DNA of 64,000 bases. Origin: Octopus vulgaris (lineage: Eukaryota). The first letter of the stretch is position 1, and each line of letters opens with the position of its first letter. Where the stretch lies: NCBI GenBank assembly GCA_951406725.2, contig OX597827.1:52328001-52392000 (forward strand), read 5' to 3'. Below are positions 1-64,000 of the stretch, piece after piece. Both the position numbers and the translations under genes were made by a program. The notes beneath the pieces were generated by a model, which saw nothing but the letters and a program-made list of their open reading frames with translations, had not been told where the DNA came from and did not search any database.

Positions 1-1830
1 CTACATTGCATCCTGTGTGAGAGGCCCTTAGTTGTCAGCAGAGGTAAGAACTCCCTGAACTTTGCCCAAGCTATTCTTGTTCTAGCCACTACATTCTCAG
101 AGCAACCACCCCCACTACAGACTTCGTCGCCTAGGTAGCAGAAGCTATTAACTACTTCTAGTTTTTACCCCTGGCATGTGATGGAATCTGTTTTCTGTAT
201 ATCTTCAGTGTTTATTGCCCCTATGCATCTGCCACACACAAAAACTATCTTCCTGGTTAACCTTCCTTTGATATTGCTGCACCCTTTATGTCTCCATAGC
301 TTACACCAGGCACATCGTATGGAGTTTCTACCTATGCCTTTTCTACAGATCGGGCAGGGCCATCTACCTGAAGGGATTTGTGATTTGTCAGCCTTCCTAC
401 TTACTAAGACTTTGGATTTTTACTAGGTTAACCCTAAGACCCTTCTAGAACTTGCTTCCACACCTTAAACTTCATCTCTAGTTCTGGTAGTGACTTGGCT
501 ATTAGAGCAAAGTCATCAGCATAGAGGAACTTCCAGGAGCATCCTGTCTTGAATTCCTCTGATATTGCCTGGAGGACTATAATGAATAAGAGGAGGACTG
601 ATCCTTGGTGAAACCCTACTTCTACCCGGAATTCTTCACTATACTCGTTGCCAACCCTCACCTTACTGATAGTATCCCTGTACAGGGCTTGTACAGCTCT
701 TACCAACCATTCGTCTATCCCCAATTTCCGCATTGACCACCAGATAAGGGACCAGGTGACTCTATCAAAGGCTTTCTCCAAGTCAATAAAAGCCAAGTAC
801 AGAAGTTTATCTTTGGCTAGATATTTCTCCTGCAGTTGCCATACCAGAAATATAGCATCAGTGGTGCTTCTGCCTAGCACAAAACCAAACTGCAGCTCAT
901 TTAAGCTATCTCTCTCCCTAATTAGTTGGGCTATGACTCTCTCCGTAATTTTCATCACCTGATCCAATAATTTGATACCAATTGTAGTTATTTCTATCTA
1001 AAGCATTACTTTACCTTTGTAGCAGTTGGCTATGGTGCTGCTACACCAGTCATTGGGTATGACTCCTTCACAAACTACCTGATTTACAAGGCAGATGACA
1101 AGACCATAACCCACATCACCTGATATTTTAAGCATCTCAACAGTGATTCCTGATAGGCCAGGTGCTTTCCTTGTCTTCATATCCTTAATTGCTTTATCTA
1201 CCAGGGTACTGTCGATTCGGGTAGCTGGTCCCTCAATTGAGTCACTGTTTGGAAGACTCTCCTCCTCCTGTTTGTTCTCCACATTCAGCAGTCTTTCTTT
1301 GCAGAACCATTAAACGCAAGGGCACCATCATCCATGCAGACACATTTCTTTCCTATGACATCATGGTTCTCTCTCACTCACTGTCTTGCAATCTGAAATA
1401 TTTCAGTTCTTTGGTCCTCACATCGCTGAACATTGGCAAACTTCTTTCCTGCTACTCCCTTGGCTGTATGCACCTGTCACCTAGCTTCCCTTTTGGCTAG
1501 CTGATACAGCCTCCTGCTACACTCACTCCTCCAGGCCTGTTTCTTTGCTCTAATGGCCCTGTATTGTTCCACCACCATATTACCCTAGGTCTGGAAGGGA
1601 CTTTACACCAACCACAGATTTGGTTTGTGGCACTCAGCAAGCTGTTTCGCAGGATTCCCAGCTGCCTTCTATGTCACAGGACTTTAGCTCCTCCTCCCTA
1701 TCATCAAATTATCCCTAAATCTCTGACTATGTGAAGGGTTCTTAAACTTCCAAGTCCTTTTCCAGATTGGTCTGCTTTTTGGTTTCCTTCTGTCCTTGAG
1801 TCTAAAGTCACTAATAACTACTCTTGCTGG
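1..1830 (-). mobile_element. RTE-clade LINE fragment (RT region), disrupted
   Basis: ORFs 434-967 and 998-1282: QFGFVLGRSTTDAIF, FIDLEKAFD, GFHQGSVL, LYADD; stops and frameshifts. Confidence 0.92.
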
Positions 1831-1964
1831 GGTGGTAGGTGGGGTGCACCACAGATCCACACACTCGCGACTGTGCCTGGAACAGCATTATATTTTTAAT
1901 CTACGAACAACTATCCCCTTCGGACTAAACACAACCCCCTCCTCCTAATGACTGTCTCTGCAAC

Positions 1965-2765
1965 ATAGCAACACATACATGCACATACACACACAACTAC
2001 ATGCATACATGCATGCACGCACATACATACACACAGGAATGCACACATACCTAACCCACACAACCCCACGCACACACAGACACACACCTATATACACACA
2101 TGCACACATAAACACACACATGTACACAACCACATATACATACACATCCATGCGCATACATGCAACAAAATGCACACATAACTCAACACATCCCATTCAC
2201 ACAGACATATACCTGCACACACATACATACACACACTCACACATGTATGCACACATACCTCCCACACACACAACACATTCATACAGACACACAATTACAC
2301 ACACATGGACATAGACACATGCATGTACACACATAAGCACATGCACACACAGGAATGCACATATACCCCCACACAACCCCATGCACACAAACTCACATAT
2401 ATACATACACACACACACAATATATACGTACATGCACACATACATACTCATACACACACATACATGCGCACACACGCGTACACGAATGCACACATACCTA
2501 ACACTCACAACCCCACGTATACACACCTGCATACGCACACATATACATGCACACACAACTACATACACATACATACACGCATACGCAAATGAACCCACAC
2601 ATACCTCCCATACACACGCAACACACTCATACATACACGCACACAATTATATATACATGGACACACACATACAAGCACACACACACAAATGTACATTTAT
2701 TTACTCCACAAACACAATCCCACGCACTGCTTCATGCATACGCACATACCCACACATACACATAT
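1965..2765. repeat. Degenerate (CA/TA)n compound repeat with a higher-order unit
   Basis: Recurrent units such as gaatgcacacatacctaac-cacaaccccacg and catacctccca-acacac-caacaca-tcataca. Confidence 0.85.
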
Positions 2766-2834
2766 ACCTCCTTCTCTTGCACTCACCTGCCTTAGAAAGA
2801 ACTTTTTCTTGACCCATTCCCTTCCGGTCATTTC

Positions 2835-3095
2835 AATATGTGACCACGTGTGTATCATTGGTGATTTTCTTTCTCTGTCTTCTCTTCTTTGAACTTTTCT
2901 ATATTTCTGATGAATAGCTCTGCTCAAAACATGAAATCCTCTTTCTTTTCTTTCCTTTCCCGAGCATCCAATAACACTGTACATGTACCACATCTTCACG
3001 TTTTTTCTTGGTTCTTGTTTGGATTGACGGATGTTTTGTTGTCCCTTTTTGTATCACTTAGATGTCTAGATGTTTTGCGTTCTTATCCCATTTTG
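2835..3095 (+). mobile_element. Penelope-like terminal repeat fragment with decayed hammerhead core
   Basis: Homologous to 34636-34830 (gtgaccac/tgtgtgta...tttctgatgaa...gagc-tccaataacact); CTGATGA at 2907-2913. Confidence 0.55.
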
Positions 3096-3099
3096 TATT

Positions 3100-3140
<41 letters not shown>

Positions 3141-3240
3141 TTAAAATGAGTGTGAGAAATTAGATATTAATTTAATTAACATCAATTTCACACCAGTGGT
3201 CTTGCATATAAAAAAACTGAAGGTTCAGTAAAATTGTATT

Positions 3241-3400
3241 ATATACATATTAGAGGGAAACCACTATGTGGACACCCTTATGCTAGAAATAAATCTGCTA
3301 TGGTCTTACCACTTGAGAACATTTCTTAGTGGTAATAACATAGCGGATCTATTTCTAGCATAAGGGTGTCCACAAACTGGTTTCCCTCTAATATGTATAT
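3241..3400. repeat. Long imperfect inverted repeat (foldback/MITE-like)
   Basis: atatacatattagagggaaacca..tgtggacacccttatgctagaaata..accact pairs with agtggt..tatttctagcataagggtgtccaca..tggtttccctctaatatgtatat. Confidence 0.9.
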
Positions 3401-3574
3401 GTATATATATATGTGTGTGTATATACATGAATATGTGTATATATCTATATGTGTGTGTGTATGTATATATGTATGTGTGTGTATGTATGTATATATATAT
3501 ATGAATGTGTGTGTATGTATATGTGTGTGTGTGTGTATAGAGAGAGATAGAGAGGAGCGTGAGGAGACACCCCT

Positions 3575-3898
3575 TCAGTCATGAATGACCATGGGATTGC
3601 ACCTAGAAAGTTACCCTCTGAGGCACAAGTATGGGCAAGGTTGTTTGTGGAAGGCCAATACTTGGCCATGCATACCAACTTCCCCTCTCCACACCACTGA
3701 TGTTATCCAAAGTAAAGTCAAAGGCCGATACAGCTTGGCATCAGTGATATCACAACTCATTTCTACAGCTGAGTTAACTGGAGCAATGTGAAATAAAGTG
3801 TCTTGCTCAAGAACACAACATGCAGCCCAATCCGAGAATAGAACTCATGACCTCACGGTCGTAAGCTCAATGTTCTAACCACTGAGCCATGCACCTTC
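3575..3898 (-). mobile_element. tRNA-derived SINE
   Basis: Minus strand A box tggctcagtgg, B-box-like gagttctattc, then cttgagcaagacactttatttcacattgctcca, shared with 26985-27300. Confidence 0.8.
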
Positions 3899-3909
3899 AC
3901 ATATATACT

Positions 3910-3959
<50 letters not shown>

Positions 3960-4374
3960 TGTGTGTGCGTGTATATATATAGGTGTGTGTGCGTGTATAT
4001 ATATAGGTGTGTGTGCGTGTATATATATATGTATGAATACGTGTGCATGTATATATATATATGAATATGTGTGTGTATATATATATCTGTTCGTTGCTAT
4101 TTCTGCTTATCCTTGGATCTATGCCTATTCATGTCTATCTGTTTATCTTTCTATAAAACTCTGTTTATTTTAGAATTTTCCTATAACTTTTACTCATTTA
4201 TACTGTTTTTGTATATTTTTTCGTTTTTTCATATTTTTCTTTACCTTTCTACTTCTTTTAATTCTAATGATCTTTATGATTACTTCTATTTATCAAAAGT
4301 ACCCAATGTCTACACTGTTCACCTCTTTTAGCCTGTTTTCTTACTTCTTTTCATTGATTTCGTTCTTCTGGCAG

Positions 4375-4449
4375 AACATTCCTAGAGAGATGGTGTCAGA
4401 CAATGTGGTGCTTTGGACTGACGCAAGTCATGTGGAGTATCTTCCTGTG
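4375..4449 (+). CDS. CPEB4: Candidate 75-nt phase 0-0 exon of the CPEB gene (NIPREMVSDNVVLWTDASHVEYLPV)
   Basis: Long pyrimidine tract ending ttcttctggcag, 25 open codons, perfect gtaagt donor; phase 0 matches the next exon (6899). Peptide not recognised from vertebrate CPEBs. Confidence 0.7.
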
Positions 4450-6898
4450 GTAAGTAAATTTATTGCACAGTGGAAAAAGATAAATATTTATTAGCTATGA
4501 GTATGTAACTTTTACTAAAAAGTAGCAATTATTAAAGTCTACATCATTTAGAAAATTTTTTTAAATTTCAACTTTAATATATTTTTATCAAAATGTGGTT
4601 TACAGGAATTTTTATTATTGAAGATTTTAACTGCACAATTCTATCAGAAAACTAATTTTATTTCACCTCATGATTGCATTTTTTAATACACTGTGAGATA
4701 GGTTTTCAAGCATCTTTCTCCTCTCTCTCTCCTTTATCTATTGCTTCTATTCCAATTAGTTTTTCTCTTTCTCTATCCTTATAACATTTTCTCTCTCACT
4801 CCTATCCTCATCACTTCAATTTTTCAACATCCTTTTCTCTTGTTATTTCACTTAATACTTTCACTTAATACTCTCTTGTGCCTCTCATTTAATTGTTTTT
4901 CATTAAAAATTTTTAATTCTTTGAGACACTGAAAATATTCATGAGAATTTTTTACAGTATATCTCTTATATCAAAATTACACAGAAATTTTTCATTCTGT
5001 TTTTTTGTTATGCACAAATTTAACATATTGATGACAATACAGGTAACCAATGTGCCACTCTACAAGGTTCAGACTAGAATGATGACAATGGTGGGTAAAC
5101 AGGGTAATCATAGAACTCAATTCTCCTTTTCAGTAGAATTCCATGTTTTAGTTGCACTTGAGGGTCTTTCTGGTATAACTGATACTTCTGCTTTGAAGTG
5201 TGTGAACTGAAATAAGTGATCATCTAGGGCAAGAAACTGTTATGTTACATTTACAGTAAAACTGACCACCTCAGAGCTTTCTGCTTCACAGTGGAGCAGA
5301 GGAGAGCCGTTCTTCACTACTGCTGTTGAATATCCAACTGCTGCAATCACAACAGCAGTGGCAGTCATGCTTACAGTTACAAAAACAACTTCTACTGCAG
5401 ATAAACATAATGGAGCTCATAATGAAGTCTCCCATTCAGCAAGAAAATGCAGTCATAGCGTCAATGGCGTTGGTTGCTTGAATGAGAGCGAGAGAGATAC
5501 CAAAAAAAATGGCAGAGATCAATCTACAAAGAAGAGAGGTGAGACGGGCAGGTGAGAACAAATGATCTGACTCTACAAACTCAAAGGCACCAGCCAACAC
5601 CAAGATCAATGAATTCCAAAAGGAGCATGGGCAAACATACAAACTATCCACAGAAACCATGACAAAAAGAGCCACAACAACAGCAGAAAAGGAGCTACAC
5701 GCACAACAAGAGACATGACAAGCAGCAGGATTAAAAGTAGAAATAGCAACTTTGCACAGACAAACTCCTCAACTACACCATTTTCTAAAAGGGCTGCAAG
5801 AAGTTGAAATTTGTATACACAAACAAGGACAAAATATTTACTACAGCTGAAGGCATTGATGCATTTTCCACCCTAAATACACAAAAAGTCACTTCTGGTA
5901 AGAAGCATATTAGTAGTGTCCCATCCCCATGGTAAAACTTTTACTAGGTGATATGAGAGCTTCTCAGTATCTTGGTCAAGAGGGTGTGGGGAGGTCTATC
6001 TTGAAAAAAATTACCTCTAGACCAAAGTGACTCTTTCAACTTTTTTTTGGTGAGGGTGGGTGTCTTCTCTTAACATTAAAATGGGCTGTATAAATTCCTG
6101 TGGCTTAGGGTTGGTGTATAAACAGAAACACCAGCTCAATAATTTCAGTCATTGTATCTAGATGTGGTAGCCATCAGCAAGACCAGAGTATCTGGTATGT
6201 ACTTGCTTACCCTGATTGACTTCAGCTGTACAGCTTATACCTCTTTCTGTTTAACCCAAGTTAACAGGAGTTGGTTATAGAGATGACAAATTTGTGATAT
6301 GAATAGTCAACTTAGAGCAAGCCAATAAACAGAGAATCAGTTACTGGATGCTGAAAATGTCTTATTTGCCCTCTGCTACCTATCCCTGCAGCTCAAAAAG
6401 AACCATGCAGACTTTAGTGGTATTAAAAGAAACTAAGTGAAGAAGTGGAAAACTGCTACTTGGTCACTGTGTTTATTCTGAAGAAATGACAGGACAAAAA
6501 GATGCATCTATCAGCAATGGTGCAATAAACCTATGATCAAAGGTGTTCAGTTGCTTTCGTCTTTTTTTAAAGCATAAAGTACCCAAGACTACATTATGTC
6601 TCATTTCTCAATATAGGTTAGTGTTGTTTGAAGGACCTATTTTTAGTAGGTCAAGCTTCTAAGTTGAGGCTGTCTTGCCGGCTCATATTTTACTTTAATG
6701 ATAGAAATGTTTGATAGGTTTGGGCTGTAGATCATCCCAAATGGAAAGATTTGATACTGTCATCATATTGTAGCTTGGTTAAGAAATGATGATCCTTGAA
6801 AGTTTGTTTGAATGTATTCTATTTAAATAAAGACTATATTTGTGAATCCCAGTACACACATCACAGAGAAGATAAATTTCAATAAACTTTACTTTCAG

Positions 6899-6998
6899 GA
6901 CCGAGGAAATAATTTTGACAGCATGCGCTTCACAGGTTTAGAGAGCCGGCTGTTGGATTTAATGAGGAGTAACACTGAGTCTCATGAGCACTACAAAG
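6899..6998 (+). CDS. CPEB4: CPEB exon, conserved pre-RRM block (DRGNNFDSMRFTGLESRLLDLMRSNTESHEHYK), phase 0-1
   Basis: actttcag acceptor, gtgagt donor, 100 nt; resembles the vertebrate CPEB2-4 block DRSRxxDxxxxHSLExSLxDxMRxxxxxLKG. Confidence 0.9.
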
Positions 6999-8567
6999 GT
7001 GAGTCTATTATGTTTGTCCTGTTTCTCCTTTAAGTATCATTATACACCATATTACCATTTTTAGAAATTTCTAAGCAGTTTTGCCAAATTTCTCACAGCA
7101 CAGCATGTTATTTACTCTAGAATTTAAGAGCTAAAGTGAACAATATTATATTATTTATATGGGTGGTAATTGTATTAGTGATGTTGGTGATATTGGTTTG
7201 AGGCTATATATTGTTGTTATTGTGTACCTTGGTTAGTCCTAATCAAACAGTACTAATAGCATGCAGAAAGTCATCCAAATGACAAGGTACGACTCAAACA
7301 TCTATCTTCCCAGTTAGATTGTATATCTGTCAGTTGAGGAATGTACTGCACATTGTAACATTCAGTGATGAATTGCATGGGGTGCAGCATGATATCTTAT
7401 CTCTTATTATAAAAGGCAGATTTTATCTGCCTCCCTTTGGGAGTTATACAAATCTACAATATAGGATTTCTTTAATTACAATTTACCTTGCATTTTTAAG
7501 AGTACAATGCATTGCGTCATGCCAGGTCCAGTTTTTAAAATTTAAACTTCAATTAAGCAAAATTTACAGAAAACTCACATTCTTGTGTGTGTGTCAAATG
7601 CTTTTCTTAGTCTGGTTTACACCACACGCAAACGCACACACACAGTGGGCAACGAATAAAATGAAAGTAAATAGCGACAGAGTGATTTGAGGAAGCCTAA
7701 ACTGAAAGTAATTAAACCACTACTCAAAAAATAAAAAAACACAGCAAACAGAAACAAATAAATACATAACCATTTAGTCCTCACACAATTTCTTCAATTA
7801 GAATTTACCTAAGATTTTTCAAAGTACTCCATTCGCTCATGCCATAATATATTTCTTTCAATTTCACCCCCAATTAAGACAAAATTCGAGAAAACTCAAT
7901 ATTTTAACATATCACTCCGAAAGCATTGATGTACATGTGTGCTTGCGAGTGTGTGTGTGTCATTCCTCACACACACGCATACACATACATATACAACTAC
8001 ATACAACTACATACACATACAACTACATACAAACACGTGTGTGTTTGTTATTAGTAAAAAAGGCGCAAAAACACAACTCACTTATCATTCCAACACATTT
8101 GCAAAGACACACGGAGGACAGAAAAGGTAAATTGGTTTTTATTTTACTCTGTATATATTTTATTATATAATATTATATATAGATATATGTATACATAATT
8201 GCAGTATGAAACAGTGTTTATGTATAAACAGACGACACTTATATATAGTTACCAAGCCGCCCGAATTTACCTATTCATATTTAAATGAGAATATCAGAGC
8301 AAATCTCTTTAGTACATTCGTGAAAACACGTATTATACTTCGTAAACACTTCAACTACAGTTTTGTACAAAAATCGAAGTGTAATTTTAATTCCGTGAAT
8401 TATGGGAGATTTTTTTCCGAAATTTGTTCCTATTGTCTTTTCAAAATTTGTAATTCTGACAAAAAATGGATACGAATTTCATTATATCAAGCAGCGAGTC
8501 AGAATTCGAAGGATTTTCTACTGAAGACCTTCATAAATCTAACTCTATGACTGAAAAAAAAAAAGCA

Positions 8568-8950
8568 TCTTTATATAAGAGTGAAGTTGTGTGTCTGTCT
8601 CCTACGATTTCGATTCCTAACTACTCCCACATTTTGCGGTGCAGTTTAACCAAAAGCGGGTATCTTATAGTCGTGATTCATATCGAGCCCTTCTGGGTAT
8701 TAGCGTGCGTCTACGATGAGTCTACGATTTAAAAAAAATTTACCATCATATTTTTCCATTTTAATGCATTTTTTTCGCTTTTATATAAGGGAAGTAACTC
8801 TCTAAAAATATCTACGATGTGTCAACGATTTAAAAAATATTTACCTTAATTTTTTTTCAATTTTTAATGCATTTTTTGGCTATAACTCTCTAAAAATGCT
8901 TATATAGTTATTTCCCTTACAACCCGAGCAACGCCGGGCGATACTGCTAG
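8568..8950 (+). mobile_element. Non-autonomous Helitron, apparently intact
   Basis: 5' TC, 3' CTAG, inserted between A and T without TSD, subterminal hairpin CCCGAGC-AAC-GCCGGG (8923-8938), CpG-rich. Confidence 0.88.
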
Positions 8951-8959
8951 TATTTATTA

Positions 8960-11330
8960 CACTCTTCCCACTATACCCCATGATTCTGGTACTGGCTAAA
9001 GTAGAGGCAGGCAAAGTGAAATCAGAGTGTGGTAGTTACTGTTCCTCTGCATTTATGGTTGTTGATGGCATTCCAGAAGTGTTTGGGGCTAGTGAGGCTA
9101 TTTGTATTGCTCTTATTTCTTTGTGTGTGTGTATTCTTTATGCTTGTCAACACAGAATTGGAGAGATATGTTTATAAAATATTGTAGTACCTTGAAGTAA
9201 TGTATAATCTGAGTGTTTGAAGTTGTTTTTTTTTTTAATAATGACAGAGACTGTAGTAGAGACTTAGAGCTTGCTACTGCAACAAACTATACTCTTCACA
9301 TGATCTGGTGGTCTTTCGTTTTTAGTGTTTTTGTTTTGTTGTGAATGTGATCAACTTTTTATGATGTGAATTGCACTGTTTTTTGTTCTTTGTAGAAGTC
9401 ATTTTGCTTTCTTTACAGTGCCTTCTTTTCGAATTGTAAATATTGTAGACGATCTCTTTATGATGGTTGATTATATTTGATGTTTTCTCATGTTAATGTG
9501 ATAGGAGATTGTGGTAGATGCTATATTAAATCTTGTTGTGGAGCCAGGTTTCAAGGTGATTTAAGTAGAGTTGGCACAGTTCTGCAGCAGTGTCTGGAAA
9601 ATGGTAGGAGAAAGTGAGTTTGATGTCATCTCTGTAGGCGGTTGTCTGTGTGTTTTGTGGAGATGTGGGGCAGTTGTGTTTGTGTAGGTTAAAAATAAGT
9701 GGATGTGAGGACAGGTCCCTGTCTTACCCTATTTGGGAAATTGCAAGTTTTGGAAGTATTGTCCTTGTCCACTGCATAGGTTTGGTGACATGGCAGGTAG
9801 TTTGTTAGCCAGCATTTTGTTATTCCTTAAGGTGGTGATAGATCTTTTTGCATGAGTGGATAACAAAGAATAGAGTTGAAAGCTTTGCTGATGTTAATAG
9901 TTGTTAGAATGATATGTGTAGATAGCATTTTTTATTGTTGAAACCATCAGGTATTTCTATACAAGGTTTGTGAGTAGTGTAGTGGTTGACTAGAGTGATC
10001 TGAATTCGTTAGGTCAGTCTTTCTAGAATTTTTGAGTGTTTGTACAGGAAGATGATGGGCCTGCACGATGGTACTTCTCTTGGATGAAGAATTGGGCTTT
10101 AGATTTGTTACAATATTGCCCCTCTAGATTCAGTTAGTATCAGTTGTAGTTGCTGTTTAACTCCAGGTCAGCCCTGATTGGGCAAATCCATGATCGAAGA
10201 CATTCAATCTGTGACCATCCCATCTTTTGCCTATGTACAGGGAACAACCTTAGAAATGTGTCCATTTCTAAGATGGTGAGGTTTGATTGAGGAAGAAATT
10301 AGCTTCTATTTTTAGTATGTTGAGCAATTATGAGGAACTCCTTTATTAGCTCATGATATGAGTAGTTGTAAGTGTTGGTAAATGCTGTGATTCTTTCCGG
10401 CTCTAGGCACTTGAAGTATAGATTTGTGATTTCATCTAATCCTGAAACTTTTCAGTTTTTAAATTTCCCTCCTACTTTTGTGTGTGTAACATGCATATTT
10501 TTCATATTGTGATTTAATTTTCTTTTGGTGTCTGTTTTTGGTGGCTAATGTTCAAGAAATGTCTGAGAATGGTGTTAGTTAAGTGTTTCAGTATGAGTAT
10601 ATTGAGATTATTGTTATGACATGGGGGTGTGGTGTGATAATGGTTGTTGTTGATAATTATTCTGTGTGGTATTTTATTCTTAGTTTTATGGTTTTGTCTT
10701 AGATACAAAAATATGCCAGTTTTCTGCCTTTCTACAGATTAATTTTTTATTTCCTTGCTTAGCACTGTTTGATGTTGAGTTTATTCAATTGTGTATTGTT
10801 TTTATGTAACAGGTTGTCATTTTTGGTGTGTAATTGGCATATTTTTATATGTTATCTCAGTGGGATATGGTTTTTAATTTGTCTTTTATTATTTAGTTAA
10901 ATACATTGTTATGTCTATGTTGGTAATTTTGGTATTGTTGAAATTTGGAAACCTAGATTTTGTTTTGTTGAATTCCATGGTACTTTCTTGAAACTAAGTG
11001 TTTTTGCTTTCTTCATGGATGTGTGAGTGTATTGTGATAATATTTAATAGGCTGTCTCTAAAAAAAAACTTGGAAAATTGTTTAAGTGGTTGTGATGGAT
11101 AGGAGTATGGAGAAGAGTTGTAGTTGAATTGGTTGATGTATGCACATGCATTGGTTGTGCACTTTTTAGGATATAAAGGAAATTTAATTGTTACTTCTTT
11201 TGTTATCTCTACAATTGGAAAACCAGGATGTATTAAGTGCATTGACATCTCCCCTAGTGATAGTATTTTTGAGTATATTGAAGTGTTGTAGTTAAGGTCT
11301 ATCTGAATGACTGTAAGATACGTGTATGTG
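8960..11330 (-). mobile_element. Old non-LTR retrotransposon (LINE RT remnant)
   Basis: Minus strand motifs in correct order: RPIIFLYKHSKILERL (~10016-10063), INISKAFNS (~9871-9897), VRQGPVL (~9710-9730), YRDDI (~9622-9636). Confidence 0.75.
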
Positions 11331-11919
11331 TGTGTATTCATATTACTAGTTTTAACGTATTCATATTGTTAGTTTCGATTTTGAATGCCTGTATTGTATA
11401 TCACTTCCTATTTATGAATATCATTTGTGATATCTACATATTGAATGCAAGTTTTTGTACAATAAGGCCACTCTCATTCTATAAGGGTTTGTCTTGTCTG
11501 ACTTAAATAGAATTTGAAATGGTGAGTATGTTCTCTGGAAGTAAGACTTTTACTTTTACATCCATTTTTCCATGCTATCATGGCTTACACAAGATTTAGT
11601 GAGGATTTTTCTCCAGTCTTGGATGCTTTTCTTGTGATCAATCTTTACTTCTTTTTCAAATAATGTAATCTTTCATTGCACTGCTTTTCACACATCAGAA
11701 TAAAATGAGCTATGGGACTTTTGTTTACTGTAGTATATAAACAATATCAACTGTTTTACTTTCACTATCTCAATGAAAACAAGTAGAATCAACATTCACA
11801 CATGCACACTAATGTATATGTATGTAGTATGTATGGATTGCACATATATATGATGTGCTTCTTCACTTTCTGGGTACCAATTTCATTCACAAGGTTATAG
11901 TTGAAGAAAGTGTACTTTC

Positions 11920-12860
11920 CATCAAAAGTGATGCATTTGTGCCATTACGGAAACCATCTTTTGAATCCTGTTTTAATAAATTCAGGTGTGCACTATTGTA
12001 TCCCTTCCTTCACTGTGAATTTCACCTTATCTTTGTTATCAAATTATTCTCCCTGAATATTGTCCTTCATTGAACTGAGCAAGTGGAAGTGAGAGGACAC
12101 TAAATCAGAATTGTAGAGTGAATGGGGGAACCACTGACATACCTAATTTACTGATTGCCTGATTTGTTGCCAAGGATGTATGTGGTTACGCATTATCATG
12201 GTGAATGGGAATCATTTTCAAATTCTTATTTAGTTTTCTCTCTAACGGTTACTTCAAACTTTTTTACTGTCTCAGTGTACTACTCACTGTTCATGGTATA
12301 ACTATATTCCAGAAAATCAAGGTGAATGGTGCTTTTGTCATACCAAACTACAATCAACATTAATTTCTCTGCCCATTTGTGGCTCTAGAACTTATTAAGC
12401 CTTGGAGGTGTGATGCCATTCTATGGACAGAGTCTTTGTTTCCAAATCAGAAAGATATACCCACATTTCATCTACTGTTACCCAACTGGAAAGAAATGTG
12501 TCTTCACACTTCCATCATTCTCCCCTTCAGATCAAGTTTCAATTGCCAAGGTATCCGCTTAGCATGCATATACCAGTACCCAAAATCTTCTGCCATCCTC
12601 TGTTATGCTTCATCACCAAAGTCCAGTTGAGCAACAAGATAACACATTGTAACTTGTCTGTCACTGGCAGTTCAAGTCAGATATCACAATTGATGGGCTC
12701 CAACTGTGTGATTTGTCTTCAATGTTTTTTAATTCTTTCTTCTTTAAACTTTTTCATCCATCTGTGCCTATTCCTCTTATCAATAATACCATATCCATAA
12801 ACAAGCAGTATCTTTCTGAGAATCTTAGACAGCTTACTTCTGTTTGGAACAAATTATTTG
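11920..12860 (-). mobile_element. Decayed mariner transposase
   Basis: Minus strand GDEA (~12605), IHHDNA*PH (~12180-12206), PHSLYNSDLVSSHF (~12085-12128), matching GDE(T/K)W, HDNARPH and HPPYSPDLAPSDF. Confidence 0.75.
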
Positions 12861-12921
12861 CTTGCATTGAAGAAGCATGGGAAGAGTTACTTTACCAATT
12901 GGAAAGAATTATAAATATATA

Positions 12922-13109
12922 TATCTGTAATATAATATGTGACAATTATTCGGTTGTCATTATAATACTCCGAGTTTCGGATGTTGGGGCAGAAAACTGT
13001 TCCAGCATCTCGTCAGTTATCGAAAATACCTTTTCTGATTGCCCCAACATCCGAAACTCGGAGTATTATAATGGCAACCAAATAATTGTCATATATTATA
13101 TTACAGATA
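12922..13109. repeat. Inverted repeat, 70-bp arms with 48-nt spacer
   Basis: 12922-12991 is the reverse complement of 13040-13109 with three differences. Confidence 0.95.
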
Positions 13110-13989
13110 AATTCCTCTATTTACATAATATTGAGGTTTCATTCATTCTTTTGTTGTCTTACCATTACTATTAATATATATATATATTTATTAACATATC
13201 ACATTATCATTTTACGACCACTTTCCATACTGGTATGCATTGCATGAATTGTCACACTATTGGTCATCTGTTATAGAAGTCCTTCTCCCCTAGTCTGATG
13301 CCCATATGTTTCAATTAACTTTGTTTTAGTACAACTTGGATGCCCTTTCTATCATCAACCACTTTACTGAGTATAACGGGTGCATTTTCTGATGCCATTA
13401 ACACTAACGAGATTAAATAATCTTTGAGACCTCATGAAATTAGTTGAAGGAACAAGAGTATAAGTGAAGAGAGTACTTAAAAACTCAGATAGTCAAAGAG
13501 GACATTAGTGGGAAGAGAGAGAGAGAGAGAGAAAGAGCAATGGCATTTGTTGGGCTAGAAAGCATAGCTGGGAGGAACAGGAATATGATGTAAGCAGTAG
13601 GTTTCTTTGAGGTTTAGTCAAGAAGGGAGTGATTGGCAATAACAGAAGTGAACAAAGGTAAGGGTGGATGGTGCAATAAAGGTAAGAGCAGGTGATGGGT
13701 GGCAACAGATTTGCCCTAGAGGAGAGTGACTGCTGACTGATATTATAAAAGGGTGAAATTATAGTGTATTGAATGGAGGAATCTGGATGGTTGGATGCAG
13801 AATCTTTTACATATGTTTGTGAAGAACAAAGGAATCAAACTGATGAGGATGATGAAGTGAAAACAGGTGGTGGGGAGATGAGAGAATGTGTGTTATGGGT
13901 GCCAAGAGTAAGTAGTAGGTAAAAGAGAGGTGGGGGAGAAGTGTAAAGTGAGGGGAAAACAGATTCTAGTTTTATTAAGATATGCAGCA

Positions 13990-14975
13990 TCTTCAGATCA
14001 GTTTACACCATGTTGTCCTGAGTCTTTCTTGGTCTCCCTCTTCCACAGATTCAATTTACTTTGAGTGCTCAGCACTCATACTATACATTCTGAACACCCA
14101 TCACCTCTAATTCTGTCACTGTAGTAGCAGAAACTATCAACTACTTTAGTGAACCACTGGGCATATTAGGATCTAAAATCATTACACTCTTCAAACATAT
14201 TGCTTCTGTGCATCTACCACATATAAAGCTTCCTTTCATTCTTAGCCTGCCTGATTCCACTACACCTTTTATGTGTCCCTATCTTATACTGGGTATAGCA
14301 TATTATGCAAGGCTAGTTGCTTCTTTTTTTTTTTTATATATCAGGATCCTATCTTCTTTCTACTTACATCTTAGTCTGCTAAATTTTTCTTGAGTCCCCT
14401 CAATTCTAGGTTTTGCTCCCATGTCTAGAATTATTTTTTTCTGATTCTTCTATAGATTCAGCTATGAGTACCAGAGCATAAGTGTAAAGGAGTTCCCAAA
14501 GACATCTGATATTTTGATAAACCCCTACCTTCATGCTAAATTCATTGAATTTAGTGTGAAGGCAGGGATTCATTGTTGATTCCTGTGATACTAACTGCAT
14601 ATATGTACATAGCTGAGTTTTGTACCCTATCAAAGACTCTCTCCAAGTCTAAATTCTTGGTAAAGTGGTTTACTCTAAGAAAAGTACTTTTGCTTTTCAT
14701 CTGAGCTAATTCTATCTTTAATCAACTGTGCAATGTCTCTCTCTTCAAGACCTTCATATGTAGGTCCAACAACTTCATACCTCTATAATTTCCTCGCTGT
14801 AAAACATTTCCTTGTAGCTGTTTATAATGATACAGCGCCATCATTGGGTATGACACCTTACTATATTACTTGATTAACTATTTGGATGAGTCTCTTGGAT
14901 CCTACCTTGCCAGATATTTTGAGCATCTCAGTGATTATTCCTGGTGGGGCAGCATTTTTCCCCATCTTCATGTCA
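13990..14975 (-). mobile_element. Old RTE LINE fragment
   Basis: Minus strand MKMGKNAAPPGII, LWELLYT and GRGRPRKT-like segments, homologous to 1-1830 and 24006-24605. Confidence 0.75.
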
Positions 14976-16494
14976 GCCACTGATATGCTTCAGTCATGTT
15001 AGACTTTGTTAGTATAACATTGTCTATGCAAACCTGCTTTACTCAGTCTTAGTATTTTTGAAAACACCGGTTTTATTGATTATTTATTATCTTAATTATT
15101 TTCCCTATTTATCTAGGCATTGATTGCAAAAAGGATTATTTTCTCCTTGGTTTCATCATATTCAGTTTGAGATAATGATAGATTTTTTTTTTCCCAATTT
15201 GAAACTGTTACCAAAACTTTTTCCAGTTGTACATGTGTATCAATTCTCTAGTTGCTTTATAATACCACTAACATCTTCCTTTTCTTTTTTTCTTTTTATA
15301 TAGAATCTGTTATTTAGATATAATTTTTTTTTATGTATATACTTCAGCATGACTATACAAGTGCAAAAGATAAGAAAAATTTGGAGAGAATCTTATACTT
15401 TCCAATCTTACTACTTCACTTCCTTCCCTTATGTATTTATCCCTTATGTATTTAAGTTTATTCAAGGAGCAGCTCTTTTTCAAGTCTGTTTCAATTGATG
15501 CATACACAGCAGTGTGTGATATGTGTCATTTAAATATTCACAAAACTGAATGGTTTTATTTAGTGATTAATGAACAGTGAAAAACATTGCATACATTGGA
15601 TCACAATTTTTATTCTTTTATTAGTTTTAGGTATTGGACTGGGGTCATGCTTTTCTGCCATGTTCAAAGGTTTTAGTGTATCATATTGACTTCAGTAACT
15701 ATTTTAGTCTGATACTTATTTTAGTGATTGTTTTTTTTTTTTATTGAATGGTTGAGGAATGCAACTCAAGACACCAGTATACACAGACATACACATTCTC
15801 ACACACAACCAAACTTATATACCTGCAAGAGGTTGCATACAGTTTCTGTTTGCCTAATTCTACTTACAAGGTGCCACACCATGGGACCAAATTCAGAACT
15901 ACATGGCTACGATTCAAACTTCTTTCCCTCATGGCTATGCCATGATGTTGACAGAATTTAAATATCTTAGAAGTTAGATGACATTAAAAAGTATAGAAGT
16001 GATTTTTATAACATTTCTTAACATTCCTTAGTAATTGCAGAAAAATAGTTTCAAATCATACAGCTAATTACTTCCTTTTCATTAGTTAGTTTTTAAGTTT
16101 ATAACGCATGCAGGTTTTGGCTGATCTGCTTTCTTGGCAGCTCTAGAAACTAACTTGAAGATTCTTGAAGATTGATGTTAACAGGTGGGAATCTTAAGAT
16201 TTCTTCAATGTATATTAATTTGTCATTTTTCAAGCTTAATGTGCACCATATGCAGAGTATACAGGAAGATATGCACAACAATTTTTTTTTTTTTTGCATT
16301 GGGAAAGGAAAGTGGTGACCCTTCCAATTTTTTAATTTCATGTATATAGTCTACAATTTTTACATATTCTTTGTTTTTCCACCTGTTAATTACATACACA
16401 CATGCACATGCATATAGTGTGGTTTTTGTGTATGTGTTCATATGTGCGGTGTTAAATCACTAAAGTTTTACAATTTCTACTTGGCTTACTGCAG

Positions 16495-16518
16495 CACGTG
16501 CTTACGGACGAAGAAGAG
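16495..16518 (+). CDS. CPEB4: 24-nt microexon encoding ARAYGRRR, phase 1-1
   Basis: ttggcttactgcag|CACGTGCTTACGGACGAAGAAGAG|gtattt; in the phase set by the flanking exons it reads A-R-A-Y-G-R-R-R-(G), 7/8 identical to the vertebrate CPEB4 microexon ARTYGRRR. Confidence 0.93.
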
Positions 16519-16936
16519 GTATTTTCACAATTTTTTCACACATTCCTTTTATATTCTTATTTATATCCCTACCATTCTAGAGCCCTGTTTTGGTTATCTG
16601 TCCCTTCAGCTCCTTTGCTTTCACACTGGTTGTTTTTCTGTTTTCATTCTAAATATGAATTTAAAAAATGTTGTAGTATTTTTGTTATCCAATTTCTCTT
16701 TCTTTCTCTTTCCTCCTCTCTCTTTCCTCCACTCTATTATTTCTGGATTTTTGTTGGTTCATGTTTGTTGTTAATGTTTTACGCATGACTTTGGAAGTTT
16801 TCTGTTCTTTGCTAGATCTGGCTGGGAAAGAATTATTCGAGCGATAAAGTACTTCAAATCATATCTGGAGAAAGATCTATTTAATATTTCCCTTGGAAAG
16901 GATTGAAAGCATTTAAATCTTAGATACAATTGCTTA

Positions 16937-17286
16937 GATGATAATATTGACACTGAAGTAATAGTCTCAGAGATAAAGATTGGCTGGTTGTCTTTTGTCA
17001 TATTTTAAAAAATTCTTGAGGTGTTGAAATCCTTGTTATTGAAATCTTTCACCTGACAGTTTGGCATTGATTTCCCTATTTGTCTTTTGCTAAGGTTCTA
17101 TTTAAATTCTCTTGGTCATCATTAAATGAAACTTAGGTAAAATTACCTTAATGTTGATCAGTTTTGTTTCTTACATTAAATTAATGATGATAATATTGAC
17201 ACTGAAGTAATAGTCTCAGAGATAAAGATTGGCTGGTTGTCTTTTGTCATATTTTAAAAAATTCTTGAGGTGTTGAAATCCTTGTT
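16937..17286 (+). repeat. Perfect 101-bp direct repeat (16937-17037 and 17186-17286)
   Basis: gatgataatattgacactgaag...gttgaaatccttgtt is identical in both copies. Confidence 0.95.
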
Positions 17287-20200
17287 CATCTCTTTCAAGC
17301 AATCTTGTTTCATTTGATCTCCAGTCATATATCAAATACCTGTGAAATAAGGAGGTTTCCCTTCTGCCTTATTTGGGCCTTTCTTTCTAAAAGGTCAATT
17401 ATTTTAAGTTTTAGTCAACCTAATAAGTATTATAAAGAGGTACAATTCACCTCCATGTACAGTTGATGTATGTTTCATTAACTTGTTGTGCAAGCAGAAA
17501 TCTTCTCAAAGGAAATTGATATTGCTCTTATCTTATTGCTAGAGCTAATCATATGTTGATGGATACCTATCATCAGAAAGTGTCAGGTATTATCTCTGTC
17601 TCAGTTACATGAGAAGTGATGTATAACTTGGGTCATTCACCATCTTTATATTAACTATATTGTTACTGAGAGAGTGACTAGTGACAACAGTGTGTGTCGC
17701 TTTACACTTACAATTGCTGAACACTGATGTTGAAATCTGTTTTATTTTTCTATTCTGCTTTGACATTGTTTGATTTTAGTGTTCATATTTAAGAATATGC
17801 TAAAACATAGAATGTGAAGTTTAGTTTTCTTCTCTTTTCTTTTTTTAAAGAGATTAGTATTAAAAGGGAACATCTAGCTGTATATTTCTTGTATTTTCAG
17901 CCCAAAGTTAACCAAGTTAAAGTAAAAATAATTCAATTATTTAAAAAAAAAAGAAGACTAGAGATTAGCAAATGAAGGAGAGATGCCACAGATTTTCTTT
18001 ATATGTATATATAGTTTGAGGTTGCAGTGGCCTTGGAGATGAGATTTTAATGTTTATTTAAATTCTCTTGGTCATCATTAAATGAAACTTAGTAGTTCTT
18101 GAGTTGCTGAATTTACAGTTGACTTCAGGTCTTTTGCCATATTTTAGACAAGATAGTTAACTCTGTTTTAATTTAGCTTGCTTGCAAATAGATGTTAGCC
18201 ACATAAAATGTTAACTGGCTATTACTCGTAACATTCTATCCAGAGATATATTTGTCCCTTGTCTACCTAAATATTTAGTGTTTTCAGCTATTTGCATAAG
18301 TGTTTTTGTGAACCATTGGGTTGATTACACTGTACTGAAACTTGTCTTTAGTGTAAGAGCAAGTCAGCCAAACAGGAACCATTCTTCTTTAAGTTTTTTA
18401 TTGCATGAATCCTAAATGTGTAAGAATGAAGCATAGAGTAGGAGGAATAAAATTCATGTTGTCATGTTCCTAACTTCTTCAAAGTTATTAATCTTACAAA
18501 TGAAACTGGGTCATGTAATGTGCAAATTGCTTGTATTCTCTCTGTCCCTCTCTCTTTCTCTCTCTCTTTATATATATATGTGTGTATATATATATATATA
18601 TACATACATACACATATATGCTGTATTTTTTCTTGTCTTTCTACTTCCAAAGTTAACAATACATATTGATCACTAAGAAATTTAATACACAAACACATGT
18701 CCTTTATAGGCTCAACAAACAATTAATAGACTGCACAGAATTAAATTCAGTATGATCGATTATAGTTAGTCCTTTGGAACTATTGATAAAATCTTGATAA
18801 ACTGAGTCTGTAATTTGGTTTTGATTCTCAACTGAGACTGTTTCAATGACATTCTTAATCTCTTAGGAATTAATGTTACAATTCTATTCCAAGTGATAAG
18901 TATCATTGATTAATATTTATGATTTTGATTGTGTTTATGAACAAGTAAAACTTTTTTTATGGTTACATACACTCTTTTTTGGAACTTAATCAGAAATGTT
19001 ATATTTGAGTGTTGTCTAACTAATTAAAATGTGTTCTTAAAATAGTTTACAGTCAATCTTGCTCTACCCATAGTCTAGCAAGCATTATGAGCCTTACTCC
19101 ACTCCTACAGGCATTAGTTAACCTGTTCTGTTGCAAAGAAAAAGTGGTCAAGGTACATTTGGTGTCTTGTTTGAAATATAATGGATACAAAACTACTACA
19201 TTTTAAGAACAAGAATTAAGCTATGGTTAGCATGTTTAATGCAGGTAACATTAAAAACTAAATAGAAATAATTATGTACTGAAGAATAAACAATATTAAT
19301 CACTAACTGATATTATTTTAATTATTTCACTAAGCACAGGTTTAGACATCTATAATTCAGTTTTATTATGACCTCATCAGCAAAGCATATATTTCAGGCA
19401 TATGCCATCAGTAATTACTCATAGTAGGCAGTTGGTGACCTTTATGTAGCAAAACACAAAAAAATAAGCGAAACACAGGCATGCGACTGAGTTGAAAGCA
19501 GATCTATTTCTGCCTTTAAATCATGTAAAGAAAATGGTGTTGTAGAAATGTATGCAGCAGTACTATGCGTAGCTTAAATGCTAAGATTGAAAAGCAGGGG
19601 TGAATTATGCCTACCTAATCTACAAAAGAATAGAACATTTTGCATTTTATGCATAGTAATCAGACTGTCGTAATTTTATTGAATTAGGTGCATATTTTGC
19701 CACGAGAAGAAAATGTTGCTATCATTCTATTTTATTCAAGGTAGGCACTGCTACCTAGATGGCCTGTCCTTGATATATTTTATTGTATTTGCTGACTGAT
19801 GTACTAAGAATCACTTTGTAAATTGTCAACTGTTTGGTTTAGAAAAGTAGAAATCTTTACAGAACAAATTACTCAGAGACACTATGTTTGTATTCTGTAA
19901 AAACAAGACCATCAACTTTAGGTGTTTAACTTCTAAAACTCTCAAAAAACCTGCCACACTGCAGCTATCATTTAGTACCTTCTAGATAATGTACATATAT
20001 TTGCTTTCCTGATTCCCTGCTCTGTTTGTGAAAAATATTTTTAGTTTGAAAAATTAGTATTTCATCGTTTTGTATATGAATCACCAAAATATGAACAAAG
20101 TAAATTTAGCACAATAATTATAATTTTACTCTTTTTAAATTTCATGGTGCTCATAAAAATTGTGAAATTAATACTAATTTTTGAAATATAAAATTTTTTA

Positions 20201-20334
20201 AAAATAAAATTACGTAAAACGAATTTCCATTTTGTATATTTGCAATAAATATGTCTTTAACAGTGATAATACTTTTTAACTATCAATGAATTACAAACCG
20301 AACATCAATAGTCAATTGGAGTTAGGACAATGGC

Positions 20335-20660
20335 TTGTGTAAGCTGTTACCACTACTACTGCCACAGATATTACTATTACCTCCTCTGCTATTGGTGCTA
20401 CCTGATGTTGCTACCACTTCTACTACTGCTCATAATACTATTGCTGCTCCTCTCACTACTGATAATATCACTATGGTTGCTAATACTTCTGTTGCTACTA
20501 CTGTTGCTACAACTGCCACTGCTTTGACAGCCACAGCTGCTGTTGATACTGTCACTGTTACTATATTCACTAAGACAGTTGTGTTGCAGCTGCTACTACT
20601 TCCATATCTGCCACTGCACCTCCTGTTGTTGCTGCTGTTATTATCATTGCTACTATATTG
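20335..20660. repeat. Degenerate trinucleotide (TAC/TGC/TGT)n repeat
   Basis: Period-3 pattern giving poly-L/T/A ORFs in several frames. Confidence 0.8.
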
Positions 20661-21277
20661 CATCTGTCCTAATCTACCACCTGACTGTCATCATGCCTGG
20701 AGGAGATGCATTCCATTTGTCAGCTGGTCTATCAACAGCAAACGTACACTGAGGTTGTGACATCTGCAGATTCCTGGACACTGGTTAGATGTGGGTTTTT
20801 TATAAGGCACATCATTCTACAATTCATCTCTTTGACAGAACTGCAGTCCTGAACCCATGTTAAGAACTCATTGAGCAATGCAGTCATTGGAAATTTTATA
20901 TCAGTTATATATTAAGGATATGTGATAGTGTTCTCCAGGAAGAATGAACTGATTAGTCTGATCCAGAAGAGACTATGGATAACTCCCAGAAATCCTTGTC
21001 TTGGTAGTTTTGGATAAAGAGACACTGCCAGACATAGAAATGTTGTTAGTCAAGCCTGTCTAAGATGCATACAAAGTTATAAAACTGTTCCTCATGCTCT
21101 CTTTCAGTGTCCAGGTATTATTAACCAGTCAAGATCTTTGGTTGGTTTAATCAACTTACCCTGCCTCCCCAAATTTTGGGCCTTGTGCCTGAATTAATAA
21201 AGACTCCTCTTCCTCATTTTTTCCCCTCATTTTCCTCTTCCTCCTCTTCTTCATTGACATCATCATCCTTCTGAATG

Positions 21278-21725
21278 CTGGCAAAATCGTGACTGTGCTG
21301 GACAAAATGCCTAGCAGCATTTCTTTCAGCTTAGTGTTCTGAGTTCAAAGTCTACCTATGTCAACTTTGCTTTTCATCCTTTCAGGGTCAGCGAAATAAT
21401 TACCAGTTAGGTACTGAAATCAATGTAATTAACTAAACACCACCCCCCCCCCAAAAAAAAAAAGAAAATTCAGACCTTGTGCCTAGAACAGAAGGATTAT
21501 TATTAAAAGGGCAGTGGATTGGCAGAATTATTAGATTTTTTTAATAAAATGTTTTGCAGTATTTCTTTCAGCTCTTTACATTCTAAATTCAAATCCCACT
21601 GAAGTCAACTTTGGCTTTCATCTCTCTAGGTTTGATAAATATAGTACCAGTACAGAGCTGGAGTTAATGATATCAATTAACCCCATTTTCTCAAAATTTT
21701 TAGCACTGTGCCTAAATTCGAATCA
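21278..21725 (+). mobile_element. Two tandem decayed tRNA-derived SINEs
   Basis: tggca-aa...aaaatg...gttcaaa...gtcaacttt-gctttcatc...taccagt...tgtgcct twice; same family as 30497-30720. Confidence 0.75.
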
Positions 21726-22869
21726 ATTACCATTATTATTTGTAGCATTTCACAGTGGGCCAGAGAGTGCAAAACTACCAAGAGTTTGTTAGCACCTTCG
21801 AATGATCTGTTTGAACAGTTACAAAAAGTACCTTTTTGAACACTTCACTTTTAATTAAGTCACCTGCCTTTCAACTTCAGTCATTCTTCTATTCAAGCAT
21901 CCAGTCACAAATACCACAATCTTCATATTGTTCTCTTGTCTTTTTATGTATTTCAAAGGCTAACTATTAATATTTTTTCTTGCTCCCACCTCTCTCTTTC
22001 AACCCAAGATAATTTTCTTTAATTTGTAATGTGGATTCTTTGACTTTATATCATACTAAATTTTCAGTCAGTACCCCTTACTTTATCTATACTAGTAATA
22101 AGATCATCAATGTATTGCTTTAGTTTTTGACAATTGTTCCTTGTAAGTATTTTACATCCAAATATCAAATATATTATTTCTCTTTTTTCATGTACAATTT
22201 TGATATCTCTAGTTCTTCCACTTTTACTTTTCGCATTGTCCCTGCATGTTGATAATTCCTGCATTCACTACCATGAATTTCCTTTTCCTTCTTAGTAAGC
22301 CTATATATATGGGGTCCTTAGACTGGTTTACCAAAGATTTTCTCTGCTATGTCAGATGTTACCCTCATGAGGGATGATGTTACTCTCAGACCAGAGGCCT
22401 GACTCAAATGCTTGCAACTATATGGTCTCCACTAAATGTACTCAGTTGCAAGGTGGCAGGGTTAAACCAGACAAACAGATTTAGGTCTGCCTTCCAGCAC
22501 TTGACATCAGCAAAGCTTCTGCCATGTCTTGCATGAAAATCTCCCAACTGTTGTCTGACTGTAATCTCCCCATGTCTCCTTTTCCTCAGCATGTACTGAT
22601 GATTCTCTCTCTCTCTCTCTCACACGCACACACACACACACACACACACATCCAACAAATTCCATCTGACCAGTGCAAACACGGAAAAGTGGATGGTAAA
22701 TGAGAAGAAACGATGCTGGTGTATACAATCTGCCATTCACTGTGAGAGAGAGAGACCTCTTGTTGCCAACAGAGGTGATAGTTGTCTGAACTTTCTACTG
22801 CCAGTTCTTATTTTAGCAACTATGCTTTCAGAACATCTTCCCCCCTTTGCTAATTAGGTCACTTAAGTT

Positions 22870-23570
22870 ACAAAAGTTATGTACACCTTCTTGGAAGCCT
22901 CCTGCGCATTCCAGAAAATCTTTCCCTTGTGATCTTAAGTTAACTTTAAGGCACTTTGGTTCCTGGTTTTGCTTCCACACTTACAATTTCCTTTCTGATT
23001 CCACAATAGTTTCAGCTATAAGGACAAGCTCATCAGCATAGAGAAGTTCCTATGGGCAACTAGTCTTAAATTTCCTTGTTATGAGATTCCTTTTATCACA
23101 CCTATTCAAAGAATCCACCACTAGCATCAATGGCTACTTCAATACAAGGTCAAAAGCATTGAAATGCCTGAATCAGATGATCTTTATGAATTTAGGATAT
23201 AGTGCTGGTTATGGCAGACTTGAGAGATTGTGTAGTGTTATGGGAGTGTTGATTGAGATCTTGTGCACTAGGAGGCTATGTGTCTGGGAGAACATGACCA
23301 TGAAATTGGCTTTTCATAATAGCATTTTCATGCCTCTTTCTTTCTAGAATCATTAAATGCAAGTGTGCCATTATCCTTTTGTACACACTTCTCTTCCACA
23401 TCTTAATTTTTCTCTGATACACAACCTTGCAATCCGAAGTACCTCATGCCTTTAGTTCTCATGCCATAGAACAGTGGCAAACCCCCTTCTATTCTGCTTC
23501 TCCCTTTGCTAAACAGACCTGTCTCCTTGCTTCTCTTCTAGGTGCTTGATATTTCTTTGACTTTTCCCTT
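22870..23570 (-). mobile_element. Old, internally deleted RTE LINE fragment
   Basis: Minus strand ELLYADE (~23030-23050); segments homologous to 1300-1500. Confidence 0.65.
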
Positions 23571-24005
23571 AGCATTTTCAATCATCAAACATAACTAAAT
23601 ACGGTTATGTCCATTAGATTTTATTAATAATTGGCTAATATTTCTCTAAGTGGTTATAAGTTTGTTAATTAGTTATATAATTATTTCTGCTGCTATCTTA
23701 ACTTCACCCCAACTAGATTGACTTCAACTTCCATCATTTCTTAATGCTCTACTTAAGTTGTTACTCTTTTGCACACATGGATGACTTCCAACATCATTGC
23801 AATGTGTCATTCATGCATATCCAGCAGAGAACTGATCAGCTCTTCTATTAATTCTAATCTTTTTCTTTATTACTTTTATGCTCCTTTGATCAATCACAAA
23901 CTCAAACATGACAGGAACATCCTAGACAATTCCAACAATAACAACAGCAGGAACTTGGAGATACTCCAATTCTCCAAGAGGAAGTTGAAGAAGCAGTGCA
24001 TATGC

Positions 24006-24605
24006 TCATCATCATCATCATCATTTAGCGTCCGTTTTCCATGCTAGCATGGGTTGGACGGTTTAACTGGGGTCTGTGAAGCCGGAAGGCTTCATCAGGC
24101 CCAGTCAGATTTGGCAGTGTTTCTATGGCTGGATGCCCTTCCTAATGCCAACCACTCCGTGAGTGTAGTGGGTGCTTTTTACGTGCCACCTGCACAGGTG
24201 CCAGACAGAGCTGGCAAACGGCCATGAACGGATGGTGTTTTTACGTGCCACCGGTACGGGGACCAGGCGAGGCTGGCAACGGACAAACGATTGGATGGTT
24301 CGCTTAACCACAGCTGCAATTTCCACTGATGTTGATTTGGTTTGATTTTGACTGTTCTCACTGGTCTTGCCGGGTCTTCTCACGCACAGCATACTTCCAT
24401 AGGTCTCGGTCTCTAGTCATTTCCTTGGTGAGACCTAAAGTTCGAAGGTCGTGCTTCACCACCTCGTCCCAGGTTTTCCTGGGTCTACCTCTTCCACAGG
24501 TTCCCTCAACTGCTAGAGTGTGGCACTTTTGCACACAACTATCTTCACACATTCTCGTCACATGCCCATACCAGCGCAGACGTCTCTCTTGCACACCACA
24601 ACTGT
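24006..24605 (-). mobile_element. RTE LINE 3' end with (TGA)n tail
   Basis: ORF 24358-24630 RRLRWYGHVTRM...GRGRPRKTW...DRDLW; (tca)6 at 24006-24023; CpG retained. Confidence 0.9.
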
Positions 24606-25744
24606 TAGGTGTATGTAAGAAAAAAAACACTTAAAATCATCTTTAGTATTCATATTAATTTGTCAAATGAAATGCTTATTTGTTCACATTATTTTGAATT
24701 ATTCAGGTTCAAGAGGGTTGTCCACAATATTTGCGTGTACCTTTGTAAACTTTTTACATACAGATTTGAAATTTTGTCAGTAGGTGCTTTATATACCACT
24801 GGTTTATAGTTATGTAATTTTAGCTGATATTGCTGAGTAAATTTGACTTTTATGGACAGGTGTAAAAGCAATAACATTATGGGTAAACACTAAAATTGAA
24901 ATTCTTAATGCATCTTACCTGTTTGATTTATTACTAAAATTATACCAGATCGCAACTGACAAAAATTTTGCCAGATGAAGTACATTAATTTGAATTAATT
25001 AAAATACAATTGGTACAAAATTTTATTCTTTCGGTAAATATTTTGTACCTCAGTGTGGAATAATTTTTTTCCACAGTTTTTTTCAGATGCATTCAACGTA
25101 TCTGACCTCCAAACATGCCACAAGCCACATTTTTCCAGAAAAGAAAAGTGGGAGGGGTGGTAGGTGCTTCGAAGTTTCTCACTAAGGGAGTTTTGTTTCG
25201 CAGGTCTTTTTTACTTTTCCAGGTTATTTTGCATACTTTCAACGAATGTGACATCAAAATCACATGTAAACAGCTCCTTTTTTCTAGAAAGGGAAAGATT
25301 TGGCTGCTATTCCTAGCATGCCCTGCTACCATGTAACAGTTATTTGAGTTCACACAAAAATATTTACCAACTTTTTCTTTCTATTATTTCTTCCACTTTA
25401 TGGAAGTCAGTACTTTCTCTGTTGAAATCCACCTCAGCGAGGTCACAGATCAAGTGGAAACACATCAATCACTGTTCCCTCTTGGCAAGACAAAGAAATT
25501 TCCTGCTGTCTTTGCAAGCAACAAGTGGGTGGGTTTGGTTTCAAATCCAGGCAGGGCCAAACGAGGTCATACAAGTTATTATTTATAATAATAAGTGGTA
25601 TTTATCGGGGTTGAAAGAATTTGAAAACGATAGAAACTTTTAAATGTTCACTGGTTTTTATGAAATTTTTGGGTTAATAGACTTGAGTTAATGGAAGTTC
25701 ATTAGTCCAGCTTAAAAGTTAAATTGTTAACGAAAATCACAAGT

Positions 25745-26500
25745 CCCTTCTGAGAGATGACTCTGCTCGATATCTAAGAAGGGTGTTGGTAGAAACTCCA
25801 TGTATTCTACTCAGTGCGAGCTTTGGGCACATAAAAGGTGCAATGCTATCAAAGAAAGGTTAATGGAGAATAAAGTCTTTGTGTGTGGCAAATGTGCAGG
25901 TACAATAAGCACTAAAAAGGCACAGACAATGGGCTCCTTCAAATGCTGGTGGGTAGGGATCATTGGAAGTAGTGGATAGCTTCTGTTACCAAGGAAACCA
26001 AATTAGCAGTGTTGGAGGAAGTTCTGAAAGAGTAGTTGCTAGGATAAGAACTGGCTGGACAAAGTTCAGAGAGCTTCTGCTTTTGTCGGTAACTAAGGGC
26101 CTCTCCCTCAGAGTGAAAGGCATAATGTATGATGCCTGTGTATGTACAGCTATGTTACATGGCTGTGAAACATGGACTTTGACTACAGAGGACTTGTGAA
26201 GGCTTGAAAGAAATGAAGCCGGTATGCTCCGCTGGATAAGTAATGTCAGTGTGCATGCACAACAGAGTGTAAATGATTTAAGAGGAAAACTGGGTATAAG
26301 AGGCATCAGATGTTGTGTACAAGAGAGAAGACTGTTGGTTTGGTCATGTGATGTGTATGGATGAGGAAAGCTGTATAAAGAAGTGCTGAGCTCTAATTGT
26401 GGAGGGTACCAGTGGAGGGGGTAGACCCAAGAAGATGTGGGACAAAGTAGTGAGAAAGGATCTTCAGATATTGGGCCTCACTGAGGAAATGACCAGAAGG
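25745..26500 (+). mobile_element. RTE LINE fragment (post-RT region), sense orientation
   Basis: ORF 25963-26199 EVVDSFCY...ARIRTGWTKFRELL...MLHGCETW, then GHV..M and GRPKKMWD. Confidence 0.9.
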
Positions 26501-26598
26501 TGTAAATGATGTTATTACAACCTGATATGTTAATTGTTGTCACTATTGTATGTAATTTTTTTGTTTAGCAATTGAAACAATATTTCTCTTTATTTCAG

Positions 26599-26781
26599 GA
26601 AAGTCCCCATTTGGTTTCAATGAAGATAATCATCTGCTTGACGATACAAGTCTGGACCAAACTGTTCCCAGTCTGAGTTCTCCTGCCCGTGGTTCCCCCA
26701 ATCCTCCAACTGCTCAGGAGAGGTTGGAGCGTTTTTCACGGAAAGTCTTTGTTGGAGGTTTACCCCCAGATATTGATGAAG
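26599..26781 (+). CDS. CPEB4: CPEB exon, linker and start of RRM1 (GKSPFGFNEDNHLLDD...ERLERFSRKVFVGGLPPDIDE), phase 1-1
   Basis: tctttatttcag acceptor, 183 nt open, RNP2 motif KVFVGGL; weak donor G|gttcaa. Confidence 0.96.
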
Positions 26782-26984
26782 GTTCAACATTTATTATAAC
26801 TGATTATACCAAAGTTTATTTTCACCATTCACTTTAAGAAACCATGAAAAATTTTGTAAATTCCATACAAATCTACCTAATTGAAGTCAAAGTAGTTAGT
26901 GACATGTAATTGTATTGTATTAAAAATGATGTTAAAAAAAATTAAGCTTCAGACAGATTCTATATATTTTTGTAAGGCTTGAAG

Positions 26985-27300
26985 TCATGTGGCTTAGTAG
27001 TTAGGGTATTTGGCTCATGATCATAAGGTGATGGGTTCAATTCCCAGCAACATGTGTCCTTGAGCAAGACACTTTATTTCATATTGCTCCAATCCACTCA
27101 GCTGGCAAATGTGAGTAGTACCTGTAATTCAAAGTGCCAGCCTTATCACACTCTGTGTCATGCTGATTTTCCCTGAGAACTATGTTAAGGGTGTCTGTAT
27201 CTGTAGAGTCCTCAGCCACTTGCACATTAATTTCAAAAGCAGGCTGTTCTATTGATCAGATCGATTGGAACCCTTGTTGTCGTAACCAATGGAGTGCCAG
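26985..27300 (+). mobile_element. tRNA-derived SINE
   Basis: A box tggcttagtag, B box gggttcaattccc, cttgagcaagacactttatttca. Confidence 0.8.
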
Positions 27301-27794
27301 TTTTTAAAGTAACATGTTGTACTGCTCAGTTTTTTACTAGTATGAATTGGAGCTTTTGATGTTTTACTCCTCTCTTCCCCACGTCACTTTCTCAAAGACT
27401 ACACAGAGTACTGGAAAAAGCTTTTCAGTGGAGGCTCACCAACACGTAAGGCTTCAAACCAACCCATGGGTAACAAACATTTTAGCTTTCAGTATGTGTA
27501 TCTTTCCAGTATCAGTCAAACACAGTTTGTCAACTTAAATTCTTTATTGCTTCTATTCAGTTCCAAACAATACCTTTAAATGAAAACAGGCTATTTAACA
27601 TGTTACCCAGCATTCTCATGTTAAAACTTCAGAATTAAGAAAATATGATCACAGATTCAGTTACAAATTATAAACCAATAACCAATGAAAAAACACCTTT
27701 ATCCATTCACTGTCTGTAATTCACCTTACTTTTTAGAGCGCCAACAAACTTGAAGATGAAATTAATTTTGATCACCAATTCCTTTTTTTTTTAG

Positions 27795-27884
27795 AGGAGA
27801 TTACATCAGCATTCCGACGTTTTGGTCCTTTAGTGGTTGATTGGCCTCACAAAGCTGAGAGCAAGTCTTATTTTCCACCTAAAG
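27795..27884 (+). CDS. CPEB4: CPEB exon, RRM1 (EEITSAFRRFGPLVVDWPHKAESKSYFPPK), 90 nt, phase 1-1
   Basis: T-run+ag acceptor, gtaagc donor; near-invariant CPEB2-4 peptide. Confidence 0.98.
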
Positions 27885-28894
27885 GTAAGCTGTTATTTGA
27901 ACTTCAAATTCTATATAGAATTTTCTCCATCAAACCAAACAAATATTTCTCTGTTGAGATAGTATTACATATTCTTTGACTTTATCTAGTATATATTTAA
28001 CTTTAAACAACTTTGCTACAGTTAAAGATGGAAAATATTTTAATTTTCTAAAGCTCTACAATTATTTGTTGATGGTAACAAGGAGGTTTAGACCAAAAGA
28101 AATTGAGATAAAATAATTAGATCAGCTTGTGAATTTGCTTAATCTGTACTGTTTTGATGAGTTTCCTCTCTTGAGAAACAGATGTTAAATTGTGGTGTTG
28201 ATGATGTTGATGGTGAAGTCTAATGATGCAAAAGTTGTTCTATTCAGCTCACAAAGAAATCCTAGCTTCTTTTTTTAACTTAAAACAAATTGATAATTGA
28301 AAGAATTTCTTTGCTGGAAATGGAAAGGAGTATCTTGGACCATCACACAGACACCTGATGATATATTCAAGTCCTATTGGTTAGATTAGATTTTGAGAAG
28401 AGTTTTGGATCTACTTTTCTTGGGGTATTTGTAACAGACATCTACAACAAACATATTCAGGTCCTCTACTCAACACCAAATGTGACAACATACTTTATTG
28501 TTAGGTGATGAAGAGTGTAATGATGAAATTAGTTAACATCCTGCGATGTGGGAGAAATGGAAAAAGAAAAACATTGTTTATAAATTGTCTGTCAGAACAA
28601 AACTTGCCCAAAATTGTCAGTATCAAGATTATCATAAGTTGATCATCACTCTCAGCAATATGGCTGCTGTTGTTTTCTTTATAACCATAATCATCATTAT
28701 CAACCATCACACATCATCCTAACAATCATCACCAATCATTTGAAATACTTGTTGGCCACAGCTGAAAAAGTACTCATTCAACTTCTCATTTAATACCTAA
28801 CATTACCTATCTTATACCTCAACAATTTCGATAAGTTCATATAGTTTACTATTGACTGACTGAAGATTGTTTGATTTTTCTCTTTCTTTGTTAG

Positions 28895-29013
28895 GCTATT
28901 GCTTTCTGCTGTTTCAAGATGAAATGTCTGTGCAGTCATTGATTGAAGCCTGCATCACTGATGATGATAAACTATACTGGTGTGTGTCCAGTCCTACTAT
29001 GAAAGATAAACCT
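28895..29013 (+). CDS. CPEB4: CPEB exon, RRM1 (GYCFLLFQDEMSVQSLIEACITDDDKLYWCVSSPTMKDKP), phase 1-0
   Basis: ttctttgttag acceptor, gtaagt donor, 119 nt; inside ORF 28867-29130. Confidence 0.98.
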
Positions 29014-29644
29014 GTAAGTACAGCAAAAGTTGATTTCCTAAAGAGACAACAGGAGATGGGTCCAGGACTAGGTTGGAAACTGAATTCTTACAACAAACAT
29101 GACATTGTTATTGTACAACAGGATACATAAATATTTTCTAAGGCTTAATTTCTATATCACTGTCTACCCTGTTACCACAGTGTATATATTATAATAGTTT
29201 TATGGTTTACTGTTTTACCTCTCGTTTCAATTCTTTCAGTTCTCAATTGAAATTTACTGAAGTAAAATTATTCATTAAATTTATTTTTCTCCAATTCTGT
29301 ATTGTTAAATCATTTCCATTACCTTTCTGTTTCTTAAAAACAAAAAGGTATTTAAAGGTAACAAACAAGAAAATTAATTAAAAAAAGTCAATGACTCAAA
29401 CTTCAAGATTATATTTCTATGAAAATTCCATTGCACATGTAGAGTTTTCTGACTAATTTTAAAAAAATAATTTCTTTAAAATTCTATTTTGTAAAGTAAA
29501 TAGTTCTTTTAAAAGGCAGCTAATTTCTATAAAATAGTGACAGACTAAATATTTATTATCCTTTTATTTCTCAGAGTTCAAAAAAAATATCAAATTGACA
29601 TCTTCCTCTCTAAAATAAAAATTACCTTTTATTTATTTTTTTAG

Positions 29645-29759
29645 GTCCAAATTAGACCATGGAACTTGAGTGATTCAGATTTTGTGATGGATGGTAGCCA
29701 ACCATTGGATCCGCGTAAAACAATATTTGTTGGTGGAGTTCCAAGACCACTAAGAGCAT
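29645..29759 (+). CDS. CPEB4: CPEB exon, RRM1/RRM2 junction (VQIRPWNLSDSDFVMDGSQPLDPRKTIFVGGVPRPLRA), phase 0-1
   Basis: tttttag acceptor, gtaagt donor, 115 nt. Confidence 0.98.
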
Positions 29760-30496
29760 GTAAGTATCTTTCTCCTTATCCATTTTTGTTATTTAGTTTA
29801 GTCAAGGTTGCTCGTATGTGTTTATGGTTCTGAGCTATTAACCATAAACTCAGGTGCTGGTTTTATCCACAGCCATTGAGTTGTACTTCTTAAACAAAGC
29901 TCATTGTTTAGCTTGCTTGCTTTCTATCTGAGCACAGATTTAATTCAACATATTAAAAGTATATATTTTAAATTTTAAATTGTAGAAGACGAAAAATTTA
30001 TCCATATTGATTGTATTGAGGTTATGTCTACCAGTTTGTTTATGCAAACTATTATAAGTATTTTAAGTTTTGAAGAAATGTAAGGTGTGGTAGTAACTGA
30101 TGTACTGGTATATGAATCATGATAGTCTTTTCTACTGTGGGAATGAGCTAGTCAATTACATTTACCCCAGTCATCAACTTGTACTTATATTAATTGACTC
30201 CAAAAGAATGAAAGGCAAAGTACAGAGTATCAAATTCCTACATATCAAGTAAACCAATATCTTAGCACTGAGACTTCATGCTTTTGTTAATAATTGAGAA
30301 TTTGGTCTTCAAATTCTTTATCATTTTTCTAAGTTTTGAACTTTTCTTACAGTACTCCGACAGATCTTATTTTGAGAACCAAGTCATTAGCATTGAATAT
30401 TCTCAAGAAAAACTTTTCAATACTTATAACCTCAAGAATTATAATGAATAGAAATAGAATTTAGGGCAGTATATGTACAGGTCACCCTGAATACCT

Positions 30497-30720
30497 TTTT
30501 CTTTATTACCCACAAAGGGCTAAACATAGAGGGGACAAACAAGGACAGACATTGGTACTAAGTCAATTACATCTACTCCAGTGCGTAACTGGTACTTATT
30601 TAATCGACCCCGAAAGGATGAAAGGCAAAGTCGACCTAGGCAGAATTTGAACTCACAACGTAACGGCAGACGAAATACCGCTAAGCATTTCGCCCGGCGC
30701 GCTAGCGTTTCTGCCAACTC
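30497..30720 (-). mobile_element. Young tRNA-derived SINE with perfect 16-bp target-site duplication
   Basis: gtcaccctgaatacct at 30481-30496 and 30721-30736; A box tggcagaaacg, B box gagttcaaattc; many CpGs. Confidence 0.92.
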
Positions 30721-30842
30721 GTCACCCTGAATACCTGGTAATTAAGATTATTGAGGGTACCATATAAATTGACTAATTGCAGAAATATGCAGTAATTTTT
30801 ATTGAAAACACAAGACAGGATAAACGACTGCATTTTTGAAGG

Positions 30843-30926
30843 TAATTAACTTTCTTGTCTATCTTTAATTACCTTTCTGTTAAATCCATGAAGGTAATTA
30901 AAAGTAATAGACAAGAAAGTTAATTA
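30843..30926. repeat. Inverted repeat, about 33-bp arms
   Basis: taattaactttcttgtctat-ctttaattacctt / aaggtaattaaa-agta-atagacaagaaagttaatta. Confidence 0.85.
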
Positions 30927-31242
30927 AAAAAAAAGACAATTGTAGTAAGCTTAGAGCATTGACTCAGTCAAGGGCAGATATTGAAAACACATCAAGAACT
31001 TAACAGATAATTGTGATAATGATGATTTCTGACATGGGTGCAAGGCCACAAATGGATTAATTTGGGAGAGGGAACAGTTGGATGAGATGTAAAAGCAATT
31101 ATATAGAGAGTTTGAAATAACTGTAACAAGAGACTTAGACTGATACTCAACTGATTCTGCCATCTACCATTCTATTACAGTTATGATTTACACTGAATAT
31201 CTGACTGAGTTCTATGGATAATCTCACTTTGCTCTTTTTCAG

Positions 31243-31424
31243 TGGAGTTAGCTTTGATCATGGATCGTCTTTATGGAGGTGTTTGTTATGCAGGCATTGA
31301 CACTGATCCTGAATTAAAATACCCTAAAGGAGCTGGCCGTGTAGCTTTCTCAAACCAGCAAAGTTACATTGCTGCAATCAGTGCTCGCTTTGTTCAACTG
31401 CAACATGCCGATATTGACAAGAGG
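31243..31424 (+). CDS. CPEB4: CPEB exon, RRM2 (LELALIMDRLYGGVCYAGIDTDPELKYPKGAGRVAFSNQQSYIAAISARFVQLQHADIDKR), phase 1-0
   Basis: ctctttttcag acceptor, gtgagt donor, 182 nt; inside ORF 31242-31466. Confidence 0.98.
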
Positions 31425-31909
31425 GTGAGTGTTGATATTGCTTTTTTGCTCTATTTGGGTGTGTAAAACCTGAAAGTATAAAAACGTGTTTGGTATTTAT
31501 GTAAATATATAAATAAATCTGTATATAATATAAATTATTTTTTTTTTATATGTTAACATGTTCATATTCATTTTTCTCCTTTTCTATTACATAAAAGGGT
31601 TATAAAGTAATCAGCATACTTAGAGGTCTGCATTATAATTTTCTGTTTGTACTTTAGCTGTTATTTCTTCTATATTTCTGCAATATAGTCGGGTCTGATG
31701 TAAGTGGAGAGGAAATAGTTGCATCACATATGATAATGTTGGTTCTTAGTAATATTATATAAGATAATACAATAGAAATATGGGGCTATGAAGGCAAGCT
31801 CTATTGTAAGCTTATATTACTAACTCTAAATTGGGTCACTCCACTACCAGATTAAAGTTGTACCAAATTTTCAGCTATATGGACTGAAATAAGCTTTTCC
31901 ATGGAACAC

Positions 31910-31957
31910 TGGTAATTTAAACCTGTCTTTACTATTAAAGACAGGTTTAAATTACCA
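31910..31957. repeat. Perfect 22-bp hairpin with 4-nt loop
   Basis: tggtaatttaaacctgtcttta-ctat-taaagacaggtttaaattacca. Confidence 0.95.
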
Positions 31958-32171
31958 CCTTTCCATGTTTTGGTTTATGGGATTTTTGTTAGTTGTAAAA
32001 GACTGTTTATGTTTGCTGTTCAGGGAATTAACTCCCCTTAGTTGTTCTCTGTCTTTCTCATACCACACGCTCATTCAAGCTTTGCTTTCATCAAACGTAG
32101 TTACTAAACCATCTTGTTGACATTACCAACTTAAAAATGGCAAAATAAATTTAATTTTTAGCCTAAAAAAA

Positions 32172-33958
32172 AGGCTAAGTACAGAAGTTTATCTTTGGCT
32201 ATGTATTTCTCCTGCAGCTGCCTTACCAGAAATATAGCATCAGTGGTGCTTCTCCCTGGCACAAAACCAGACTGCATCTCATTTAGACTAATTTTGCCCC
32301 TAATTAGTTGGACTATGACTCTCTTTCATCACCTGGTCCAACAATTTGATACCTTTGTAATTCCATCCAAAACCTCACCTTTACTTTTGTAGCAGTTGAC
32401 TATAGTGCTGCTACACCAGTCATTGGGTATGACTCCTTTATGAATCACCTGATTTAAAATATGAGTGACTAGACCATACCCTACACTACCAGATATTTTA
32501 AGCATCTCAATGGTGATTCCTGAAGGACCAGGAGCTTTTCCTATCTTCATGTACTTAATTGCTTTATCTACCAAGGTACTGTCGATTCATGTAGCTAGTC
32601 CCTCAATTGGATCAACATTTAGTAGGTTTTCCTCCTTCCACTCATTCTCTACATTCAACAGTCTTTCATAGTGGCATTTCCAAGCCTCTTTCTTTGCAGA
32701 ATCACTAAATGCAAGTGCACCATCATCCATGTGGACACATTTCTTTCCTATGACATCACTTTTTTCTCTCACACTCTTGCAATCTGGAACACTTCAGTTC
32801 TTTGGTCCTCATGTTGCTGAACATAGGAAATCTTCTTTTGTACTCCTCCCTTGGCTAGATATACCTGTCTCCTAGCTTCCCTTCTGGCTATCTCCTACCC
32901 CACTCTTTTAGGTCTGTTTGCTCTAATAGCCTTGTCTACAGCAACATTCCACCGCCACGTTACCCTAGGTCTGGTTAGGACTTTACACCACCCACAAATT
33001 TGATTTGTGGCATTCAGCAAGCTGTTGTGCAGGAATTCCCAGTTGTCCTCTATGTCACAAGCTCTCATCAATTTTCTCAATTAGGATGTCCCTAAATCTC
33101 TGACCATATGAAGGATTTTAAGCTTCCAAATCCAGATTTATCTGCTTCTTGATATTCTTCTGGCCTGGAGTCTAAAATCACTAATGACTAGTCTAAGCTA
33201 TGGGATACATTCTTCATGGGGGTGGGGTCTTTGTATTTAAGAGCAGCCATGCTGCCTGGTGAGAATGTAATTGATCTGGCTAGCATAACTACCCGATTGG
33301 TAGGTTGTCAGGTGGCTGGTCGGCTTCTTGAAGGTGGTGTTGCAGATCAATAGGTTATTTGCATCACAGAACTCCAGTAACCTCGTTCCCTCTTCATTTC
33401 AGGAACCAATTTCATGGTCCCCATGTACAGCATGGAAAATACCGGGCTGCCATCTGACTTGCCCATTGAAATACCCAGCCATGAAGATGAGATCCTTGTC
33501 ATTCATCTTTGAGGTAGCCTGCAGAAGCATATCATAAAAATGATCCTTCTGTTTAATTGGTAGGCCCACTTGTGGGGCATAGGCAGAGATAATTGATGCT
33601 ATGCTATTCTGCAAGACTAGCCTGAGCTTAAGAACTCTGTTGCTCACTCTGACTACCTCTATGACTTTATCCACTGTTTTCTCTGCAAGAAGTATGCCCA
33701 CAGTCCCTACCCCGCCACTGTTACCTTCCCAGAAGATTTTATACCTATGTGTCTTGCCTGTGAGGAACCTGGTTGAAGCTCCTCTCCACCTTACCTCTTG
33801 GATACAGCATACATCAACATGCCTCCATTCAAGCATCTCAACAATCTCACTAGGCCTACCTTTCAATGTGCCTACATTGACAGTGCCAAGCCTGAGAGCT
33901 GGGAAAGGGGTGAAGGAGGGAACATAGGCAGGAGAGATGGTATTGGGCACCTGAAAAG
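32172..33958 (-). mobile_element. RTE LINE 5' portion: AP endonuclease and start of RT, disrupted
   Basis: ORF 33399-33950 LRLGTVNVGTL, VDVCCIQEVRW, IISAYAPQ, AGYFN; KAPGPSGIT in 32329-32574; overlaps 780-1830 in homology. Confidence 0.93.
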
Positions 33959-34344
33959 GTTTCAGTGATCATTTGATAACAGACATGTCACATCAGTTGG
34001 TCTCACTTTAACCTTCCGTCATTCAAACGTATTAAAAATCCTTATTACTAGTGAGTAGCATTGTAAATATAAGCATTAGTGCTGCAAATATAAATAGGTC
34101 AATGCATAAATTAAGTATATAAATGATCTGCTATGGGTAAGTCCATTATACAGAGAGAGAAAGAAGTAGGTGGTTCGTTAATTTACTAAGTAACATATGA
34201 CTTTTGGTGCATGCGGTAGTAGTGTGGGTGATTGTTGGTGCTAGGGAGGGAGGGACAAAGGTATACAAGTCTTCTGATATTGAGTATAGATTTATAAGTG
34301 GAGGGGGCCAGGATGGGTAGGTGCATCGCGTCAAGCAATAGCCA

Positions 34345-34598
34345 GTTTAAAATAAGTGCATACGAATGGGAGAAACATGGCAACAGCGAGAGACATAAGT
34401 AAAACTATAGTGCTTGCGAATTTTAGAGAACAGTGACGTAAACATTAGGAAACGGAGAGAAAACTAAAGTTTTAGGGAATTACAATTAGAAAGTTATTTG
34501 AAGAATTCAAATAATTACAGGTTACGAAAGTACATGTTAGTAATATGGGTTAGATGAATGAACGAAGTGTCTGCATATATACATATACACATGCATTC

Positions 34599-34637
<39 letters not shown>

Positions 34638-34835
34638 ACCATGTGTGTACCTTTGGCGATTTTTTTTTTTCCTCCGTCTTCCCTTCTTTGGATCTTTCCT
34701 TTTTCCTATGTTTCTGATGAAGAGCTCCGCTTGAAATGTTAAATCCTCCTTCTTTCCTTCCTTTCCTGAGCGTCCAATAACACTATACTTGTTCCACATC
34801 TTTGCGTTGTTGTGTTCTTATGTTTGGAGTAACTA

Positions 34836-34870
<35 letters not shown>

Positions 34871-35115
34871 CATGGGCAAACAATGGACAGTTTAAAACAA
34901 GAGTGCCTACGAATGGGCGAAACATGGCAACAGTGAGAGACATAAGTAAAACAAGATGCTTACGGATTTTATAGAACAGTAATGAAAACATTATGAAACA
35001 GGGACAGAAAACTAAGGTTTAAGGGAATTACAATATGAAAGTTATTTGAAGTATTGATTTAAATAATTACAAGTTACAAAAGTACATATTAGTAATATGG
35101 GTTAGATGAATGAAT
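34345..35115 (+). repeat. Diverged direct repeats of about 220 bp (34345-34565 and 34890-35115) flanking a Penelope-like fragment
   Basis: Shared gtttaaaa..agtgc.tacgaatggg.gaaacatggcaacag.gagagacataagtaaaac...tagtaatatgggttagatgaatgaa. Confidence 0.85.
34636..34830 (+). mobile_element. Penelope-like terminal repeat fragment with minimal hammerhead motif (34710-34744)
   Basis: gttt CTGATGA a GAGC tcc GCTT GAA ATGT t aaat. Confidence 0.6.
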
Positions 35116-35287
35116 GAAACAATTAAAAACGAGAGAAATTCTGAGCTGTGCATATCACAAATGTCAACAATAGTAAAGCGAATGGCATGAATGTGACAAA
35201 CCCTACAACCAGAAGTGGTCAAATGAAATGGACGATTTTTGCCATTGCAAATAGAAATAGCAGCTAGTAACCATAGTGAAGTGGGAG

Positions 35288-35326
<39 letters not shown>

Positions 35327-35807
35327 CATATGTAACATACAATGCCTGTATTCATCAAATGATATTTATCTCCCACTGGATTGAGTAATTTTTTTGTAAG
35401 TCTTATCAACAAGTAAACAGTACAATTTGTATTTGTGTTTGTGTATACACATGTCTCCTTGTCTTGACATCCTGTGATAGTTGTAAACAAATGACATCAT
35501 TATACAAATGGTGTTGTTCATTTGCAATCAACTGTGAAATCATGTGTTGTTATTATCATGTTCAACAGACCAAGGGAAATATTATTTTGCTTGAAAACAG
35601 ATTAGGGTGGGCAACAAGACCATCCTCCAAATATAACAGTATATGTTTCAACACACAATTTCACATCAGAAATCTTGCAGAACAAATACATAACAGATAG
35701 AATGTTTAACATTACATTTTTTTCTAAATAACCATTCCTTTTATTATATTTTTGCTGCCATGTTACATTTTTCACCAATGTCTATTTTCAATTATATTGT
35801 GTTGTAG

Positions 35808-36035
35808 GTCGAGGTGAAGCCTTACGTCTTAGATGACCAAATGTGTGATGAGTGTCAAGGAGCTCGCTGTGGGGGAAAATTTGCCCCCTTCTTCTGTGCC
35901 AATGTGACTTGTCTGCAGTACTATTGTGAGAATTGTTGGGCCACCATTCACACACGGCCTGGCCGAGAGTTTCACAAGCCACTTGTCAAAGAAGGGGCTG
36001 ACCGACCACGGGCTGTCCCTTTCCGATGGTGCTAG
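35808..36035 (+). CDS. CPEB4: CPEB terminal coding exon, ZZ-type zinc finger to TAG stop
   Basis: gtgttgtag acceptor; VEVKPYVLDDQMCDECQGARCGGKFAPFFCANVTCLQYYCENCWATIHTRPGREFHKPLVKEGADRPRAVPFRWC*. Confidence 0.98.
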   Translation, partial: VEVKPYVLDDQMCDECQGARCGGKFAPFFCANVTCLQYYCENCWATIHTRPGREFHKPLVKEGADRPRAVPFRWC

Positions 36036-39000
36036 TTCGGACATGCCAACACATAAAAATACCAGTCCATGTTGGCTGTATTTGAAAGAAGTAGAATTGA
36101 GTTCTAGATGGATGAACACAAATGTTTTAGAAGAAGAAGAAGAAGAAGAAGAAAAAGGAAGCAAAAGAAAAATGAAAAAAGCCTGGAATGATAGCTCGGC
36201 GTCTAGATGCATTGCCAGACAGATCAATGTATTTGGCTAACTTTCCATTGTTAACCCTATCTGGTTATCATCTGAACACTAGCTATCAGAGAACAAATTA
36301 ATCTGGCAACATCTTTGCTTGCTTGTTTTCATTCATTGCGATCTTATATTACTACTAGGAGGCATTGAATTTGTTTTTCTAATGAGAAACCTTTTTCCTT
36401 TTTGTATTCTTTGGAAATTTTTAAATTATATTTTAGGTATTATTTTTTTAAAGTGTTTTTACTTTTCATTATAAATATATAGGTATATGTGTGGAGTTTA
36501 ACACACACACACACATACATAAGCATAAATATATAAATATATATATGTATATATATATTTATGTATGTACATGTATGTATATATATTTGTGTATGTGTGT
36601 GTGTGTGTGTATATATATATTATATATGTGTATATATATATATATATATGTGGTTGTTATTTATTTTTGTTTTATATGTATAAGCAAATTCATTGCAAAA
36701 AAAAAACAAAAAACTTGTAACTCATGGAAAGATACAAGAACTTGAATTCCTCTCTATTTGAAATAGAATGCAAGTATTGCTTGGTTGCTCATAGATCTAG
36801 AAACAGCAATCTACAACTCGTATGTCTATTCCATATTGTTTTATGAAATTAATAATATATTAAATGAGATAAGAGGTTGCTGGCCAACCAACCAAAGCTA
36901 TGGTAGTTGTTTTGCTTTGCTTATTTGCTGGCACAGTAAATGTGACTTGGTAAAACAATTCAAGTGTTCTATAACCAATTTTGGCACTTCATTTAGAAGA
37001 AAACTATTGCAGCAGTCTTTAAAGTCTGCTACATATAAAACAATTCCTCCCAAGGTTTTTTTTCTTTTTTTTTCCCCCATCTTTTGGGTTGGCTTTTTTT
37101 TTTTTAATATTTGTGGTCAGGCCAATATTTTGATAACTCTATATTTGATCAACCTTAAAAATTTGGTCTCTTAATTGTGAAGACAAATGGGTTATATTAT
37201 AATTGGCCTCTTTTCCTGCTCACTCAGTCACACTCATCCTTTCTTCAAAGTTTTTTTAAAAGTATTATATTTTATTTTTTTATGCATTTTTCTTTTTGTA
37301 ATATTTTTATTTTGCTTAGAGTATATGCATAGATGTGTGCACAAGCATATTTGCATTTCTCTAGGTACTTGCCAGTTCCTCTCACATACTGCCATTTGTT
37401 GAAACTAATATTACTACTATCAACTATACCACCATTAACAAAAATAATGATAATAATAATAATAATGATAACGATGATAATTCTGTAAAATGAATTACAT
37501 TTACCACAATATATTCCAAGTATGTCCAGCAATGCAACAATTGGCTTAACAAATGAAGTGAACAAAATATAAAATGAACTGAAACTAATAACAAAGATAG
37601 AAACTTGCTCTTCTCTCTAAGAACACAAATTTGAATGGAAAAGTTAAAATCCCAAACCTAAAACATGTTCAATGTCTAGGATTTGGGAGATGAGGGATGT
37701 GTCATTATGAACCAAAGCTATGTTATATATTTTAAATGAAAAATATTCAGAAAATGTGTTAAAGACTTCAACTATATTATTACTACTATTACTGCCAACA
37801 AAAACAACTATATCAACAGCAACAACTTAATTATTGAACCAGTAGATATAATGATATTTTATAGACTGTTGATACATTCTATATTGCCAGAAATGAAATG
37901 ACTGAGCAGAAAAGGTATTGGACTAACAGACTTATTTATTGTGAGTTCCGAACTTGCTGCAATGCCTTGTGCTTTTAGCTATGGAGCTTAACTTGGACTT
38001 AGTTCACATAGATAAACAGGTCTGGGGACATTGTTTAGTCTTTATATCAACTCAGAGAACTACTTCACTGAATCTTTCCCAAGAAAATGTTGCATTTGAA
38101 GCATCTTTATTGGCAGTGTTACCAGTTCTTTGCAACTCAGTGACCAATACTACCATTCTTTGTGTTTAGATGCCTCTAGATTCTGTGAACAGTAGAAGCT
38201 GTTGTCTTTGGTAGATTATGCAATGTTGGAGTAAAGATGTTTTGTAACTGTTTATCAAAGTGAGATGGGGTTTACTAATAATAAGCATATAACATTTTTC
38301 TTGACTGACTTTCAACTTATGAACTTCAAAATGGAGGTAGCTACAACTTTGATCAGTTTGTTTGGTTTCACCTCTGAATATTGGAAGTATCAGGAGAAGA
38401 AATTATACTCCCCTTGATGCAACTAGTTTGGTTTTAGACTTTAGTTGGCTTGATCTCTAACCCATGGAGACCATTATTTAGGCAGTCTTACTTCTGACTA
38501 ATCTAATAAATTTTATTGGATTCATGGAGTAAGGTTTGTTAGAAAAGCTCATTTCTAGTAAATCTACTCTTGAACCACATCATGCCATGCCATTCCTTTC
38601 ACTTAGATTATATGTGGATGGTGTGCACACACATACAGGTGTACAGGCATTCCTTATGTTACAAAAGCATTGCATTTGTGAAACCTGTTTCCCGTTGACT
38701 TCCATGTCACATGGAAGTTGTGGGAAAATATGTTTCATGATACAAAATTTCACATTTATGGCAAAATTTGGGGGAATATAATGCTTCCATAACATAAGAA
38801 ATGCTTATACATACATTTGCATAGTAGCATGCAAGATTTGTTGATTGTAATATTTGAATATGTTTATATATTTGTGTGTGTGAAACACACACATGCATGT
38901 GTGTGTTTATGTAATGGCATGGTTACATAATTCTGGGTGACAGTGACTATTTTGCAACGTTGAGGGATGGCTTACTTATATGGCATTACATGTGTCCATA

Positions 39001-40213
39001 ATTTCTGTCTGTTATTCTGCAGGCATTACCTATTCATAGCTTTATTGAAACTGCACAAGTTCAACTTCCACTCCCAATAGCAACAAAAAAATATATGTAT
39101 TATCAAGTTGCCCATGGCTACCAAAATTAACTAGCTAGTGTTTTTTTTCTTCTGTTTCTTATTAAAAAAAAACACAAGCAGATTTTATATTTCAGTGGAA
39201 TAGCATACACCATTTGTCAACCTAGGTGTTGTTGATTGTATCTATGAGCTGTTAAAATGGTATGTATGTGTATAAAGTGTGTCTGTGTTTGTATATGTTC
39301 ATCTGTAAAATGCATCTATGTATATACATGCATTTGTGCAACATATTAACACATTCACATTGATAAATTATATGCTTCTATTTCCTCACATACAAACAAG
39401 CATATACATACCTTCTTGATTACTGATGTGTGTATGTCTTGTTAAACAGAAAGTTGAAGACTTTTTTATGTATGTATTATTATTATTGATAATGTTTTTT
39501 AAAATTTTTATTTATATTTTTGGCTTGATCTTGTTATGCTAAATGTTCTATTTTTATTGTATTTTTTATTTGTTTTATTTTTTAAATAAACAAACCGAGA
39601 ACCATTTTCACTGAAGATTGGAAGATATGTAAAAAAAAAAAAAAAACACTAATAATCCTTATAAAGAACAAGACAAGATAGTTTTCATTTTGTTTTGTTT
39701 CTTAAAATATTTTTTTGAAGACAGAAGAGAAAAGAAAAACATTTTGTAATGAAAAAAAGACAAAAAAGTTTTATTTATTTTTTTTAAGGTGAAAAATGTT
39801 CTCTTTTTTTCCCCTCTCCAATTTGTAAATCTTTTACCTGTTTCTTCTCTTCCTATAACCTTTCTTGTCACTTACAGAATTAATACAAAAAAGAATTTAA
39901 ATCTATTTATTCCACTTTTTTATATTTTATATTTCTCTAAGCGTGTTCTCCTTTTGATCTCTCTGCTTCTTCTCCAATTACTCTCCCCAATCTTTATTAG
40001 CCAGGTTATTAACATCACTTTGCTTGTCCTTCAATTGGAACACTTATTTATATATTTTTTTAATAATTTGGGAATAATTCTTACCTTTATACCTCCATTC
40101 CCTTTCTCTCTGCTCTCCACTCAGTTTCTGTTCTTTTTATGTCAAATATCCTCTGTTAGCAGTGTACATTGAAGTCCTTTAAAGCAGAAAGGACGTTAAT
40201 GAGACCAGTCACA

Positions 40214-40249
<36 letters not shown>

Positions 40250-40626
40250 CACACATACACACACACACGCACACACATACACACACACACTACTTCTTTT
40301 TCATAGCAGAAGTGATAGAGCACCTGACAAAATGCCTTGAAGTATCCTGTTTATCTTCTTAATTCAAATTTTTCTGGAGTTGATGAAAATAATTAACATT
40401 TAAGTAAATATAAACAACACTCTTGCCCAAAATCTGTGACTTTGTGCTAATGTTAGAGACTTTCATCAAATTTGTTTCTCTTTTATTATCTAGGAAATTT
40501 TTTCATGATGTCACCAGAAGGGAGAAAGCTTTGTTTATCTTCCTCTGTCTTCCATTTATTAATTTTTTTTTTTCCCCCTTTTTGCTTCAAGGCTAGTTTT
40601 CTTATTCACCATCTCTCTCTCTCTCT

Positions 40627-40661
<35 letters not shown>

Positions 40662-43600
40662 CTCTCCACTTTTTGTTTCTCATCTTCAATTTGATTGATC
40701 TCACTGACTTGTGTTGATAAAATAATTCTATCTGTTGCTGTATGTAACAGTAACCAACACTTCAAGCTGGTGAAGCTTGGGGATGTGAAGCATAACTTGA
40801 CTGGATACGAGGTTTGCAAGAGATATATTTCATGGAGAACACCAAGAAAGAATTAACAAAGGTTTTTTTTTATTAGTGAATGCAAAGTAAATCCTTGAGA
40901 GCAACAACAACAACAGCAGAACTAGCAGCTAAATGTCTATTGTATAATGTTTAGGCTATTTGGAAAATATTTTTTTCCTAAAGACTTTTTTTAATATGGA
41001 TTTATATAGATATTCAAATTTTTTAACTTCATATGCACATAAAAACCCCTTTCTCAAATATAAATGCACAATATTCATCAGCGCTTATTGCAAAAATTCT
41101 CCTTCATATATCTACATTGTCATACATATACCTGCGTGCACACACACACACACACGTACACAAAAACAAGTGTGTATGTAATGTTTATTATATACATGTT
41201 TATGTTTCTATTATACATGCATATATATCTGTATGTGTGTATATATATATGCCTACGTATGTATATGATTTTATATTTGTGTTTGTGTGTATATACATAT
41301 GCATATAGGTATATATATGTATGTGTGTGTGTGTGTGTGTATACACACACCCACCCTTGAATGTGTATATGCATATGTATGTGTGTATATATATTCATAT
41401 ACTTACACACATATATGCATATATTTGTACATACATGCACAAATACACTCACACACATGCATACACAAACAGGGTGATTTAGAACTTCCTTTAGCATCTA
41501 AGTGATATCTAAAAATTTTATTTTTTATTTTGTTACAATTTTGTTTTGTATATATTTTTAATACACTCTTTCCTATTTTTGTTGTGAATATCTTTTGATA
41601 AATATATATATTGTTTTGTATATTTTAGTAGAATATCATTATATAACAATAAGAGAATATTCCTTGTCTTGAAACTGTCACAATAATGGTAATCCTGTTC
41701 ATTTGTCTGGGCATACCTAGTACATTTGCCCGGGGTGCTCCAGGCAGCTAGCAGTATGAATGGCAGGGCAGTAGACAAGCTATCCTGGAATCCCTGAGCT
41801 GTGACAGTCAAAGTAGGACTGGGATCTGGAGGCATTTAATGAATGTAATGGGAAAGTTGGTGAAGGCTGTGGTGAAGAGATCGGAGTTGCGAGGGAGTAA
41901 TACTGAATGAGAGATATAATATCTTAGAAGCGCAAATGACCTCAGTTGTTAGCCAGTTTATATTAATGCTAAAGAGTTATTAATCACCATGTGTATGTAT
42001 TTGTGCTTGTATATTTGCATGTGTAGACATGTATGTGTGTGCATATATATGCTTATATGTGTGTGTGTCTGTGTATGATTGTGTATACACACACACACAC
42101 ACACAAACATATATATATATATACATACATATATATATAATATTTGTGTGTGTTGTGTATGCACATATCTCTACCTAACCTAATCTGTGTTTGGCACATA
42201 GCCTTAATATTACTGTTTTGCTGGTTGTATGTTTGTTGCTTGTCTGTCTGGGGGTGGGATGTCATTTTGTTTGATTAAAAAATTTTTGTGTATTTTTTTT
42301 AATATCTTATTATTTTGCCTTGGAAATTTTATTTATTTTTGTAATCTCCATAACAATAATGAAGGAGTGAACCTTCAAAGAATGGGTTGAGATGATCTAA
42401 TTAAGTGTGCAATATGTATTAAAACATTTGCACCAGATATGTAATTGAAGAGGGCAGGTTAAGCAAAGGTTGATATCCAATACTCTGAAACTACTTAAAC
42501 CATTAATGTTTATCTGCCCTCTTCTTTCTCCTTCTTAAATAATTTGCTACATTGCTTATAATCTAGTCAAAAAAAAAAAGGAAAGCATGTGTGTGTGTGT
42601 GTGTGTATTTATATATATATATATATATATACACACACATACACGCACAAACACACATGCATACACATACACACAAACACATAGTTTGGTTTTGTAATTG
42701 ATTTTTTTATTGAGTTGTTTTAGTGATTGTGAGGAGGAACTGCTGTAATATTTCTGAAAAAAAAAAAAAAAATCAGGTGTTGGTATATTGGAAAAGAAAA
42801 AGCAAGAAATTGTTGTTTTTATCAAGATTATGTATCACTAATTTCTTGACAGTGAGGCTACTTTCTTTTTTAATTAGTGTTAATCAACCACTCACCTTTT
42901 AAATTTTTCCTTTTTATTTTCTTACCTAATCCTACTTTTTTGCTAATTACCATGATGTTATTTATGAAAGGCTGTGGACCTAATACACAGCCAGATAATC
43001 ATACTAAAAGTTTAAACTTAGATTTTTTTTTCTATAAAGCAACTTATATATTGTGTGTGCATGTGTGAGTGCATTTGTGTATATGTATGTTTATATGTGT
43101 CTGTATCCAAGTACACCTGTTTATATGAAAATATATAACATTTTCTTTGTACTCTCAGGTGACGTAGTTCGATACAGGCATTAAAATATATAACAAACTC
43201 TGGATACATTTCCTCTGGGGTACCACTCTTTCTTCTTTTTAAATGTTTATAGATAGTGGATTTCAGTAAATGAAAAGGTAAAGTTTTGTTTATTAGTAAC
43301 TGATGTATTGATACTTCATAATGTTCTTGAATATTTTATTAATTTGTGGTTTCTGCAATTGTCTTGTTCTAAGTGGCTATTTATTCATTTTTTTTTTCTT
43401 CTGTGGACTGCAGCTAGAATTATCAGAAGTAGTGTATGCAATGATAAGTAGTAGCATTTTAATCTCGCACAATATCCTGGCTAACCTAATTCTTAATTAT
43501 TTTTTTTTTAAGTATCAGCTTAAGCTGACATGCTTCAAAGTTCTAAAATCCTTAATATCAAATTGGCACTGTCACTAGTACTTTGTACGAGTTGCCAGAA

Positions 43601-46600
43601 CAGATAAATACATTGTTGATATCTTAAATAGACTCAGCAACAAAATCAATGTTGTTGTGATATTAGACTATGCTGGGTTATTCTTTGTCAAGCTTTTTGT
43701 CATCAATTATTAATTACATAGCTTTTTTACCTGTCTGTTAGGTTCATTCTACAAATTATAGATTTAAGAATAGCTTATTGTTTTCATATTCTTTCCTCTA
43801 CTGCTGGAAGTTGTGGACAAGCCCCTTCTGTCGCATAAGTATATTGGTGGTGGTGTTGTTGTTGCTGTTGTTGTTTTGTTGTTGTTGATAACCTTATAGA
43901 TAATCTATTTTTTTATGGAATAATTTGATTTTTGTTATTTATATGACACACTTTCCTTTCCTTATTTAAACCTCCAAATGGTCCTGAGAGGATTATAGTT
44001 TTTTTGCTGGGGAATTTTTATTTTAAATTTTAACTTTCTGCAATTTCTTGCTTTCCCTAATTTAAGTTTCATCCTGTGATGTGACACAGGCCAGGCATGT
44101 ACCATACATTTTTGGTATACAAGCAGACACTTAACATTTTGTATATCTTGAGAAAAAAGCAATTTATATTTCATAGTCCACAAAGCTGAGAATGGAAATT
44201 TTTGCCAGGTTTTTATATTTTCTTTGCTTTGAAATATTAATTGATGTTAACTGATAAAGCAAAATTTAATCCCAATTCTCTGTGAAACTTAAGCTCTGTG
44301 TATGGTCATTAGTTTTATTTAGATAAATGCAAAATAATAATTATTTTGATAAACATAAAATAATAAAAGTTGATTAATATCCTACATTTCATTGTTGCCG
44401 AACAAAACATGTTTAATTTTAAATTAATTTGACTTACAGGAAAATAGATATTATCAGGCCCTCTGGAAAAATTACCTCTGATGGACTAGCACTCTATCCT
44501 GATAAAACATTTTTCTTACCTACTTCATAGCTAATACAAATTTTATGAGTCACTAGGTTTTGCAAGTAATTTAAGAATTGCTGTTATATCTCCTTCCTGT
44601 CTCTCTTTACCAACTTATGAGAGTGAGAAAGAACATTCATTATTCTTAATGGAAATACAAAAACTAAAATTTCCACAAAAATCTTAAAGCATTGTTTATA
44701 AAAAAAAAAAAATCTCCTACTAGACACCTGTTACATTATTTTAGTGTGTGTGTGTGTGTGTCTAACACTGCAAAGCATCTGTCTTTTTGAAGTCTCTAAG
44801 CTGTTCAAGACTATTATATTTTTAGACCAATCACCTGCCCAACTTTTATCTGTTACACCTACTCTTAAGTTTCTTAATTTTATTATATTCCCAAAATTTC
44901 TTAATAATTATCAGAAACTCTGAGAGTTGAATGAATAGTGAGTTTAATTTTCATCCCTTAACAGTATTTTCAATCATAACAGCTTATTCAAATTTATCGG
45001 TATCTCTTGAGTATCATTTGGTTAAGCACATTTTAGACGTTAGAACAAGGAAGGATTTGACTGAAACAAAAACTTATTTTGCTGCTTTGGTTGCAGAATT
45101 GTGTGTTATGACATGTGTTTAAAATTTTACATTTGAAAATATTAAATAGTTTAATACATGCTGTGGGCCATATTGTAGGATACAAGTGTTTAATTGATGG
45201 CTGGCTAGAACATCAAATTTTCCCTAGTTTACATTTGAACACCATTTCATTTTGTCATTTAATTAGTATTGTTTGTAAAGATTTCTTACCGTTTTAATCT
45301 ATTTGTATAGAAAATTTATCTTAATGACTTTTATTGAATTTTCTGCTTCACTTACATTGCTAATATTCTTAGGATATATATATCTTTAAGACCTCAGGCA
45401 GGCCAAATATATTATATTACAAAAATATTAATGTTTGACTACATGAAAGCTTGTATGCTATAATGTATTTCTGGTACTATACTTCTTTTAATGGTGAAAG
45501 ACAAAATCATCCCTAGAGGGATTAGAACACAGAGCAATGAGAAACTAACCTTTGCATACTGTAAAACTTCAAAAATGTTTTCCTAATAATTATAATTTCT
45601 AATGCAGAAGGCCAGAAACTAGAGGGAACAATATCAGAGCTTGACTTATTAATTTCATCAAGCCTGGATGAGTGAAAAAAAAAGAAGTTGACTTCGGCAG
45701 TTTGAACCAGATCATAAAAGGACCCAACTAAATTGTACAAGATATTTTGTCCATTACACTACCAATTCTGTTAATCCAGTTATAAATGATAATTACCATG
45801 AGTAATATTTGATTAAATTACCAGAGAAAGGTCTTGACTAATTGAGTTTGCTTTCAGTTGAAACAACATTAAGAACTTTGCAAATGACTTTAAAGCCATT
45901 ATGTATTCCCCTCCTTTGTAAATGTAAGGCTTCAGGCTTATATAAGAAATCATTATTATGAGAAAGTCTAATAGATGGCAAAACTAGCAGAACATTGGTC
46001 AGATCTAGAGTCAACTTTACCTTTCATCCTTCTAGGGACAACAAAACAAGCAACATTCAAATACTGGTTGATTACATCACCTCACCTTGAAATTGTGGCC
46101 TTGTTCCAAAGTAACAAAATGTTATGTCTGTGAAGCTGCAGAAGTTGTAACAGACTGAACAAAAAGCTTTGCAGTATTTACTTGGAACTTTCTGAGTTGA
46201 AATTCTGTCATGGTTGACTTCTGCTTTTCATTTACCTGGAGCCAATAGAAGTACCAGTAATATATAAAGATAGAAATTATATTTATTATATCTATTTTAT
46301 TTGGCATATGTCAATGAATTTTTTGCATTTGAAATAGGCACTTTAGCTTCAATGTTCAGTTGGAGCAACCTCATTTAATGTCATAATGTTCTTTGGCAAG
46401 ACATGAATACTACACCTCCAACTGTTCATAACCCAATGCTTCAATAAAGAAACCATCATTCTAACACCTACTCTAGTCAGGGCATGCTTACTTAGTATAT
46501 ATTTTGAATTGTATAATTCATAGGATATGTAGTGATAGTGATTTTGTTTCGTTGTTTCTAAACATTTGCGAGTTTTGATGTGTATTTTTTGCTGCAAAGT

Positions 46601-49400
46601 ATTGATTACTTCTAAGCTGTTATTCTAGGACATTAGGACTGTTGTTAATCAGGAATATTTCTTGTCTTTGGAACACTATTTTGGCTATTTTTCAAGTCAG
46701 GTGACAATTTGGCAAGTCTTTAGATGCTTTATTGATTTCACCCCTTTTGGTTGATAACAACTATGGAAAACATTTCAGTATTTCATTCCCTCTTTCTCTC
46801 CATTGATAACTGATCATTTTTATTGTTATACATGAGGTATGACTGGATAACTTTTTTTCTGGCTTCTGTGATTGTGTGTAGCTATATCTATATGTATGCA
46901 TTGCTATCACTATATGTGTGCATACATACAGGAATGTATAACAGATGTCTGTCATTTTGACTTTCCTTCAGTCTATGATCATTTTTTCTTTTTAAAGTGA
47001 GAGAGTAGTGTTAAAACTGTAACTTGACAGAATCATAGAACCCAATACCCTGATTTCTTTGATAGTTGGAAATCATACTCCATTTCTGTTTTCGGTACAG
47101 CTGTCGTTCTTGGCTAAACATGGCAGCTTGTATTCCACATTAGTCAGTTAATTTCATTCTGCTTGTCAGCCATTCCTCATTGCTTAGTAGAAATGAAAAC
47201 GCCAGGATGATATGTTTAAACCTACTCTGTTTTGTTGGGCAAATAAAAATATCTACCCAATTTACTTAATTTCATATTGTCTGCCTACAATAGACTTAAG
47301 GACAGATTTTTTTTTTCTCTCAGACATTTCTCCGTTATGAAATCAGAGCTATTCACAATCATTTAAAAAAAGCACTTAGAAATATTTACTACTTCTCTGA
47401 ATGCTTTATTTGCACTTAGAGGGACATTAGCTGGAAAGGCTCAGTATCTTTAAGTAAAATAGCAAATTAAGCAGTAGCAGTGATATAAAAATGCTCAACT
47501 AATTTGATCAAGATGCTTACACTGTTTCTGCTTAACCCTTCTATATTGTACATGCACAATTATATACATACAAGCGTTTTCTGCAACTTGATAATGCATA
47601 ACTTTGCTGTATCATTTATTTATGCCACCTTCTTCCTCACTAAACAGTTACCAGAGAGTTAACATTTCTCTTTCCCTTCTCATCCATTTAATTGTCCTGC
47701 ATATACAATTGTCATTTTACATTTCCTTCTTCAACTCTTTTGGTTTGATTCTGTAGAAACTACCTCCAGATTTTGTATTGTTTGGTGGCATGTCTTTTGA
47801 CTTCACTCCTTCCCTTTAATATAGGTTCTTAAAATAAACATTATTTTTGATCTCTATATTAAAGAAAATCTTTTAATTCTTAGTCCTTTGAAAATCTCTG
47901 TTTTTTCTTTCTTTTTTTTTTTTTTGTCCTTCAATTCTGTCCATTCAGTTCACAGTAATAGCTTGTTTTCAATTGGTGTGTAAGTTTATTCTAATTCGTT
48001 TCAAATCCATTTTCATTAATGTTTTTGAATATAGTAGTTATCAATATAAAGGAACCATAAGATTCTTTTTTGCTTTATACTTTATCATTATTTTTATTAT
48101 AATGATAAACAAGACTCTGTGGTTTCTTTGTCAAATTTGTATATTTCAAATACTTATATAATTTAATTTTGTAACTGGCAGGAACTTAACTCATAAAGCA
48201 GTGAAAGGTGAATGCCAGAAGAATATGGGCAATATACAGCTATTGTTATACTCTAGTCATCTCCCTTTGGAATTAATCACCACTATACAAATGACTTACG
48301 CTTCTTTTATTGATCACTGGTCATTCTACATGCTAGGCTATAATTTCAATAGGAAAACAAAAAAGTGAAATGAAAAATGTTCAGATAGGCTTGTATTTCT
48401 ATTTTTATATATATATATATGTGCGTGTTTATATTAAAATATTTATTTATTATAACTTAATATAGTCCATCTTTCCAAAGGATACCAAGTTGACAGAAAT
48501 AGAGCGCTGGACTAAATTATATTGTTTTGTTCCTTTATATTCCAGGTTCAATTCCCATCTTCTTGACTACTTTCATCTTTCTGAGATTGATAAAATAAAT
48601 ACCAGTAAAATATTGTTTTCTATTTACTTTTCATTACAAACTTTGACTTCTTGCCTAATCAAAAGATATGACAGTTTTTTAATCAGTCCATTTGTGTTTT
48701 ATTTCCTGAACCTCACACACCTCCTTGTTCTTTTCGTTTTTAATGAATTTCGTTTTGTGATTTAAAAAAAAAAAAAATTCTGTGTAAACCAGCATTCGGA
48801 CAATTCACATTTTTACTTGAGCTTCTGTGACGTTTTTTTTTTTCTTCTTTTTATAACTAAATGGGATTTGAATACCAACACCTTTAAAAAAAAAATATTT
48901 AAAACTACATTTTAGTTTTTTTTTTCTTTGAAATATTTCTGTATTTCTCAGATTTCTAGTTATTCTCTGTCATTATGAAACTAGTTGTTCATGTATAATT
49001 TTTTTAATGTTATTTTATTGTGTGAGATATTTACTAGACCCTGCACCTCCCCTAGAAGAACCAACCCTCTCAATGTTTTTGACAGTCATATTGCATTTTA
49101 TAGTTTTTGTTTATATTTTTTGTTTGTTTTTGATTTTTTTTTTTCAATTTTATTTTGCCAAATAGCTATTTTATATGAAGATAAAACATAACATTGACAA
49201 AGGATAACACATAAGAGAAATGCACATGCATGCATACACACATACAAACAAATACAATTATTTTTCCTTTCATTTTTCTCGTATATATTATTTTTTTGCA
49301 ATGTTTTTTGCTAATTTATTCATTCAGTTCTAATTTATACTTGGAAAGAGACCATAAAAATATAATTTGGAATAATAAATATTTAATTTATAAAAAAAAT
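36036..49400 (+). promoter_or_regulatory. Putative long 3' UTR of the CPEB gene (end uncertain)
   Basis: U-rich, no recognisable LINE bodies, many TTTTAT/TTTTAAT motifs; AATAAA e.g. at 38505, 39585, 49374; dense repeats resume near 49870. Confidence 0.45.
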
Positions 49401-49869
49401 TTTTAACTTTTAAACTATAATTTTTCTAAAAACTTGTGAAAAAAAGTTTATAAATTAAAAAAATTGCATCAGTTGATACCCTTGAAAATACCCCCAAATT
49501 CTATTTTCTTTCCCTTTATCTTTAGTTTATTTTTTTATTCATCTTTTTAATTAACTTATTTATTCAAGTACTGATTTGTCCCTTTTTTTTATTATTACAA
49601 TTTTGTTGTTAAATTAAAGGCAAAAACTGTACAAACAATATATTGTTCAACTGGCTTGTCTGTCTTTCGCTAGTTCATGCTAATGATGATAATTACAATG
49701 ATGCTGGTGATGGTTGTGGTGTTGATGCTGATGTCATGCTTATTGATAATGATTGGTCCATTCACATACTGATTTTCAGAGTTACAAACCCCCCCCCCCC
49801 CCAAATTACCCTTCAAAGCAACAAACAATAATAGTCCCCTAGACTGCCTCCTTATACAATTACACAATT

Positions 49870-50740
<871 letters not shown>

Positions 50741-51088
50741 ATGGGTGCAGGAGTGGCTGTGTGGTAAGTAACTTGCTTACCAACCACATTATTCTGGGGT
50801 CAGTCCCACTGTATAGCGTCTTGGGCAAGTATTTCTAGTATAGTCTCGGACCAACCAAAGCCCTGTGAGTAGATTTGATAGAAAGAAGCCCATCGTATAT
50901 ATGTGTGTGTGTTTGTTTACCCACCACCACCATCACTTGACAACTGATGCTGGTGTGTTTGTCCCTGTAACTTAGCGGTTCGGCAAAAAGTCCGATAGGA
51001 TAAGTCCTGGGGTCGATTTGCTCGACTAAAGGCGGTGCTCTAGCATGGCCTCAGTCAAATGAGTGAAACAAATAAAAGAATAAAAGAA
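50741..51088 (+). mobile_element. tRNA-derived SINE
   Basis: ggagtggctgtgtggtaag, ttcagtcccactg-like B box region, A-rich tail; related copy inverted at 53395-53810. Confidence 0.8.
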
Positions 51089-51160
51089 AAAGGAATCCTT
51101 TATATATATATATATATATGTATGCACTACATATATACATTAACATTATATATATGTATG

Positions 51161-51201
<41 letters not shown>

Positions 51202-51426
51202 ATGTATATATATATACATACACGTATATACACTGTTTTATTCTTTTACTTGTTGAGCAAATTGACACGGACTCTGCTTCTTTGTAAGCTTAGTAATTAG
51301 TCTATCGGTTCTCTTTGCTGAACCGCTAAGTTTCAGGGTACATATATATATGTATGTGTGTGTATTTTTATGTATGTGTATGTATGTATATATATGTATG
51401 TATATGTATTTATGTATGTGTGTGTG

Positions 51427-51490
<64 letters not shown>

Positions 51491-51534
51491 TATACTATGT
51501 ATACTATATATATATATTGAGATATGCTTGTGTA

Positions 51535-52440
51535 GTCACCCTTGCTAGCTACACTGATGATATGACAGTTCTGCAGATAATACAGAGCCCTGCAGCAGGA
51601 GTTGGAATCTGCTTACAGATGGGCTGAGGACAATAATATTTAGTTTAATGCTGGAAAGTTGGAAGTCCTGTGTGCAAAACTGAATATAAAGTTTACAGGG
51701 TGCCCTGACACATAGTGCATTAGAATCCTGGAATCTAAATCTGTGCAGGACCTGGGTATCAGCATGTGATGATACTTCTTTACAAGTGCACATGGCTGGG
51801 ATGGGTACATAGTGCAGACAGTGAGCTTGATGTATCCTGAGAACCCTCAGAACCATAGAGAAGGAAGCCATGATGGTCCTTTGGAGGACATTCATCCTCA
51901 GCTACAAGGACTACTGCTCCAAGCTATGGTCACCCAACAGTGTAAAACTGTGAAATTAACAACAGACCTTAAAGCAATCCATTAATGCTTCGCAAAGACG
52001 ATTGTTTCATTGCAACAGCTCAGCTACTGGGAGAGGCTGAAACAGCTAAGTCCCTACGTATTGGAGCAAAGGCGAGAGAGATGATATGCAGTAATGTATG
52101 TCTGGAAGTTCCTAGAAGAGATTGTGCCAAATTTTGGCATTAAAAGGTACACAAATGCCAGAATGGGTCACCACTGCACAGTGCTAAAGATCCCAGCAAT
52201 GCCATCACACTTCAGGACCAGTTACAGCAAATTCCTGGGTTTCAAGGGCCCACAGCTTTTTAATATTCTCCCAAAGAGCCTCAGAGACCTACACAAATTG
52301 GATGTAGATGTTTCCAAATCAAAACAGGATCTCTTCCTGTCGAGAGTGCCAGATGAACCTACCTCATGGGATGAGATTCAAATGAGGGTAGCGAATTTGA
52401 ACTCCCTTCTTCACCAAATGCCACATATCAGAGGAGGCTC
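51535..52440 (+). mobile_element. CR1/L2-group-like LINE 3' fragment
   Basis: YTDDMT (YADD-like), DYCSKLWSP, LSYWERLKQL, LEQRRER and ORF 52094-52579; stops and frameshifts. Confidence 0.8.
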
Positions 52441-53234
52441 TCAATGTAGCAAAACAGTGGTGTCCCAGCATGGCCACAGTTTTGAGCTGAAACTGCTAAA
52501 AGATATATGTTCATTGTATATATATGTATATATACCTACATATACATATAAGGTATATATAAAAAATTTTTTTCTATAATAAGATAAAACAAGGCTGTAT
52601 AGATTTTAGAACATTTATAGACAGAAGGTCTTACAGCTGTTTCCATGATATTTATTATATCCCTTCATTGAGACGGTGTGAGAGGATGGTTAAATAATGG
52701 TTAATTTAGATAAGATACAAAATAGAGAGTGAGGTGGAGGAAAGAAAATAGATGTGAGAGCCTATATGGTATATATATATATATATACACTTACCACACA
52801 GCCACTCCTGTGCCTGTCACTAGTATAGTATATGCATATATATATATATATATGTAACATATACATATATATATGTAACATATATATATATATATGTAAC
52901 ATATATATATATAACATATACATATATATATAACATACATACATATATATATAACATATACATATATATATAACATATACATATATATATAACATATGCA
53001 TATATATATGTATATATAACATATATATATATCATATACATATATTAAGTATATATATATATATATATATAATGTATATATATATTTAGCATATATATGT
53101 ATTATATATAATGTGTATTTAATATATATATATTATATACTAAATGTTTATATGATATATATATTGTAAATATATACATATACTACATATATTACATGTA
53201 CATATATATTTAGTATATATATATATATATATTA

Positions 53235-53375
53235 TTAGGTTGTCCCAAAAGTTCGTAAACACTTGCGAAAATTGAATTTTTACTCGCCAAGTACTAACAA
53301 AAACAACAAAAATTATTCCTCAAAATAAAGACCATTATTTTCCAAGACTTTCTACGAACTTTTGGGACAACTTTA
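53235..53375. mobile_element. Tc1/mariner-type MITE
   Basis: TIRs ttaggttgtcccaaaagttcgta / tacgaacttttgggacaacttta flanked by TA. Confidence 0.85.
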
Positions 53376-53394
53376 TATATGGCAAATATTTTTT

Positions 53395-53610
53395 TTTTAA
53401 TTGTTTCACTCATTTAACTGCAGCCATGCTAGAGCGCCTTCAGTCAAACAGATCAACCCTAGGGCTTATTCCTTGAAAGCATTGTACTTATTCTATCAGT
53501 CTCTTTTGCCAAATTGCTAAATTACGGGGACGTAAACACGCCAGCATCAGTTGTCCAGTATTATTAGGGGGTGCGGGGTAAACAGAGACACAAATACACA
53601 CACACACACA

Positions 53611-53652
<42 letters not shown>

Positions 53653-53810
53653 ACAGGCTTCTTTAAGTTTCTGCCTACCAAATCCACTCATAAGGCTTTG
53701 GTCAGCCCCAGGCTCTAGTAGACAACACTTGACCAAGATGTCACAGTGGGACTGAACCTGGGACCATGCAGTCGGTAAGCAAGCCACTTTCCACACGCCC
53801 ACTCCTGTAC
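53395..53810 (-). mobile_element. tRNA-derived SINE
   Basis: Reverse-complement homologue of 50741-51088. Confidence 0.8.
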
Positions 53811-55236
53811 CTATATATATAATATATATTGTATATATATATAATGTATATAGAAAATATTTTATATATATATAATATATTGTATATATATATACATATA
53901 TATATATAATATATTGTGTGTATATACATATGTAATATATTGCATATATATATATAATATATTATGTATATATATATTTATATATAATATATTATGTATA
54001 TATATATATACATATATATATATATGCATATAATATATTGTATATATATATAATATATTGTATATATTTATATTTATATATAATATATATATGTGATATA
54101 TGTATTGTTAAAATATTCACTTTGCAACTACATGCTTTTAGGTTCAGTTACTGTATTGAACATGTATTTGGCAAATTCTTTTATAACAGCCCTAGGGCAA
54201 CCAATGTTGCATTAGAATATAATTCACATATATAATAATGTGTATATATATATATATTGTTTATAAATATATACATTTGTCTGAGATTAACCGGAGCCGT
54301 CATTAGAAGAAATAAAAATTAAGCAATTATTTTTACAAGAAACATATCCAAATATACTAGATCCAATCCAGTTCATTCTTACGTTGTCACCTTCAGCAGG
54401 TTTGCATCATTAGTTATATCTCAACAACAAAGTTATTCACTTTCTAAAATTTCCGAAAATTTTCTCATGTAGTTTACTGACTCACAACATACTTGCATAT
54501 TTATGTATGTGTATATGTATATATATATATACACTCACACACACAGACACACACTCTGGGCTTAATATCCAAATGAGATTATTATATATGTGTGTATGTG
54601 TGCTTGTACATACATATTTATATATATATTTATCAAAATGTTAGAGTCAGTTTGATCTACTACTGTTTGTCTCCCTATGACGAATGAACATTACCAACTG
54701 TGACAAAAAAAAGTATGGGTAAGGCCAATACAGCCTTACCCATACTTTACAACCTAGACAATGTGGAGAGGGAAAACTTGAATAGTCAACTATTGGTCTT
54801 ACATGCAATTTTAGCACACTTAAGTGAACACTTTAGTACTTCCTCACTGTGCTCTACCTATATAGTCAGACAGAAAGCATTTTATGATCTTACAAAACAT
54901 TCTGATGCCCTGGATTAACAAGAAATACTTGTGTATAAGGGCGATGTATGCGTGAGTGTTTGGTTGTTTCCTCTTGGTTTCACAGGGGCACCTCAGAACC
55001 TGCACAGACAACAATCGTGTATAAGGGGGTAGGCAGAAAATTAGCCAAAAAAATAATCCACTGGCTTTGTATCTTCTAAGACATGTGGAATAAGAGATTC
55101 CCTACTTGAAAAACAAGTTTTAGCAACAGGTAGAGCATCTTGCTGTAAAAGAATGTTTCAAAAATAAATTTGTCTAACCTATCTTAGACTGGAAAAACAG
55201 AACTAAGAACAAAAAATATAACAGTTTGTGTGTGTA

Positions 55237-55282
<46 letters not shown>

Positions 55283-55529
55283 TTCTGTATTTATTTTTTC
55301 ATTTTACAATTGTTTTCATTGCTAGCATGGGTTAGACAGATATATTATTAAGACATTCTTTTACAACCAGAATATCCTTCCTTTTGCTAACCCTTACATG
55401 TTTTTCAAGTAAGAAATCTTTTATTTCATGCACCTTTGAAGTGAGAGGAAGATTCATTTTTGACAGGAGAAATCACATCACCATTTGTAGGGAATGACTT
55501 TCATAGAAAGCAAATATAAATAAACACAG

Positions 55530-55570
<41 letters not shown>

Positions 55571-56485
55571 TGCAGGGTTATTTTAGTTTCCATCTACCAA
55601 ATTTACTCACAAAGCTTTTGTTGATATAGGACTATAGTAAGAGACACTTGCACAGTAGGACTGAATATTAAAATATTTAATGAGAAAGCAAACTTTGTCA
55701 CACACCCATGCTTGCACCTATTTCTATATGCAGATAGATAGATATAAACTATACTTATGTAAAATAATGTGCATACATAATATATATTATAATAGTGTAT
55801 GGAAAAGATGTTTGGGTAATTTCTGCCGCCACATTTGACATTGGGTAGAAATTAAAGGACAGATACAGATAGAGCATAATACCTGCAGTATGAGTCCACA
55901 TACAAGGCTTGGTGGCAGGCAAAGTGTAAAAAAGTGCAGCACATGCATATACATAATGAAAGAGAAAGAATCACAGGCCACAGAATAGGAGTTATATAAA
56001 TGAGAAATTTAATTTCATGTTAAGGTAATAAATATTTTTTTTAATTTATATTAACACCAAGTAATTTGATAAATGTTAAATTACATTCATTGTATGTATG
56101 CTATATTTCTTGATATTACCCATGGTGGTAGAAGTATAATTCCAAAGTTACCTGTCATATGATGGCTGTGTAGGTAAATCTTGATTAGGCATTCCATAAT
56201 TAGCCAAAATACATAACTAATGTGTGTAAAATATACATACCTTAAATGCCACATTACTTGAAAAGATTATTGCTATGATATATATATATATATATTTATA
56301 TATATATGTAACTCTATGTAGGTGAAACAGGTAATACTATATATATATACATATGTATATGCATGCGTATATGTATAGTTATACATGTGTGTATGTATAT
56401 ATAGATATTTGCATAGACACATACATTTGCCCATGGACGCATGTAAACATACACCCATACATATATGCATATATAGCTGTGTGTG

Positions 56486-56537
<52 letters not shown>

Positions 56538-57063
56538 CATTTATAATATATGTATATATGTCATCATCATTTTTTTCTCATTCACTTTTCCAAGCTTGTG
56601 TGGGTCAGACAGATTTCATTGAGGTAGATTTTCTACAGCCGGACTCCCATCCTGTCATCAATTTTCACCTGTTTCCATGCAAAGTATTTTCTCATAGCTG
56701 GATATATTTCCATTAGAAGATTGGAAATGAACAACACTCATATGATGGTGACCGTGTTTACAGCTATCACATGTTGACAAAGAAAGGAGACACAAACTCC
56801 CACACACAGATGCACACACACACACACACACACATAGATACATACATATATGCATATACAATTTTCATCTACTGTTGATATATTTCTGTTTTTAACATTA
56901 TACATCTATAAAAGATGGTTTCTTGAGATGAACACCACAGTTTAGCAGGCTTTCAATGATATATCTGCTTTAAGTCTGATATACAGAGATTTCTATATAC
57001 ATACATATGTGCATGTGTGTGTTTGTACGTACATGTGCATATATATATGTGTGTATACATCTA

Positions 57064-57109
<46 letters not shown>

Positions 57110-59675
57110 GCATACATTTATATGTGCATGTATATATAAATAGATAGATGAATGTATTTTTCCTTGCAGTAACAACAGTCAGACTATATGTTTTCTTGGT
57201 TCAGTCATTTTCATTAACCCATTAATTCTCTTCATTGTCTCTCACATGATCCCTCATATCACCACACTTACAACCCCATTTCATAATCAGCCTCAGCATC
57301 AATATCTCACTGCAATCTTTTAATTGCTTTGAACCTTCATGACTTTCCTTTGTCACTAGTCTCAGTATATTTTGTGAAACCCTTAAAAAGAAAAAGAATC
57401 CTTGTTTAATAAATTATTTTAAATCTGTTTAATATTTATGTATGTATGTATGTCCATCTACTAATGCTGTTACCACTAATAATCTAACCCCTCCACTTCC
57501 ATTTGACCTGCATTAGCCATGAACTAGTTTCATTTTGGATATGACCAGGTGAATGTATCATAGAAGTAAACTATGAGCAGCTAAGTGTGTATAGCCTGGC
57601 CTTAATTTTCTGGATGATGCATAGGTACTTTACTTGGGAAAGGCTTGAATGTTAATTTTCATTTAATTTTTATCATCCTCTCCATATGCTGAAGTTCAAC
57701 TTACCTTTTTTTTTTCTCCTTATTTAACTTATTTTTATTCCTTTTCTCTGTTGATAAAAAAATATTTTGGTTTAGTAAAACTAATAGTAATTCTAATTGA
57801 TTTGTCTTTAATTTCTTTACATAGAGATTTGTTTATTATCATTAACATTGGTAATGTGGCAATCACAAACTGGTACAGCACCAGATGATATGCTATGCTA
57901 GTTTTTAGTTTCATGACATTCTGAATTTAAATCCTGCCAACTTTGCCATTTGTATTACTATAGTCAATAAAACAAATACCAATTATATCCAGGTTGGATA
58001 TTGACATTTTGACATTTCCCTTCCCCAAAGCTTCATGCCAAAATTAGAAATAATTGTATTGGTATTATTACGAAAAAGCCAGTGAACAATAAAAACAGTA
58101 GCGACAAATTAAATGCCTGACAGAATCTAATTACATCTCTTTGTGTTTTGTGTTCAAATCCCATCAAACCTTGCCTGCCATTCTTTCAAGGCCAATAAAT
58201 AAGTACCAGCTCAATAATGATCTCGATTTAATTGAGTATACTTTTTCACCATAATTTATTAATGTTGTTTCACCATAGCTTGAGCTCTGTTAGAAATTTT
58301 ATTATTAATACATTACTAAATAACTCTTTTAAAAGAATGAAATAAGTTTTGCTAATAAACATATAGCCTTTTCTATGTGAATCTAAATTGCTTTACAGAT
58401 GAAACTGTTAATAAAAAAAAAAAGAATAAAACCATATATACATAATATATGTGTATGTATGTATAGTTCTACATACATGTGTGCGCACAAACACACACAG
58501 AGAAAAGTGTAACAGAATATTTTCAAAGACTAAATATTATTAATGCTTCCACCTCCAATGTTCTGAGATTCCAAACAATTGTATCTTGTGTGATAGATTT
58601 ATCGTTTCTCTCTATATTTTAATTGGTGGGTTTAAAAGCCTCGACCTTTCTTTTCTTGCTTATAACTGTTTTATAGGATATTAAATCTTGTCAACCAAAT
58701 CAAGTGGATGACATGATCTCAGTGAAATTTCTTTTCCCTCCTTTACTCCTAACTTTTTGTGTCTTTTTTAATGCCATTTTCAGTCCTTCTTTTACACTAA
58801 TCATCTGCCTGTATCCTCCTGTCCTTAACTCTCTACTTGACCTTCCAATCTCCATCATTATAACTAGTGCATATTTTTGCCATTCTGTGCAGACTAAGCT
58901 AACCAATACCATCGCTACCATTTACTAACTTTCACAAAACTGAGTATATTTCACTCTCTGTTTTTAGTGAGTTGGTATTAGCACAATGTAGGAGTATTAT
59001 CATTCTCTGCTTCCACACAACCCCTATCCACCACCCCATCGTTTTCTTTCTCTACACGTTTTTTTCCTCCTTTTCACTGGGTATTTCTGAATTCCACCTT
59101 CTCTCTGGCAGACAAGAAGTTATGATCGGTCTTAGTAAGTGGGACTGAGTATTGACCCTGCAAAGATTAACCCCCCAATCCTAGATGAAGCTTATGATTA
59201 TATGTGTGTATGCATGTACATATATATTTGAGTATATGAATAAATCTCTACATTATCTATTAAATGTTAAAAATCATTCCAACATATTCTGCTTTCCTAT
59301 TTCTTCTTCACTAGACCCTCTTGGGGAATATTTTCTGTTGTCATTTTCCTTTCTTTTAAACATGAGTATGTAGCATCCAGAATTATATTGAAAAGTCTGT
59401 TATTTTAATCCTATCCCTTAAGGGTGATGAAATGTATTTTCTCCTTTTTGTCTTGTGCTTGCAATTATTCTTTGCTCTGACTGGTTATATTGTGTGTATG
59501 TGTATTTCTGTGTATGTGTGTAGTTTGAGTATTTTAGGTACAACCATTGTATGATTACTAACCAGGCAGCTTAGCAAGTCCTCAGGTAAAACAATATCTT
59601 TTTTATAACACAAAGTTACCCTTTAGACATTATAAATATTCAAAAATTCATTGCATCAAAAGATGCATATATATC

Positions 59676-59715
<40 letters not shown>

Positions 59716-60916
59716 TTTGTAAATATATATAACATACATATACATACAGGATTTTCTGTTGTACTATCATATTGTATTATATATTAAGGACATTTTTCAT
59801 CTGAATATTTCAGATAAAGACCTGGTTGTTTATTTTCATTGAATGTAATTAAAATTTCAATTAAAATGAATTTATTGTCAATATAAACCTTTGTAGAATT
59901 TGATACAGCAGAAAAATTAGCACAAATGGTGCGGGCTAAACTAGTGTCTAGTTTAGTATCTTGATATTCTAAAGTCAAACTCTGCTAAAGCCAGCTTTGT
60001 TATTTCAACATTCTAGAATGTTAAATTTAAGAATTGTCAATATTCTGGACTTCATTTAATTGACTTCTCTTTTCAAAGTTGGCCTTCTGCATCATCAAAA
60101 GATGATATTTTTGTTGTCAATGTGGCGAGCTATATAGAAGACCTAGTTTTGTTTGTTAAAGCCATTTATACAGCTAATGCCTTTGAGAAAGTCATGAATG
60201 CCATATTATCTCATTTTCTCCTTCATGAAGCCTTATTTATATTTGACAAGAATTTATTATTTCCTCAAGAAAAGAAATTATTCTATTTCTTTTGGCTCTT
60301 TTGCAACCATTATAGCAATTATAAGAATTTAGAATATTTTTTACTTTGTTAATTTTACTACCGACTTGCTGTTGAGACTACACACACACACACACACTCA
60401 TATTTATTATATATGTAGGCTAAGAATATTATAGTGTCATTAAGTATTGAAGTGACTGTTAAGATGTTGCTGGCCAAATGGAAAAGTAACTGAGCACTTG
60501 GAATTTACCCTAGAGTAGACTCTGCTTAGTTGTACGGGTACTTTCTTGCACATATCTATGTAAATATAATTCTTTCCCCCTTCTTTTCTGCTTACACAAA
60601 ATAAATTTCTTTTTATAAAAATTAACAAGTATTTTGAAATGTGTGTGTAATTGCACTTTTATTATCTTCACTCTTTTTCACTTTTTTAACAACTCTTTTA
60701 TGTGCAGTTGGATATTTCTAATGTTATTTTTTACTTTTATTTTCTACAAAATGTCCACAATGTGTAGTATAGACCAATGTGAATTGACTAGTTTAGATTA
60801 GTCCTGGTCCTTCTCTGGTTGAAAACCTGTTGTTGTTGTTGATGTTGTTTAGAAAATAGCCCTTTGCTTATTGATTCAGTTAAAGGGCTTTTATTGATTA
60901 ACATTTATCATTCCCC

Positions 60917-60966
<50 letters not shown>

Positions 60967-60967
60967 T

Positions 60968-61780
60968 AAGGCAGTGAGTGGTAGAACTAGTCAAATGCCA
61001 GACAAAATGCCTTGCAATATTTAATTAAATCCTTTATGTTCTGAGTTCAAATTCTGCCAGGGTCAACTTTGCTTCCGTCTATTTGAGCTTGATAAATACC
61101 ACTGAAGTAATACTGGGGTTGATTTTAATTGACTGTCTTTTCTCCCAAAAATCTGCGGCATTGTGCCAAATTTGAAATTATAGAATCAATAGAAGGCAGT
61201 CAAAATACCTCGTGATATTTACTTTCTGAGTTGAAATCCTGTGAATGTCAACTTTTCCTTTCATTCTTCTAGAATTGATAAAATAAGAACCAACCAAATA
61301 CTAGGTGATTATCTTCCTAACAACAATGTTCCAGCTTTAGATTGTGTTGTAATTGATATTGTTATTGATAGGGCGGTGAATTGGCAGAGTTAATGGAGTG
61401 CTGGTGAAAATGTCCTTTGGTATTCAGTAACTCCACTTTATATTCCAAGTTCAAACCCTGCCAGGATGGACTTCTAAATTTTCATCTTACCAGTCAAATA
61501 CTGGTGTAGATTTAATCATCTCCACTCTATCCTAAAATATGAGTTTGTCTCTTCCTAATTCAGTAATTTTGAGCTAACAGAAATCATTAATCAGACAAAA
61601 TGCTTAGCAGCATTTCTTCTTGCACTTAATTGTTTTGTTCAAATTCTGCTGAGGTCAACTTTACTTTTCATCCTTTCAAGGTCAATAATAAAGTAGTAGT
61701 CAAGTCCTGGGGTCAATGTAATCAACATGCCCCTTCCCAATCAAAATTGTTGACCTTGTGCCAAAATTAGAAAGAATTCT
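60968..61780 (+). mobile_element. Cluster of 3-4 tandem decayed SINEs after an (ATT)n repeat
   Basis: Repeated ggcagtgag/ggcggtgaa..tggcaga..aaaatg..gttcaaa..gtcaacttt..tcatc units. Confidence 0.75.
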
Positions 61781-62914
61781 TAATATTCTTACTAATACTA
61801 TTCTTGTTGTTAAGGAAGTGGATTGATAGAATACAGTTCAACATGGGACAAAATGCCTTGTATTTATTACATTCAAATGATTTTTGTTCACATCTTACTG
61901 ACATTCATTTTGTATTTCATCTCTTCAGAATTAATACAATGAATACACAAAGTGTTTCTCAGCAGCACTCCTACTTTACCATGCAAGCCCTATTTCGGAT
62001 ATGGTTTCTATTCCTGGCTGGAAGTGTTTTAACTTCATTTATATTACTTGTAAAATGCTTAAGCATCACAACTCCCCATTTCTCCTACTCCCTAAAAATC
62101 TCAGACTTCATGCCTATATAAGAGACTAATATTTTTATTATAACTAATCTACTAATTTTTCATAATACACACACATATACTAATTAGTTCCTCAACAAAT
62201 AAATAAAAATTTTTTAACGTCTACTATTTGCATGCCCCACTTACCCCAAAGTATAAATAAATCATTCCATGGAATGTTGCTGTCAAATTCAACTATTCTT
62301 AACTATATTTTTAAATTCTGCTTATTTTGAACTGCATTATTTAAATAAATAAACTTTAAAAAGAAAGGTGGGTGGGGTCTCCTTTTTGTGAAAAAAAAAA
62401 TTACAAAAAAGCCAAAGTAGGCAAACAAAAAGAGAAATTCACATCCAAACAAATGTTCAATCATTTTTTTTTATTTTAATGCATTTGAGCTATGTGTATG
62501 GGTGCAGCTGTTATTATAACTTTCTTCTACACATAATGTGTACCTGAAAAAGATATAAAAAGATGACCATTGAGTATTCATAAGATGCAAGCTGTTTATT
62601 ACTATTTTTAAATGTGTAATGGCTGAGTGAATAAAGGTAACTTGTTATTGGATTGGACTTTAGGCTTATGGATTCTAAAATTTGCACCTCCCTAACTGTG
62701 ACATAGCTTTATCATTGTTGTTGTTATTATTATTATTATTATTGGAATCAGGTGCTAACTTTCTCATAACTGCTTTCTAACTGGAAGTTCTATGAATGTA
62801 ACAAAATTGTTTCCTACATCTTGTTATCTATCAGTATAGCCTGGTCCTGAAGTGGTAATTAGAGAGCTGTAAATTTTTAAGAAATTAAAACTGAAAAGAG
62901 AAATTACTCTCTTT

Positions 62915-62945
62915 CGTTTCTCTCTCTTTCTCTCTCTCTCCCTCC

Positions 62946-63014
<69 letters not shown>
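62915..63014. repeat. (CT)n(CA)n compound microsatellite
   Basis: Directly visible. Confidence 0.95.
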
Positions 63015-63016
<2 letters not shown>

Positions 63017-64000
63017 TTACCTTTTCTCCTTGCTTGTGATTTCAAAAACCAGCAACAGAAATTGAAATTTTATAGTTGTGGTCCCATGCAAAGTACTTAA
63101 TGATGGTTATTTGTGATTGCTTTCTCCTGTAAAATTACCATATTGGTGAGTAAAAGATTAAGCTAACATCATGTTCAACAACACTTTTCTATGCCCTTTT
63201 AATAAAATAAAAAAAGAGAAACACTAGGATTTACAATTGGTGTCACAACATGAAACTTCTCTCAGCAAACAGAAGTAATGGCCATACTATCAGTTACAAA
63301 CAAAAATGACTATAGTCTATGTTGAATTACAGAAATAATCCTTCAACATAGCTGTATTTCAGAATCAGATGGTTTCAGCAGTATGAAGAAATATATCATG
63401 TTCATTTCATTACTGGAAAGTATTTAAAGTGTTCATAGTTAGTATTGATGAAATTATCTATTTTCATAAAAGCTGTTAACACTAACGTACCTTTTGTTTT
63501 TCATGCAGAAAGCATCTCTGAATCGTTGAATCTATGAATAATTTTATTTTTCTCATGCCGGTAAATATACAATCTTGTATATTTACAGATTCATTCATTA
63601 TTATTTTGGTAAGTATGGGGAGGTCAGAATAATACAGAAGTATATCCAAAGATGACTCCCATACATGCTGGAAAAATGAAAATTATTAGTCATTGATTAA
63701 TTTTCTATACATTAAATATATTGATCTGTCTTCATATTGATATAATTTTTATGGGTCATGTGGATTCCACAACATCAAAATTGTACCTTTCAATTTTTTT
63801 TTTACTATTTTGTGTTGGTTTATTGCCATTTATATTTCTAGACTGTTTCTCTCTCATTTATAAACACATAAAACATGATTTTGTTAGCATTTATGCTGCT
63901 CTGCTAGAGAAGTTCATGACTTGGTCTTAATAACCAACTGGAACTTTTTCAATTACAATGCTATTGAATTACTATTTCCATATCCTTATAATTTAACACT

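Follow-up and report, generated by a model that had tools for sequence, protein, structure and literature searches.

The locus considered here raises the question whether a segment of 24 nt, lying inside an intron of 19,600 nt, is a genuine exon of an octopus gene for an RNA-binding protein, how old such an exon would be and what it might do. The window, i.e. the whole stretch of DNA that was analysed (64,000 nt of Octopus vulgaris), contains nine coding exons of this gene, with AG/GT ends on all of them. A sequence-only reading had placed a microexon at 16495-16518, preceded by AG, followed by GTATTT and in phase 1 on both sides, and each of these points was confirmed in the sequence. The features of the gene in the window are as follows.

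4375-4449, + strand: coding exon, 75 nt, phase 0-0
6899-6998, + strand: upstream flanking exon, 100 nt, with the conserved LE..L.D.MR motif; phase 0 in, phase 1 out
16455-16494, + strand: 3' splice-site region; previous AG at -31, CTAA at -35, UGC at -5
16495-16518, + strand: cassette microexon, 24 nt, phase 1-1, encoding ARAYGRRR (sequence, gene models, contig)
16519-16524, + strand: 5' splice site GTATTT, off consensus at +4 to +5
26599-26781, + strand: downstream flanking exon, 183 nt, with GKSP, acidic patch and start of RRM1; phase 1 in, phase 1 out
27795-27884, + strand: coding exon, RNA-binding region
28895-29013, + strand: coding exon, RNA-binding region
29645-29759, + strand: coding exon, RNA-binding region
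31243-31424, + strand: coding exon, RNA-binding region
35808-36035, + strand: last coding exon, Cys/His ZZ-type domain and stop

By its predicted domains, two RRMs and a ZZ domain, this gene is a member of the CPEB2/3/4 (Orb2) subfamily; CPEB proteins regulate the translation of mRNA. Pfam families PF00076, PF16367 and PF16366 were found on the matching protein, and over 257 aa the octopus sequence is 88-93% identical to Danio CPEB4, Labrus CPEB2, the amphioxus protein and fly Orb2. About 16 kb ahead of the window (from G000:C14:52309941) sits the large N-terminal exon, which agrees with the proteins of O. vulgaris (620 of 620 residues), O. sinensis (619) and O. bimaculoides (615). The downstream exon 26599-26781 has a single match in the octopus genome, and its top database match is the O. 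bimaculoides protein. The octopus gene is the pro-orthologue of CPEB2, CPEB3 and CPEB4 together, not of CPEB4 alone. When the microexon is included, eight arginine-rich residues are added to a disordered linker, 48 residues ahead of the first RNA-binding domain.

Several other observations were made on this gene. The upstream exon carries, at 6930-6975 of the window, the LE..L.D.MR motif, which is conserved from cnidarians to fish; we take it to be the nuclear export signal of CPEB3/4. The 75-nt exon 4375-4449 is also present in 992-aa relatives (P0005), and Haliotis has an optional segment of 15 aa at its place. The O. vulgaris model CAI9733033.1 reads into an intron (29014-29127) and ends early, giving a protein of 855 aa that lacks the ZZ domain. 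Open frames at about 25760-26200 resemble what is presumably a LINE remnant. In the UniRef entry A0A0L8GGJ2 of O. bimaculoides this sequence forms the start and is joined by splicing to the downstream exon, probably through mis-annotation.

The microexon is a real spliced exon. All nine exons spliced together encode the C-terminal 371 aa found in O. vulgaris CAI9733032.1 and in the X1 isoforms of O. sinensis and O. bimaculoides. Leaving out the microexon yields the end of the X2 isoforms known from the last two species (X1 and X2 are XP_029645168-70 in O. sinensis and XP_052828706/7 in O. bimaculoides). The RefSeq isoforms of these two species thus differ by exactly the eight residues of the microexon; its skipping is known from their X2 models only. 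The exon had been described as hidden and as one that gene predictors would probably miss. This was wrong, as it is already annotated in public models of three Octopus species, RefSeq models among them. Transcript evidence comes from run X13, taken as RNA by guess and carrying no tissue label. A contig of 126 letters (depth 3.9) from this run has a loose end of 30 letters, in which 8 nt from the end of the upstream exon are followed by 22 nt from the start of the microexon, and continues into the downstream exon. The contig thereby joins the three exons. The downstream exon was searched in four runs and a contig was obtained from one of them; the blank runs carry no evidence.

The peptide ARAYGRRR is identical at seven of eight positions to the corresponding peptides of gar CPEB4 and Labrus CPEB2. 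The proposed equivalence to the neuronal microexon of vertebrate CPEB4, which has been tied to autism, holds in that the two exons are homologous. It fails for a counterpart restricted to CPEB4, since CPEB2, CPEB3 and CPEB4 each carry the exon (PMC11711090, PMC4767366). Like the vertebrate exon (me4 of CPEB4, B region of CPEB2 and CPEB3), the octopus exon is 24 nt long, optional and placed directly before the exon that enters RRM1, 45-48 aa away. In contrast to vertebrates, where GRSS or GHSS follows, the octopus peptide is followed by GKSP, the octopus protein has no dense N-terminal histidine cluster, and the octopus models show no second optional exon upstream. Neural inclusion has been measured for the vertebrate exon, whereas the octopus one is known from sequence, models and one contig.

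To follow the exon across animals, 30 protein clusters picked for taxonomic spread were compared; outside Octopus the comparison is one of annotated protein models. Isoforms differing by 8 aa at the junction were found in 13 of the 30 clusters, and a Labrus pair was added from a separate database match. The total is 21 isoform pairs in 18 genera of seven phyla, each pair differing by exactly 8 aa.

Mollusca: Octopus, Liolophura, Mercenaria, Ruditapes, Dreissena
Brachiopoda: Lingula
Nemertea: Lineus
Arthropoda: Schistocerca, Penaeus, Tachypleus, Argiope, Larinioides
Chordata: Branchiostoma, Clavelina, Labrus
Hemichordata: Ptychodera, Glandiceps
Xenacoelomorpha: Symsagittifera

This distribution bears out the earlier suggestion that the microexon is older than the split between protostomes and deuterostomes. 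Phase 1 is compatible with all 21 pairs; in four of them the junction residue rules out phase 0, and three of these four also exclude phase 2. Identity to the octopus peptide amounts to 6-8 of 8 residues in 13 pairs, to 4-5 in five pairs and to 1-2 in three bivalves. An identity of 6-7 of 8 residues is common to octopus, chiton, brachiopod, spiders, horseshoe crab, locust, amphioxus, hemichordates and fish. The acoel and tunicate peptides share four of eight residues with that of octopus and, judged by this resemblance, are weaker cases than the other pairs. In the clams Mercenaria, Ruditapes and Dreissena (P0161, P0162, P0164) the optional 8-aa piece is kept with an altered peptide (ALNFKQKL, ARNFRQLL), so that length and optionality appear to outlast the arginine cluster. 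In many carriers (P0007, P0145, P0068, P0175, P0187, P0194, P0399) the microexon is immediately preceded by one or two extra segments, which several of these carriers show to be optional and which resemble the vertebrate C region; none is seen in the octopus models. Divergent relatives (P0242, P0251, P0257, P0261, P0265-P0268) show basic clusters before KSPFF or KLPFF.

Apparent absences were counted on annotated proteins, often one per genus. The motif was found in 8 of 12 chelicerate genera, in one of 26 insect genera and in none of the genera examined among gastropods (11), echinoderms (8) and pteriomorph bivalves (5), and these counts suggest loss in the groups that lack it. It is also absent from the three Drosophila proteins examined. 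Drosophila Orb2 belongs to the same subfamily (88% identity over the 257 C-terminal residues in D. pseudoobscura) but differs in having no microexon motif and a linker that has diverged over its whole length. Among insects lacking the motif, other insertions occur at the same junction (P0423, P0425, P0429, P0426, P0419, P0180): 10 aa in three mosquitoes (absent from Toxorhynchites X2), about 19 aa in Cloeon and 20 aa in Bemisia X1. An origin before Bilateria was considered and rejected, the motif being found in none of the six named cnidarian genera examined; a longer basic segment nearby was compared across species only. This segment of cnidarian CPEB2-4 proteins (P0442-P0444, P0438-P0440), 15-16 aa near the junction site, is present in Stylophora and Acropora and absent in the Actinia isoform X2. 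It is possibly an optional exon older than Bilateria, to judge from these proteins.

Could the resemblance to vertebrates be fortuitous, or have arisen more than once? That the octopus exon is a chance intronic match or an artefact of annotation has a negligible probability. The 19,600-nt intron does offer 76 AG-(24 nt)-GT sites, of which 27 are open in phase 1. The splice pattern on its own is not rare; the peptide is the rare part, a 7/8 identity to the gar CPEB4 8-mer having P ~8e-10 per in-frame site and 6e-8 over the 76 sites. This value and the presence of the exon in models of three Octopus species argue against chance, and the spliced X13 contig refutes it. Repeated origin of 24-nt exons at a hot-spot junction, followed by convergence on a basic peptide, is in our view very improbable. 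Recurrent gain of exons at equivalent positions has been reported as common (bioRxiv 2026.09.05.749416), unrelated insertions sit at this very junction in mosquitoes, Cloeon and Bemisia, and the acoel, tunicate and bivalve peptides are identical to that of octopus at 1-4 of 8 positions only. Against this stand the equal length, the compatible phase and the 6-7/8 identity throughout the core set from octopus to fish; convergence would be limited to the divergent cases and is unlikely for the core set. We are therefore highly confident, as far as such comparisons go, in a single origin of the microexon. Given the 7/8 match between octopus and gar CPEB4, one origin at the base of Bilateria followed by several losses is likely and would be the most economical account; with the acoel pair, the exon may date from before the protostome/deuterostome split by a further step.

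The regulation of the exon is well described in vertebrates, where it is neural and dependent on SRRM3/4 (PMC11711090 and PMC13281805). For CPEB4, dependence on SRRM4 was established by knock-down and overexpression (PMC11711090). The 24-nt exons of mouse Cpeb4 and Cpeb2 are listed as eMIC-dependent in table S2 of PMC8797185, and the zebrafish cpeb4 exon, likewise of 24 nt, has a PSI of 87.8 in neural tissue versus 3.8 in muscle according to the supplement of PMC12626424. The octopus genome encodes the Pfam domain SRRM_C (PF15230; 32.6 bits for a cut-off of 27), with Srrm234-like eMIC exons at G000:C25:37317492-37341900. A candidate for the second half lies 24 kb downstream and carries the motif RKRP.PY, presumably the mark of the second eMIC exon half. 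On the strength of these matches, both putative eMIC exon halves of Srrm234 are present in the octopus genome.

The 3' splice site of the octopus microexon is an atypical eMIC target. Within 40 nt upstream there is one UGC only, at -5, overlapping the acceptor, and the AG-exclusion zone is 27 nt, versus 25-105 nt for the eight other exons of the gene. No enrichment of YCAY, UGC or GCAUG was found around the microexon against the flanking introns; the four YCAY in the 120 nt downstream are reached by 17% of 974 intron windows. As a sign of control by Nova or Rbfox these motifs were rejected. About a quarter of SRRM3/4 targets have no UGC (bioRxiv 2024.09.17.613571), so the atypical octopus site weakens eMIC control and does not refute it. 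The upstream exon has the consensus donor AAG|GTGAGT and the microexon the non-consensus donor GTATTT, an arrangement described for fly eMIC exons (PMC8797185); the donor of the downstream exon is also non-consensus. We propose that the microexon would be included in octopus neurons through the splicing factor Srrm234 and its eMIC domain, which homology to the vertebrate exon makes fairly probable.

In human CPEB4 the arginines of the exon bind a histidine cluster and keep condensates reversible (PMC11711090). In octopus, a dense cluster of this kind is absent, with at most 4 His per 24 aa versus 8-9 in four fish CPEB4 proteins; the other invertebrate carriers have 2-5, and Labrus CPEB2 has only 4 as well. 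Over 26 chosen proteins, kinship being ignored, no co-variation of the exon with the histidine cluster was apparent. What stays constant is a cluster of basic residues together with an aromatic one, flanked on either side by a slightly acidic segment. Three or four R/K are present in the peptides of 18 of the 21 pairs, including five genera in which no serine follows, and the optional piece of the three heterodont bivalves has only two. As this basic-aromatic cluster is constant, a sticker role in condensation or in RNA contact is favoured. The eight residues are predicted to act as a basic-aromatic sticker tuning CPEB condensation, a function to which we give an even chance. The partner in invertebrates would be something other than a dense histidine cluster, for example the scattered histidines and aromatic residues of the Q-rich N-terminus, or the downstream acidic patch.

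Two other readings bear on regulation and function. The main rival to a sticker is a phosphorylation switch, in which the arginines at -3 to -5 of the GKSP serine create a kinase site that is lost on skipping. In mouse CPEB3, PKA and CaMKII phosphorylate the serines that follow the exon, but not in its absence (PMC4767366). The downstream serine is kept in 10 of the 18 genera, in all nine invertebrate ones, octopus included, as S-P; R-x-x-S-P at GKSP would be, we assume, a motif of the DYRK/CLK type. Proline at +1 is disfavoured by PKA and CaMKII, however, and eight of the 18 genera lack the serine, five of which (Liolophura, Penaeus, Branchiostoma, Clavelina and Symsagittifera) keep the basic cluster. 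Moreover, the dissolution of CPEB4 condensates in neuronal cells was independent of phosphorylation (PMC11711090). Neither vertebrate partner, dense histidine cluster or downstream serine, is generally conserved. We regard the switch as unlikely, although it keeps some weight. A cassette exon of ancestral age used in invertebrates with no neural restriction, neural control being gained in chordates or vertebrates, seems still less probable to us. It would fit the atypical eMIC signature in octopus and a 20-species survey, including O. bimaculoides, amphioxus and a centipede, that does not name CPEB in its main text (bioRxiv 10.64898/2026.09.05.749416). That survey demanded a neural exon in an insect and in nine species in all, and the scarcity of the motif among insect genera could account for CPEB being left out. 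Seven phyla retain both isoforms, which suggests regulation. The explanation to which we incline slightly combines an ancestral CPEB2-4 exon, neural inclusion through the Srrm234 eMIC and a condensation sticker.

The octopus exon was already annotated and represents a known vertebrate microexon in new lineages. The RefSeq X1 and X2 models of O. bimaculoides and O. sinensis contain the very same exon; they were generated automatically and are silent on its homology, age and tissue. The deep ancestry of the CPEB microexon, likely as it is from these proteins, was not found in print in the literature searched. No statement on a CPEB microexon outside vertebrates was found in the literature searched, which included PMC8011179 and extended neither to the 2019 founding paper nor to the survey datasets. 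The main text of the 20-species survey has no occurrence of CPEB or orb2 (its datasets may list the exon) and names only APBB and MADD as bilaterian-ancestral neural microexons (bioRxiv 10.64898/2026.09.05.749416). Like the CPEB exon, those of APBB1/2/3, with 6 nt, and of MADD, with 9 nt, are short, in frame and shared by protostomes and deuterostomes. They differ in that their neural inclusion was measured across species, whereas the CPEB exon is known from sequence evidence, is longer, lies in a disordered linker and was apparently lost in most insects examined. The lineages which that survey asks of an ancestral exon, a vertebrate, an insect and both outgroup lineages, are represented here by the protein pairs of Labrus, Schistocerca, Branchiostoma and Octopus; Schistocerca is outside its set of species. 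Torres-Mendez 2019 reportedly surveyed invertebrate microexons and would be the likeliest prior report of the CPEB exon.

By analogy with vertebrates, the CPEB microexon would likely be used in neurons outside this group too. Our boldest reading, tentative and to be held with some doubt, is that it may be a third, unreported bilaterian-ancestral neural microexon, which the last ancestor in common with acoels would already have possessed. The arginine sticker would predate the histidine cluster and would first have served another partner. The exon would later have disappeared from flies and the majority of other insects, from gastropods and from echinoderms, the functional-amyloid Orb2 lineage included. 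Programmes of neural microexons are thought to be almost wholly rewired between phyla, and for fly and mouse four exons at equivalent positions are given in PMC8797185. A third ancestral case, relevant to disease and still optional from acoels to octopus, would be a rare fixed point. The carriers and non-carriers offer natural experiments: arginines with no histidine cluster, linkers with no serine, a length kept with the arginines gone in clams, and apparent loss in flies and sea slugs. If this reading is true, the arginine sticker would be older than the histidine cluster that it buffers in human CPEB4.
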